A stretch of 32,000 nucleotides of DNA. Source: Vulcanisaeta distributa DSM 14429 (GTDB lineage Archaea; Thermoproteota; Thermoprotei; Thermoproteales; Thermocladiaceae). How positions within the stretch are numbered: position 1 is the first letter of the stretch; each line of letters begins with the position of its first letter. A program made the translations under genes and the position numbers. Shown here in pieces: positions 1 to 32,000 of this stretch. The DNA lies in NCBI RefSeq assembly GCF_000148385.1, contig NC_014537.1:90001-122000 (forward strand), in the 5' to 3' direction. A model generated the notes under the pieces. It was not told the DNA's origin and ran no database searches. It saw only the letters and a program-made list of their open reading frames with translations.

Positions 1-427
1 CATACGTAATGTTACTACCAAGCACCCTAACGGCCTTATTATACAACCTAGCCCTCAACTCCTCAACGGCGCCAAGCACCGCGCCCGCCGTGAATACGGC
101 CATGCGGCTACCACCAGGCCCAAAGGCCTCTGGACTCTCATCACTTGGTAAGTACTCATACGTGACCCAGTCCATGGGCACATCAAGGAGTTGGGACACG
201 AGCTTAACCGCCGCGTGCTCATTACCCTGACCCTCACCACCAAACCCAAGCCCAACGATTATCCTACCATTCTTAATCCTCAACTTAATACCCTCTGTAC
301 CCTGCGGTGTTGATGGGTCTGTCGACACTGCAATACCAACACCCGTATTCTCATCCCTCAGGGAGAACAAGTCGTTACGTGACAGGGCAAGTTCAAGATG
401 GAAAACACACTCAAAGAGGGAGGATTT
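1..427 (-). pseudogene. 5'-truncated fragment (or split C-terminal half) of a molybdopterin-binding large subunit of the xanthine dehydrogenase / CO dehydrogenase family (CoxL/CutA-like); continues past the left edge
   Basis: This is my own translation of a minus frame that is absent from the ORF track because it leaves the window: ..LFSLRDENTGVGIAVSTDPSTPQGTEGIKLRIKNGRIIVGLGFGGEGQGNEHAAVKLVSQLLDVPMDWVTYEYLPSDESPEAFGPGGSRMAVFTAGAVLGAVEELRARLYNKAVRVLGSNITY. It matches the mid-protein block of Mo-hydroxylase large subunits (recalled bovine XDH: [55 protein letters not shown]). That block normally lies about 400 aa into the protein. Here the frame is closed by TGA at 428-430, and only TTG (370) or GTG (328) could serve as a start. 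Confidence 0.6.
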
Positions 428-1955
428 TCAGTCTCGTGGACTCTGAGCAGGGTACTGGGCAGTTCAGAGTTATTATCGCTCTTGCTATCTTTTCTGCCTT
501 CCTTTCGTTGTTCTCACTTATTGCATCCTCATACATTTTTCTCAATGCGCCACAGATTTTAATTAAGAGCTCTGGGCTCCTCTTTGCTTGTCCTTTATTT
601 ATATAGATTTCAAATCCTCCACGGGCCTCCCTCAACTTAGCTTCATACCCAGCCCTTCTTAGGGCTTCCTGAATCGCCCTGGCATCCTCAAGCCTTCTAC
701 GCCAAGCCCTAAGCTCCACATAACCGGCGTCTCTCACGTTTATGTTCATCCATACGTCATCAATAATCTCAATCATTGACCTACCGTGTGGCTTAACCCT
801 CATACTAGCCAGTGTAATTAAGTTCCTGAGTTTATCCGCATCGGGTAATTGACTAAGGCACTCAACTATTACTTTAACCAACGCATTATTAAGCCACTCC
901 TTGGCAAGCGCAACAGCCTTGGAGCTACGTAGCTCATACCGTTTAGTATTTCTACTACCGTAATTCTTGAAGCCAAGACTTTCCATCATCTCAATAATAC
1001 CTTTCCATAATTCGTGTTTTGAACCGCCAATTGTGATATCGATAACCTTCTTTTTCCTCTTGATATAGATGTTACCATCCCCGAGAACAGCGAATAATAA
1101 GAACGTTAAGAATTCGTCATAGTTAAGCTTGAGGACTTTCTTGGTGATCTTAGCCTTGCTTTTAAACTTAGTCTTATGGCTAATAGCCCTTAATTCCCAC
1201 TTAACCTTTACATCGCCATTGTTGAGATTCACACCATCTATGGCCAGGCGGACCTTACCTGGGTAAGCCAGCGAGAAAACTATAATTTGCCAAAGATGGT
1301 TAGTGTTCATTTTTGGATAGCCATCCTTATCGATCGTACCATCCGTTAAAAGTAAGCCGTACTCTGCTGGCTTTAATAAATTATTGCTAAGTAATCTAGG
1401 TGCAACTATGTATATGCCTTTGCGTCCGATTAGCCGTAGCGTTATTGTTATACTACCCGATACAGCGACTCTCTCGATAGCGACAGAAAGATGTCTTGCG
1501 CGTAAATTTACAATGAAACTTTTGTTTTTATTTAATGCATCGCCTTTTATAAGAACTGTTACTTCACCCTTCATCAATTTAACTATTAGTTCTTCAAGTT
1601 CACTTCGGTACTTGGATAACCATGCCTCTCTTACTTGCTGTGCTAGTTCTCTAATCCCCATACTTAACTCATACATGGTCTTCCTTAGCTCGGCAACACT
1701 TCTATCATTACCCGCTTCGATATTCGTCTCGATCTTCTTTAGCCATTCATTTAGTGCACTAATAGTGTGGTCAAATGGTGTTATTAAATTGCTGAGCAGA
1801 ATAGCTTTGTGCTTCTCAACGCGATTAAGGAATTCGTTTATTAATTTCATTACTTCCTCGGTAGTTCTTGGATCGCCGACTTCCTCGTCACACCTTAACC
1901 TCTTCTCGTCCTTGACTTTAATGTCCCAGCAAATCCTCAAGCCATTAAGAGCCAT
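411..1955 (-). CDS. Free-standing double-motif LAGLIDADG-like protein with an N-terminal coiled-coil region and a basic C-terminal extension; possibly the PaREP2-type repeated family of Thermoproteales
   Basis: A 514-aa ORF carries two LAGLIDADG-like motifs about 90 aa apart: AEYGLLLTDGTIDKDGY and FLTFLLFAVLGDGNIYI. An AT-rich non-coding region lies upstream (1956-2283). The ORF is not in frame with any flanking host protein. The PaREP2 assignment is from memory only and is unverified. Confidence 0.55.
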   Translation of the reverse strand: MALNGLRICWDIKVKDEKRLRCDEEVGDPRTTEEVMKLINEFLNRVEKHKAILLSNLITPFDHTISALNEWLKKIETNIEAGNDRSVAELRKTMYELSMGIRELAQQVREAWLSKYRSELEELIVKLMKGEVTVLIKGDALNKNKSFIVNLRARHLSVAIERVAVSGSITITLRLIGRKGIYIVAPRLLSNNLLKPAEYGLLLTDGTIDKDGYPKMNTNHLWQIIVFSLAYPGKVRLAIDGVNLNNGDVKVKWELRAISHKTKFKSKAKITKKVLKLNYDEFLTFLLFAVLGDGNIYIKRKKKVIDITIGGSKHELWKGIIEMMESLGFKNYGSRNTKRYELRSSKAVALAKEWLNNALVKVIVECLSQLPDADKLRNLITLASMRVKPHGRSMIEIIDDVWMNINVRDAGYVELRAWRRRLEDARAIQEALRRAGYEAKLREARGGFEIYINKGQAKRSPELLIKICGALRKMYEDAISENNERKAEKIARAIITLNCPVPCSESTRLKILPL

Positions 1956-2253
1956 GAAACATCCATAAGATTATTTACCAACTAAATTTAATAAACTACT
2001 ACCAACCTAATACTGAATTAACTTAAGCATGAGATTGAAAATAACGAAAACTCAAGGGCAGCAAACACAACACCACGTATTAGGCATAAGCCTCATAATG
2101 CATGACATTAAAGGTAATGATTATTATTAGCAGGACTTAGTGTTTCGTGAATAACCCCTTACCTTACTCTTTCGTTATTAAGTGAGTATAACCAGAACCT
2201 TGGGACACTTAAGGACTGACTTTGCTACTTCCAGTATGATACACACCTTATAC

Positions 2254-2262
2254 TTTAAATAA
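2254..2262 (+). promoter_or_regulatory. TATA-box-like element (tttaaataa) about 26 nt upstream of the ATG at 2284, consistent with a leaderless transcript
   Basis: An AT-rich octamer sits at the spacing typical of crenarchaeal leaderless promoters. Position is the only evidence. Confidence 0.35.
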
Positions 2263-2283
2263 TGCACTTTTAATGATTAGGCT

Positions 2284-2805
2284 ATGCCAATCGTGAGGGT
2301 TGGGGATAAGGTACCGAGGATTGGTAGGAACGTCTTCATAGCGAGTACGGCCTACGTAATTGGGGACGTGGTTATTGGGGATAATGTGAGTATCTGGCCT
2401 CACGCGGTCATTAGGGGTGATGAGGACAGTATTGTGATTGGGGATAACTCAAATATTCAGGATGGCGCGGTGATACATACGGATGTTGGGTTTCCCGCTA
2501 GGATTGGTCGTGGCGTAACAATTGGGCATAGGGCAATTGTTCACGGAGCCACTGTGGAAGATGAGGTGATAATTGGTATGGGCGCCATTGTGCTAAATGG
2601 CGCGGTGATTGGTAGTGGGAGTATTGTTGGGGCTGGCGCTGTTGTTACCCAGGGAACTAAGATACCGCCTAACAGCATCGTTGTTGGTGTGCCGGCTAAG
2701 GTCGTTAGGCAGGCCACGGATGCCGATAGGGAGTACATTAGGAATAATTACCAGGCCTATCTCAGGCTTGCGAGGATGTACATGGACAATGGAGTTAACC
2801 TATAA
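2284..2805 (+). CDS. Gamma-class carbonic anhydrase / hexapeptide-repeat (LbH) family protein (Cam/YrdA/PaaY-like)
   Basis: The 173-aa ORF has left-handed beta-helix hexapeptide repeats: VIGDVVIGDNVSIWPHAVIRGDEDSIVIGDNSNIQDGAVIHTD..GRGVTIGHRAIVHGATVEDEVIIGMGAIVLNGAVIGSGSIVGAGAVV. Its His residues are in the positions expected for gamma-CA. Confidence 0.85.
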   Translation: MPIVRVGDKVPRIGRNVFIASTAYVIGDVVIGDNVSIWPHAVIRGDEDSIVIGDNSNIQDGAVIHTDVGFPARIGRGVTIGHRAIVHGATVEDEVIIGMGAIVLNGAVIGSGSIVGAGAVVTQGTKIPPNSIVVGVPAKVVRQATDADREYIRNNYQAYLRLARMYMDNGVNL

Positions 2806-2807
2806 CC

Positions 2808-3920
2808 ATGACATGCATATCATTAATAACCGACGGCATTGATGGCATCACGGGCCCCATACGGGTCGCCTACTTACTTGGCCGTTTCCTCATTGGGCTG
2901 GGCGTTGACGTTAATGTGGTTTCTCCATACGTGAGGGAGGATGTGAGGAGGGATTTTGAATACGTTGGTATCAAAGTAAGGGACTTGGGAATTAAGCCCC
3001 TGCTCCCTGGCCAGGCTGGGCATCTCTCGATATGGTTAATAAATGGTGTAAAGGGGTTGATTAATTACGGCGATGATTGTTTATCAATCAATCTATCCTT
3101 CGAATTACCAATACCATCAACCGTATTCTACGCACAGGGCTACGTGGGTGATCTACTCAGGGATTTAAGCCAGGTATTCCCCATTTACTATAGATTGAGT
3201 TATTACATCGCGCTACCGTTGATTAATACAGCTGATTCCACCTACCATAGGGCTCTTTCATTCTCTAAATACGTAATAGCTAACTCGAGATATTCAGCGG
3301 AGGCCGTAATGTCGAGGGGCGTTAGGGTTTGGGGCGTGATAAACCCACCCGTGGATACGGAATTATTCAAGCCCGTGCCCAACCCCACACAGGATTATGT
3401 ATTAACCTACGTGGGTAAGGAAACCCAGTTTGACGTATTGAAGGCCATGGCCAACGCTGGAATTAGGATAGTGGCCTTTGGCTCTAAGGTTCCCTGGATG
3501 CCGCGCTGGTTCATTAAGCATCAGAACATTGATTATAGGGGTAGGGTTAGCGATGATGAGTTGGCTAGGTTATACGCCAACGCCAGGTTCACAGTTTTCC
3601 CATTCATACATGAACCGTTTGGGTATGTACCTGTTGAGTCCATGGCGTGTGGAACCCCGGTCCTTACCTATGATAAGCAGGGGCCTGGTGAGACGGTCAT
3701 TAATAATGAGACGGGTTGGTTGGTGAGAGGTCCGGAGGATCTTATTAGGCTGGCGATTAAGTTGTGGTTTAATGGTTATGATGAATCAATGAGGATTAAG
3801 GCTAGGGAGAGGGCTATGGCGTTCAGCGTTACTAAGATAATCAATGAATGGCTAGGTATAATTAATAGGTCTATTCATAGTAGGGACGAGGATAAAAATA
3901 ATAAGGAACTAGAATATTGA
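2808..3920 (+). CDS. GT-B fold glycosyltransferase, family 4-like
   Basis: The 370-aa ORF has a C-terminal E-x7-E region, FIHEPFGYVPVESMACGTPVLTYDKQGPGETV, typical of GT4. It starts 2 nt after the preceding gene. Confidence 0.8.
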   Translation: MTCISLITDGIDGITGPIRVAYLLGRFLIGLGVDVNVVSPYVREDVRRDFEYVGIKVRDLGIKPLLPGQAGHLSIWLINGVKGLINYGDDCLSINLSFELPIPSTVFYAQGYVGDLLRDLSQVFPIYYRLSYYIALPLINTADSTYHRALSFSKYVIANSRYSAEAVMSRGVRVWGVINPPVDTELFKPVPNPTQDYVLTYVGKETQFDVLKAMANAGIRIVAFGSKVPWMPRWFIKHQNIDYRGRVSDDELARLYANARFTVFPFIHEPFGYVPVESMACGTPVLTYDKQGPGETVINNETGWLVRGPEDLIRLAIKLWFNGYDESMRIKARERAMAFSVTKIINEWLGIINRSIHSRDEDKNNKELEY

Positions 3921-3929
3921 GTCAAAGGA

Positions 3930-5351
3930 ATGAGCAGTAAACTCACATTTCACTTCGGAACAGACGGTGTTAGGGGTGTAATTGATGAGGAATTCACGGA
4001 TTTCCTCGTGGCTGTTCTTGCTGAGTCCACCTTTCGTTATTGGTCGAGTAAATACGGGCTTCATAAGGTCTTCGTTAGCTTTGATGCGAGGAGGAAGTCC
4101 AGGGATTTCGCGCACATTGTGGCTAGTGTGGCCGTGAATCACGGCTTGGATGTGGTGATGGTTAACAAGCCAACACCAACACCGACAGCCGCCTGGTTTG
4201 GTTCTCGCTTTGGTTTTGACCTCACAATACAGATCACCGCAAGCCACAACCCACCAATATACAACGGCTTCAAGGTAATAACGAACAAAGGATCGCCAGC
4301 CCAGGAGGAGGACACAGACGAGATAGAGAGGCTTTATAGTAATGAGTATGAGGATATCAACAGGTCAGTCAAAACACTTGAATTAAGGCCGATACCGACG
4401 GTGGACCCAGCCCCTGAGTACATTAACTATGTTTATGAGAGTGTGATCAAGATGTTTAAGCCCAGGAGTAGGTTTAAGATCATTATTGACCCCATATACG
4501 CAACATCAATAGGCTATACAAGCGAGGTTTTGCGGAGACTCGGCATGGAGGTTACGGAGATACATAATAATTACGACCCAAGCTTTGGAGGTAGGGATCC
4601 AAACCCAGAGCCGCAGAACATACCCGAGCTTATCCAGGAGGTTACGGCTGGTAAGTACGACATTGGCATCTCGCATGATGGTGACTCTGACAGGATAGCC
4701 CTCGTTGATAGGGTTCACGGGTACTTAAGTGCCAATGATATTCTGCCGATAGTCGTTGAGAGGTTGGCATCGGCATCAATGATTAAGAGGGGTATTGTTA
4801 GGACGGTATCCACGACGCACATATTAGATAACATAGCTGCTAAGTATGGGTTTAAGGTCGTTGAGGTTCCCGTGGGTGTTAAGTACGTGGCCAGGGCAAT
4901 ACTGAGTGGTGAGGCTGACATGGGTGGTGAGGAGAGTGGGGGCCTTGTTTATTCATGGCATATACCCGATAAGGACGGTATATACACGGCATCCTTAATA
5001 GTAGCCATGGCGTCCGAGTACGGAGGCCTAACGAACTTAATAAGTGATGTCAGGAGTAAGTATGGCAGGGCCTACTTCAAGAGGGTTGACCTTGATATGA
5101 GGAATTCGAAAAAGTTCGTAAGTGATAACAGGGAGACACTCCTCAAAATGCTGAGTTCACTGGGTCCAAGCCCAAGGCCCATAACCATTGATGGTGTTAA
5201 GGTTGTCTTTGGTGATGGTTCCTGGATCCTAATCAGGGGTAGCGGCACAGAGCCTAAGCTGAGGATATACAGCGAGGCCCTGAGCATGGGTAGGGTTGAG
5301 GAGTTAATAAATAATGCAATAGACATTGTTAATAAATTATTAAGGCAGTAA
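3930..5351 (+). CDS. Phosphohexomutase (phosphoglucomutase / phosphomannomutase / GlmM family)
   Basis: The ORF has the N-terminal FGTDGVRG motif, the catalytic loop TASHNPPIYNGFK, the metal loop SHDGDSDR, the sugar loop GGEESGG and a C-terminal RGSGTEP motif. Confidence 0.9.
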   Translation: MSSKLTFHFGTDGVRGVIDEEFTDFLVAVLAESTFRYWSSKYGLHKVFVSFDARRKSRDFAHIVASVAVNHGLDVVMVNKPTPTPTAAWFGSRFGFDLTIQITASHNPPIYNGFKVITNKGSPAQEEDTDEIERLYSNEYEDINRSVKTLELRPIPTVDPAPEYINYVYESVIKMFKPRSRFKIIIDPIYATSIGYTSEVLRRLGMEVTEIHNNYDPSFGGRDPNPEPQNIPELIQEVTAGKYDIGISHDGDSDRIALVDRVHGYLSANDILPIVVERLASASMIKRGIVRTVSTTHILDNIAAKYGFKVVEVPVGVKYVARAILSGEADMGGEESGGLVYSWHIPDKDGIYTASLIVAMASEYGGLTNLISDVRSKYGRAYFKRVDLDMRNSKKFVSDNRETLLKMLSSLGPSPRPITIDGVKVVFGDGSWILIRGSGTEPKLRIYSEALSMGRVEELINNAIDIVNKLLRQ

Positions 5352-5362
5352 ACGGTTTAGGA

Positions 5363-6475
5363 CTAGGTCGACTTAACCTTGATCATCTTCTCCCTTAGGC
5401 TTTGAACTAACTTCTCATCAGCCCTAGCCAGCGCCTCGGCCAGTAACCTGGATGCGTTGAGCGCATCATTAATGCTCAGCAACTCCACGGGGCTATGAAC
5501 ATACCTAGTGGGTATTGATATCGTGGTCGCCGGTATGCCATCCCTCCTAAAGGCGATCCCCAGGGCATCCGTCGTACCGCCAATCAACACCTCCAGTTGA
5601 TATGGTATCTTCAAATCCTCGGCAACAGACACAAGGAAGTTCGTTAATGCCGGATGGGCAATGAACACATTGCCCCTACCACCATCCATAACCTTAATCG
5701 CTGGTCCCTTACCAACCCTAGTCACGAACTCACGCTCATTGACGCCAGGCACGTCGGCCGCAATCGTAGTATCAAGGGCAATCGCGAAGTCCGGGTAGAC
5801 CCTATCAGCAGCGATCTGAGCACCCCTAAGACCAACCTCCTCCTGAACCGTGGCCACGAAGTACACGGTAACCTCACTGCCTCTTAACTGCCTCGCAGCC
5901 CACAACATCACGGCCACACCAACCCTATCATCAAACGCCTTACCCGTGACAATACCCCCGTTAAGTACCTCGAAATCCCTATCGAGGACAGCCACGGAAC
6001 CAACCCTAACACCCAGTTTCCTAACCTCATCATCGCTTGACGCTCCAATGTCTATGAATAGGTCCTTGAGTTCAGGGGCCTCCCTCTCCTTGCCAGGTGG
6101 TGTAACGTGAGGCGGCCTACTACCGATGACGCCCTTGATCTTCTTACCGTCAACAGTCTTAATAATGACTCTCTGCCCAACCAACGTCACTTCATTCCAA
6201 CCACCAATTGCCCTGAATCGTAAGAACCCATTCTTATCAATATTATCGATTAATAGCCCAATCTCATCAATGTGCGCAGCAACCATGGCCTTCAAGTCCC
6301 TCCTACTCCCGTACCGAACCCCAATCACATTACCCCACTTATCAACCATTAAATCATCGACGTAAGGCTCCAACTCCTTAATAACCAGGTCCCTAACCTC
6401 ATCCTCAAAACCCGAAGGCCCAAAGGCCTCACTCAACCTCCTGAGTAGGTCTATAAACTCCTGCGAGCTCATCAA
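5363..6475 (-). CDS. M42 family metallo-aminopeptidase (TET / FrvX-like)
   Basis: The 370-aa ORF has an N-terminus LLRRLSEAFGPSGFEDEVRDLV..DKWGNVIG and the motifs AHIDEIG, KAFDDRVG and VQEEVGLRGA, all typical of M42. Confidence 0.85.
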   Translation of the reverse strand: MMSSQEFIDLLRRLSEAFGPSGFEDEVRDLVIKELEPYVDDLMVDKWGNVIGVRYGSRRDLKAMVAAHIDEIGLLIDNIDKNGFLRFRAIGGWNEVTLVGQRVIIKTVDGKKIKGVIGSRPPHVTPPGKEREAPELKDLFIDIGASSDDEVRKLGVRVGSVAVLDRDFEVLNGGIVTGKAFDDRVGVAVMLWAARQLRGSEVTVYFVATVQEEVGLRGAQIAADRVYPDFAIALDTTIAADVPGVNEREFVTRVGKGPAIKVMDGGRGNVFIAHPALTNFLVSVAEDLKIPYQLEVLIGGTTDALGIAFRRDGIPATTISIPTRYVHSPVELLSINDALNASRLLAEALARADEKLVQSLREKMIKVKST

Positions 6476-6554
6476 TGAATTAGGGCTCCACGGTCTTTAA
6501 AGCATATCCTCATTAGGGGTTAGGTAAGTTACAATTTTATTAAGCAGCGGTTCA

Positions 6555-8000
6555 TCATGGGTTAAGCATTGGGACCATTGCAACGAAGTAGAGGATAAAT
6601 ATCAACGTTATTATTAATGTCGTAACTGAGATCTCGCGGAATTTGCCAGTAACGAGCTTGGTCAGTGTATATGTTATGAAGGCTAGGCCGATGCCCGTGG
6701 CTATGCTGTAAGTAAGTGGTATGCTTATCATAGCCACAAAGGCCGGTATCGCCTCGGTTAGGTCGTTAAAGTTTATCCTTGGTATTAACGACACAAACAT
6801 CAAACCCACCAGTATTAGTACTGGCGCCGTTGCGCAGTCGGGTATCATAACCACTATGGGCCCTAGCGGTAGGAACGCGAGGAATAATAACCCAGTCACG
6901 AGCGACGTTAACCCAGTCCTCCCACCACTCTCTATTCCGGATGCCGATTCCACGTAAATGACCGTTGTCGTGGTGCCAGCCAATGCGCCAATAATAGTGC
7001 CAATGGCGTCCGCATACAACGCCCTCCCTATATTAATGGGCCTACCACTGTCATCAACCAGGCCGGCCCTGTTGGATAAGCCCACTATTGTGCCTATACC
7101 ATCAAAGAACTCGATCATCCACAGTGAGAAGGCCACGGGAAAGGCTAGACTTACAAGCCTAAACCACCACTCAATGTTGTTGGGGAAGTTGGGTATTATT
7201 GACGTGGTGAACATTGGTGGCTGAACTAGAGTTGATGGAGGCTTAACCAAGCCAAGCCCAAGGCTTACCAGGGTTATCGTGACTATAGTTATCAGGAATG
7301 CGCCAGGCACCCTTCTAATGTAGAGGTATATCGCGAGTATGAGACCCACAAAGGCGAGTATTGATGATGGTGTTACAAAGGCCCTCGTATTGAAGGTAAC
7401 AGGCGTACCGCTACCCGGTATTACGAAACCGCCCAGTGAGAGCCCTATGAACGTTATGAATAATCCGATACCAACGCTGATACCAATGGATAAGTTGGGC
7501 GATATTGACTTAACGATCCTCTCCCTAATCCCTGACCATGCAGTGAATAGGAATATTAAGCCATCAATGAACACGGCAGTTATCGCGGTCATCAATGCTA
7601 TCACAGCCGCCTGAGGACCGACAATGCCCATGCCGAGTAGCACCGTTGTGAAGGCTGGGATCACGGAATACGCAATGAAGGAGTTCTCACCCATACCAGG
7701 GGCCATCGCGAAGGGTAATCTCGCGTAGAACGCCATGAATAGTGTTCCAAGGGAGGCCGCGATTGCCGTGCCTGCCGCAACGCCTAGTTTTACTGTGTAA
7801 ACCAACGCCTGGTACTGCGCACTTAATGTGTTCGTACCCAGCACATGCATTAGGGCTAGTTCAAACCCATCACCAACTATCGTTGGGTTCACGAATAATA
7901 TGTACGCCATTGTTAGAAACGTAGTCAACCCGGCTAAAACTTCCCTCCTGGGATTGACGTTAGTAACCGTTGGTGGTATTAACCAATTGATTAATGACAC
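6555..8000 (-). CDS. NCS2/AzgA-type purine (adenine/guanine/hypoxanthine) permease
   Basis: The 481-aa polytopic membrane protein has the N-terminal signature REVLAGLTTFLTMAYILFVNP and about 12 or more hydrophobic segments. Confidence 0.8.
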   Translation of the reverse strand: MSLINWLIPPTVTNVNPRREVLAGLTTFLTMAYILFVNPTIVGDGFELALMHVLGTNTLSAQYQALVYTVKLGVAAGTAIAASLGTLFMAFYARLPFAMAPGMGENSFIAYSVIPAFTTVLLGMGIVGPQAAVIALMTAITAVFIDGLIFLFTAWSGIRERIVKSISPNLSIGISVGIGLFITFIGLSLGGFVIPGSGTPVTFNTRAFVTPSSILAFVGLILAIYLYIRRVPGAFLITIVTITLVSLGLGLVKPPSTLVQPPMFTTSIIPNFPNNIEWWFRLVSLAFPVAFSLWMIEFFDGIGTIVGLSNRAGLVDDSGRPINIGRALYADAIGTIIGALAGTTTTVIYVESASGIESGGRTGLTSLVTGLLFLAFLPLGPIVVMIPDCATAPVLILVGLMFVSLIPRINFNDLTEAIPAFVAMISIPLTYSIATGIGLAFITYTLTKLVTGKFREISVTTLIITLIFILYFVAMVPMLNP

Positions 8001-8098
8001 GTTGAATGACGCTATTATCCAATCTTAAAAGCATTATTTCTAACATGAAGTATGATACATAATTTAGGCATTAATTACCTGGTTTTGATAAACACTGA

Positions 8099-10438
8099 TT
8101 AAATACTATGAAGTAGGCGTGAATATACCCTCATAAGCTCAAGACCAGCCTTAACCCCCATCTCAATACCCTGTATATTCAACCCCAATAGAAACCTCTC
8201 CACCTCATCCTCCTGACCAAGGCCTATGAATGGTATTGAGTACGTAAATACCCTAGACAATACGCCGGGGTCCCCATAGGCCTCTATGAAGCGTTTATAA
8301 TTATTCATTAGCCACCCTAAGTTTATGTCACGTACATACGGGTTCCTGGAGCCAACCGTGAAGAATTGAAGATCCTGCCTCTTAACCTCACCTGACATCA
8401 GGAAGTCCAGGGACTTCCTATACTCATCCCTATCGGTAACGCTCAGCATGGCAGCCAACACCCTATTCCTATCCTCATCGGACACTAACGTCCTGTAAAG
8501 CCCCCTAAGGGTCTCGAAGGGTCTCTCACCAACCACCGCGTAGGCGTTGACGACGGCCTGCCTCATGACGGGGCTCAGGCCCTGGTAATCCCTAATTAAA
8601 CCGGCTATTGACATTGCGTAATCCTCATCAACCAATGCACGGCGGGAAAGCACCAACTCCCTAACATCATCCATTCCCGAGACACCCTCAAGCAATGTGC
8701 TCTGGGCCCTCAGGTACTCCGTGAATACCTCCTTAACGGCCGAGGGCTTTATCGAGTATAAGGTACCCAGTTGGGTTATTACAGTTGTCGTAATTAGGTA
8801 ATTAACTATGTCGCTCACGGACCTAACCAGGCTCAGGTACTCACTTAGGCTAATGGAGCCCTGAAGCAGGTGGGCATAGGCATCATTTATCACACTCCAC
8901 CTCTCGAAGTGATTAGACGCATTGCTCAATGCCCTGGACCAATCAGTGTACCTAACCCTGTAATAACCACTACCATTAACATTCAGGAACAGGGATGCTG
9001 ACGACACGCTGAGCGTTAATGTATCGTGCTCCATGAGTACGGTATTCACCGCACCATTAAACCTATAAACAATGGGTATGGGCCAGGTATCTGCGGTATT
9101 ACCACTGAGTATGAACCTTGACTGCCTAAGCGTAATGCCCTTGCCTGGCTCCTCAACGACTATGACCGGGTGCCCTGGCTTATCAACCCAGGCCTTCATG
9201 ACCTTGGTCACTGGCTTACCACTAACCTCCTCAATACTACTCCACAGGTCATCCTCGGTGGCGTTTGAGTATGCGTACTTCCTGAGGTAATTACTAAGGC
9301 CCTTCCTGAACTCCTCCTCGCCAACGTAGTTCTCAAGCATCCTAAGGAGTGAGGCGCCCTTGCCATAGCTAATATCATCAAATATCTCAAAGGCCTCCTC
9401 CTCACTACTAATGGGTACGTGGACGGGGTGCGTACTTACCAATGAGTCCCTGAGCATGGAGCCGACCGTCTCGTCAGCCAGGAACCTATACCAAACACCC
9501 CACCCTGGGAAGAGCCTATCCATGGCCTTATAACTCATGAATGTGGCGAAGGACTCATTAAGCCAGAGGTCATCCCACCAACGCATCGTGACCAAGTTAC
9601 CAAACCATTGATGGGCAATCTCATGGGCAACAACCTCGGCAACCCTCCTCCTAGTCAACTCAGTACTACCCCTACCCACCAGCAGTGCGGTCTCCCTGAA
9701 CGTAATGGCGCCCCAATTCTCCATAGCCCCAGCCGCAAACTCAGGAACGTGAATCAAATGAAGCTTGGGCAGTGGGTACGGTATCCCGAAGTAACCACTG
9801 TAGAATTCAAGCACGCCCTTAGCAACATCAAGCGCAAACCTACCATCCTCAACCCTATCCTTAAGTGGCGTGGCGAAGATTACGTCAACATTACCAACCC
9901 TATCCCTGGACTCAAAGAACCTACCAATGCCCAGGTAGAGGAGGTATGTGGATATCCTGGGGGTCTCCGCAAACTCAAAGACCTTCCAGGGACCATCCCA
10001 GTAAACCCTAACAGGCGGCGTGTTGAATATCACGTCGTAATCACCATCAACCAAGACCCGAACCCTAAACCTAGCCTTAGCAGCAGGGTTATCAACACAG
10101 GGTATGAAGTACCTAGCGCCCGTGGGCTCGAACTGCGTCGTTATCATGTAGCCGTCCCTATACGGAGCCCTATAAATACCCAACAACCTATCACCAACCC
10201 TACCATTAAACAAAACCCTAACAACACCACTAATGGGACCCCGAACCCTCAAAACCCTACCATCGTAGGAATAATCAACAGGCCTACCATCAACCTCAAC
10301 AGACCTAATACCAAGATCAACAGCATTAAGCAATAAATCACCCACAGAACTAACATGAACATCCACAACACCCTCATACGTCAAATCCCCAAACCTAAAC
10401 CTAAGCTCAACCACGTACAACTCAACACCAAGCGACAC
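8099..10438 (-). CDS. M1 family zinc aminopeptidase (tricorn-interacting factor F2/F3-like)
   Basis: The 779-aa ORF has the exopeptidase motif GAMENWG and the zinc site HEIAHQWFGNLVTMRWWDDLWLNESFA (HExxH-x18-E). Confidence 0.9.
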   Translation of the reverse strand: MSLGVELYVVELRFRFGDLTYEGVVDVHVSSVGDLLLNAVDLGIRSVEVDGRPVDYSYDGRVLRVRGPISGVVRVLFNGRVGDRLLGIYRAPYRDGYMITTQFEPTGARYFIPCVDNPAAKARFRVRVLVDGDYDVIFNTPPVRVYWDGPWKVFEFAETPRISTYLLYLGIGRFFESRDRVGNVDVIFATPLKDRVEDGRFALDVAKGVLEFYSGYFGIPYPLPKLHLIHVPEFAAGAMENWGAITFRETALLVGRGSTELTRRRVAEVVAHEIAHQWFGNLVTMRWWDDLWLNESFATFMSYKAMDRLFPGWGVWYRFLADETVGSMLRDSLVSTHPVHVPISSEEEAFEIFDDISYGKGASLLRMLENYVGEEEFRKGLSNYLRKYAYSNATEDDLWSSIEEVSGKPVTKVMKAWVDKPGHPVIVVEEPGKGITLRQSRFILSGNTADTWPIPIVYRFNGAVNTVLMEHDTLTLSVSSASLFLNVNGSGYYRVRYTDWSRALSNASNHFERWSVINDAYAHLLQGSISLSEYLSLVRSVSDIVNYLITTTVITQLGTLYSIKPSAVKEVFTEYLRAQSTLLEGVSGMDDVRELVLSRRALVDEDYAMSIAGLIRDYQGLSPVMRQAVVNAYAVVGERPFETLRGLYRTLVSDEDRNRVLAAMLSVTDRDEYRKSLDFLMSGEVKRQDLQFFTVGSRNPYVRDINLGWLMNNYKRFIEAYGDPGVLSRVFTYSIPFIGLGQEDEVERFLLGLNIQGIEMGVKAGLELMRVYSRLLHSI

Positions 10439-10616
10439 ATGGCTAACAAAGTATACACATTATTAAATATAATGCCAGCCAGGTCAAAAATACGGAGAAC
10501 AAACGGGCCTATTGGCGCAGTTAATACCAATGCTTCCAGAGGCGTCTCTATCTTGTCGTCTTTCATCATACTAAAAGCATATATCTACAAAATGTAATAA
10601 TGGCTTAAGAAGAACA

Positions 10617-12026
10617 ATGAGTAAAGAGCAGGTAAACGTCGAGTTATACGTAAGGGACTTCTCGGTATTCGAAGAGACGAGATTAATGCTGAAGCCACTC
10701 ACCATATTGATAGGTAGGAATAGCGTGGGGAAGAGCCATTTATTATACCTAATTTGGCTACTAATGAGGCTTGAACCAAACGTACCAGCCTTAGTCGAGG
10801 TTGATGAAAACCTGCGCAAAATGATAATGGGCCTAAAGGAGGCGGTATTCAAGGGTGAGGATGAGTTACGTAAGGCAATAATCAGTATTATTAGGGAAAT
10901 AATTCGGGGATACTCATATTTCCTAACCGAATCCTTCAAGAAAACCTTTGGGGTAGGATCGGTAGAGCTTTCGAGAAATAAGCAGATGAAGATATTGGTG
11001 CAGGGAAGCGATAAATGCAAAATTGAATTTAAGCTTTTAGAGAATAAGATTGAGACGAGTTACATTGAATGTGAAGATCTATTTAACAATATTAACGTAG
11101 GGAGATTAGAGAAATTGGGTTTAAAAGAACTAGAAATGGAAAATAATAGGTTTATTGTTCTTTGGTCAGAGTCAGAAAGTTGTAGGTTTGCAGCGGGCGT
11201 ACGTCTTGATACAAATAACATTATGTTTAATTATATTTCCTTAAATTCAATAGTAAAATATACTGTAAGTGCTTGTTTTGAACCATGGTTTTTAGGTGAT
11301 GATTATGTTGACTTTTTTGTTGATGGTAGGGCGGGGCTTATTAGATCGATTATGAAACCTCAGGTAAAGATTGAGGGTCTTCTTGAGCCCGATGAGGTAT
11401 TTAGGTATAAGTACTTTAAGATGATGGAGGGTGCATATGGGGGTATTAAGGGTATTGAGTTGATTAGGGATTTCCTCAATGAGCTTGGTGTTAGGGATAT
11501 TAAGGTGGAGTTTGAGAGGGGCTTATATGTGCCCTATGTGGTCACGTGGAATGGTTACGTAATACCGCTTGATATAGCGCCTTCTGGGGTTAGGGAATCA
11601 CTTTTGCCAGTATTATCCTTAATTAATGGTGAGAGTAGGGTTGTGATTATTGAAGAGCCGGAGGCTCATCTTCATCCCAGGGCTATTACCAGGTTGGCTA
11701 GGGTTATTGCCAGGGCGGTTAACAGGGGTAAGTGGGTAATACTATCGACTCACAGTGATTACCTGCTCTACGGGTTGAGCAACCTTATTGAGGCTAGTGG
11801 ACTCAGTGATGAGGAACTGAAGAGGCGTGGGTTGGACAGGAGCGATGTGTTAAGCCCGGATAAGGTTGCCGTGTACCTGGTCAAGGCTGAGCCGGAGAAG
11901 AGCGCCTCGGTTCTTGAGAGGATTCCCGTGAGCATTGATGGTATTGAGGAGGAGGAATTCAGTAAGGTGGCCACGGAGCTGGCTGAGGAATCCTCACTCA
12001 TCAGAAGTATGAAGGCGAGGAGTTAA
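10617..12026 (+). CDS. ABC-like ATPase of the AAA_15/AAA_21 type, possibly with a DUF3696-like C-terminus
   Basis: The ORF has Walker A LIGRNSVGKSHLL, a signature-like APSGVRESLL, a Walker B/D-loop VVIIEEPEAHLHP and an H-loop LSTHSDYLL. The C-terminal VAVYLVK..SVLERIPVSIDGIEEEEF resembles the DUF3696 tail as I remember it. Confidence 0.75.
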   Translation: MSKEQVNVELYVRDFSVFEETRLMLKPLTILIGRNSVGKSHLLYLIWLLMRLEPNVPALVEVDENLRKMIMGLKEAVFKGEDELRKAIISIIREIIRGYSYFLTESFKKTFGVGSVELSRNKQMKILVQGSDKCKIEFKLLENKIETSYIECEDLFNNINVGRLEKLGLKELEMENNRFIVLWSESESCRFAAGVRLDTNNIMFNYISLNSIVKYTVSACFEPWFLGDDYVDFFVDGRAGLIRSIMKPQVKIEGLLEPDEVFRYKYFKMMEGAYGGIKGIELIRDFLNELGVRDIKVEFERGLYVPYVVTWNGYVIPLDIAPSGVRESLLPVLSLINGESRVVIIEEPEAHLHPRAITRLARVIARAVNRGKWVILSTHSDYLLYGLSNLIEASGLSDEELKRRGLDRSDVLSPDKVAVYLVKAEPEKSASVLERIPVSIDGIEEEEFSKVATELAEESSLIRSMKARS

Positions 12027-12028
12027 CT

Positions 12029-12385
12029 ATGAAGGGTAGATGTAGGATTAAGCGTGCTGATTGCCGGCTCATTGACTTAGACGAGTATGTTGATAACATT
12101 ACTGGTCATGGTGATAAGCCACCCCACGCGGATTACGCATTAATATGCGGTGGTAGAGTTATCATAGTTGAGGAGGTCGACGGCAAGGCCGAGCTCAGAG
12201 ATGGCAGGAAGGTTGAAGAGAGTGAAAAACTGCTCAGGGAGCGCGGTGAAATTACCGTGCAAAACGTGCTTAAAGTTGTTCACGCTAGGGCTGGGGCCGA
12301 CTCAATGGTTGCGAGGGTCTTCCGTAGTGCTAAAATTTTCCTGGTAACCTGTTGCGATAAATTAAGTGAGATAGTCCGGGAGTAA
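12029..12385 (+). CDS. 118-aa protein coupled to the ATPase; possible minimal PD-(D/E)XK / NucS-RecB-like nuclease core
   Basis: Its ATG is 2 nt after the ATPase stop. The core HADYALICGGRVIIVEEVDGKAELRDGRKVEESEKLL has an acidic residue, then a hydrophobic strand ending in EE-x-D-G-K. Cys pairs occur at C5/C12 and C108/C109. The motif spacing is not canonical. Confidence 0.45.
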   Translation: MKGRCRIKRADCRLIDLDEYVDNITGHGDKPPHADYALICGGRVIIVEEVDGKAELRDGRKVEESEKLLRERGEITVQNVLKVVHARAGADSMVARVFRSAKIFLVTCCDKLSEIVRE

Positions 12386-12729
12386 ATAGCGTAATTAGCA
12401 ATACCCTATTTACGGCATTAATGATTACCTCCTTGGCTTCCCGCGGGATTCTGGCTCTATGAATGACATTACTTTACTAATACTAAATTCGCCCTACTAA
12501 TCTTGATACTTACTCATGACGTAGTATCCCTTACGTAATTCCTGGGTTTCACATTGATGAGGCATTTAACGGCGATATTTAAACCATGCACCTTATTGCG
12601 CTTTAAGGTCGTAGCGTTAAGCTATGACGAATAATATGAATTCATCCCATTAAGTAGTGGCGTTGTGGATCCCAGCGGTTAAGGCTGAGTAAACCGTGGT
12701 CAAATGCCGAGGAGTATAGGAGGGGGCGC

Positions 12730-13164
12730 ATGTTGGAGACTAGGTATGAGACCGAGCTTGCATTGAGGTTCCTTGAGGCTGGTCTGTATAGGAATACCGC
12801 TGGTAAGGCGTTTCAGGCATGGAAGGCCTTGTTGGCTACGTTGGCCATTAGCTATGCCGATGAACTAGCCAGGAGGTTTAAGGGGTTAGAAGGACTAGGG
12901 ATGGTAAGAGGGTTAGTTTGTCGGACTTCTAGTGGCGTTCATGCTCACGGACTACATGCTGGCCGTGGCCAAGGCCCTGGAACAAATAACGGATAAGCCC
13001 CTCGTCGACTTAACAAACACTGCAATAAATTTGCATGAATTTCAATACAATGGACTTGACGAGGCCGGGTATTTAGTAGATAGCCAACCATAGACCTGGT
13101 CATAGGCGACATTAAGAGGGTGGTTAATGTGGTTCAGCAAATCCTAAGATCAATACAGGCGTAG
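12730..13164 (+). pseudogene. PaREP1-family (HEPN-like clan) gene, disrupted by several frame changes
   Basis: Frame 1 reads MLETRYETELALRFLEAGLYRNTAGKAFQAWKALLATLAISYADELARRFKG and then degenerates. A second frame continues FVGLLVAFMLTDYMLAVAKALEQITDKPLVDLTNTAINLHEFQYNGLDEAGYLVDSQP*. A third frame ends IDLVIGDIKRVVNVVQQILRSIQA* with its stop at 13162-13164. The family call is from memory of PaREP1 sequences. Confidence 0.55.
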
Positions 13165-13328
13165 CGCTAAGCAAGAAACTTAGGTAGCCCTGAACCACGG
13201 CTCACCCTCCTTTACGAAGAACTTCCTAACCTCCTTAGCAACCCATTAACATCGTTTATCAACACCCTACACTTTAATTGATAGTATTAGCACGTATGTC
13301 ATGGGCATAAACCCTGACTTAATAACCG

Positions 13329-13417
13329 TGGTGCCGGGGCCGGGATTTGAACCCGGGCCCCCTTGCGGGGACGGACTTAGCAGGCCCGCGCCTTGGACCT
13401 GGCTCGGCCACCCCGGC
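13329..13417 (-). tRNA. tRNA-Ser(GCU): tRNA-Ser (anticodon GCU) with a long variable arm; CCA appears to be encoded
   Basis: The reverse complement is GCCGGGGTGGCCGAGCCAGGTCCAAGGCGCGGGCCTGCTAAGTCCGTCCCCGCAAGGGGGCCCGGGTTCAAATCCCGGCCCCGGCACCA. It folds with acceptor GCCGGGG/CCCCGGC, anticodon stem CGGGC/GTCCG around loop CTGCTAA, variable stem CCCC-GCAA-GGGG and T arm CCGGG-TTCAAAT-CCCGG. Confidence 0.9.
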
Positions 13418-13486
13418 GTTTTCTTGGTTGGTTTTGTTTGTTTTAAGTTTTTTGTGTTGCGGGGCTCGTGGTTTCTTTTCTGGAAT

Positions 13487-13500
13487 AAAATTTTAATAAT
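13487..13500 (+). promoter_or_regulatory. TATA-like box (aaaattttaataat) about 28 nt upstream of the atpK ATG
   Basis: This is the only strongly AT-rich block upstream of 13522. Spacing is the only evidence. Confidence 0.3.
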
Positions 13501-13521
13501 GTATTATGTATTGATTCGTCG

Positions 13522-13824
13522 ATGGTGGGTAGGAGGTTTGTTAGGGCCTTGGTAATAGCGGTGTTGGTGCTTAGTCTTGCAGCTTTAGTTGTTCATGCGC
13601 AGGCGAGTGATCAGGCGCAGGTCATGGCTGCCAGGGCTTTAGCGGCTGGTATTGGATTTGGACTTGCAGCCCTCGGCGCTGGCATTGGTATCGGCATTGC
13701 TGGTGCCGCCTCGGTAAGCGCCTTAGTTGAGAGGAGGGAGTTATTCGCGCTTTACTTAGTATTCGTCGCGTTGGCAGAGGCAATTGCAATCTATGGTCTC
13801 GTAGTCCTCTTCATACTATACTAA
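13522..13824 (+). CDS. atpK: A/V-type ATP synthase proteolipid subunit K (c subunit)
   Basis: The 100-aa ORF has a Gly/Ala-rich helix, AAGIGFGLAALGAGIGIGIAGAAS, and a second helix, LVFVALAEAIAIYGLVVLFILY, that carries the ion-binding Glu. It also has an extra N-terminal hydrophobic segment. Confidence 0.85.
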   Translation: MVGRRFVRALVIAVLVLSLAALVVHAQASDQAQVMAARALAAGIGFGLAALGAGIGIGIAGAASVSALVERRELFALYLVFVALAEAIAIYGLVVLFILY

Positions 13825-13852
13825 TCCAGGGTCCTAAGAAATAATTAACGTC

Positions 13853-13868
13853 AAAAATTACTGTTTTT
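13853..13868. terminator. Oligo-T tracts on both strands between the convergent atpK and M20 genes
   Basis: A5 at 13853-13857 (T5 on the minus strand) and T5 at 13864-13868 lie in the 46-nt gap between convergent stop codons. Archaeal termination commonly uses oligo-T. Confidence 0.3.
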
Positions 13869-13870
13869 AA

Positions 13871-15193
13871 TTATGAAGAAATTAATCGCCTAACCAATAA
13901 TGAGTAAAACCTAGCCGTGGTCTCAAGGGACTTTATGCTTACGTACTCATTCGGTCCATGGGCATTACCACCCACTGGCCCGAAGTCTATGGTCTCAATA
14001 CCAAGCGGTGAGAAGTACCTGGCATCACTCGCGCCGGCCATCTCCACTACCCTAGCCTCAAGACCAAGCTCAGTAAGCACCTCACTGGCTAGCTTAACGA
14101 GCCTTGAGTCACGTGGAGTGTATAGGTATCCCCCACCGCCCTCACCCTCAACCCTAACCTCAACCCCCTGGAAATCCTCCCTCAACGCATCACCCATCGC
14201 CTCCTCAATAGCCTTCGCATCGTCAGTCATGGCCCTAACATTAATCACAAACTCATGGTAATCACCAACAACCCTATAGACGTTGGGCGTGGCTGTGATA
14301 CCATAAACGCTCTGCGCCTTAATCCTGGGCACGAACCTAGTCAACGGTAGTAGGGCCTTAACTAGCCTCGTTAGCCCCACATCAACCTCTTGCTGTGGGC
14401 AGTCACTGCAGGGCTTAATCACGTCAGCCTCAACCCAGGTCGGCGTAACATTACTTTTAACAAAGCCACCCCTAAGGTTAGCCACGTAAGCATTGTTGAG
14501 CCATACGTATTGTGAGAGGGCAATGACTGGGTGTGTATCAACACCGCCAATGAAGTACGCGGCGTGGTATGGAGGCGTGACCTTATAATCAAGTTGAAAC
14601 CTAATGGTCTCCCTACGCCCATTAACCACGGCCCTCTCAACCCTGGACCTGATCCTAGCATTGAATATTGCCCTCCTCCTATTTATAATGACCATTAACT
14701 GACCATCAGCATTAACCACATAGTTCGGCCTAAGGCCATTACCCAATAGGTAATCCCTAACTACCCTAGCCCCATTCTCACCTCCAACCTCCTCATCAGT
14801 AGTGAACGCAACAATTACCGTGCCCTTACCAATACTCACTAAGTCCTCCAAGGCTTTAAGCACGGCAGCCACATTACCCTTATCATCAAGCGCGCCACGA
14901 CCATACGCAAGGTCACCCTCAACCGTCAACCTAAGCGGGTCATACCTCCACTCACTGCGTACAAACGGAACAACATCGAGGTGTGCCATGAGTAGTACGC
15001 GGGGCTCACCAGAACCAATGACACCAACCACACTCCTATACCCATGACTAACCAAAACCCTGGTCTTTACGCCAAGCCCATTCAACACACCCTCGACAAA
15101 ATCAACAACGCCAGGGTCGGGCATCCTACCATTGTCCGGGTCATTCACTGTATCGAACTCTACGAGAACCTCGAGCAGTTTAAGTAGGTCCAT
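13871..15193 (-). CDS. M20 family metallohydrolase (ArgE/DapE/CPG2-like deacylase or peptidase)
   Basis: The 440-aa ORF has the motifs LLMAHLDVVP, GRGALDDKG, FTTDEEVGGENG and a C-terminal GGNAHGPNEY. Confidence 0.8.
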   Translation of the reverse strand: MDLLKLLEVLVEFDTVNDPDNGRMPDPGVVDFVEGVLNGLGVKTRVLVSHGYRSVVGVIGSGEPRVLLMAHLDVVPFVRSEWRYDPLRLTVEGDLAYGRGALDDKGNVAAVLKALEDLVSIGKGTVIVAFTTDEEVGGENGARVVRDYLLGNGLRPNYVVNADGQLMVIINRRRAIFNARIRSRVERAVVNGRRETIRFQLDYKVTPPYHAAYFIGGVDTHPVIALSQYVWLNNAYVANLRGGFVKSNVTPTWVEADVIKPCSDCPQQEVDVGLTRLVKALLPLTRFVPRIKAQSVYGITATPNVYRVVGDYHEFVINVRAMTDDAKAIEEAMGDALREDFQGVEVRVEGEGGGGYLYTPRDSRLVKLASEVLTELGLEARVVEMAGASDARYFSPLGIETIDFGPVGGNAHGPNEYVSIKSLETTARFYSLLVRRLISS

Positions 15194-15199
15194 GGGTCA

Positions 15200-15994
15200 C
15201 TAACCACCCTGCACCTGAATTCCTAGGCTCTCCAGGGTATTCTTCAGAATATTCCTTATCTCATTAATGTCCACGGGGACTATCGTGCCCTTAGCCGTGG
15301 TGAAGTAATACCAATTCATTGAGTGCGACACACCCTTCATCCTCTTAACCCTCATCCTCCTGACCGGTATTCCCAGGTTCGCCATATTCTCATCAAACTC
15401 CATCTCAATCACGCCATCAAACACATACTCAATACTATTGAGTAGGTTGTCAATGTCCTCCGTGGTCACGTGGGCCACTATGAACGTTATCATGTTGTAA
15501 AGCCTCGATAAAGACTTAAACTGCTTAAGCATGGCAATCAAACCCCTCGGATCAATGTTAATGAGGAGGTCATTGATTGAGTCAATGATCAGACCACGGG
15601 CATTTCTCGAATAAACAGCCTGACTAACCTTACTAATTAATTGCCCAGGATCAAGTTCGGTGATTACGTCGATAACGTTTGCCGCCTTAACCCTACGCTG
15701 GTCACTGAGTGTGAAGCCATCAATTATGAAGAGTCTATTACTGAATTCCTTCAGGTCATTAATCACGGACTCAGGATTATCATCAAAGGACACGTAAATA
15801 AGCGGGTAATTACTGAGGATACTCTTCGCAAGCAACTTAACGAGGAGCGTCTTACCCATACCCAAATCCCCGCGGATCAGGACTAGGTAGCCGAAGGGAA
15901 AGCCCGTGGGCAGTAAATCCTCCAAAACCTGGCACTTAAGGAAGTCCATAACAACCAAGGAATAAGCCAGAACAAAATAATTAAGCATTACCAC
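15200..15994 (-). CDS. KaiC/RadA-like RecA-superfamily ATPase (single domain)
   Basis: The ORF has Walker A IRGDLGMGKTLLV and a Walker B-like RGLIIDSIND. Its size (264 aa) and layout match the archaeal KaiC-like COG0467 type. It ends 7 nt upstream of the M20 gene start. Confidence 0.7.
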   Translation of the reverse strand: MVMLNYFVLAYSLVVMDFLKCQVLEDLLPTGFPFGYLVLIRGDLGMGKTLLVKLLAKSILSNYPLIYVSFDDNPESVINDLKEFSNRLFIIDGFTLSDQRRVKAANVIDVITELDPGQLISKVSQAVYSRNARGLIIDSINDLLINIDPRGLIAMLKQFKSLSRLYNMITFIVAHVTTEDIDNLLNSIEYVFDGVIEMEFDENMANLGIPVRRMRVKRMKGVSHSMNWYYFTTAKGTIVPVDINEIRNILKNTLESLGIQVQGG

Positions 15995-16435
15995 CTGGTA
16001 TGTCTTACTTTTACTAGTACTTATTAAGTATTAGGGAGGTTGAGGAGCACGCCAATGATACTCAATACATAATAAACCTAGTAAGGAATGCATTTGCTCA
16101 GGAATTAGCGTTGGTACATAAGTGGCTTGGCATTAGTATACCCAGCCATGCGCCATTCACATACTCACTAACCATTAGGAGAGTAAGTAAAAGGGCGAGA
16201 ATGGCGATTTAACGGCAATGATTAATTAACAAAATTAAGAAGAGCGTTGCGGAGCATCCGACGAGTAGGTCATTCAATGATGGGTCTTAATATTCTAAAC
16301 GCACCTAGACAGGGCTCATGACCAGTACTAATTTCACCAGAGCCATTGCACGAGGAATGCCGTAACATCCACTGTCATAATCACCGGCGATAATAAATCA
16401 TTTTAATTTTCCATGCGTAGAGTAATCTCAGTGCT

Positions 16436-17146
16436 TTGGTTATGTTTCGGGGTTTTGGCAGGGCTGTTTTAATTATCTCGTTATTCCTAATTGTTTATTA
16501 CCTCATTTATTCCCTGTCGCTTATTTACCTCAAACCCTACATCCATTACTACCTCTCGGTAGCGAGCACCCACACCAGGGTGTTTAATTTCGCAGTCCTC
16601 ATAATATTCCTAACATCACCATTCAACGCCTACGAAGCCGTAATAATTCACGTAGACCCAACGACCTACTTCCTAATGAGCGTTCTCCTACCAACAACAT
16701 TAATGCTCGTATTCCTAACCCTCTACAACCATGTTGTGAATAGGCTTGGTGTAAGGCCCGTGATCCCAATCACGGGCTTTACAGTATTCACTATTGCTGC
16801 ATCACTCACCGACTCCTGGGTAGTGTCACTGGGTAGGTGGTTGGTTCTTGGGGCGCCGAGTATAGGAACCTCCGTGTACTCCATATTCCAACTAACCGCC
16901 ACAATGTACATAGTGGTTACCCTAATAATCCAGGTAATTAAGATCACACGCTCAGTGGGGTTTAGGCATGAAATTAAGTCACGACTCATCACGATATACG
17001 CACTAATCACGATCATAATAATACTCGTAATAACCGCAGTATACTACGTACTCATGAAATACGCACCAATAGCGAACACAAACCACGCAGTGGGACTAAT
17101 CATAGCCACACTACTCATTTACGCGTATCACAAATTTCATCACTAA
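16436..17146 (+). CDS. Polytopic membrane protein (about 7 hydrophobic segments), function unknown
   Basis: The 236-aa ORF is almost entirely hydrophobic helices. I recognise no motif. It has a TTG start with an ATG two codons later. Confidence 0.55.
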   Translation: MVMFRGFGRAVLIISLFLIVYYLIYSLSLIYLKPYIHYYLSVASTHTRVFNFAVLIIFLTSPFNAYEAVIIHVDPTTYFLMSVLLPTTLMLVFLTLYNHVVNRLGVRPVIPITGFTVFTIAASLTDSWVVSLGRWLVLGAPSIGTSVYSIFQLTATMYIVVTLIIQVIKITRSVGFRHEIKSRLITIYALITIIIILVITAVYYVLMKYAPIANTNHAVGLIIATLLIYAYHKFHH

Positions 17147-17274
17147 TTAATACGATGCTAATACCCGAAATAGATTGATGGAGCTAACAGTGAAGGATTA
17201 AGGAGGGATTTAGGCAGTCTCATAAGGTTGTCATGATGATGGATTATGTAGAACTGGCTTTGTTAAATTGTGCC

Positions 17275-18261
17275 TTATTTAACCTCCTGGATGCTTGTGC
17301 TTTTCCAGTCATCGCCTATCGTTAGCCTCAGCCTAACCGGCTCGGCCCTAGCATTCTCACAAGTCACCTGGACCTCAACCTCGTAAGTACACTTGGTCAG
17401 GCAGTCCTGAACCCTATTGAGACAGCCAAGCAGGAACACGTCCGGCCTCGCAAACCACGCATATGGTGGTGAACCACCGCATACGGTTGCCATATTTAGG
17501 TTATTGGCGTAAAATGGCTTACTACCATTGTCGAGGGGCATTACGATTAGGTTGAATATCCTAACATCATTGGGATTAATATCAACCCTATCCCTATTGC
17601 CCGCCCAAACCAGGTCAACCCAGTCATTGTAATCAGGACTTAAGCTACACCCAGCGGAACCACTTAATGAAGCCCTAACCTGCGCCACGCAATTCTTAGC
17701 AGCGCCACGGCCAATATTCCTAACACGAAGCCTAAGGTAACCGACAGCATTCTGTTGGGCAGGACGATTGGTGCCGCAGAGATCTGGGAACGTGTTAAGG
17801 ATGGGCTTGTCCTGCACGATCTCAATACGCAGATCAGGCGATGTTGAGACTGCTCTGAAGTACTCCTGAAGACCAATAGCCATTAAAGTACCACCACTAC
17901 CAACAATGGGACCCGCAGGGGTGACGTAGGAACTACCTGGAGTAAACAGCATCACGAAGCCCATGATCAGCAGAAACACGCCAAAGTCGGAAATAATAGC
18001 ATGCCAAACATTGCCATCATAAGATAACCACATGGCAAGAATTAATATAACTATGCCCACTATAATGAATGCAGCCTTCACTAATGAGATCATTACTAAG
18101 TCTATCAAACTCATATGAGATCCATTACCGTAAACCGTAACGAAACTCGAAATGAGTCCAAAACCCATAAAAATACCGCTAATTGCAGAATAAAATATTG
18201 TTAAAAAGGAATAATTTATTACCACGTGGTGAAATAAGTTTATGAGCACTCCAATACACAC
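17275..18261 (-). CDS. Membrane-anchored protein with a C-terminal beta-rich (CARDB-like?) domain, function unknown
   Basis: The N-terminal 130 aa or so are hydrophobic helices. The C-terminal soluble domain has the beta-sandwich-like pattern YLRLRVRNIGRGAAKNCVAQV ... VRIFNLIVMP ... YEVEVQVTCENARAEPVRLRLTI. The ORF has a GTG start and may continue the 18179-18475 ORF through a frameshift. Confidence 0.6.
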   Translation of the reverse strand: MCIGVLINLFHHVVINYSFLTIFYSAISGIFMGFGLISSFVTVYGNGSHMSLIDLVMISLVKAAFIIVGIVILILAMWLSYDGNVWHAIISDFGVFLLIMGFVMLFTPGSSYVTPAGPIVGSGGTLMAIGLQEYFRAVSTSPDLRIEIVQDKPILNTFPDLCGTNRPAQQNAVGYLRLRVRNIGRGAAKNCVAQVRASLSGSAGCSLSPDYNDWVDLVWAGNRDRVDINPNDVRIFNLIVMPLDNGSKPFYANNLNMATVCGGSPPYAWFARPDVFLLGCLNRVQDCLTKCTYEVEVQVTCENARAEPVRLRLTIGDDWKSTSIQEVK

Positions 18262-18475
18262 TTATAAGATATATATTGATGAAAATAATTAAAACAATAA
18301 TAGCTGCGAAAACGGACCTGAATGAGGATGGAAGAGGTAATTGTACTATCGTAATACTTATACCTATACTTATAACCGATAAAAGCAATATGAATGCGAA
18401 TAATATTGTAAATACTAATAGTAATATTGTAAAAATCCAATCTGGTATTCTTAGGCGTCTTCTTAACTGCTGCAT
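18179..18475 (-). CDS. Small 2-3 TM membrane ORF; possibly the displaced N-terminus of the 17275-18261 gene
   Basis: This ATG-initiated 98-aa hydrophobic ORF overlaps the next ORF by 83 nt in a different frame. The DNA here is very AT-rich. Confidence 0.4.
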   Translation of the reverse strand: MQQLRRRLRIPDWIFTILLLVFTILFAFILLLSVISIGISITIVQLPLPSSFRSVFAAIIVLIIFINIYLISVYWSAHKLISPRGNKLFLFNNILFCN

Positions 18476-18665
18476 TTTGTAGGAGCGCAGTCTCCTCTTT
18501 TTAAGGATTTTAAACGCCCTATTTAGTGCTTATGTAACGCTTCAAAAGGAGCACGAGGTTGAGGTTGTTAGGCACTGTAATGCTTCGTTTCCATGCCTCG
18601 AACTTGAGGTTAGGGTTTCATGGCCTTACGTTGACGCTCAGCTGCAGGTACCGATTGGTGGCGTT

Positions 18666-19241
18666 TTGATGTGGGATGATGAGATTCTTGGTCAAGTCGC
18701 TTTTAAAAGCATCACATATATGCCTGGTAATGCATTAATGATCAGCAATGTCCTCAAAAATGCCATGTCTAGCGCTCGAATTACTGGTTTCGTACAATTG
18801 AGCCAACAAGCCATTGATCGTATTGAGGAGCTAAGGATGAGGAGTAATGGCGACATTACCATGAAGTTAAGCCCAAGCTTTGTATCCTTCTTCACCGATT
18901 ATAATAGGGGCGATACCGTGAAGGTTGTGCATACTGAGGGAAGTCAGGACTCATTTGTGGCTTTAAAGATGGCGTCCTCATTACTTAGCGGATCTGTTAC
19001 AACCATTACGTGCAACGTGAATGTGAATGGTTACAAGTGGGTCAGTGAGTTTTTACCCAAGCTCATAGGCTCCGGCTACCTAGTTATTGAGTTGCCGTTA
19101 TTACCAATGCCCAGTGACCTTGGTAAGGAGTTTAATGAGCACGTAATTGCGGTTGTTGAATCATTGAGGATAGCTAGGGATGAGCTTCATAAAAACCTAG
19201 ATAAGGGCTCAGCACTAACATCGATTAAAACGCCTTACTAA
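18666..19241 (+). CDS. Hypothetical protein (191 aa from TTG/ATG; the frame is open from 18482)
   Basis: The ORF has coding-like composition. The in-frame upstream extension (..EHEVEVVRHCNASFPCLELEVRVSWPYVDAQLQVPIGGVL) also looks coding but has no ATG, GTG or TTG. I recognise no motif. Confidence 0.5.
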   Translation: MMWDDEILGQVAFKSITYMPGNALMISNVLKNAMSSARITGFVQLSQQAIDRIEELRMRSNGDITMKLSPSFVSFFTDYNRGDTVKVVHTEGSQDSFVALKMASSLLSGSVTTITCNVNVNGYKWVSEFLPKLIGSGYLVIELPLLPMPSDLGKEFNEHVIAVVESLRIARDELHKNLDKGSALTSIKTPY

Positions 19242-19255
19242 ACCCATGCAATGCG

Positions 19256-19549
19256 TTGGGGGTCATTGGCAAAAGGCTCGGCATAGACATGGGCAGTGGA
19301 GAGAGCAGTAAGGATAGGCTCAGAAAGTTAATACCGGGCATAGTCAGGAATGGGAAACTCGCAGAGTTAATAATCGAATCGATCACGAGGATTAAGAGTA
19401 TAGCCACTGTAGGTCCGGAACCAACACAACCGCACTACAGGCCAGGCTCCGAACCACTAACGCCAATCGAGGTCAATGACATAATAGGAATAACAACGTA
19501 CATAACCAATATATTATTAACGGAAATAAAGAACCTAGGACGGATTTAA
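19256..19549 (+). CDS. Hypothetical protein (97 aa, TTG start); may be the continuation of the 18666-19241 ORF
   Basis: It starts 14 nt after the previous stop in another frame, and its frame is already open from about 19226. Confidence 0.4.
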   Translation: MGVIGKRLGIDMGSGESSKDRLRKLIPGIVRNGKLAELIIESITRIKSIATVGPEPTQPHYRPGSEPLTPIEVNDIIGITTYITNILLTEIKNLGRI

Positions 19550-19782
19550 CAAAATCCGTAAATGAATGTACACAGCATGAGCATTATCATATTTAAAACA
19601 ATGCCTACGTATGTACCTAAACCTATATCAGTCAGCATGGTAATTCCACTTATAAAATAGGTCATGCTGTTAATTCTGGCGATTGCTATTTCGTTCAGCT
19701 TCGTATTCCCTTACCCTAATAAGCATGAGGTAGCACTCGTTCCAAGCGGTAGTCTCTAGTTGTATTACGTAGTTTAACCACT

Positions 19783-20514
19783 TCATAGTTCGAGACATTC
19801 AATACCGTACTTCCTACGCAGTACCTCCCTTATACCCCTCACATGATCCTTACCAAAGACTATGAGGACCCTCGCCCCAGACTTAATGAGCTCAGCAGCA
19901 ACTTCAGCAGCCCTCTCATTCCTTAGCATGAGCGTTTTATCGGCTAAAAATCTTATTGGCATAGCCATAAGCAGAATTGAGAGTAGAACTAGAAGTGATA
20001 ATGCTAGATAGATTATTCTTATTAAGTTTCCATGAGGTGTGATCATTAATAAGGCAATCAATACAAGGGGTAGGAGAATGGATACTCCTAGAATGATCCA
20101 GCTGGGCTTGACGTAATCATCAAGCCTTATTAACAATCGTGTTAATGCGTAGTCTCCCCACACGTATTTTACATGCTTCCCAAAGGTAGCTTCAACACTC
20201 TCGACATCACTTCCAACACTGAATTTGCCCCTCCTTATTAATTGATAGAACCCATAGAGTAACGCAAGGAGCTTATTCGTGAATCTGAAGTGCAGCTTGA
20301 AGGCGATTACTAATGGTAGGTATCTCATGTTCCTTAATAGCCAGCCTAGGGTTATGTCATCCCTAACACCCTCGTACACAACATGCGTTATGCATGGCAT
20401 AATCCTCAACAGGCTCTCCCCATTAACCGGCATCACATGTACAGTACCAACTATGTAGCAATCACCACACCCACTCATCGATCTATTGGACGTATACTGC
20501 GGTATAAAAATCAA
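19783..20514 (-). CDS. TraB/Tiki-superfamily protein (putative metalloprotease-like) with two internal TM helices
   Basis: The N-terminal CYIVGTVHVMP is a GTxH motif. The C-terminal RNERAAEVAAELIKSGARVLIVFGKDHVRGI matches the ER...G-x-x-H-x-x-G pattern recalled for the TraB/PrgY/Tiki family. The hydrophobic stretch is SWIILGVSILLPLVLIALLM..IIYLALSLLVLLSILLMAM. Confidence 0.5.
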   Translation of the reverse strand: MIFIPQYTSNRSMSGCGDCYIVGTVHVMPVNGESLLRIMPCITHVVYEGVRDDITLGWLLRNMRYLPLVIAFKLHFRFTNKLLALLYGFYQLIRRGKFSVGSDVESVEATFGKHVKYVWGDYALTRLLIRLDDYVKPSWIILGVSILLPLVLIALLMITPHGNLIRIIYLALSLLVLLSILLMAMPIRFLADKTLMLRNERAAEVAAELIKSGARVLIVFGKDHVRGIREVLRRKYGIECLEL

Positions 20515-20558
20515 GCCAGCAAGAAAAACAATATTATTTTAGTTGGTTTATGCCAGGA

Positions 20559-20939
20559 CTACGTCATGCCTAGGTAATTCCTTAGGTGTTCCTTGACTAG
20601 TTCACACATTACCAATGCAACCCTGTATGGCAGTCCATTAATGTCCTTGGGGTCGCACCTTAATGGTCCCTCATATGCTAATTCCTCAATTGATGCCAAA
20701 TCCACGAACACCCTAACGTACCTGCCCAAGTCCTCGAATCTAACGTTGATGAATGGTACTCCATACCTCCTCAATTCATTATTAACCCAGTCATCAACGC
20801 GCGTCTTACCATCCCTGATTAATTGACACACCCTGGAGAGTACGTAATCCCTAACACTAATTGTTAACCTACCCGCGTCAAAGCCCATGGACCTAAGCTC
20901 ATCGGCGCACAAGGCCAGGTCACCCTTACTAATCGCCAT
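20559..20939 (-). CDS. Hypothetical protein (126 aa), upstream of and co-oriented with the TraB-like gene
   Basis: The ORF has an ATG start, coding-like composition and no recognisable motif. Confidence 0.5.
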   Translation of the reverse strand: MAISKGDLALCADELRSMGFDAGRLTISVRDYVLSRVCQLIRDGKTRVDDWVNNELRRYGVPFINVRFEDLGRYVRVFVDLASIEELAYEGPLRCDPKDINGLPYRVALVMCELVKEHLRNYLGMT

Positions 20940-21308
20940 ACTGCAAATTCAATTCCACAAGAAATTTAACCCTTTCTATTGCATTAAGGCATCATCGGCA
21001 ATATAGGAACAAAAACTCTGGGGAAACCCCATGCAATGCATCCTGCCGTTAATGAGAATGCTGGGTTGATACTGATCTTAATTACAGTACTATGCACATG
21101 AAACGCCAGCAGTAAGGGCTTTAACCAAGGAATCAGTGAAAGTGACAACGGCCATCCAGCTTCACCACTTAGGTGTGTTTAGGTTAATTATTATGGGCGT
21201 TTATGAACCTTTTACAGTCATTCTCATTACGTATTAGGTATACGAGGAATAATACAGGCTTACCCTCTTTATCCCTCAATTCCTTACCCTCTAACTTCTC
21301 GATATCCT

Positions 21309-21655
21309 TTACATTCCATTAACCCTTTTAGTAATACCCCTGCTACCCTCAAAGTCGTAGTTTGTGGGTATTGCCTTCAACTCGCAGTGGTATTCTTTAC
21401 CGCCTTGCACCTTGAACCATGGTCACGCCTCCCTCCTTTATTGCCGTACTGCCTCTCGACCTCGTACTCCCCAACACCCATTGACGTCAGTGCATCAATA
21501 ATCGCGTACCTAAGGAAGCCCTCATCACTATGCCTGGCATGAATTAGGCGAGTTAAGTAACCAGTCCTACTCTCAAACCCCACAAGCCTACCAATAACAT
21601 CAAGCAACCCATCAAGAAACGACCCCTCACTAAATGAAGAGCTAAACCCAACCAT
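21309..21655 (-). pseudogene. Frameshifted PD-(D/E)XK (restriction-endonuclease-fold) protein
   Basis: The track ORF (21377-21655) ends ..GEYEVERQYGNKGGRRDHGSRCKAV.. The -1 frame continues from about 21420 as PWFKVQGGKEYHCELKAIPTNYDFEGSRGITKRVNGM*, with its stop at 21309-21311. Joining the two frames gives GRRD-x15-ELK, a canonical D...(D/E)xK arrangement. Confidence 0.5.
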
Positions 21656-21739
21656 TAACTAGTCATTGGTGAGGCAGTAATTACGCATTACCCATCAATG
21701 AGTGATGAAGTTATAAACAGACTTTCTACGAATTAAGTA

Positions 21740-21928
21740 ATGCCCACCTGGCTTTACCACCTCGATGAGTTTAGGCTGGTCAGTGATTACGACTTCAATT
21801 ACACGATTAATGAACTAATAGGTATTGCCCTGAGTAAGGCCGAGGAGCTGAGCATCAAGCCAACCACAGTATGCCACCTAGAACTTAACAACCTTTCAGT
21901 GTGCAGGGCTTTAAGATTTACTGGTTGA
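21740..21928 (+). CDS. Hypothetical small protein (62 aa)
   Basis: The only evidence is the ORF itself. A 43-aa hydrophobic ORF follows it, starting with the ATG at 21937. Confidence 0.25.
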   Translation: MPTWLYHLDEFRLVSDYDFNYTINELIGIALSKAEELSIKPTTVCHLELNNLSVCRALRFTG

Positions 21929-22279
21929 TATCTGGCATGTTCGTGAATCACGCATTTGTGATAATCGATAATCACTTGTTGAGCGTGCTATGTACATTGT
22001 TAGGGTTATTCATCAGCACAATATTGGGCGGGGTTGCAAAGTCCAGGGATTACCTAAACATCCCTTAATGATTAATTGCAATAGTATTTTGCCAACGAAT
22101 CAACAAAGGAGTGCTGTGCATCGCCTTAGATACTAAAACTAGACTTTTCACACCTAGCTTAGTATTGGTCATTTAATAGTGAATCATTTAAGCTGTGACT
22201 CGCAATATATACATTAACGTTGTTGATTATATTGGATTAATTTGTTTACCGTAATCTGCATCCGTTTCGTGACTTATTC

Positions 22280-23389
22280 CTAGCTCTGGCACTTGAGGTT
22301 GTTTAGTGTCTTGAGTAGTTGGTTATAGTCTCCACCTTTTATTATACATTGTACCGTGCTTTCTAGTTGGTTCAATTTATTAACCGTTATGCATAGATTG
22401 AACCTTAATGGCCTTCTAGACCCCTCACCATGCACCGTAATCTCAAACACAAATTCAATATCCTTAGTGAGTATAAGGCATGCCCTGTATGGTCTTACTG
22501 ATGGATCGCTTGGTCCTCCACCGCCATACTCACTGTAGGGCATTATCAAGTACTTGTCATCACTCAGTTTCACGTAGTCAAATATTAACAGCCTATTCCT
22601 CTGCCCAGGGGAGATCGACGTTATGTGTTGATAATCAGTAAAGAACCAGGGTAATGGTAAGTCCTTTAAGATATCAAGAAACTCTTTAACAATATTGGTC
22701 AGGAAACTATTAGATTTCTTATTAGATTTCTCATTAGATTTCTCGATCTTCTCGGCATCAAGTAGTTTCTCGGTGAGTTTCTTCTTACTTATGACCTTAC
22801 TACGTAACCTGATACTAGGCCTTACCACGATCCTCTCGGGCAATGCCCAGGGAAGTGATTCACCAACTACATGGGGGTTAACCCTATTGGCGAGGTAATT
22901 TTGGCAATTAGGTGATTCAAGTATTTCCTTAATATGATTATACTTTTTTATATATTCATCAAATTTATTTCTGTGTAATAGGACGTCGCCGAGGTGGTAT
23001 TTTTCTTCGTTTCCTTTCTTAACCTTAATCGTCAATGATGCCTTAGCGTCTCTAATTATTGCATTGCCATCATTTATTATCATTGCTGAGATTCTACGCG
23101 TCGGATCAAAAACCTCAACATCAAGCCCAGGATCAACCTCACCGCCAATACCTAGGGACAACCTTAAGGTGCTCGTTGACGCATAGTATTTAACCAGGTC
23201 ATTACTTAGCACCGCAATTACCGAGATTAAGGCACCAATTATTGGGCCTGACACCTGTAGTATGTATTGGTGGTACTTCAATACGGGTTTATAAAGCGGC
23301 CCTAAAACAATTTGCGCAGGCACTATGAGAAGTAGGACTATGGCAAGCGATACAATGGCAATCACCAACAAAACAACACTACCCCTCAA
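22280..23389 (-). CDS. Membrane-anchored protein (2 N-terminal TM helices) with a beta-rich ectodomain and a Lys/Ser/Asn/Glu repeat linker; distant structural paralog of 17275-18261
   Basis: The TTG-started 369-aa ORF has the N-terminus VVLLVIAIVSLAIVLLLIV and the strands ISAMIINDGNAIIRDAKASLTI ... RNRLLIFDYVKL ... FVFEITVHGEGSRRPLRFNLCITV. It also has the repeat linker EKSNEKSNKKSN. Confidence 0.6.
   Translation of the reverse strand: MRGSVVLLVIAIVSLAIVLLLIVPAQIVLGPLYKPVLKYHQYILQVSGPIIGALISVIAVLSNDLVKYYASTSTLRLSLGIGGEVDPGLDVEVFDPTRRISAMIINDGNAIIRDAKASLTIKVKKGNEEKYHLGDVLLHRNKFDEYIKKYNHIKEILESPNCQNYLANRVNPHVVGESLPWALPERIVVRPSIRLRSKVISKKKLTEKLLDAEKIEKSNEKSNKKSNSFLTNIVKEFLDILKDLPLPWFFTDYQHITSISPGQRNRLLIFDYVKLSDDKYLIMPYSEYGGGGPSDPSVRPYRACLILTKDIEFVFEITVHGEGSRRPLRFNLCITVNKLNQLESTVQCIIKGGDYNQLLKTLNNLKCQS
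22709..22744. repeat. Three tandem 12-nt repeats (attagatttctY), coding for KSNE/KSNK repeats on the minus strand
   Basis: The sequence reads attagatttctt attagatttctc attagatttctc. Confidence 0.9.
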
Positions 23390-23499
23390 ACATGCCCACC
23401 CGAGAAGAAAATCTTACGCCATGACTTAATAAACCCATTTTTCAAAAGTAAAGGCAATACAAGGTTCACTAGGTATTAATATCCACTGCCTTATTCATT

Positions 23500-24225
23500 T
23501 TACTTTTCCTTCAATTTTGAAAAATACTCTTTACATACTTTTACTGGAATGGCAGTACATAAGGTTGTCAGTATGAATATTACTAGGATCATTATTAAGG
23601 TTATGAATAATAGGATCATGAATATCGCAATGAAACTTAGTAGGGCTGTTTGGGCCCAGTATGGTAGTTGGGGCATGTTTGATGGTAGGCTTGTTATGTT
23701 TCCTAGTACTTGTTGCGTGCTTGATTGTTGGGCTGTTGCGGTCATTACTACTAATATTACTGCCATGATTGCGATGAATAGTATTACCTGGAGGTAATAA
23801 GCCCTAGTGCCCCTACCCACTAAGCTCTCAAAATGCGCTTCAGATTTGCTCACGATTTTGTGGGCTTCCTCAGTCTCGTATGGGACATTTACATTGGCGC
23901 ACTTCTGTTCTATTTCCTCAATGCACTTAGCTCTCTCCACCTGGAAGTACCTAATCTTTATTGATAGTGCCATCATTGTAAGCACAAATATCAACAGAAT
24001 GAATAGTAACCCCAACTTCAGCATTATTGTTCCTGGACCTAGACCAGTTAGGTAGTGGTAAATCAGCGTTAGGACAACACCAACAACTGTCGCAGTGCCG
24101 AAGGGTATCTGCCAAAGCAAATTATCGTAATGCCTCCAATCCTCAACCAACCTCTCATAAACACGCATACCAAGCTCGTCGCATTTAAAGTGCTCGATAC
24201 GGCAATGTCTCAGCTCCTCACCCAC
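23500..24225 (-). CDS. Four-TM membrane protein with an N-terminal cytosolic helix and a central soluble loop, function unknown
   Basis: The 241-aa ORF starts at GTG, or at the ATG at residue 20. It has two TM pairs, GTATVVGVVLTLIY/LGLLFILLIFVLTMMAL and LQVILFIAIMAVILVVM/ALLSFIAIFMILLFITLIMILVIFIL. Confidence 0.55.
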   Translation of the reverse strand: MGEELRHCRIEHFKCDELGMRVYERLVEDWRHYDNLLWQIPFGTATVVGVVLTLIYHYLTGLGPGTIMLKLGLLFILLIFVLTMMALSIKIRYFQVERAKCIEEIEQKCANVNVPYETEEAHKIVSKSEAHFESLVGRGTRAYYLQVILFIAIMAVILVVMTATAQQSSTQQVLGNITSLPSNMPQLPYWAQTALLSFIAIFMILLFITLIMILVIFILTTLCTAIPVKVCKEYFSKLKEK

Positions 24226-24245
24226 AGGTTAAGGCTCTAAACTAA

Positions 24246-24611
24246 CTTTTTAAACATCAGTCAGACATAGAACTAATTCAGGATGCTTTAGACTTTGCCT
24301 GGCCTCCCATTAATTGTAGTCCTTGGATAGGTCAGATTTATTGGCTTTGTTTTCGTGGTTCCATTGTTGAGGTTAAGACTGGTATTGAGTCCTCGGAGAG
24401 GGGTAGGCCTGAGTACGTGGTTGAGCAGTTGAGACACTATAGGGAGTTCCTACAGCCGAGGCACATGGCCCTTGCAATACTGACGAGTCCAACCACGGCA
24501 ATACCAAAGACCGAGCTAAGGCAGTTGGGGGTTGAAGTATTCCAGGAAATCACAAACACAAAAATTCAAGATGAATTCAAAAATTACATAATAAGCGCAT
24601 TGAAAGAATGA
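24246..24611 (+). pseudogene. NucS/RecB-like nuclease-domain remnant (the E-x-K strand lies upstream of the only usable start codon)
   Basis: The frame is open from 24246: ..DALDFAWPPINCSPWIGQIYWLCFRGSIVEVKTGIESSERGRPEYVVEQLRHYREFLQPRHMALAILTSPTTAIPKTELRQLGVEVFQEI.. This resembles the NucS C-terminal pattern (hhhElK...QL..Y...L....hhhL.ap......L...Gle). The first ATG, GTG or TTG is the GTG at 24417, downstream of the EVK motif at 24369-24377. Confidence 0.4.
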
Positions 24612-24620
24612 GCAAGGTGA

Positions 24621-25370
24621 TTACTTTTTCATTATACTTATTAGTTCACTCATTAAGCATTTCTTAATGTTTATCTTCGAGACTAATACTTTATATAGTA
24701 TTGATAATTGGTTTAAGTCGTGGGTGAGTCTGTCCTTAATGTATTTACCCAGCTCATTCCTGTCATTATCGCTTAGCCTACCTCTAAACTCTCCCTTGAT
24801 CTTTCTGCACATCTTGAGCATCGACTTCTTACTTTCTTCTCCCTCATTATGGCTGGCTACTACGCCCTCCTTAAGGCACCTGCTCGCCGCATTTACGACT
24901 TCTTCTAGGTTGATTTTCGTCCTCGGGAATATTATCGATTTGATGAAGTCGTAAAGGTCTAAGTAAATTAGATGCGGTTTAATCCCGATTAGCTCGAGCG
25001 CTTCATCAATGTTTTTCATTAATCCTTGCCTATAAAGCCTATTGGCTAATACTGGCAAGTCGAAGGACCTAATGTTCCAACCAATAACGAGGACCGAATA
25101 CCCCGACCCACGAGCCTTCTCGTTAGTCTTTTCAACGTCCTCCTTAGCACGTCTTAAGTATTCATCGACCTTTCCAAGGAAGGTGTTGAGGATCTTCCCT
25201 TCACAATCACTAATGCTATTGCACTCATAATCCGATACCGTGACTATGTAATTATCATAGCATTTACCGTCTTTACCGCACTCCCTAAATCCAAATCCGA
25301 TAACTTCATCATTGATGGATGGAGTATCGCCGGCGGGGCAGGTCTCGATATCGAAGAGTAGGAATACCAT
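24621..25370 (-). CDS. DEDD-type 3'-5' exonuclease (RNase H-like fold, DnaQ/PolB-exo-like)
   Basis: The ORF has MVFLLFDIETC (ExoI DxE), VLVIGWNIRSFDLPVLANRL (ExoII) and DRLTHDLNQLSILY (ExoIII-like H/D). I prefer the ATG at 25370, 1 nt after the upstream stop, over the track's TTG at 25397. Confidence 0.7.
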   Translation of the reverse strand: MVFLLFDIETCPAGDTPSINDEVIGFGFRECGKDGKCYDNYIVTVSDYECNSISDCEGKILNTFLGKVDEYLRRAKEDVEKTNEKARGSGYSVLVIGWNIRSFDLPVLANRLYRQGLMKNIDEALELIGIKPHLIYLDLYDFIKSIIFPRTKINLEEVVNAASRCLKEGVVASHNEGEESKKSMLKMCRKIKGEFRGRLSDNDRNELGKYIKDRLTHDLNQLSILYKVLVSKINIKKCLMSELISIMKK

Positions 25371-25371
25371 A

Positions 25372-26586
25372 TTAATCACCCTTACCAACATTGGCAATGT
25401 ATATGTATGGCTTTAGCCCTGTCGTGCCTCGGTAAATACTCTTGTTCGTGAATAGTTCGGGTTTGAAGTATGCCTTTGTCCTTATGCCATACCTTATGAG
25501 TACCTCGTTAATTACGTTGGCGACATTAATCACGACGTTTAGCGCTAGGAATGATGGTACGTAGAATATCAGGGGTATTCCGCCCTCATTATCCCTAGGG
25601 TTAAATAACGTCTTTGATTCGTAGTGTAAGTCTCTCCTTATTAACTCATTGATTATTTCTATGAATACCTTGCCGTAAATGTCCCTCCTCCTTATAAACA
25701 CCATCCATTTACCACCAATCACGGGCACATACAGCATATCATCATCTAGACGACCCATAAGCAGCAATCGCCTAACCTCATTCTGGTTAATTAGGAAGAG
25801 GAGTTCGTCCTTCAACACCGTAATTCCCGCCTTTTCCAGTCTTTCCTCAACAGTACTTATTAATCGGTCGTAATCCTCAACATCCTTCAACAACTGCAGC
25901 GTTTCCTGCAACGCCTTTTCACAAACACCGCCAGTGTTTAGGCAGTGAAACCAGCCATCCCATCGGGAACAATGCATGCTTAACATGGTGTTCATTAACT
26001 CCTCAACCTTAACCCTCAAGTCACTTGGCAACCCAATATCATTATTAATCCTAACGACCCAATTAACCCCATTCAGGGTATGCCATACCCCGAAGACCTC
26101 CCTAACAATCCTCCTGGCAGTACTTACGTCAACACCATTAACACGGGCTAGGTGATTAATTGCCGCCTCACTTAACCCATGAACCTTCGCATAACCCTGA
26201 TGCTTAGCCAGGTGGCAGTTGCGGCATAACCTCCTTAGGTGGGTAATCACGGCAATACCCTCATTACCCTTAACCACGTAGTCCCACTCCTCATCAATCT
26301 CAGCGCCAGGCGCACCACAAACCTCACATGGGCCGTTCCTATTGAGTGAAAACCACCAATCCCTAACCCTCCTAACAGCATCACCACAGCCACTGCACAT
26401 CGCATCAGCAATGTATGGGCTCATATTCGCAATATTCGCCAAGCTAATACCCCATAGAGGGCTCGGCACAAGCCTAGGGCACAACCTAGTCAACTCACCG
26501 CAGGCACTAACGTACACATCACCCAAATCACTAGGCAACATTAAACCCACACAAGAATTCACGCAGAATTTAATAAGCCCTTCCAA
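25372..26586 (-). CDS. Fusion protein: N-terminal HNH-like (beta-beta-alpha-Me) zinc-finger domain, a central helical region and a C-terminal domain resembling DUF1917/Bles03-like
   Basis: The N-terminal part reads RLVPSPLWGISLANI..CSGCG..RDWWFSL..GPCEVCGAPGAEIDEEWDY-x17-LRRLCRNCHLAKHQGYAKVHG. The C-terminal part reads IGGKWMVFIRR...YESK...GIPLIFYVPSF...AYFKPELFTNKSIYRG. The start is TTG at 26586 or the ATG at codon 16. Confidence 0.6.
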   Translation of the reverse strand: MEGLIKFCVNSCVGLMLPSDLGDVYVSACGELTRLCPRLVPSPLWGISLANIANMSPYIADAMCSGCGDAVRRVRDWWFSLNRNGPCEVCGAPGAEIDEEWDYVVKGNEGIAVITHLRRLCRNCHLAKHQGYAKVHGLSEAAINHLARVNGVDVSTARRIVREVFGVWHTLNGVNWVVRINNDIGLPSDLRVKVEELMNTMLSMHCSRWDGWFHCLNTGGVCEKALQETLQLLKDVEDYDRLISTVEERLEKAGITVLKDELLFLINQNEVRRLLLMGRLDDDMLYVPVIGGKWMVFIRRRDIYGKVFIEIINELIRRDLHYESKTLFNPRDNEGGIPLIFYVPSFLALNVVINVANVINEVLIRYGIRTKAYFKPELFTNKSIYRGTTGLKPYIYIANVGKGD

Positions 26587-26629
26587 AATTAAGAAGCAGC
26601 GTGCTTACCTGTACAACATGGCACGTTTT

Positions 26630-26899
26630 CTAAGTAATCCTCAACCTTAGCCTCTCGGTGGGAATTAAATCAGCAATCCTCTTGTACCTGAAGTGGATGG
26701 TTATTGGTATGGGTTCCTCGGCATCAAACCTCCTCAAGTCGTTAATGGGTATCTGCGGGTTTGTGGGGGTAGCCGATGCGCTTATGTAACGTGTCGGTAC
26801 GAAGCCCTCGATTACGTAGACCCCACCAACCCACCTAATCACCAGGTATGCGCAATCCATCACGCAAACCACAACACCAGAACTAAAATACCCAACCAC
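26630..26899 (-). CDS. Hypothetical small beta-rich protein (89 aa from GTG; 76 aa from ATG), first gene of the putative operon
   Basis: It is co-oriented with the HNH-fusion gene and lies 43 nt upstream of it. The overlapping plus-strand ORF 26693-26980 looks less protein-like. Confidence 0.4.
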   Translation of the reverse strand: MVGYFSSGVVVCVMDCAYLVIRWVGGVYVIEGFVPTRYISASATPTNPQIPINDLRRFDAEEPIPITIHFRYKRIADLIPTERLRLRIT

Positions 26900-26966
26900 A
26901 CAATCAAGTTACCGAGGCGTTACAGCAATTCGGTAATTGGGGTTTGCTGGGTGGGTAATCTATTAA

Positions 26967-26998
26967 AACCCACTTATTAAATTATTAATAAGTGGGTT
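26967..26998. promoter_or_regulatory. Perfect 14-bp inverted repeat with a 4-nt spacer, overlapping the AT-rich TATA-like region of a divergent promoter
   Basis: The sequence is aacccacttattaa-atta-ttaataagtgggtt. It ends 3 nt before the GTG (27002) of the methyltransferase and lies 68 nt upstream of the minus-strand start at 26899. Confidence 0.6.
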
Positions 26999-27001
26999 AT
27001 T

Positions 27002-27697
27002 GTGTTTGAGGCTGGTAGGTATGATTCTTGGTTTCTTAGGAATAATTACGTGCTTGAGTCCGAGGTTTTGCTTCTGAAGTACATGCTTGAGCCTGGCCCG
27101 GGTAGGGCTTTGAGTGTTGGTTGTGGCTCTGGGCTTTTCGAGTTTATTCTCAGGACTAGGTATGGGATTGTTATTAGTGATTGTGTTGAGCCTAGCCCAG
27201 CAATGGCTGAGGTTGCCAGGGCTAGGGGGCTTAATGTTAGGATTGGTTATGCCGAGGAGCTACCCTTCGAGGACTCCACCTTCGACACAGTGATACTCAA
27301 TGGCGTGCTGGACTACGTTAAGGATGATGTTAAGGCAGTTAGGGAGGCCTACAGGGTGTTGAGGCCTGGTGGACACATTGTGGTTGCCGACGTGATTGCC
27401 GAGGGCTCCTACGGACTACTCTACAGGCTTGCCGAGCTCCTCGGCTCGTGGGATGACCCGTACATAGCCAGGGTTAGGCCTTTGAACCCATACCCAATTG
27501 AGTATGTTAGGCAGGCCAGGTGGCACACGGTTGATGAGATTAGGAGATTGCTCGAGGATGCTGGCTTCATAATTGTTAAGGTTGCGCAAACACTGACTAG
27601 GCACCCGAGGTACTCGAATGAGTCCGTTGAATACCCAATTGACGGCTATGATAGGGGTGATTACGTGGCATTCAAGGGCTGGAAGCCAGGCCCGTGA
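27002..27697 (+). CDS. Class I SAM-dependent methyltransferase (Methyltransf_11-like)
   Basis: The ORF has motif I ALSVGCGSGLF, post-I VEPSPAM, FDTVILNGVLDYV and LRPGGHIVVAD. It has a GTG start. Confidence 0.8.
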   Translation: MFEAGRYDSWFLRNNYVLESEVLLLKYMLEPGPGRALSVGCGSGLFEFILRTRYGIVISDCVEPSPAMAEVARARGLNVRIGYAEELPFEDSTFDTVILNGVLDYVKDDVKAVREAYRVLRPGGHIVVADVIAEGSYGLLYRLAELLGSWDDPYIARVRPLNPYPIEYVRQARWHTVDEIRRLLEDAGFIIVKVAQTLTRHPRYSNESVEYPIDGYDRGDYVAFKGWKPGP

Positions 27698-27775
27698 TGA
27701 GGACTTGTAAGGGATGAGGCGTGGTTAATCCCATTAAAGCAAGCCCATTTAATACGAAACCAAGGCCCCCAGCGA

Positions 27776-27985
27776 CTAGAGTGCCCTTGGCCTCCTTGCC
27801 CTGATTACCCTGACCTTTACCCCATCAACCTCGCTTGGCACCTTAACCCTCCTCTTGGCGAGGGATTCGTCGAGGTATAGTATGACTTCACCATTGTCAA
27901 TGCCAACACCCCAGAAGCCTGTATCGCCAGATAGCACGAACTCACCCAAACAACACATCCCTAACCCTCCTAAGCCCATCCTCAC
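27776..27985 (-). CDS. Hypothetical small protein (69 aa)
   Basis: The only evidence is a GTG-started ORF. The C-terminal half, GFWGVGIDNGEVILYLDESLAKRRVKVPSEVDGVKVRVI, looks like genuine beta-strand sequence. Confidence 0.35.
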   Translation of the reverse strand: MRMGLGGLGMCCLGEFVLSGDTGFWGVGIDNGEVILYLDESLAKRRVKVPSEVDGVKVRVIRARRPRAL

Positions 27986-28106
27986 TCAACACATTCATTA
28001 GTTGTTACCCCCGCCTTAAAAGTGATTACTTAATTCCACAACCACATGCCTCAACCCACAATGCGCATAATGTCACTATTAAGCGCTTGATCACATTATT
28101 AACACA

Positions 28107-28364
28107 CTAATCCCTCGTTAGTAGTTCGATCATGTACCTCATCGTCTTGCCTAGTGTTGCTTCTACTTCGTTTATCTCATCCCTACACGCATACCTAACC
28201 TTGACTGTCTTTGGCTTCTCGCTCGTTATTACGTAGGTCACGCGATACCTCGGCTTAAGTAGGTCATTATTCAATACCCTTACCTGCCTAATCACCCTGA
28301 CCTCCCTATCAAGCACCTCGACGTGGTAGTCACCATCGCACTCCATATAGACCGGCTGCATCAA
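28107..28364 (-). CDS. Hypothetical small protein (85 aa)
   Basis: The only evidence is an ATG-started ORF with coding-like composition. Confidence 0.4.
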   Translation of the reverse strand: MMQPVYMECDGDYHVEVLDREVRVIRQVRVLNNDLLKPRYRVTYVITSEKPKTVKVRYACRDEINEVEATLGKTMRYMIELLTRD

Positions 28365-28516
28365 CTTTGAGTATACTCGATGCAGGATTACCGCCGCGAT
28401 GTGGGTGCATATGGATACAGGGGCAATCCTAGAAAGGCTCAGAAACGCGGGCTACAACGTAAAACTAACTAAAATGCGCTAAACCAAAGCCCATGGGTCA
28501 AAACAAAAAACAATCA

Positions 28517-28614
28517 ATGGTGGGCCCGCCGGGATTCGAACCCGGGACCTCCCGGTTATGAGCCTTACGCGGGGCCTTCGCCCCAGGGCGCTCTACCTGG
28601 CTAAGCTACGGGCC
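28517..28614 (-). tRNA. tRNA-Met/Ile2(CAU): tRNA with anticodon CAU (elongator Met or Ile2) carrying a 21-nt non-canonical intron in the 5' side of the anticodon stem; CCA encoded
   Basis: The reverse complement is GGGCCCGTAGCTTAGCCAGGTAGAGCGCCC[TGGGGCGAAGGCCCCGCGTAA]GGCTCATAACCGGGAGGTCCCGGGTTCGAATCCCGGCGGGCCCACCA. Removing the bracketed 21 nt (about 28564-28584) restores a perfect anticodon stem CCCGG/CCGGG around loop CTCATAA. The intron itself forms a GGGGC-GAAG-GCCCC hairpin. Confidence 0.85.
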
Positions 28615-28771
28615 CTAATGAAAGTGGTTTTATGGCAAATTTAAGCTTTTCGTCTCGGGAATCATTATGGGGTATAGTAATGGAACTTATGACATCCTGT
28701 TCTTGGATCATTATGTGTATAGCCTTGATTTTCTCGTGATGAATCCTTACATGAAATACCTAATTAATTAA

Positions 28772-28945
28772 TTACGATTTTAATTCCAAGACCTCGCCAT
28801 CGACAGTATTCGCAATCTTCAACTCAAAGTCCAGGTTTACCAGTATCTCCCACAGCCTATCAAGAGCTTCATTGCAGGATATCCTGCCCATCCTCGCCTT
28901 ACCAATTATTACTAGGGCCTCGTCAATAGCCTTTGCCGGGCTCAT
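28772..28945 (-). CDS. Unlisted 57-aa ORF (MSPAKAIDEALVIIGKARMGRISCNEALDRLWEILVNLDFELKIANTVDGEVLELKS)
   Basis: This is my own translation; the ORF is below the track's 60-aa cut-off. It has an ATG start and helical, protein-like composition. Confidence 0.35.
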   Translation of the reverse strand: MSPAKAIDEALVIIGKARMGRISCNEALDRLWEILVNLDFELKIANTVDGEVLELKS

Positions 28946-29229
28946 AATTGAAAGCCATGATTAACCATCGGGTTTTAGGTTTGATCGCCCTGTTCCTAGA
29001 AGGAGATTTTCTTTCAACTTGTTATTTTAAATGAACAGTAGTGTTTTTGAGCACTTAACACAATTCATTAATCCAGTGATGACTCATTGCAGTACTGACC
29101 AATGAAGAGACTGACCTGCCCTGATAAGCAACATAGTCAAATTAAAACCACCAATCAGCAAAGCCGTACTCATCAATTTATCAGTCACCTCCTCTCTCCT
29201 CACTTAGGCAAGTATATATCAAGCGCCTT

Positions 29230-31749
29230 TTAAGTCCTTATCGAACCTACAACGCGGAGAAGCTCCTTAACAACCCACGCCTTTACAGCCACATTCCCCT
29301 CATCCGTCACTACCACTACGTCGACGTAATCACCAACCTTAATTACCTCCTCAGGCTTAACCACGGTATCATTAATCAATATCCTAACATTAACCAAGGA
29401 ACCACGCCTACCCACTAACTCCCTCAGGGCCTCATCAACTATTAACGTGGCCAACTCCCTATCAATCAACCTAAGCACACCAAACCTAGCACTAATCATC
29501 GCCAATGCATCCAGCGGCCTATTCAGCGAGTGCCAAACCTCATCCACTGCATTAACCACGTACTTATCAACACCCCTAATGACTGACCTAAGGGCCAGGA
29601 AAAACGCAATACTTGGGTTTAAGTGCTTTCTTAGGGATTGGTAAGCCCTAGAGGCATCACTAACCTTTAAGCCCACGTATTTACCCAGTACGTTAATTCC
29701 CTGACGAAGCAGTGGGTTTGTAAGTGAGTAGGGTCTGAGGACTAGGCTTGGCGATAGCACAGTACTAATCACGGACCTCAACGCTGTTCTTAATGACTCC
29801 CTCTCAATCGTCGATACCCTCCTCATTAGGTATTCCCTAGATAGTGATACGCCGTAAAGCGCTGGCAATAATACATGGGGCGCAACGGCTATTCTCGGTA
29901 AATTTCTAACAGCCCAATACCCAGCCCTTAATGCATGCCTAACGTACCTATACCTTAAAATCTCATGAACCCTCCTCAACCTCACATGCCTCCTTACGGA
30001 ATCACCCTGCTTAACGCGGCCCTTAACGCCCTTAGATATTAATGGACTCACAACGGCAATCACATCCTCATAGTGCACATTGGGCCTTATCTTAACAATA
30101 CTCATTAAATCAAGCCAACGCCTGATCCTTGGGGTCATGGCCGCTAAACCAATAATGCCCAGAAATAGTGCTGAATAGTATGTCGTGTTTATCAGCAGCC
30201 CTATTAACGTGCCTAAATTAAATGGATTTAACTCAGCGTTTTTAATTATCATTAGTGAGTCATTAAGCCAGGTAATGTATGAGCCATTCCACAACGCATA
30301 GTAATTAAGCCTATACGGCTTAATACCAATAATCACAATACTAATCACCGTCTCATTACAAGTGCCGCGGCACGTGAGGGACGCCGTAACCCTAAAACTC
30401 CTTAACTCATTAATTGCACTTGTGTAATTACCCAAGCCACCGCATGACTCATTAACTATGCCAAGTATCGCACTAACCACCTGCTGTGGCACGGTGGTTC
30501 CCTGGTAAATAATTGATGGGTTAAGCACCTGCTCAAGGTCTTGGCAAAAGAGTTCGTGGTTTCTAATAATGCTGTTGATCCAGGACTGTGGGACTATGTT
30601 TGTTGGCGTGCCCTGTACCGTTGAGTACGTTATTGAGCAGTTACCCCCTATGGGATTAATGGGCCTTACTAGCACCTGCGATGCGTATGCAATTACCGTA
30701 ATATTACCACTACAGGGCGTTGTTACGTTTATGACTGCGTAACCATCATTCACGTTAACCCCAGCATTACCAATGCCATTCCACTCATAATTGAATAAGG
30801 CCACTAATGAGTCGCCATTAAATACTGCGATTAACGGTAACCTAATGAACACAGTCCTATTATTAAACCCAGGGCTTATGGCTATTAGGTAATTCACGTT
30901 AAACCTCATGAATAGGGCCACCACGCAATTAACCTTGTAAAGTATTGGTTGTATCCTCAACGTGTAAATTGGTAGGGCTATTAAACCCACACCATTGGGT
31001 AGACCAACAACCTCGCTGTATGTAAAACCATAGCCATTAATGCACAGGACCGACGGTACTGACCTACCCAACTCATCAACCACCTCAATATTTATGAAAC
31101 CCACGTTAGTCGGGACAACACTCATCGTGCTAGGCATACTTATTACCGGTGATGAATACGTGGTGTTTATACCCAGGGGTAGCGCAACGCCAAGGATTAG
31201 GTAAATCGCGACTGGGATAGCCACCGTACTCCTAACCCTAGGTATAACAAGGAGGGGTGCCATGTACGGCATGAACAGCCTAAGCACTCCGCCGATGAGC
31301 ACGGCATACTTAGTGAGCCACAACGCAGCAACAAGTGTTGAGAGGACACGAACAACATAATTAATTACCAGAGTTACTAGGTGCTCAATGACATCGATGA
31401 CGAGAATGATCGAGCCGAGGCCCGACCCAGTGACTACATACATTGCGGCCTCGGCTATGGGTAGACCCACGTTAACGACCACCGAAAGGACTGCGTCAGC
31501 CATACCCAATGAGCCTATCAAGCCATTGTAAGCACTCAACAACCCATCGATTGTATTTATCGCAGTGTTGGTTGAGTATAGGCTACTGGGTATTAAGCCG
31601 TAGAAATTAGTGACCAGGGCAAGGGCTATGGCATACCAAACAAGGTCCTCAACATCAACCCTAAACTCCCTACCCCTAATCACGGCATTAAGCGCCCTAA
31701 CCAATAATGAACCAACCATCACAACTACAACGAGAGTCAGACCCAACAT
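29230..31749 (-). CDS. Large (839 aa) polytopic membrane protein with a sequon-rich ectodomain and a basic cytoplasmic C-terminal domain; function unknown
   Basis: About 6 N-terminal TM helices span aa 1-200. The central region has many N-x-S/T sequons (NRT, NVT, NIT, NCS, NES, NYT, NET, NGS, NDS, NTT) and paired Cys. A further TM helix, YYSALFLGIIGLAAM, follows, and then an Arg-rich 290 aa or so. Confidence 0.65.
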   Translation of the reverse strand: MLGLTLVVVVMVGSLLVRALNAVIRGREFRVDVEDLVWYAIALALVTNFYGLIPSSLYSTNTAINTIDGLLSAYNGLIGSLGMADAVLSVVVNVGLPIAEAAMYVVTGSGLGSIILVIDVIEHLVTLVINYVVRVLSTLVAALWLTKYAVLIGGVLRLFMPYMAPLLVIPRVRSTVAIPVAIYLILGVALPLGINTTYSSPVISMPSTMSVVPTNVGFINIEVVDELGRSVPSVLCINGYGFTYSEVVGLPNGVGLIALPIYTLRIQPILYKVNCVVALFMRFNVNYLIAISPGFNNRTVFIRLPLIAVFNGDSLVALFNYEWNGIGNAGVNVNDGYAVINVTTPCSGNITVIAYASQVLVRPINPIGGNCSITYSTVQGTPTNIVPQSWINSIIRNHELFCQDLEQVLNPSIIYQGTTVPQQVVSAILGIVNESCGGLGNYTSAINELRSFRVTASLTCRGTCNETVISIVIIGIKPYRLNYYALWNGSYITWLNDSLMIIKNAELNPFNLGTLIGLLINTTYYSALFLGIIGLAAMTPRIRRWLDLMSIVKIRPNVHYEDVIAVVSPLISKGVKGRVKQGDSVRRHVRLRRVHEILRYRYVRHALRAGYWAVRNLPRIAVAPHVLLPALYGVSLSREYLMRRVSTIERESLRTALRSVISTVLSPSLVLRPYSLTNPLLRQGINVLGKYVGLKVSDASRAYQSLRKHLNPSIAFFLALRSVIRGVDKYVVNAVDEVWHSLNRPLDALAMISARFGVLRLIDRELATLIVDEALRELVGRRGSLVNVRILINDTVVKPEEVIKVGDYVDVVVVTDEGNVAVKAWVVKELLRVVGSIRT

Positions 31750-31755
31750 GCATGG

Positions 31756-32000
31756 TCACGACAACGCAGACCTAATGGCGTAAATTACAGCAAAGAGCAT
31801 AGCATAGAGGATAATGACTATGACATCCGCCTGCGCAATATACACAGCAAGCCTATTGTAGGCACTAAGCACATCGCCAAAGCCACTAACGCTAAGACCC
31901 ACGTTCTGACACCAGGTAGTCTCAAAGCTCCTAGGGTTAATTATCGACTGTATGACCTTATCACTAATCATGGCGCCATAGAAGGGCTGCGAAGCTATTA
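31756..32000 (-). CDS. Membrane protein, either 71 aa from the ATG at 31971 or the C-terminus of a longer protein; its frame stays open to the right edge
   Basis: The in-frame upstream codons (..IASQPFYGA-MISDKV..) contain no stop before the window ends. The C-terminal TM helix is VIVIILYAMLFAVIYAI. The ORF ends 6 nt before the 839-aa gene. Confidence 0.5.
   Translation of the reverse strand, partial: IASQPFYGAMISDKVIQSIINPRSFETTWCQNVGLSVSGFGDVLSAYNRLAVYIAQADVIVIILYAMLFAVIYAIRSALS

Follow-up and report, generated by a model that had tools for sequence, protein, structure and literature searches.

Two adjacent genes in the genome of the crenarchaeon Vulcanisaeta distributa DSM 14429, encoding an ABC-like ATPase and a protein of only 118 amino acids, raise the question of whether they form a defence module and, if so, whether it is of a known kind. 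To our knowledge, few anti-virus systems have been demonstrated in hyperthermophilic Crenarchaeota besides CRISPR, restriction-modification and toxin-antitoxin modules, and the defence finders in current use have been trained on bacterial sequences. The pair is located in a window of 32,000 nucleotides (NC_014537.1:90001-122000), the term referring here to the whole stretch of DNA that was analyzed. An earlier note, made from the sequence alone, had proposed a two-gene defence cassette composed of an ATPase and a nuclease-like partner.

The features of the locus are compiled in Table 1. The ORF coordinates and the junction sequence confirmed two open reading frames that are tightly coupled by a stop-to-ATG spacing of 2 nt, and the M1 peptidase gene, the decayed PaREP1 gene and the tRNA-Ser described as flanks were all located, the PaREP1 fragment by means of Pfam. 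V. souniana and Vulcanisaeta sp. JCM 16161 have conserved copies of both genes, with dN/dS values of 0.18-0.35 (0.20-0.35 for the partner gene); they are real genes under purifying selection. The GC content of the 5' half of the ATPase gene is 0.38, compared to 0.49-0.52 in the flanks. An A/T-rich element that lies 31-44 nt 5' of the ATPase start codon might serve as promoter of the operon.

Table 1. Features of the two-gene locus and its flanks. Positions are counted from the first nucleotide of the window; residue numbers refer to the respective protein.
Feature	Position	Strand	Remarks and evidence
M1 peptidase gene	8099..10438	-	Left flank of the pair
Candidate archaeal promoter of the two-gene operon, TATA-like A/T-rich AAAAGCATATATCT	10573..10586	+	Sequence inspection
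ABC-type ATPase gene	10617..12026	+	469 aa, ATG start; PD-T4-4_A / PDC-M47A / WonA-like class
Walker A / P-loop GRNSVGKS (residues 33-40)	10713..10736	+	Translation; family alignment
ABC signature-like PSGVRE (residues 322-327)	11580..11597	+	Family alignment
Walker B and D-loop VVIIEEPEAHLHP (residues 342-354)	11640..11678	+	Family alignment
H-loop STHSDY (residues 377-382)	11745..11762	+	Family alignment
ATPase C-terminal extension (residues ~385-469)	11769..12023	+	AF2 model, PADLOC, BLASTP
Coupling junction	12017..12031	+	SD-like GAGGAG (12017-12022), TAA (12024-12026), 2-nt spacer CT, ATG at 12029
Small partner gene	12029..12385	+	118 aa, ATG start; predicted minimal PD-(D/E)xK-derived restriction-endonuclease fold, presumed effector
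Core strand pair HADYALICGGRVIIVEEV (residues 33-50)	12125..12178	+	D35 = PD Asp, E48 = ExK Glu, V50 at ExK Lys position; hhalign columns
Start of helix alpha-2, D58 and K61	12200..12211	+	Family alignment, hhalign
H85, end of strand 79-86	12281..12283	+	Conserved in 75/76
C108	12350..12352	+	Aligns with Cys of 'rCG' motif in canonical partner family (hhalign)
PaREP1 fragment	12730..12996		Right flank of the pair; Pfam 4.5e-11
tRNA-Ser(GCT)	13329..13417	-	Right of the PaREP1 fragment

The ATPase was assigned to AAA_15 (2e-20) and AAA_21 (5e-18) by Pfam. In an alignment of 49 family sequences, all four motifs of the ABC-like set that had been recognized in the 469-aa ORF occupy columns that are invariant or nearly so. 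Near-invariant residues of the Walker A motif are G33, N35, S36, G38, K39 and S40, and invariance was found for S323, G324, R326 and E327 of PSGVRE, for E346, E347, P348, E349, H351, L352 and H353 of VVIIEEPEAHLHP and for H379 of STHSDY, in which T378, S380 and D381 are near-invariant. The AF2 model (pLDDT 88.3, pTM 0.90) was matched by Foldseek to the heads of Rad50, PtuA, SMC and RecN at about 1e-10, and sequence matches to solved chains (OLD, GajA, UvrA) cover the Walker B/D-loop stretch only. Since all 469 residues are assigned in the model to an ABC head, an insert and a C-terminal extension, no nuclease domain is fused to the ATPase. Helices, a beta-hairpin (residues 417-436) and a long helix (residues 446-468) make up the modelled extension. 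Searching the PADLOC models yielded 122 matches, the closest of which are PD-T4-4_A (top match, 7.4e-29, 99 bits), NsnB, AriA and the PDC and HEC families. Matches to PD-T4-4_A, PDC-M47A and NsnB reach residues 426-459, those to AriA, GajA and Old end at residues 383-390. Pfam, PADLOC and Foldseek thus bear out the placement of the protein among AAA_15/AAA_21 ATPases of the OLD/PARIS/Septu type.

The small partner was less readily classified. Comparison with Pfam, NCBIfam and PADLOC models gave no meaningful match, and no sequence similarity to chains of solved structure was found. Its AF2 model (pLDDT 91.7, pTM 0.86) has a predicted alpha-beta-beta-(beta)-alpha-beta core as in the PD-(D/E)xK superfamily, and its best structural matches by Foldseek are PD-(D/E)xK nucleases, with NucS/EndoMS first, followed by Nt.BspD6I, Can2/Card1/Cdn1, Hjc and Bax1, all with weak scores (E 4e-3 or worse, TMq about 0.5); when the BFVD matches are included, the E-values are 3e-3 or worse. 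A single-sequence search reached only three Vulcanisaeta species. That the protein is an orphan was ruled out by the genes 3' of ATPase orthologues and by an exhaustive profile search, which unveiled a family of 130 clusters at 50% identity. Its members are encoded after the orthologous ATPase in Thermofilum, Staphylothermus, Sulfurisphaera, Pyrobaculum and metagenomic Thermoproteota. Alignment of the crenarchaeal profile by hhalign to the D…ExK partner family, small proteins encoded directly after related ATPases in bacteria and archaea, gave 96.1% / E 3e-9 and 94.9% / E 4e-8. This wider family in turn matches the PADLOC models PDC-M47B (19/56 members, best E 3e-6) and PD-T4-4_B (four models, the most successful of which finds 7/56 members; lowest E 1.9e-5) and, weakly, HSDR_N and PDDEXK_9. 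The top structural match and the hhalign result support a stripped-down PD-(D/E)xK or NucS-like fold for the 118-aa protein, as the earlier note had suspected. Its size, which had been regarded as exceptional in comparison with AriB, PtuB and GajB, is not so, because WonB, the nuclease of the WonAB system, has only 16.1 kDa.

The hhalign link of the partner family, the PADLOC matches and the common C-terminal extension of the ATPase argue for a module of the PD-T4-4/WonAB type, in which an ATPase controls a nuclease. With a probability of roughly two in three, the pair is an operon for a nuclease-NTPase conflict module of the PD-T4-4 / WonAB / PDC-M47 type that would act in defence against viruses or mobile elements.

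Whether the small protein can act as a nuclease depends on its active site. Conservation was counted across 76 family representatives with about 30% identity. E48 is present in all of them and D35, D58, H85 and C108 in 75/76 each. The position of the ExK lysine is occupied by Val (V50) in Vulcanisaeta, by Thr in 69/76 and by either of the two in 72/76 representatives. As read from the alignment, the ExK lysine has disappeared from the crenarchaeal clade, which retains D35, E48, D58, K/R61, H85 and C108. Position 61, a Lys or Arg in 70/76 sequences (92%), aligns by hhalign with the Gln of the 'EQL' motif in canonical D…ExK relatives. K61 may represent a relocated catalytic base; the missing lysine might be replaced by K/R61, on the helix that follows, or by K/R53. 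The residue of the D…ExK partner family that corresponds to the 'rCG' Cys, C159, is near-invariant. Of the two Cys pairs that had been pointed out as a feature of the partner, C108 alone is conserved family-wide; the pairs are specific to Vulcanisaeta. As for the acidic and lysine residues on which the nuclease reading had been staked, the outcome is divided, the acidic ones being conserved and the canonical ExK lysine being absent.

The partner is possibly inactive or of a different chemistry, because it lacks the canonical catalytic lysine, whose equivalent in WonB is essential (K71A is inactive; PMC12137116). It is conceivable, though unlikely, that the protein is a catalytically dead adaptor with a restriction-enzyme fold, a nucleic-acid binder or regulator, and that the output of the module is ATPase-driven binding or sequestration of DNA or RNA or the recruitment of an effector encoded elsewhere. 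The prevalence of Thr or Val at the lysine position would agree with this, as would the bare fold of 118 residues with its weak Foldseek matches and the occurrence of the Rpb5 N-terminal domain, a non-catalytic restriction-enzyme fold, among the BFVD matches of the partner. A decayed site, however, would not be expected to maintain D58, K/R61, H85 and C108 next to the essentially invariant metal-binding acidic pair of D35 and E48, and a third conserved gene that could supply the effector is missing. Moreover, PD-(D/E)xK enzymes can be active without the canonical lysine, as exemplified by BamHI (ExE) and BglII (ExQ).

The two genes are obligately linked. Of 82 loci of ATPase relatives, 77-78 have a partner homologue immediately 3' and in the same orientation, two among the four exceptions encode another D…ExK protein, and the partner lies directly 3' of the ATPase in all ten crenarchaeal-type loci examined. 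Orthologous junctions are just as tight: the two frames overlap by 4 nt (ATGA) in Pyrobaculum and by 8 nt in S. tokodaii, and 1 nt separates them in T. pendens. The neighbours, on the other hand, vary: 112 flanking ORFs comprise 125 different Pfam families, none of which was seen more than four times, and no recurrent third gene was found across 56 loci. The heterogeneity of the flanking genes rules out a conserved third gene or membership in a larger system. Taken together, these data bear out the earlier note's idea of an accessory cassette, one that stands by itself in changing surroundings. The lower GC content of the 5' part of the ATPase gene and the frequent vicinity of crenarchaeal loci to PaREP1, HEPN-MNT or VapBC/MazE modules point the same way. 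Several loci are situated among housekeeping genes and not in defence islands.

The left-flank position of the pair is common to three Vulcanisaeta species, so that the pair is not visibly mobile in this genus. No att-like repeats were found around the pair, including a direct repeat of the tRNA-Ser, and a recent integration at this tRNA gene is consequently unsupported. Small cargo plasmids and viral contigs also carry relatives of the ATPase. Among 65 relatives on viral contigs, three are accompanied by the partner family and none is a close crenarchaeal-type ATPase, which speaks against carriage by archaeal viruses.

The stable position beside housekeeping genes in Vulcanisaeta could also be taken as a hint of a housekeeping pair for DNA repair or recombination, comparable to Rad50-Mre11, SbcCD or NucS, in which the ATPase recognizes lesions or ends and the nuclease processes them. 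The top PDB matches of both models, Rad50 and SMC/RecN heads for the ATPase and the repair nuclease NucS/EndoMS for the partner, fit such a role. The likeness to Rad50 and SMC is nevertheless that of a generic ABC head devoid of the coiled-coil insertion, the nearest ATPase relatives by sequence are defence ATPases, and both the unrelated neighbourhoods in different lineages and the plasmid- and virus-borne relatives are at odds with a housekeeping function, which makes this explanation very improbable.

Crenarchaeal loci often adjoin PaREP1, HEPN-MNT or VapBC/MazE modules, a vicinity that brings to mind a selfish addiction module. In this toxin-antitoxin-like scenario, the nuclease would be the toxin, the ATPase would be its antidote or regulator, and the two would stabilize their own or neighbouring DNA without any antiviral role. 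The module is compact and autonomous, AAA_21 carries the Pfam label 'putative AbiEii toxin, Type IV TA system', and overproduction of WonB is toxic (PMC12137116). A simple antitoxin model has, however, been excluded experimentally for WonAB, as toxicity depends on the presence of WonA and on its ATPase activity (PMC12137116), and the relatives PD-T4-4 and WonAB both confer phage protection. An addiction module devoid of antiviral function is therefore a poor candidate, and toxin-antitoxin-like behaviour and abortive-infection defence are in any case not mutually exclusive.

For the favoured ATPase-controlled nuclease module, a working model can be outlined. The ABC ATPase would form a head-to-head dimer on ATP and would function as sensor and switch via its variable insert (residues ~55-230), while its family-specific C-terminal extension would hold the 118-aa partner. 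The corresponding extension of WonA has been proposed as a nuclease-binding surface, and by analogy with the WonAB model (PMC12137116) that of the Vulcanisaeta ATPase is a candidate docking site. A trigger, presumably viral infection, would induce ATP binding or hydrolysis and thereby allow the partner to cleave nucleic acid, and the virus or the infected cell would be halted by abortive infection or dormancy. In Thermoproteota, the effector would have been pared down to the bare fold, with the ExK lysine exchanged for Thr or Val and a Lys or Arg placed at the Gln position of 'EQL'.

It can be tentatively suggested, as a possibility somewhat less likely to hold than to fail, that the Thermoproteota clade (~130 clusters at 50% identity) constitutes a distinct archaeal WonAB/PD-T4-4 subtype. 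This subtype would possess the smallest known ATPase-licensed nuclease of the restriction-enzyme fold and a rewired active site (ExK Lys replaced by Thr; Lys/Arg recruited on helix alpha-2; D58, H85 and C108) and would elicit abortive infection or dormancy against crenarchaeal viruses. By analogy with WonAB, the cleavage target of such an effector might be RNA (tRNA or rRNA) instead of DNA. PADLOC misses the module because the effector has diverged past the reach of its models, and the about 130 clusters provide the basis for building a detection model. The partner offers a natural experiment on how a PD-(D/E)xK site is rearranged, by loss or relocation of the lysine, under strong selection, and the combination of a 118-aa effector with a thermostable ATPase is convenient for structural work on nuclease licensing.

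Several established systems share individual elements with the Vulcanisaeta pair. PARIS, Septu, Gabija and OLD use the same class of ABC ATPase head, in which an ATPase sensor controls a nuclease; PADLOC E-values of the Vulcanisaeta ATPase are 1e-23 for AriA and about 1e-11 to 1e-13 for Old and GajA, and PtuA of Septu is among the best structural matches of the model. The AriA, GajA and Old matches terminate at the H-loop and do not include the C-terminal extension. The effectors differ as well: AriB, OLD and GajA employ Toprim domains and PtuB an HNH domain, whereas the Vulcanisaeta partner is predicted to have a restriction-enzyme fold; neither Toprim nor HNH was detected in it with Pfam, PADLOC or NCBIfam, and no helicase gene such as the UvrD-like GajB adjoins the pair. 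In Menshen (NsnABC; PMC12065111), NsnB is the second-best PADLOC match (4e-25) and has part of the C-terminal region in common, but this three-gene system contains the ParB-DUF262 sensor NsnA and the inPIN-nuclease NsnC, both absent beside the Vulcanisaeta pair. PARIS, Gabija, Septu and Menshen are thus ruled out by effector type or gene content. The best structural matches of the partner, NucS/EndoMS, Hjc and the nuclease domains of Can2/Card1, likewise have an Asp that opens one strand and a Glu on the next; in contrast to NucS/EndoMS-type nucleases, the partner lacks the DNA-binding N-terminal domain and the canonical lysine and has an obligate ATPase partner.

A closer resemblance exists to PD-T4-4, which protects E. 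coli (Vassallo et al., 2022; PMC9519451) and assembles into higher-order complexes (bioRxiv 10.1101/2025.07.10.664194). It likewise consists of two tightly coupled co-directional genes, and its ABC ATPase, about 460-475 aa long, shares the C-terminal extension; on pCUVM53-4 and pKPN6, gene A of genuine PD-T4-4 precedes gene B with a 1-nt gap between the CDSs as annotated, the order found in Vulcanisaeta. Both PD-T4-4_B and the crenarchaeal partner are small proteins of predicted PD-(D/E)xK type with the motif order K-x-C/A-D … (E/D)-x-[K] … Q/K-L. The Vulcanisaeta ATPase is 24% identical to bona fide PD-T4-4_A over residues 235-462 (BLASTP, E 4e-13), and the PD-T4-4_A profile matches it in two stretches, one N-terminal and one in which residues 316-459 correspond to profile positions 300-451 of 460. 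True members score 300-770 bits end to end, compared to 99 bits here, and by sequence the ATPase belongs with PD-T4-4_A at the superfamily but not at the family level. The partner differs more strongly, with 118 instead of 210 aa, no ExK/DxK lysine and an archaeal host. PD-T4-4_B profiles did not match the Vulcanisaeta partner and three other crenarchaeal partners at E<=1, and hhalign of the crenarchaeal profile with one genuine PD-T4-4_B sequence was not significant (0.1% probability), which rules out strict PD-T4-4 membership. The D…ExK family itself reaches PD-T4-4_B with only 36% / E 4e-4, and judged by these profiles the link of the partner to PD-T4-4_B is a transitive one through that family. 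PDC-M47 is matched at 1e-17 on the side of the ATPase (PDC-M47A), including part of the C-terminal extension, but the Vulcanisaeta partner gives no PDC-M47B match and PDC-M47 is a computational candidate only; no paper text on it was found in the literature.

WonAB, a system of the V. cholerae WASA-1 prophage (WonA/WonB, AWB73975.1/AWB73976.1), combines an ABC ATPase with OLD-type motif deviations and a downstream small variant PD-(D/E)xK nuclease of about 16 kDa (PMC12137116), and architecture and sizes agree with those of the Vulcanisaeta pair. The WonAB-type ATPase motifs are represented by K39, S323/G324, E346/E347 and H379 on invariant or near-invariant columns of a protein modelled as ABC head, and a small protein with a predicted restriction-enzyme fold (118 aa, about 13 kDa) follows directly downstream. 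The ExK lysine of the D…ExK partner family is located near residue 70-75, comparable to K71 of WonB. In contrast to WonB, the crenarchaeal partner lacks a complete D…(D/E)xK triad, with D35 and E48 present and V50 at the Lys position, and it is devoid of the N-terminal Cys-rich segment of the bacterial relatives. WonAB is active only with both genes present and with the ATPase motifs and the nuclease lysine intact, and the system provokes abortive infection via translation shut-off that leaves genomic DNA intact (PMC12137116). The same paper states that WonAB, PD-T4-4 and an 'OLD-ABC ATPase + novel REase' operon, which it cites from the 2020 survey of Krishnan, Burroughs, Iyer and Aravind, are related, and the kinship of the Vulcanisaeta pair with WonAB is drawn from this statement. 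The claim that the pair matches no named system did not hold: PD-T4-4_A is the top match of the ATPase and is aligned through the C-terminal extension, the wider partner family matches PDC-M47B and PD-T4-4_B, and the architecture had already been described (PMC12137116). The match to a named system is one at the superfamily level, and the partner itself goes undetected by current models. WonAB homologues are described mainly from Gram-negative bacteria, and archaea are not mentioned (PMC12137116). The Vulcanisaeta pair is a divergent archaeal branch of PD-T4-4/WonAB, a conserved two-gene module and not a new kind of system, and the class of ABC ATPases with a restriction-enzyme-fold nuclease thereby spans domains.

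The ATPase and its 118-aa partner are each 100% identical to Vulcanisaeta distributa entries. The two genes meet at a junction reading GAGGAG-T-TAA-CT-ATG, in which a Shine-Dalgarno-like element within the 3' end of the ATPase gene precedes the stop codon, and a 2-nt spacer then leads to the start codon of the partner. A comparison of three Vulcanisaeta species gave dN/dS values of 0.18-0.23 (ATPase) and 0.20-0.35 (partner gene), and this low ratio marks both as functional coding genes. The coupled pair proposed in the earlier note is thus real, and its outline as an ATPase with a small PD-(D/E)xK-fold partner was correct. The flanks are also as described there, with an M1 peptidase gene on one side and a decayed PaREP1 gene plus tRNA-Ser on the other. 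The PaREP1 gene is split over two overlapping frames and was therefore classified as a frameshifted remnant; the PaREP1 genes beside the orthologous cassette are intact in Pyrobaculum, Thermofilum pendens and Vulcanisaeta sp. JCM 16161. In V. souniana and JCM 16161 the same pair adjoins the M1 peptidase, and on its right-hand side V. souniana has other neighbours. A search for att-like repeats of the tRNA around the Vulcanisaeta cassette found none. The G+C content falls to 0.38 in the 5' half of the ATPase gene (0.378 over 10501-11500) compared to 0.49-0.52 in the flanks; similar troughs occur elsewhere in the window (about 1000-2500, 18000-19000 and 22000-23500). A separate tRNA gene, to which ARAGORN assigns no proper anticodon ('aa' at position 38), is probably an archaeal tRNA gene with an intron.

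Features of the window and of loci encoding relatives of the ATPase (L-numbers, with positions)
Feature	Position	Strand	Remark
ATPase ORF, 469 aa	10617-12026	+	ORF reading
Partner ORF, 118 aa	12029-12385	+	ORF reading
M1 peptidase, upstream of pair	8099-10438	-	opposite strand to pair
PaREP1 remnant, downstream of pair	12730-13093	+	Pfam PaREP1 4.5e-11, first piece
PaREP1 reading frames	12730-12996; 12932-13093	+	overlapping
tRNA-Ser(GCT), downstream of pair	13329-13417
tRNA gene, 95-98 nt	28518-28615	-	Rfam tRNA model, 50.6 bits
Partner, Thermoproteaceae MAG	L006:5392-5772		intermediate site, E-C-K retained
Partner, Archaeoglobaceae MAG	L008:5355-5861		intermediate site, E-C-T, EQI helix motif kept
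Bridging viral partner, IMG/VR contig	L118:3367-3801		bacterial-type profile 7.6e-10, crenarchaeal-type 1.1e-5
Alternative D…ExK proteins, ~200 aa	L050:4437-5054; L075:3398-4051		motifs DGILL…VELKRT / IIECKRT
PHP + UvrD-like helicase protein, 1079 aa	L084:4504-7740		downstream of ATPase relative
Partner-family ORFs on both sides of ATPase	L034:3280-3780; 5512-5997
Partner-family ORFs on both sides of ATPase	L038:2695-3210; 5497-6012		downstream copy fragmented
Second, different ATPase gene	L159:10729-11556		AAA_15/AAA_21/SMC_N
PD-T4-4 pair, E. coli pCUVM53-4	L155:497-2555		PADLOC A about 1e-232, B about 1e-94
PD-T4-4 pair, K. pneumoniae pKPN6	L156:1622-3680		PADLOC A about 1e-232, B about 1e-94

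The assignment of the ATPase to the AAA_15/AAA_21 type with a full motif set was borne out by Pfam (2e-20 and 5e-18, respectively) and by an alignment of 49 relatives of about 35% identity, in which there is no or almost no variation in Walker A, the PSGVRE signature-like motif, Walker B with the D-loop, the H-loop and a DxR motif (D236/R238). The AlphaFold model (pLDDT 88.3, pTM 0.90) consists of an ABC head with an insert at about residues 55-230 and a C-terminal extension terminated by a long helix. In the PDB it is matched best by the heads of Rad50, PtuA (Septu and retron-Eco7), SMC and RecN; in a sequence search against solved chains, only the Walker B region was matched (OLD, GajA, UvrA). 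PADLOC matched 122 families, led by PD-T4-4_A (7.4e-29) and followed by NsnB (Menshen), AriA (PARIS), PDC-M47A, HEC-01A, Old and GajA. The AriA, Old and GajA matches end near residue 383-390, just beyond the H-loop, and those to PD-T4-4_A, PDC-M47A and NsnB run on to residues 426-459, which makes the C-terminal extension specific to the latter group.

In a single-sequence search the partner was matched in three Vulcanisaeta species only. An orphan status was ruled out by profile search and by reading the gene 3' of ATPase orthologues, which unveiled homologues of 117-164 aa and ~30% identity in T. pendens, Staphylothermus hellenicus, Sulfurisphaera tokodaii, Pyrobaculum and three metagenomic Thermoproteota contigs, all overlapping the ATPase gene or separated from it by 1-2 nt. 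When 1.84 billion representatives were searched exhaustively with a profile (E<=1e-3), 130 partner clusters were recovered, all of 50-150 aa. Among 76 representatives, the putative active site is conserved at D35 (75), E48 (76), T50 (69; Val in Vulcanisaeta), D58 (75), K/R61 (70) and H85 (75). C108 is kept in 75; the other cysteines are not conserved, and the two Cys pairs noted earlier thus do not hold as a family feature.

More distant ATPase relatives were gathered at 80 bacterial and archaeal genome loci. A local iterative HMM search tied the crenarchaeal partner to the ORF directly 3' of the ATPase at 77-78 of 82 loci. As the first bridging step, to L006, was borderline (E 1e-3), the two clades were built separately and their profiles compared; hhalign without L006 gave a probability of 96.1% (E 3e-9, 117 columns) and a second hhalign comparison one of 94.9% (E 4e-8). 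The distant partners share the canonical motif K-x-C-D … E-L-K-S-G … E-Q-L … r-C-G, with invariant D and E and near-invariant K and three Cys. They match HSDR_N and PDDEXK_9 weakly, and in PADLOC 19/56 match PDC-M47B and 7/56 match PD-T4-4_B (best of four models). In the profile alignment, D35 falls in the column of the PD aspartate, E48 and V50/T50 in those of the Glu and Lys of ExK, K/R61 in that of the Gln of EQL and C108 in that of the Cys of rCG. The crenarchaeal clade has lost the canonical lysine and gained a basic residue on the next helix.

A partner model built with a 13-sequence alignment (pLDDT 91.7, pTM 0.86) has the topology beta-alpha-beta-beta-alpha-beta-alpha-beta-alpha. Foldseek returned no PDB match at E<=1e-3, and its ranking is almost purely one of PD-(D/E)xK enzymes: NucS/EndoMS (E 4e-3, TMq 0.52), then Nt.BspD6I, the nuclease domains of Cdn1, Can2 and Card1, AF1548, Bax1, Hjc, LmuA and MspJI. 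A BFVD search agrees (Mrr, restriction endonuclease, VRR-NUC). Together with the profile link and the column correspondence, these matches uphold the stripped-down PD-(D/E)xK / NucS-like fold suggested earlier, the canonical lysine being absent from the clade. Activity of a site devoid of this lysine is the main uncertainty of the nuclease reading, and its loss would suit a non-catalytic adaptor, an unlikely if serious rival. Against the adaptor, BamHI (ExE) and BglII (ExQ) demonstrate that some PD-(D/E)xK enzymes can do without the lysine, and the near-invariant D35, E48, D58, K/R61 and H85 argue for a working site.

The earlier note had asked whether the two genes co-occur among variable neighbours, and they do: the 112 ORFs flanking 56 loci carry 125 different Pfam families, each at most four times, with no recurrent third gene. 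The pair's behaviour is that of a self-contained cassette of two genes. Crenarchaeal neighbours are often PaREP1, HEPN-MNT, HepT-MNT or PIN/MazE modules, and some pairs adjoin plain housekeeping genes; relatives occur as sole cargo of 4-kb plasmids and on viral contigs (partner family in 3/65 viral loci with ATPase relatives). Of four loci devoid of the partner family, two encode a different ~200-aa D…ExK protein and one a PHP-UvrD-like giant. Doubled partner ORFs at two loci suggest tandem or decaying systems. On the metagenomic Thermoproteota contig L159, a PaREP1 gene separates the pair from a second ATPase gene ~6 kb downstream.

The earlier note had recognised no named system, but the pair is homologous to PD-T4-4/WonAB at the superfamily level, WonAB being compared by its published description. 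The small ColE1-type plasmids pCUVM53-4 and pKPN6 were found to encode genuine PD-T4-4 pairs; these ColE1/Rop-type replicons (4.3-4.5 kb) carry the pair as essentially sole cargo, its genes bearing only the annotations 'AAA family ATPase' and 'hypothetical protein'. The Vulcanisaeta ATPase aligns with a plasmid PD-T4-4_A at 24% identity over residues 235-462 (BLASTP, E 4e-13) and also at the P-loop segment. Membership in PD-T4-4 as currently modelled was rejected, however, as the ATPase scores far below true PD-T4-4_A members and the partner fails every PD-T4-4_B model. PARIS, Gabija, Septu and OLD were rejected because the effector is of the wrong type, and Menshen because the locus has neither NsnA nor NsnC.

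WonAB depends on each of its two genes, on the motifs of the ATPase and on the lysine of the nuclease, and its activation halts translation and leaves genomic DNA intact (PMC12137116). Its nuclease is predicted to dock on dimerised C-terminal extensions, and nuclease toxicity needs the ATPase, which is therefore no simple antitoxin (PMC12137116). PD-T4-4 protects E. coli (PMC9519451) and assembles higher-order complexes (bioRxiv 10.1101/2025.07.10.664194). For the Vulcanisaeta pair, a pure addiction module or a DNA-repair pair is less likely, and a nuclease-NTPase conflict module is the best-supported reading. From these homologues we infer complex formation, catalysis, substrate, trigger and phenotype: an ATP-dependent ABC dimer would serve as sensor and switch and would hold the 118-aa effector by its C-terminal extension, and sensing of a virus would license the effector to cut nucleic acid. 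The pair is a divergent archaeal variant of the known defence class that combines an ATPase with a nuclease of restriction-enzyme fold, a variant invisible to current models with a minimal, unusual and lysine-less effector.

What the first reader, a model, noticed from the sequence alone, without database searches (positions are those of the whole stretch)
24621..26899. Operon of an HNH-like zinc-finger / DUF1917-like fusion protein and a DEDD exonuclease, preceded by an 89-aa ORF
Three co-oriented minus-strand genes lie here. The 404-aa and 249-aa genes are separated by a single nucleotide (TAA 25372-25374, ATG 25368-25370). The 404-aa protein starts with a CxxC...CxxCH module: CEVCGAPGAEIDEEWDY..LRRLCRNCHLAKHQGYAKVHG, preceded by RLVPSPLWGISL. 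I remember this pattern from short actinobacterial and phage proteins annotated as HNH endonuclease (CxxCG..HE.W.Y..LC..CH...H.G), but here an acidic DEEW replaces the first His. It is fused through a helical linker to a C-terminal domain (GGKWMVF..YESK..IPLIFYVPSF..YFKPELFT..SIYRG) that resembles the DUF1917/Bles03-like pattern. The downstream protein has clear DEDD motifs (FDIETC, GWNIRSFDLP, THDLNQL). A nuclease-like sensor or cutter paired with a 3'-5' exonuclease in an AT-rich island, next to nuclease remnants, suggests a nucleic-acid-targeting conflict module or a mobile-element module. I cannot place it in a described system.
Basis: partly seen in the sequence, partly recalled or inferred. 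Interest (0 to 1): 0.7.

Follow-up and report, generated by a model that had tools for sequence, protein, structure and literature searches.

The report
HNH-like/BLES03 protein with partner exonuclease
Two adjacent genes of the hot-spring archaeon Vulcanisaeta distributa encode a zinc-finger, nuclease-like DNA-binding protein fused to a domain of the human BLES03 type, and a stand-alone DNA-polymerase-type proofreading exonuclease; the pair recurs in many related archaea, is not a described system, and probably binds or nicks DNA and then chews it back.

Summary
On the minus strand, a 389-404 aa gene (25372-26541/26586) and a 249 aa gene (24621-25370) are separated by one base, and all quoted motifs are present. 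The window is Vulcanisaeta distributa chromosome.

- **N-terminal part of protein 1:** a divergent HNH-superfamily zinc module plus helix-hairpin-helix. It matches phage family phrog_5200 (E 2e-14). An invariant Glu sits where HNH enzymes have the catalytic His.
- **C-terminal part of protein 1:** a BLES03/eIF4E-fold domain. The top structural hit is human BLES03 1ztp, and the family's K/K/Y/K residues are kept.
- **Protein 2:** a stand-alone family-B-polymerase-type 3'-5' exonuclease. Its family profile matches Deep Vent polymerase at E 1e-8.
- **The pairing is real:**
  - The exonuclease family is by far the commonest neighbour, present in 41 of 67 informative loci.
  - It occurs in three gene arrangements and never further than 1.3 kb away.
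  - Distant relatives fuse the zinc module directly to two different DEDD exonuclease families.
- **Not supported:** the 89 aa ORF is not conserved, and the fusion gene is not AT-rich.

There is no PADLOC or NCBIfam match, and I found no literature on this family. Several relatives lie beside CRISPR, restriction-modification or toxin-antitoxin genes, and the region varies between strains. My best reading is an accessory bind/nick-and-resect DNA module, probably for defence. No activity has been tested.

The parts
25372..26586 (-). Fusion protein gene (404-aa ORF from TTG 26586; probable true start ATG 26541, 389 aa; stop TAA 25372-25374)
   Evidence: ORF list. 100% identical to V. distributa protein P0001, 389 aa. 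55 homologues, mostly 370-455 aa. AF2 model pLDDT 90.5, pTM 0.89.
26053..26529 (-). N-terminal domain (aa 20-178): LCPRLVPxPLWG helix region, Cys4 zinc beta-beta-alpha core, helix-hairpin-helix-like tail
   Evidence: Separate AF2 model pLDDT 95. phrog_5200 'HNH endonuclease' E 2.3e-14 over aa 74-180. Pfam HNH 20.9 bits against a cut-off of 21.4. 1311 relatives at E<=1e-3 in 1.84 billion representative proteins.
26194..26328 (-). Zinc/beta-beta-alpha core: C87-x2-C90-G ... D98-E99-x-W101-x-Y103 ... C121-x2-C124-H125-x3-H129-x-G131
   Evidence: Invariant columns. Residue statistics in 130 relatives. E99 aligns to catalytic H93 and H125 to H118 of GVE2 HNH endonuclease 5h0m (PMC5304195).
26074..26184 (-). 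Helix-hairpin-helix-like segment (aa 135-171) with the near-universal N150 of the 'VNG' turn
   Evidence: Pfam HHH_5 E 0.0025 over aa 127-163. N150 conserved in 85 of 89 distant relatives. Distant fused relatives carry further HhH domains, Cdd1/HHH_5.
25732..26061 (-). Middle alpha/beta linker region (aa 176-285)
   Evidence: Confidently modelled and conserved within the archaeal family only. It may correspond to the N-terminal half of BLES03, because the Foldseek alignment to 1ztp spans about 190 columns; this was not resolved.
25375..25731 (-). C-terminal BLES03/DUF1917 (eIF4E-fold) domain (aa 286-404) with conserved K293, W294, K325, Y342, K375-P-D/E-x-F
   Evidence: Foldseek PDB top hits are human BLES03 1ztp (E 4e-5, probability 1.0), followed by eIF4E structures. 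Pfam Bles03 hits in 12 of 29 family members, best 1e-7. Profile alignment to 1ztp. Conservation. These residues match BLES03 K128/K159/Y175/K204 (PMC4159009).
24621..25370 (-). Stand-alone family-B-polymerase-type 3'-5' exonuclease gene (249 aa), one base downstream of the fusion gene
   Evidence: Family profile A3 against PDB: Deep Vent, Pfu-type DNA polymerase exonuclease domains, E 1e-8 to 1e-5. Pfam in family members: DNA_pol_B_exo1 12/20, DNA_pol_B_exo2 11/20, RNase_H_2 7/20. The window protein alone is below the cut-off (18.7 against 23 bits).
25341..25355 (-). Exo I motif FDIET (D7, E9)
   Evidence: D7 and E9 invariant in 20 of 20 family members. Aligned to FDIET of archaeal PolB.
25053..25082 (-). 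Exo II motif GWNIRSFDLP (N99, D104)
   Evidence: G97 and D104 invariant, N99 in 87%. Aligned to YNGDSFDLPYL of PolB.
24714..24725 (-). Probable Exo III region THDL (H217, D218)
   Evidence: The family consensus is EHLEGDL (HxxxD). In the window protein the Asp aligns but the His is shifted to the adjacent position.
26569..26576 (-). TATA-like box TTATTAAA, 35 nt upstream of ATG 26541
   Evidence: Read from the sequence. Its role as an archaeal promoter for a near-leaderless transcript is an inference and was not tested.
26630..26899 (-).
   Evidence: No family hit. No tblastn relative in the other loci. Called as 76 aa by a gene caller in Logan assemblies.

Best explanation
This is an accessory two-gene nucleic-acid-processing module of hyperthermophilic Thermoproteota.

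**Gene 1** encodes a three-part protein.
- An HNH-superfamily Cys4 zinc beta-beta-alpha module followed by a helix-hairpin-helix. This module family is otherwise found as about 150-aa proteins on phages and plasmids.
- A helical linker.
- A BLES03/eIF4E-fold domain that keeps the BLES03 family's basic K/K/Y/K residues.

**Gene 2** encodes a stand-alone 3'-5' exonuclease of the family-B DNA polymerase proofreading type.

**Proposed mechanism** (inferred, not shown):
1. The zinc/HhH module binds DNA and nicks it, or simply holds it.
2. The BLES03-like domain recognises a phosphate-bearing feature such as a DNA end, a nucleotide or a modified base. In doing so it targets or licenses the protein.
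3. The partner exonuclease enters at the 3'-OH and degrades the strand.

The net effect would be destruction of foreign DNA, that is, a defence or conflict role.

**Shown:** domain identities, conservation of the signature residues, the non-random gene linkage, independent domain fusions, and the strain-variable location.

**Inferred:** DNA as substrate, nicking activity, the ligand of the BLES03-like domain, physical interaction of the two proteins, and the defence role.
For: **Domain identities**
- HNH-like module: Pfam HNH at or near threshold in 9 of 29 family members; phrog_5200 E 2.3e-14; a broad profile weakly reaches solved HNH domains such as GVE2 HNHE, group II intron maturase, Cas5-HNH, IscB and McrA.
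- BLES03 fold: Foldseek E 4e-5 with probability 1.0; Pfam Bles03 hits.
- PolB-type exonuclease: profile E 1e-8.

**Linkage**
- An HMM seeded only from the window exonuclease finds 45 ORFs in 98 related loci. All lie within 1.3 kb of the fusion gene, 33 abut it, and none lies in the 400 kb that is more than 2 kb away.
- The exonuclease is present in 41 of 67 informative loci and in 8 of 22 clades.
- It occurs in three arrangements: downstream, upstream, and convergent with overlapping 3' ends.
- It is by far the most recurrent neighbour, 37 loci against 9 for the next real family.

**Independent fusions.** The zinc module is fused to an RNase_H_2 exonuclease in P0112, P0117 (a Nitrososphaeria MAG) and P0137, and to an RNase_T DEDDh exonuclease in P0171. 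In rV5-like phages the homologue is followed by a gene annotated 'exonuclease'.

**Accessory and conflict context**
- Only two Vulcanisaeta proteins appear among the hits.
- The region differs between close strains.
- Relatives lie next to a PARIS-like AAA_15+DUF4276 pair, PIN genes and HerA/NurA; type I R-M; a type III-B Cmr locus plus Csx1; PIN/RHH genes; and Mrr plus a HerA-like gene.
Against: - The residue aligned to the HNH general-base His is an invariant Glu, and the Asn position is not conserved. H93A abolishes nicking in GVE2 HNHE (PMC5304195), so endonuclease activity is uncertain.
- There was no PADLOC or NCBIfam hit.
- About 40% of informative loci lack the exonuclease.
- One relative sits among housekeeping genes: TopoVI, translation-factor genes (eIF-1A, eIF-5/eIF-2B domain), RIO1.
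- The defence-island association is anecdotal, 5 of 9 annotated contexts with no background control.
- No ligand is known for any BLES03 protein.
- Nothing was tested biochemically.
Confidence: 0.42

Rival explanations
1. DNA repair or end-processing factor. The module recognises a lesion or a blocked end (BLES03-like domain plus zinc/HhH module). The 3'-5' exonuclease then removes the damaged strand, as the RNase_H_2-family exonuclease MrfB does in mitomycin C repair in Bacillus.
For: - Exonuclease family members hit RNase_H_2, the Pfam family I recall as containing YprB/MrfB (that assignment is from memory). MrfB is a 3'-5' DNA repair exonuclease (PMC11194089; bioRxiv 10.1101/2025.09.15.676423).
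- One relative lies among housekeeping genes.
- HerA/NurA-type genes are nearby in three loci.
- There is no match to any known defence system.
Against: - The distribution is patchy and strain-variable, unlike core repair genes.
- No MrfA-type helicase partner is adjacent.
- The zinc module family is typical of phages and plasmids.
- Several contexts hold CRISPR, R-M or TA genes.
Confidence: 0.2
2. The zinc module is a non-catalytic adaptor. The fusion protein only targets or regulates the exonuclease, or acts alone. It may act on RNA 5' ends or nucleotides through the eIF4E-like domain rather than by nicking DNA.
For: - The catalytic His is replaced by Glu in the whole family, and the Asn position is not conserved.
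- The broad profile hits the non-nuclease zinc protein IcmJ/DotN about as well as it hits HNH enzymes (E about 0.02 against 0.009).
- The eIF4E fold is an RNA cap binder.
- Many loci have the fusion without any exonuclease.
Against: - E99, H129 and W101/Y103 are near-universally conserved, and H125 is usually conserved, across more than 100 divergent relatives. This points to a functional site rather than a mere scaffold.
- The H125-x3-H129 spacing is the spacing I recall for the metal ligands of colicin-type HNH enzymes (from memory, not tested here).
- The partner is of the DNA-polymerase proofreading type.
- HhH motifs are typical DNA binders.
Confidence: 0.18
3. Selfish, homing-endonuclease-like mobile cassette. 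The HNH-like protein cuts an empty allele, and the exonuclease resects the break to promote gene conversion. This would explain the many different genomic contexts.
For: - Phage homologues are annotated as homing endonuclease.
- Flanking genes differ in nearly every clade.
- There are indel differences between Vulcanisaeta genomes around the pair.
Against: - No relatives were found in 2.9 million viral contigs.
- No flanking repeats or target duplications were found.
- The 'homing' annotations are unverified labels.
- A 230-aa BLES03-like ligand-binding part is unexplained by homing.
- Homing endonucleases normally keep the catalytic His.
Confidence: 0.1
4. The BLES03-like domain is a phosphothreonine lyase, as proposed computationally for BLES03 (PMC4159009). 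On this reading the protein modifies phosphoproteins rather than nucleic acids.
For: The four residues proposed as catalytic or binding in BLES03 (K128, K159, Y175, K204) are conserved here as K293, K325, Y342 and K375 (PMC4159009).
Against: - The lyase proposal is untested, and BLES03 is structurally closer to eIF4E (PMC4159009 says the same).
- Here the domain is fused to a DNA-binding HNH/HhH module and linked to an exonuclease.
- No kinase or lanthipeptide-type genes are among the recurrent neighbours.
Confidence: 0.03

Closest known systems
Phage/plasmid 'HNH endonuclease' family phrog_5200 (e.g. Salmonella phage PVP-SE1 gp121, Escherichia phage rV5 homologue)
   Same: The whole N-terminal domain matches: LVPxPLWG segment, W..IR helix, CxxCG, [H/D]-E-x-W-x-Y hairpin, CxxC(H)xxxHxG helix and VN(G) HhH-like tail. 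A gene annotated 'exonuclease' follows the phage homologue, whose family is unidentified.
   Different: Phage and plasmid members are about 145-180 aa stand-alone proteins, or DUF5710 fusions, and mostly have His at position 98. The archaeal family has Asp there and carries an added linker plus a BLES03-like domain. No member has been characterised, and the name is only an annotation.
Canonical HNH (His-Me finger) nicking endonucleases, e.g. GVE2 HNHE (PDB 5h0m), McrA, colicin E9
   Same: Cys4 zinc site framing a beta-hairpin and a helix; an N-terminal W...R helix; His after the second CxxC (H125 = H118 of GVE2 HNHE).
   Different: The general-base His (H93) is replaced by the invariant Glu E99, and the Asn position is not conserved. 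The hairpin strands are unusually long (11-12 residues). Foldseek does not retrieve any HNH structure.
Human BLES03 / C11orf68 (Pfam PF08939, DUF1917; PDB 1ztp) and eIF4E
   Same: Same fold (Foldseek E 4e-5, then eIF4E at about 1e-2). Same conserved motifs GKW, (A/S)K, Y-x-P and KPD-x-(F/Y)T-x-x-GIY.
   Different: BLES03 is a stand-alone eukaryotic protein of unknown function. Here the domain is fused to a nuclease-like DNA-binding module and linked to an exonuclease. The window protein itself gives no Pfam Bles03 hit at E<=1; only its relatives do.
3'-5' exonuclease domain of archaeal family B DNA polymerases; Pfam DNA_pol_B_exo2 (PF10108) and RNase_H_2 (PF13482, which I recall as the YprB/MrfB family)
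   Same: Exo I FDIET and Exo II NxxxFDxPxL motifs align directly. Family members pass the Pfam thresholds.
   Different: It is a stand-alone protein of about 190-250 aa with no polymerase or helicase partner. Exo III is HxxxD in the family and irregular in the window protein. It has insertions of variable length between Exo I and Exo II.
Modification-dependent (type IV) restriction enzymes built as reader domain + HNH (McrA, SRA-HNH such as HHPV4I, PMC10101028)
   Same: The architecture is a putative ligand- or base-binding domain fused to an HNH-type module. JGI labels two relatives 'McrA'. Some relatives lie in defence-gene neighbourhoods.
   Different: The catalytic His is missing. There is an exonuclease partner. 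There is no PADLOC hit and no evidence for modified-DNA recognition.

Membership tests
HNH / His-Me finger endonuclease superfamily | Sequence-profile match to HNH models | tested here: inconclusive
   Pfam HNH gives 20.9 bits against a cut-off of 21.4 for the window protein. It hits 9 of 29 family members, best 1.4e-5, and the distant relative P0111 passes at 22.9 bits. phrog_5200 'HNH endonuclease' gives E 2.3e-14. The broad profile reaches solved HNH domains only weakly, at E 0.009 to 1.
HNH / His-Me finger endonuclease superfamily | Beta-beta-alpha-metal topology, here with a Cys4 zinc site | tested here: met
   In the AF2 model (pLDDT 95), CxxC is followed by strands 96-106 and 109-120, then a helix starting at C121-x2-C124. 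All four Cys are invariant. This is a predicted structure only.
HNH / His-Me finger endonuclease superfamily | General-base His in the first strand | tested here: not met
   E99, invariant, aligns to H93 of GVE2 HNHE. The preceding position is D98 in 34 of 36 close relatives; among 94 distant relatives it is H in 43, D in 17 and N in 7. The alignment to the solved enzyme is weak (E 0.009).
HNH / His-Me finger endonuclease superfamily | Structural Asn and metal-binding His/Asn in the helix | tested here: inconclusive
   The Asn position is variable (H116 in the window protein). H125 aligns to H118 and is conserved in 31 of 35 close and 63 of 89 distant relatives. H129 is near-universal.
HNH / His-Me finger endonuclease superfamily | Fold similarity to a solved HNH structure | tested here: not met
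HNH / His-Me finger endonuclease superfamily | Metal-dependent DNA cleavage | not testable with these tools
   This needs a biochemical assay.
BLES03 / DUF1917 (Pfam PF08939) | Profile match to PF08939 | tested here: inconclusive
   The window protein has no hit at E<=1. 12 of 29 family members hit, best 1e-7, and precomputed PF08939 is recorded on 10 homologues. The family profile against the 1ztp sequence gives E 0.06 with the motifs aligned.
BLES03 / DUF1917 (Pfam PF08939) | BLES03/eIF4E fold | tested here: met
   The Foldseek top three hits are 1ztp chains (E 4e-5 to 1e-4, probability 1.0), followed by more than 40 eIF4E structures. The model pLDDT is 90.5.
BLES03 / DUF1917 (Pfam PF08939) | Conserved basic residues (BLES03 K128, K159, Y175, K204) | tested here: met
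   K293 95%, K325 95%, Y342 91% and K375 100% among 24 full-length relatives (residue list from PMC4159009).
DEDD 3'-5' exonuclease, family-B polymerase type | Exo I D-x-E and Exo II N-x(2-4)-(F/Y)-D | tested here: met
   D7, E9 and D104 are invariant and N99 is 87% conserved. They align to FDIET and NGDSFDLPYL of Deep Vent and Pfu-type polymerases.
DEDD 3'-5' exonuclease, family-B polymerase type | Exo III (Y/H)-x3-D | tested here: inconclusive
   The family consensus is EHLEGDL (HxxxD). The window protein has RLTHDL: D218 aligns, but the His is adjacent rather than four residues upstream.
DEDD 3'-5' exonuclease, family-B polymerase type | Profile match above curated thresholds | tested here: inconclusive
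   The window protein scores 18.7 bits against a cut-off of 23. The relative L004 187 aa passes RNase_H_2 (33.1 against 22) and DNA_pol_B_exo2 (26.6 against 24). The family profile against PDB PolB gives E 1e-8.
Known anti-phage defence systems (PADLOC-DB v2) | Match of either protein to a system component model | tested here: not met
   No hit at E<=1 for the fusion, the exonuclease, or three neighbours (the 89-aa ORF and the two downstream ORFs). Distant relatives gave nothing meaningful either, apart from the DEDDh/PDC-S48 hit on the RNase_T part of P0171.
MrfAB-type repair pair | YprA/MrfA DEXH helicase encoded next to the RNase_H_2 exonuclease | tested here: not met
   There is no helicase next to the pair in the window or in the related loci. 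The definition of the pair comes from bioRxiv 10.1101/2025.09.15.676423.
Free-standing homing endonuclease / mobile cassette | Presence/absence polymorphism at an otherwise conserved site, or residence in viruses or introns | tested here: inconclusive
   The region is strain-variable, but no clean empty site was found. No flanking repeats. No relatives in viral contigs.

The most novel reading that the evidence does not exclude
The BLES03/eIF4E-fold domain is a reader of a nucleic-acid feature, such as a 5'-phosphorylated or capped end, a flipped modified base, or a signalling nucleotide. On binding, it licenses a Glu-variant HNH-type nickase, which hands the 3' end to a dedicated proofreading-type exonuclease. 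That would be a previously undescribed archaeal immune (or repair) system. It would also give the first functional clue for the orphan human protein BLES03/C11orf68: nucleic-acid end or nucleotide binding rather than phosphothreonine lyase activity. In addition, it would define more than 1000 phage, plasmid and cellular 'HE-W-Y' zinc proteins as a distinct nuclease class that works with DEDD exonucleases.
Probability: 0.2. Interest if true: 0.8.

Novelty: new variant of a known kind. Interest (0 to 1): 0.55.

Why it matters
1. It defines a conserved, uncharacterised gene pair in hyperthermophilic archaea. The pair is built from a large, unstudied branch of the HNH superfamily that has lost the eponymous catalytic His yet keeps a strictly conserved Glu/His/Trp/Tyr site. 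This module has been coupled to 3'-5' exonucleases at least three separate times, with PolB-exo-type, RNase_H_2 and RNase_T partners. Such repeated coupling is a strong guilt-by-association signal for a shared, testable activity.
2. It places a BLES03 domain, whose function is unknown in humans, in an explicit nucleic-acid-processing context. This argues against the only published functional proposal (phosphothreonine lyase) and suggests concrete binding experiments.
3. If the defence reading is right, it adds a candidate immune module for Thermoproteota, where known systems are few and virus-host biology is unusual.

Tried and rejected
- **Family libraries.** PADLOC and NCBIfam scans of all five ORFs in the region gave nothing.
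- **Sequence search of solved structures.** A search with the exonuclease alone found nothing; only the family profile worked. The N-domain profile of close relatives hit only MCM zinc fingers by chance.
- **Viral contigs.** A scan for the archaeal fusion family found none.
- **Integration boundaries.** A repeat search for att-like boundaries around 16-30 kb found only short matches consistent with chance.
- **Bacterial promoter/terminator scan.** Uninformative for an archaeon.
- **P0137 N-terminal extension.** I suspected a second BLES03-like domain from a 'KxDxxTxxGxYS' motif. hhalign gave probability 0.4% and Pfam gave nothing, so I dropped the idea.
- **Phage 'exonuclease' gp122 of PVP-SE1.** It has no Pfam or PDB match and no match to the archaeal exonuclease HMM. 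The phage adjacency is therefore only a loose parallel.
- **Empty-site test.** I tried this through the flanking TraB-like gene, which turned out to be nearly as restricted as the module itself, with only 3 homologues. It yielded a synteny break but not a clean empty site.
- **Other recurrent neighbours** (c2, c23 and others). None has a Pfam annotation.
- **Literature.** 'DUF1917' returned zero papers. 'BLES03' and 'C11orf68' returned no functional study apart from the lyase prediction.

Full report
**Observation**

The window is chromosome of Vulcanisaeta distributa. The 404-aa ORF is 100% identical to an NCBI protein of that species on a 2.37-Mb contig. The two large genes are separated by a single base, TAA-T-ATG, and every quoted motif is present.

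The likely true start of the first gene is ATG 26541, giving 389 aa.
- This is the length of the matching NCBI protein (P0001).
- Residues 1-19 are not aligned in the family and are modelled with pLDDT below 50.
- A TTATTAAA box lies 35 nt upstream of that ATG.

The 89-aa ORF has no family hit and no relative in about 100 related loci. I do not count it as part of the unit. The fusion gene has average GC content (46.2% against 45.4% for the window). Only the exonuclease gene (41.5%) and the DNA downstream of it (about 40%) are AT-rich.

**Protein 1, C-terminal part**

An AlphaFold model built on 29 homologues is confident (pLDDT 90.5, pTM 0.89). Its best matches among solved structures are the three chains of human BLES03/C11orf68, 1ztp (E 4e-5 to 1e-4, probability 1.0). 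More than forty eIF4E structures follow.
- Pfam Bles03 (PF08939, formerly DUF1917) hits 12 of 29 family members, best 1e-7. The window protein itself gives no hit.
- The profile alignment to 1ztp lines up GKW, (A/S)K, Y-x-P and KPD-x-FT-x-x-GIY.
- K293, K325, Y342 and K375 are 91-100% conserved among full-length relatives. They correspond to BLES03 K128, K159, Y175 and K204, the residues singled out in the only functional proposal for BLES03, a purely computational phosphothreonine-lyase prediction (PMC4159009).
- I found no experimental study of BLES03 function.

**Protein 1, N-terminal part**

Residues 20-178 fold confidently on their own (pLDDT 95). The order of elements is:
1. short helices that include the invariant LCPRLVPxPLWG;
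2. a helix with W78 and R83;
3. C87-x2-C90-G;
4. a long beta-hairpin that begins with D98-E99-x-W101-x-Y103;
5. a helix starting C121-x2-C124-H125-x3-H129-x-G131;
6. a helix-hairpin-helix-like tail with N150.

*Family assignment.* Pfam HNH scores just under its cut-off (20.9 against 21.4 bits). The decisive assignment comes from PHROGs. phrog_5200, annotated 'HNH endonuclease', matches aa 74-180 at E 2.3e-14, and it matches distant stand-alone relatives end to end at 1e-25 to 1e-38. A profile of the domain finds 1311 proteins at E<=1e-3 among 1.84 billion representatives.
- Many are 140-200-aa stand-alone proteins.
- tblastn finds them in 223-242 phage records, mainly rV5-like myoviruses.
- They also occur on 96 plasmids, where they are sometimes fused to DUF5710.

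A broader profile (A4) reaches solved HNH domains only weakly: GVE2 HNHE at E 0.009, then group II intron maturase, Cas5-HNH, IscB and McrA at E 0.16-1. It reaches the non-nuclease zinc protein IcmJ/DotN about equally well, at about 0.02. The alignment to GVE2 HNHE gives these correspondences.
- The invariant E99 lies opposite the general base H93.
- Position 98 lies opposite D92.
- H125 lies opposite H118.
- The Asn position (N109) lies opposite a variable residue.

In GVE2 HNHE, H93A abolishes nicking (PMC5304195). Position 98 is Asp in 34 of 36 close relatives; among 94 distant ones it is His in 43, Asp in 17 and Asn in 7. E99, W101, Y103, the four Cys, H129, G131 and N150 are near-universal.

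**Protein 2**

On its own the 249-aa protein gives only sub-threshold hits (DNA_pol_B_exo1 E 1e-3) and has a single close homologue. I collected 98 loci that encode relatives of the fusion protein and iterated an HMM seeded from the window exonuclease. This gave a family of 47 ORFs.
- A 20-member alignment of the family keeps D7, E9, E57, G97, D104 and L108 invariant.
- The alignment matches the exonuclease domains of archaeal family B DNA polymerases, with Exo I and Exo II aligned: Deep Vent at E 1e-8, Pfu-type polymerases at about 5e-6.
- Its members hit DNA_pol_B_exo1 (12 of 20), DNA_pol_B_exo2 (11 of 20) and RNase_H_2 (7 of 20).
- Exo III is HxxxD in the family and irregular in the window protein, THDL.

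The DEDD assignment is sound for motifs I and II and is probable overall.

**Are the two genes functionally linked?**

- All 45 exonuclease-family ORFs in the 98 loci lie within 1.3 kb of the fusion gene, and 33 abut or overlap it. None lies in the 400 kb of locus sequence more than 2 kb away, compared with 294 kb within 2 kb.
- The family is by far the most recurrent neighbour: 37 loci, against 9 for the next genuine family.
- It occurs in three arrangements: downstream on the same strand (as here), upstream on the same strand (sometimes as two paralogues), and convergent with overlapping 3' ends.
- Among loci with enough flanking DNA, 41 have it and 26 lack it. It is present in 8 of 22 sequence clades. 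It is therefore a frequent but facultative partner.
- Distant relatives fuse the zinc module in one polypeptide to an RNase_H_2 exonuclease. These are P0112, P0117 (from a Nitrososphaeria MAG) and P0137. P0171 fuses it to an unrelated RNase_T/DEDDh exonuclease.
- Short archaeal forms that lack the BLES03 part can still sit next to the exonuclease (L097). This suggests that the zinc module is the exonuclease's partner.

**Context**

The family is confined to Thermoproteota MAGs and hot-spring-type metagenomes, with one Nitrososphaerota hit. It is absent from 2.9 million viral contigs. Only two Vulcanisaeta proteins exist in the 5.8-billion-cluster database.

Two comparisons with other Vulcanisaeta sequences show local variability.
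- In a Vulcanisaeta MAG the pair abuts a TraB-like gene directly. In the window, that gene lies 4.1 kb further on, beyond an AT-rich insertion.
- A strain 91% identical in DNA is collinear only up to window position 21882 and then carries different genes.

Annotated neighbourhoods of relatives are as follows.
- A PARIS-like AAA_15/AAA_21 + DUF4276 pair, PIN genes and HerA/NurA.
- A type I R-M system.
- A type III-B Cmr locus with Csx1 immediately upstream.
- PIN/RHH genes.
- Mrr plus a HerA-like ATPase.
- One plainly housekeeping context.

This fits an accessory gene of variable, defence-rich regions. However, it is anecdotal, and I could not run a background control.

**Mechanism**

I commit to the following as most likely, at about 0.4. 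The zinc/HhH module binds DNA and nicks it or holds it. The BLES03-like domain, with its conserved basic residues on an eIF4E-type fold, recognises a phosphate-bearing feature such as an end, a nucleotide or a modified base, and so targets or licenses the protein. The PolB-type exonuclease then degrades from the 3'-OH. The biological role would be destruction of foreign DNA.

The domain identities, the linkage and the fusions are shown. Substrate, nicking, ligand, complex formation and biological role are inferred.

The main rivals are:
- a repair or end-processing role by analogy with MrfB (PMC11194089);
- a non-catalytic adaptor role for the zinc module, supported by the His-to-Glu change and the DotN-level similarity;
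- a homing-type selfish cassette;
- the published lyase idea for BLES03, which the fusion and linkage found here make unlikely.

**Comparison with known systems and novelty**

No PADLOC model matches, and no NCBIfam model matches the window ORFs. The parts belong to known superfamilies: HNH-like, BLES03, and DEDD of the PolB exonuclease type. I found no description of the combination, of the Glu-for-His signature, or of the repeated coupling to exonucleases. I therefore rate it a new variant of a known kind, namely a nuclease-based accessory module, with moderate-to-good interest.

Noticed in passing
window 20470-24637: An AT-rich block of about 4.1 kb (GC about 0.40) is present here but absent from the Vulcanisaeta MAG contig L006, where the exonuclease gene directly abuts the TraB-like gene (window 19783-20514). 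The block carries a 241-aa ORF (23500-24225) and a 369-aa ORF (22280-23389), both without family matches.
   Followed up: partly
window 16758-21882 vs L101: A Logan contig from another Vulcanisaeta strain is 91% identical to the window over 5.1 kb. It then diverges completely at window position 21882, where it carries a DEAD helicase and large unknown genes instead. This marks one edge of a strain-variable region that contains the module.
   Followed up: partly
window 26967-26998: A perfect palindrome with 14-bp arms (AACCCACTTATTAA-ATTA-TTAATAAGTGGGTT) lies in the divergent intergenic region between the module side and the SAM-methyltransferase gene 27002-27697. It could be a regulator-binding site or a bidirectional terminator.
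   Followed up: no
window 28518-28615 (-): A 98-nt tRNA gene, presumably intron-containing. ARAGORN cannot name the anticodon, and Rfam tRNA scores 50.6 bits. It lies 1.6 kb from the module, and no repeat of its 3' end was found nearby.
   Followed up: partly
L099 (Salmonella phage PVP-SE1) 3483-5571: In rV5-like phages the phrog_5200 homologue sits in a run NADAR-domain protein, HNH-like protein, then a 373-aa protein annotated 'exonuclease'. The last has no Pfam or PDB match and no match to the archaeal exonuclease HMM. Endonuclease VII and a polymerase exonuclease subunit lie a few genes further on.
   Followed up: partly
P0111, P0148, P0174, P0190; plasmid loci L108-L110: The zinc module family is common on large Pseudomonas, Xanthomonas, Streptomyces and Deinococcus plasmids. 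It is repeatedly fused to DUF5710, once also with TPR/Sel1 repeats. In a Providencia plasmid it lies just upstream of parA/parB.
   Followed up: partly
L002, L007, L009, L010, L016, L026, L028, L069, L076 (upstream of the fusion gene); L004, L005, L071, L075: There are two further recurrent neighbours without any Pfam match. A family of about 190 aa lies 240-300 bp upstream of the fusion in 9 loci. A 193-aa family sits between the exonuclease paralogues and the fusion in 4 loci.
   Followed up: partly
L105 1-8311 (Infirmifilum MAG): The fusion gene follows directly after a type III-B CRISPR-Cas locus (RAMP, Cmr2/Cas10, Cmr3) and a Csx1 CARF protein. This raises the untested idea that the BLES03-like domain could bind a cyclic-oligoadenylate-type signal.
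   Followed up: no
proteins listed (archaeal sister branch): A sister group of archaeal proteins has the motif run 'LCPRPxP...C..CG...(E/Y)xW.(Y/F)...C..C' but lacks the HxxxH helix motif. The zinc module therefore has variants with even fewer nuclease-like residues.
   Followed up: no
P0137 residues about 110-235: The 713-aa fusion of zinc module, HhH and RNase_H_2 has an N-terminal extension with a 'KYRYWKSDADTAAGRYS' stretch reminiscent of the BLES03 KPDxFTxxGIY motif. However, hhalign gave probability 0.4% and Pfam found nothing.
   Followed up: yes
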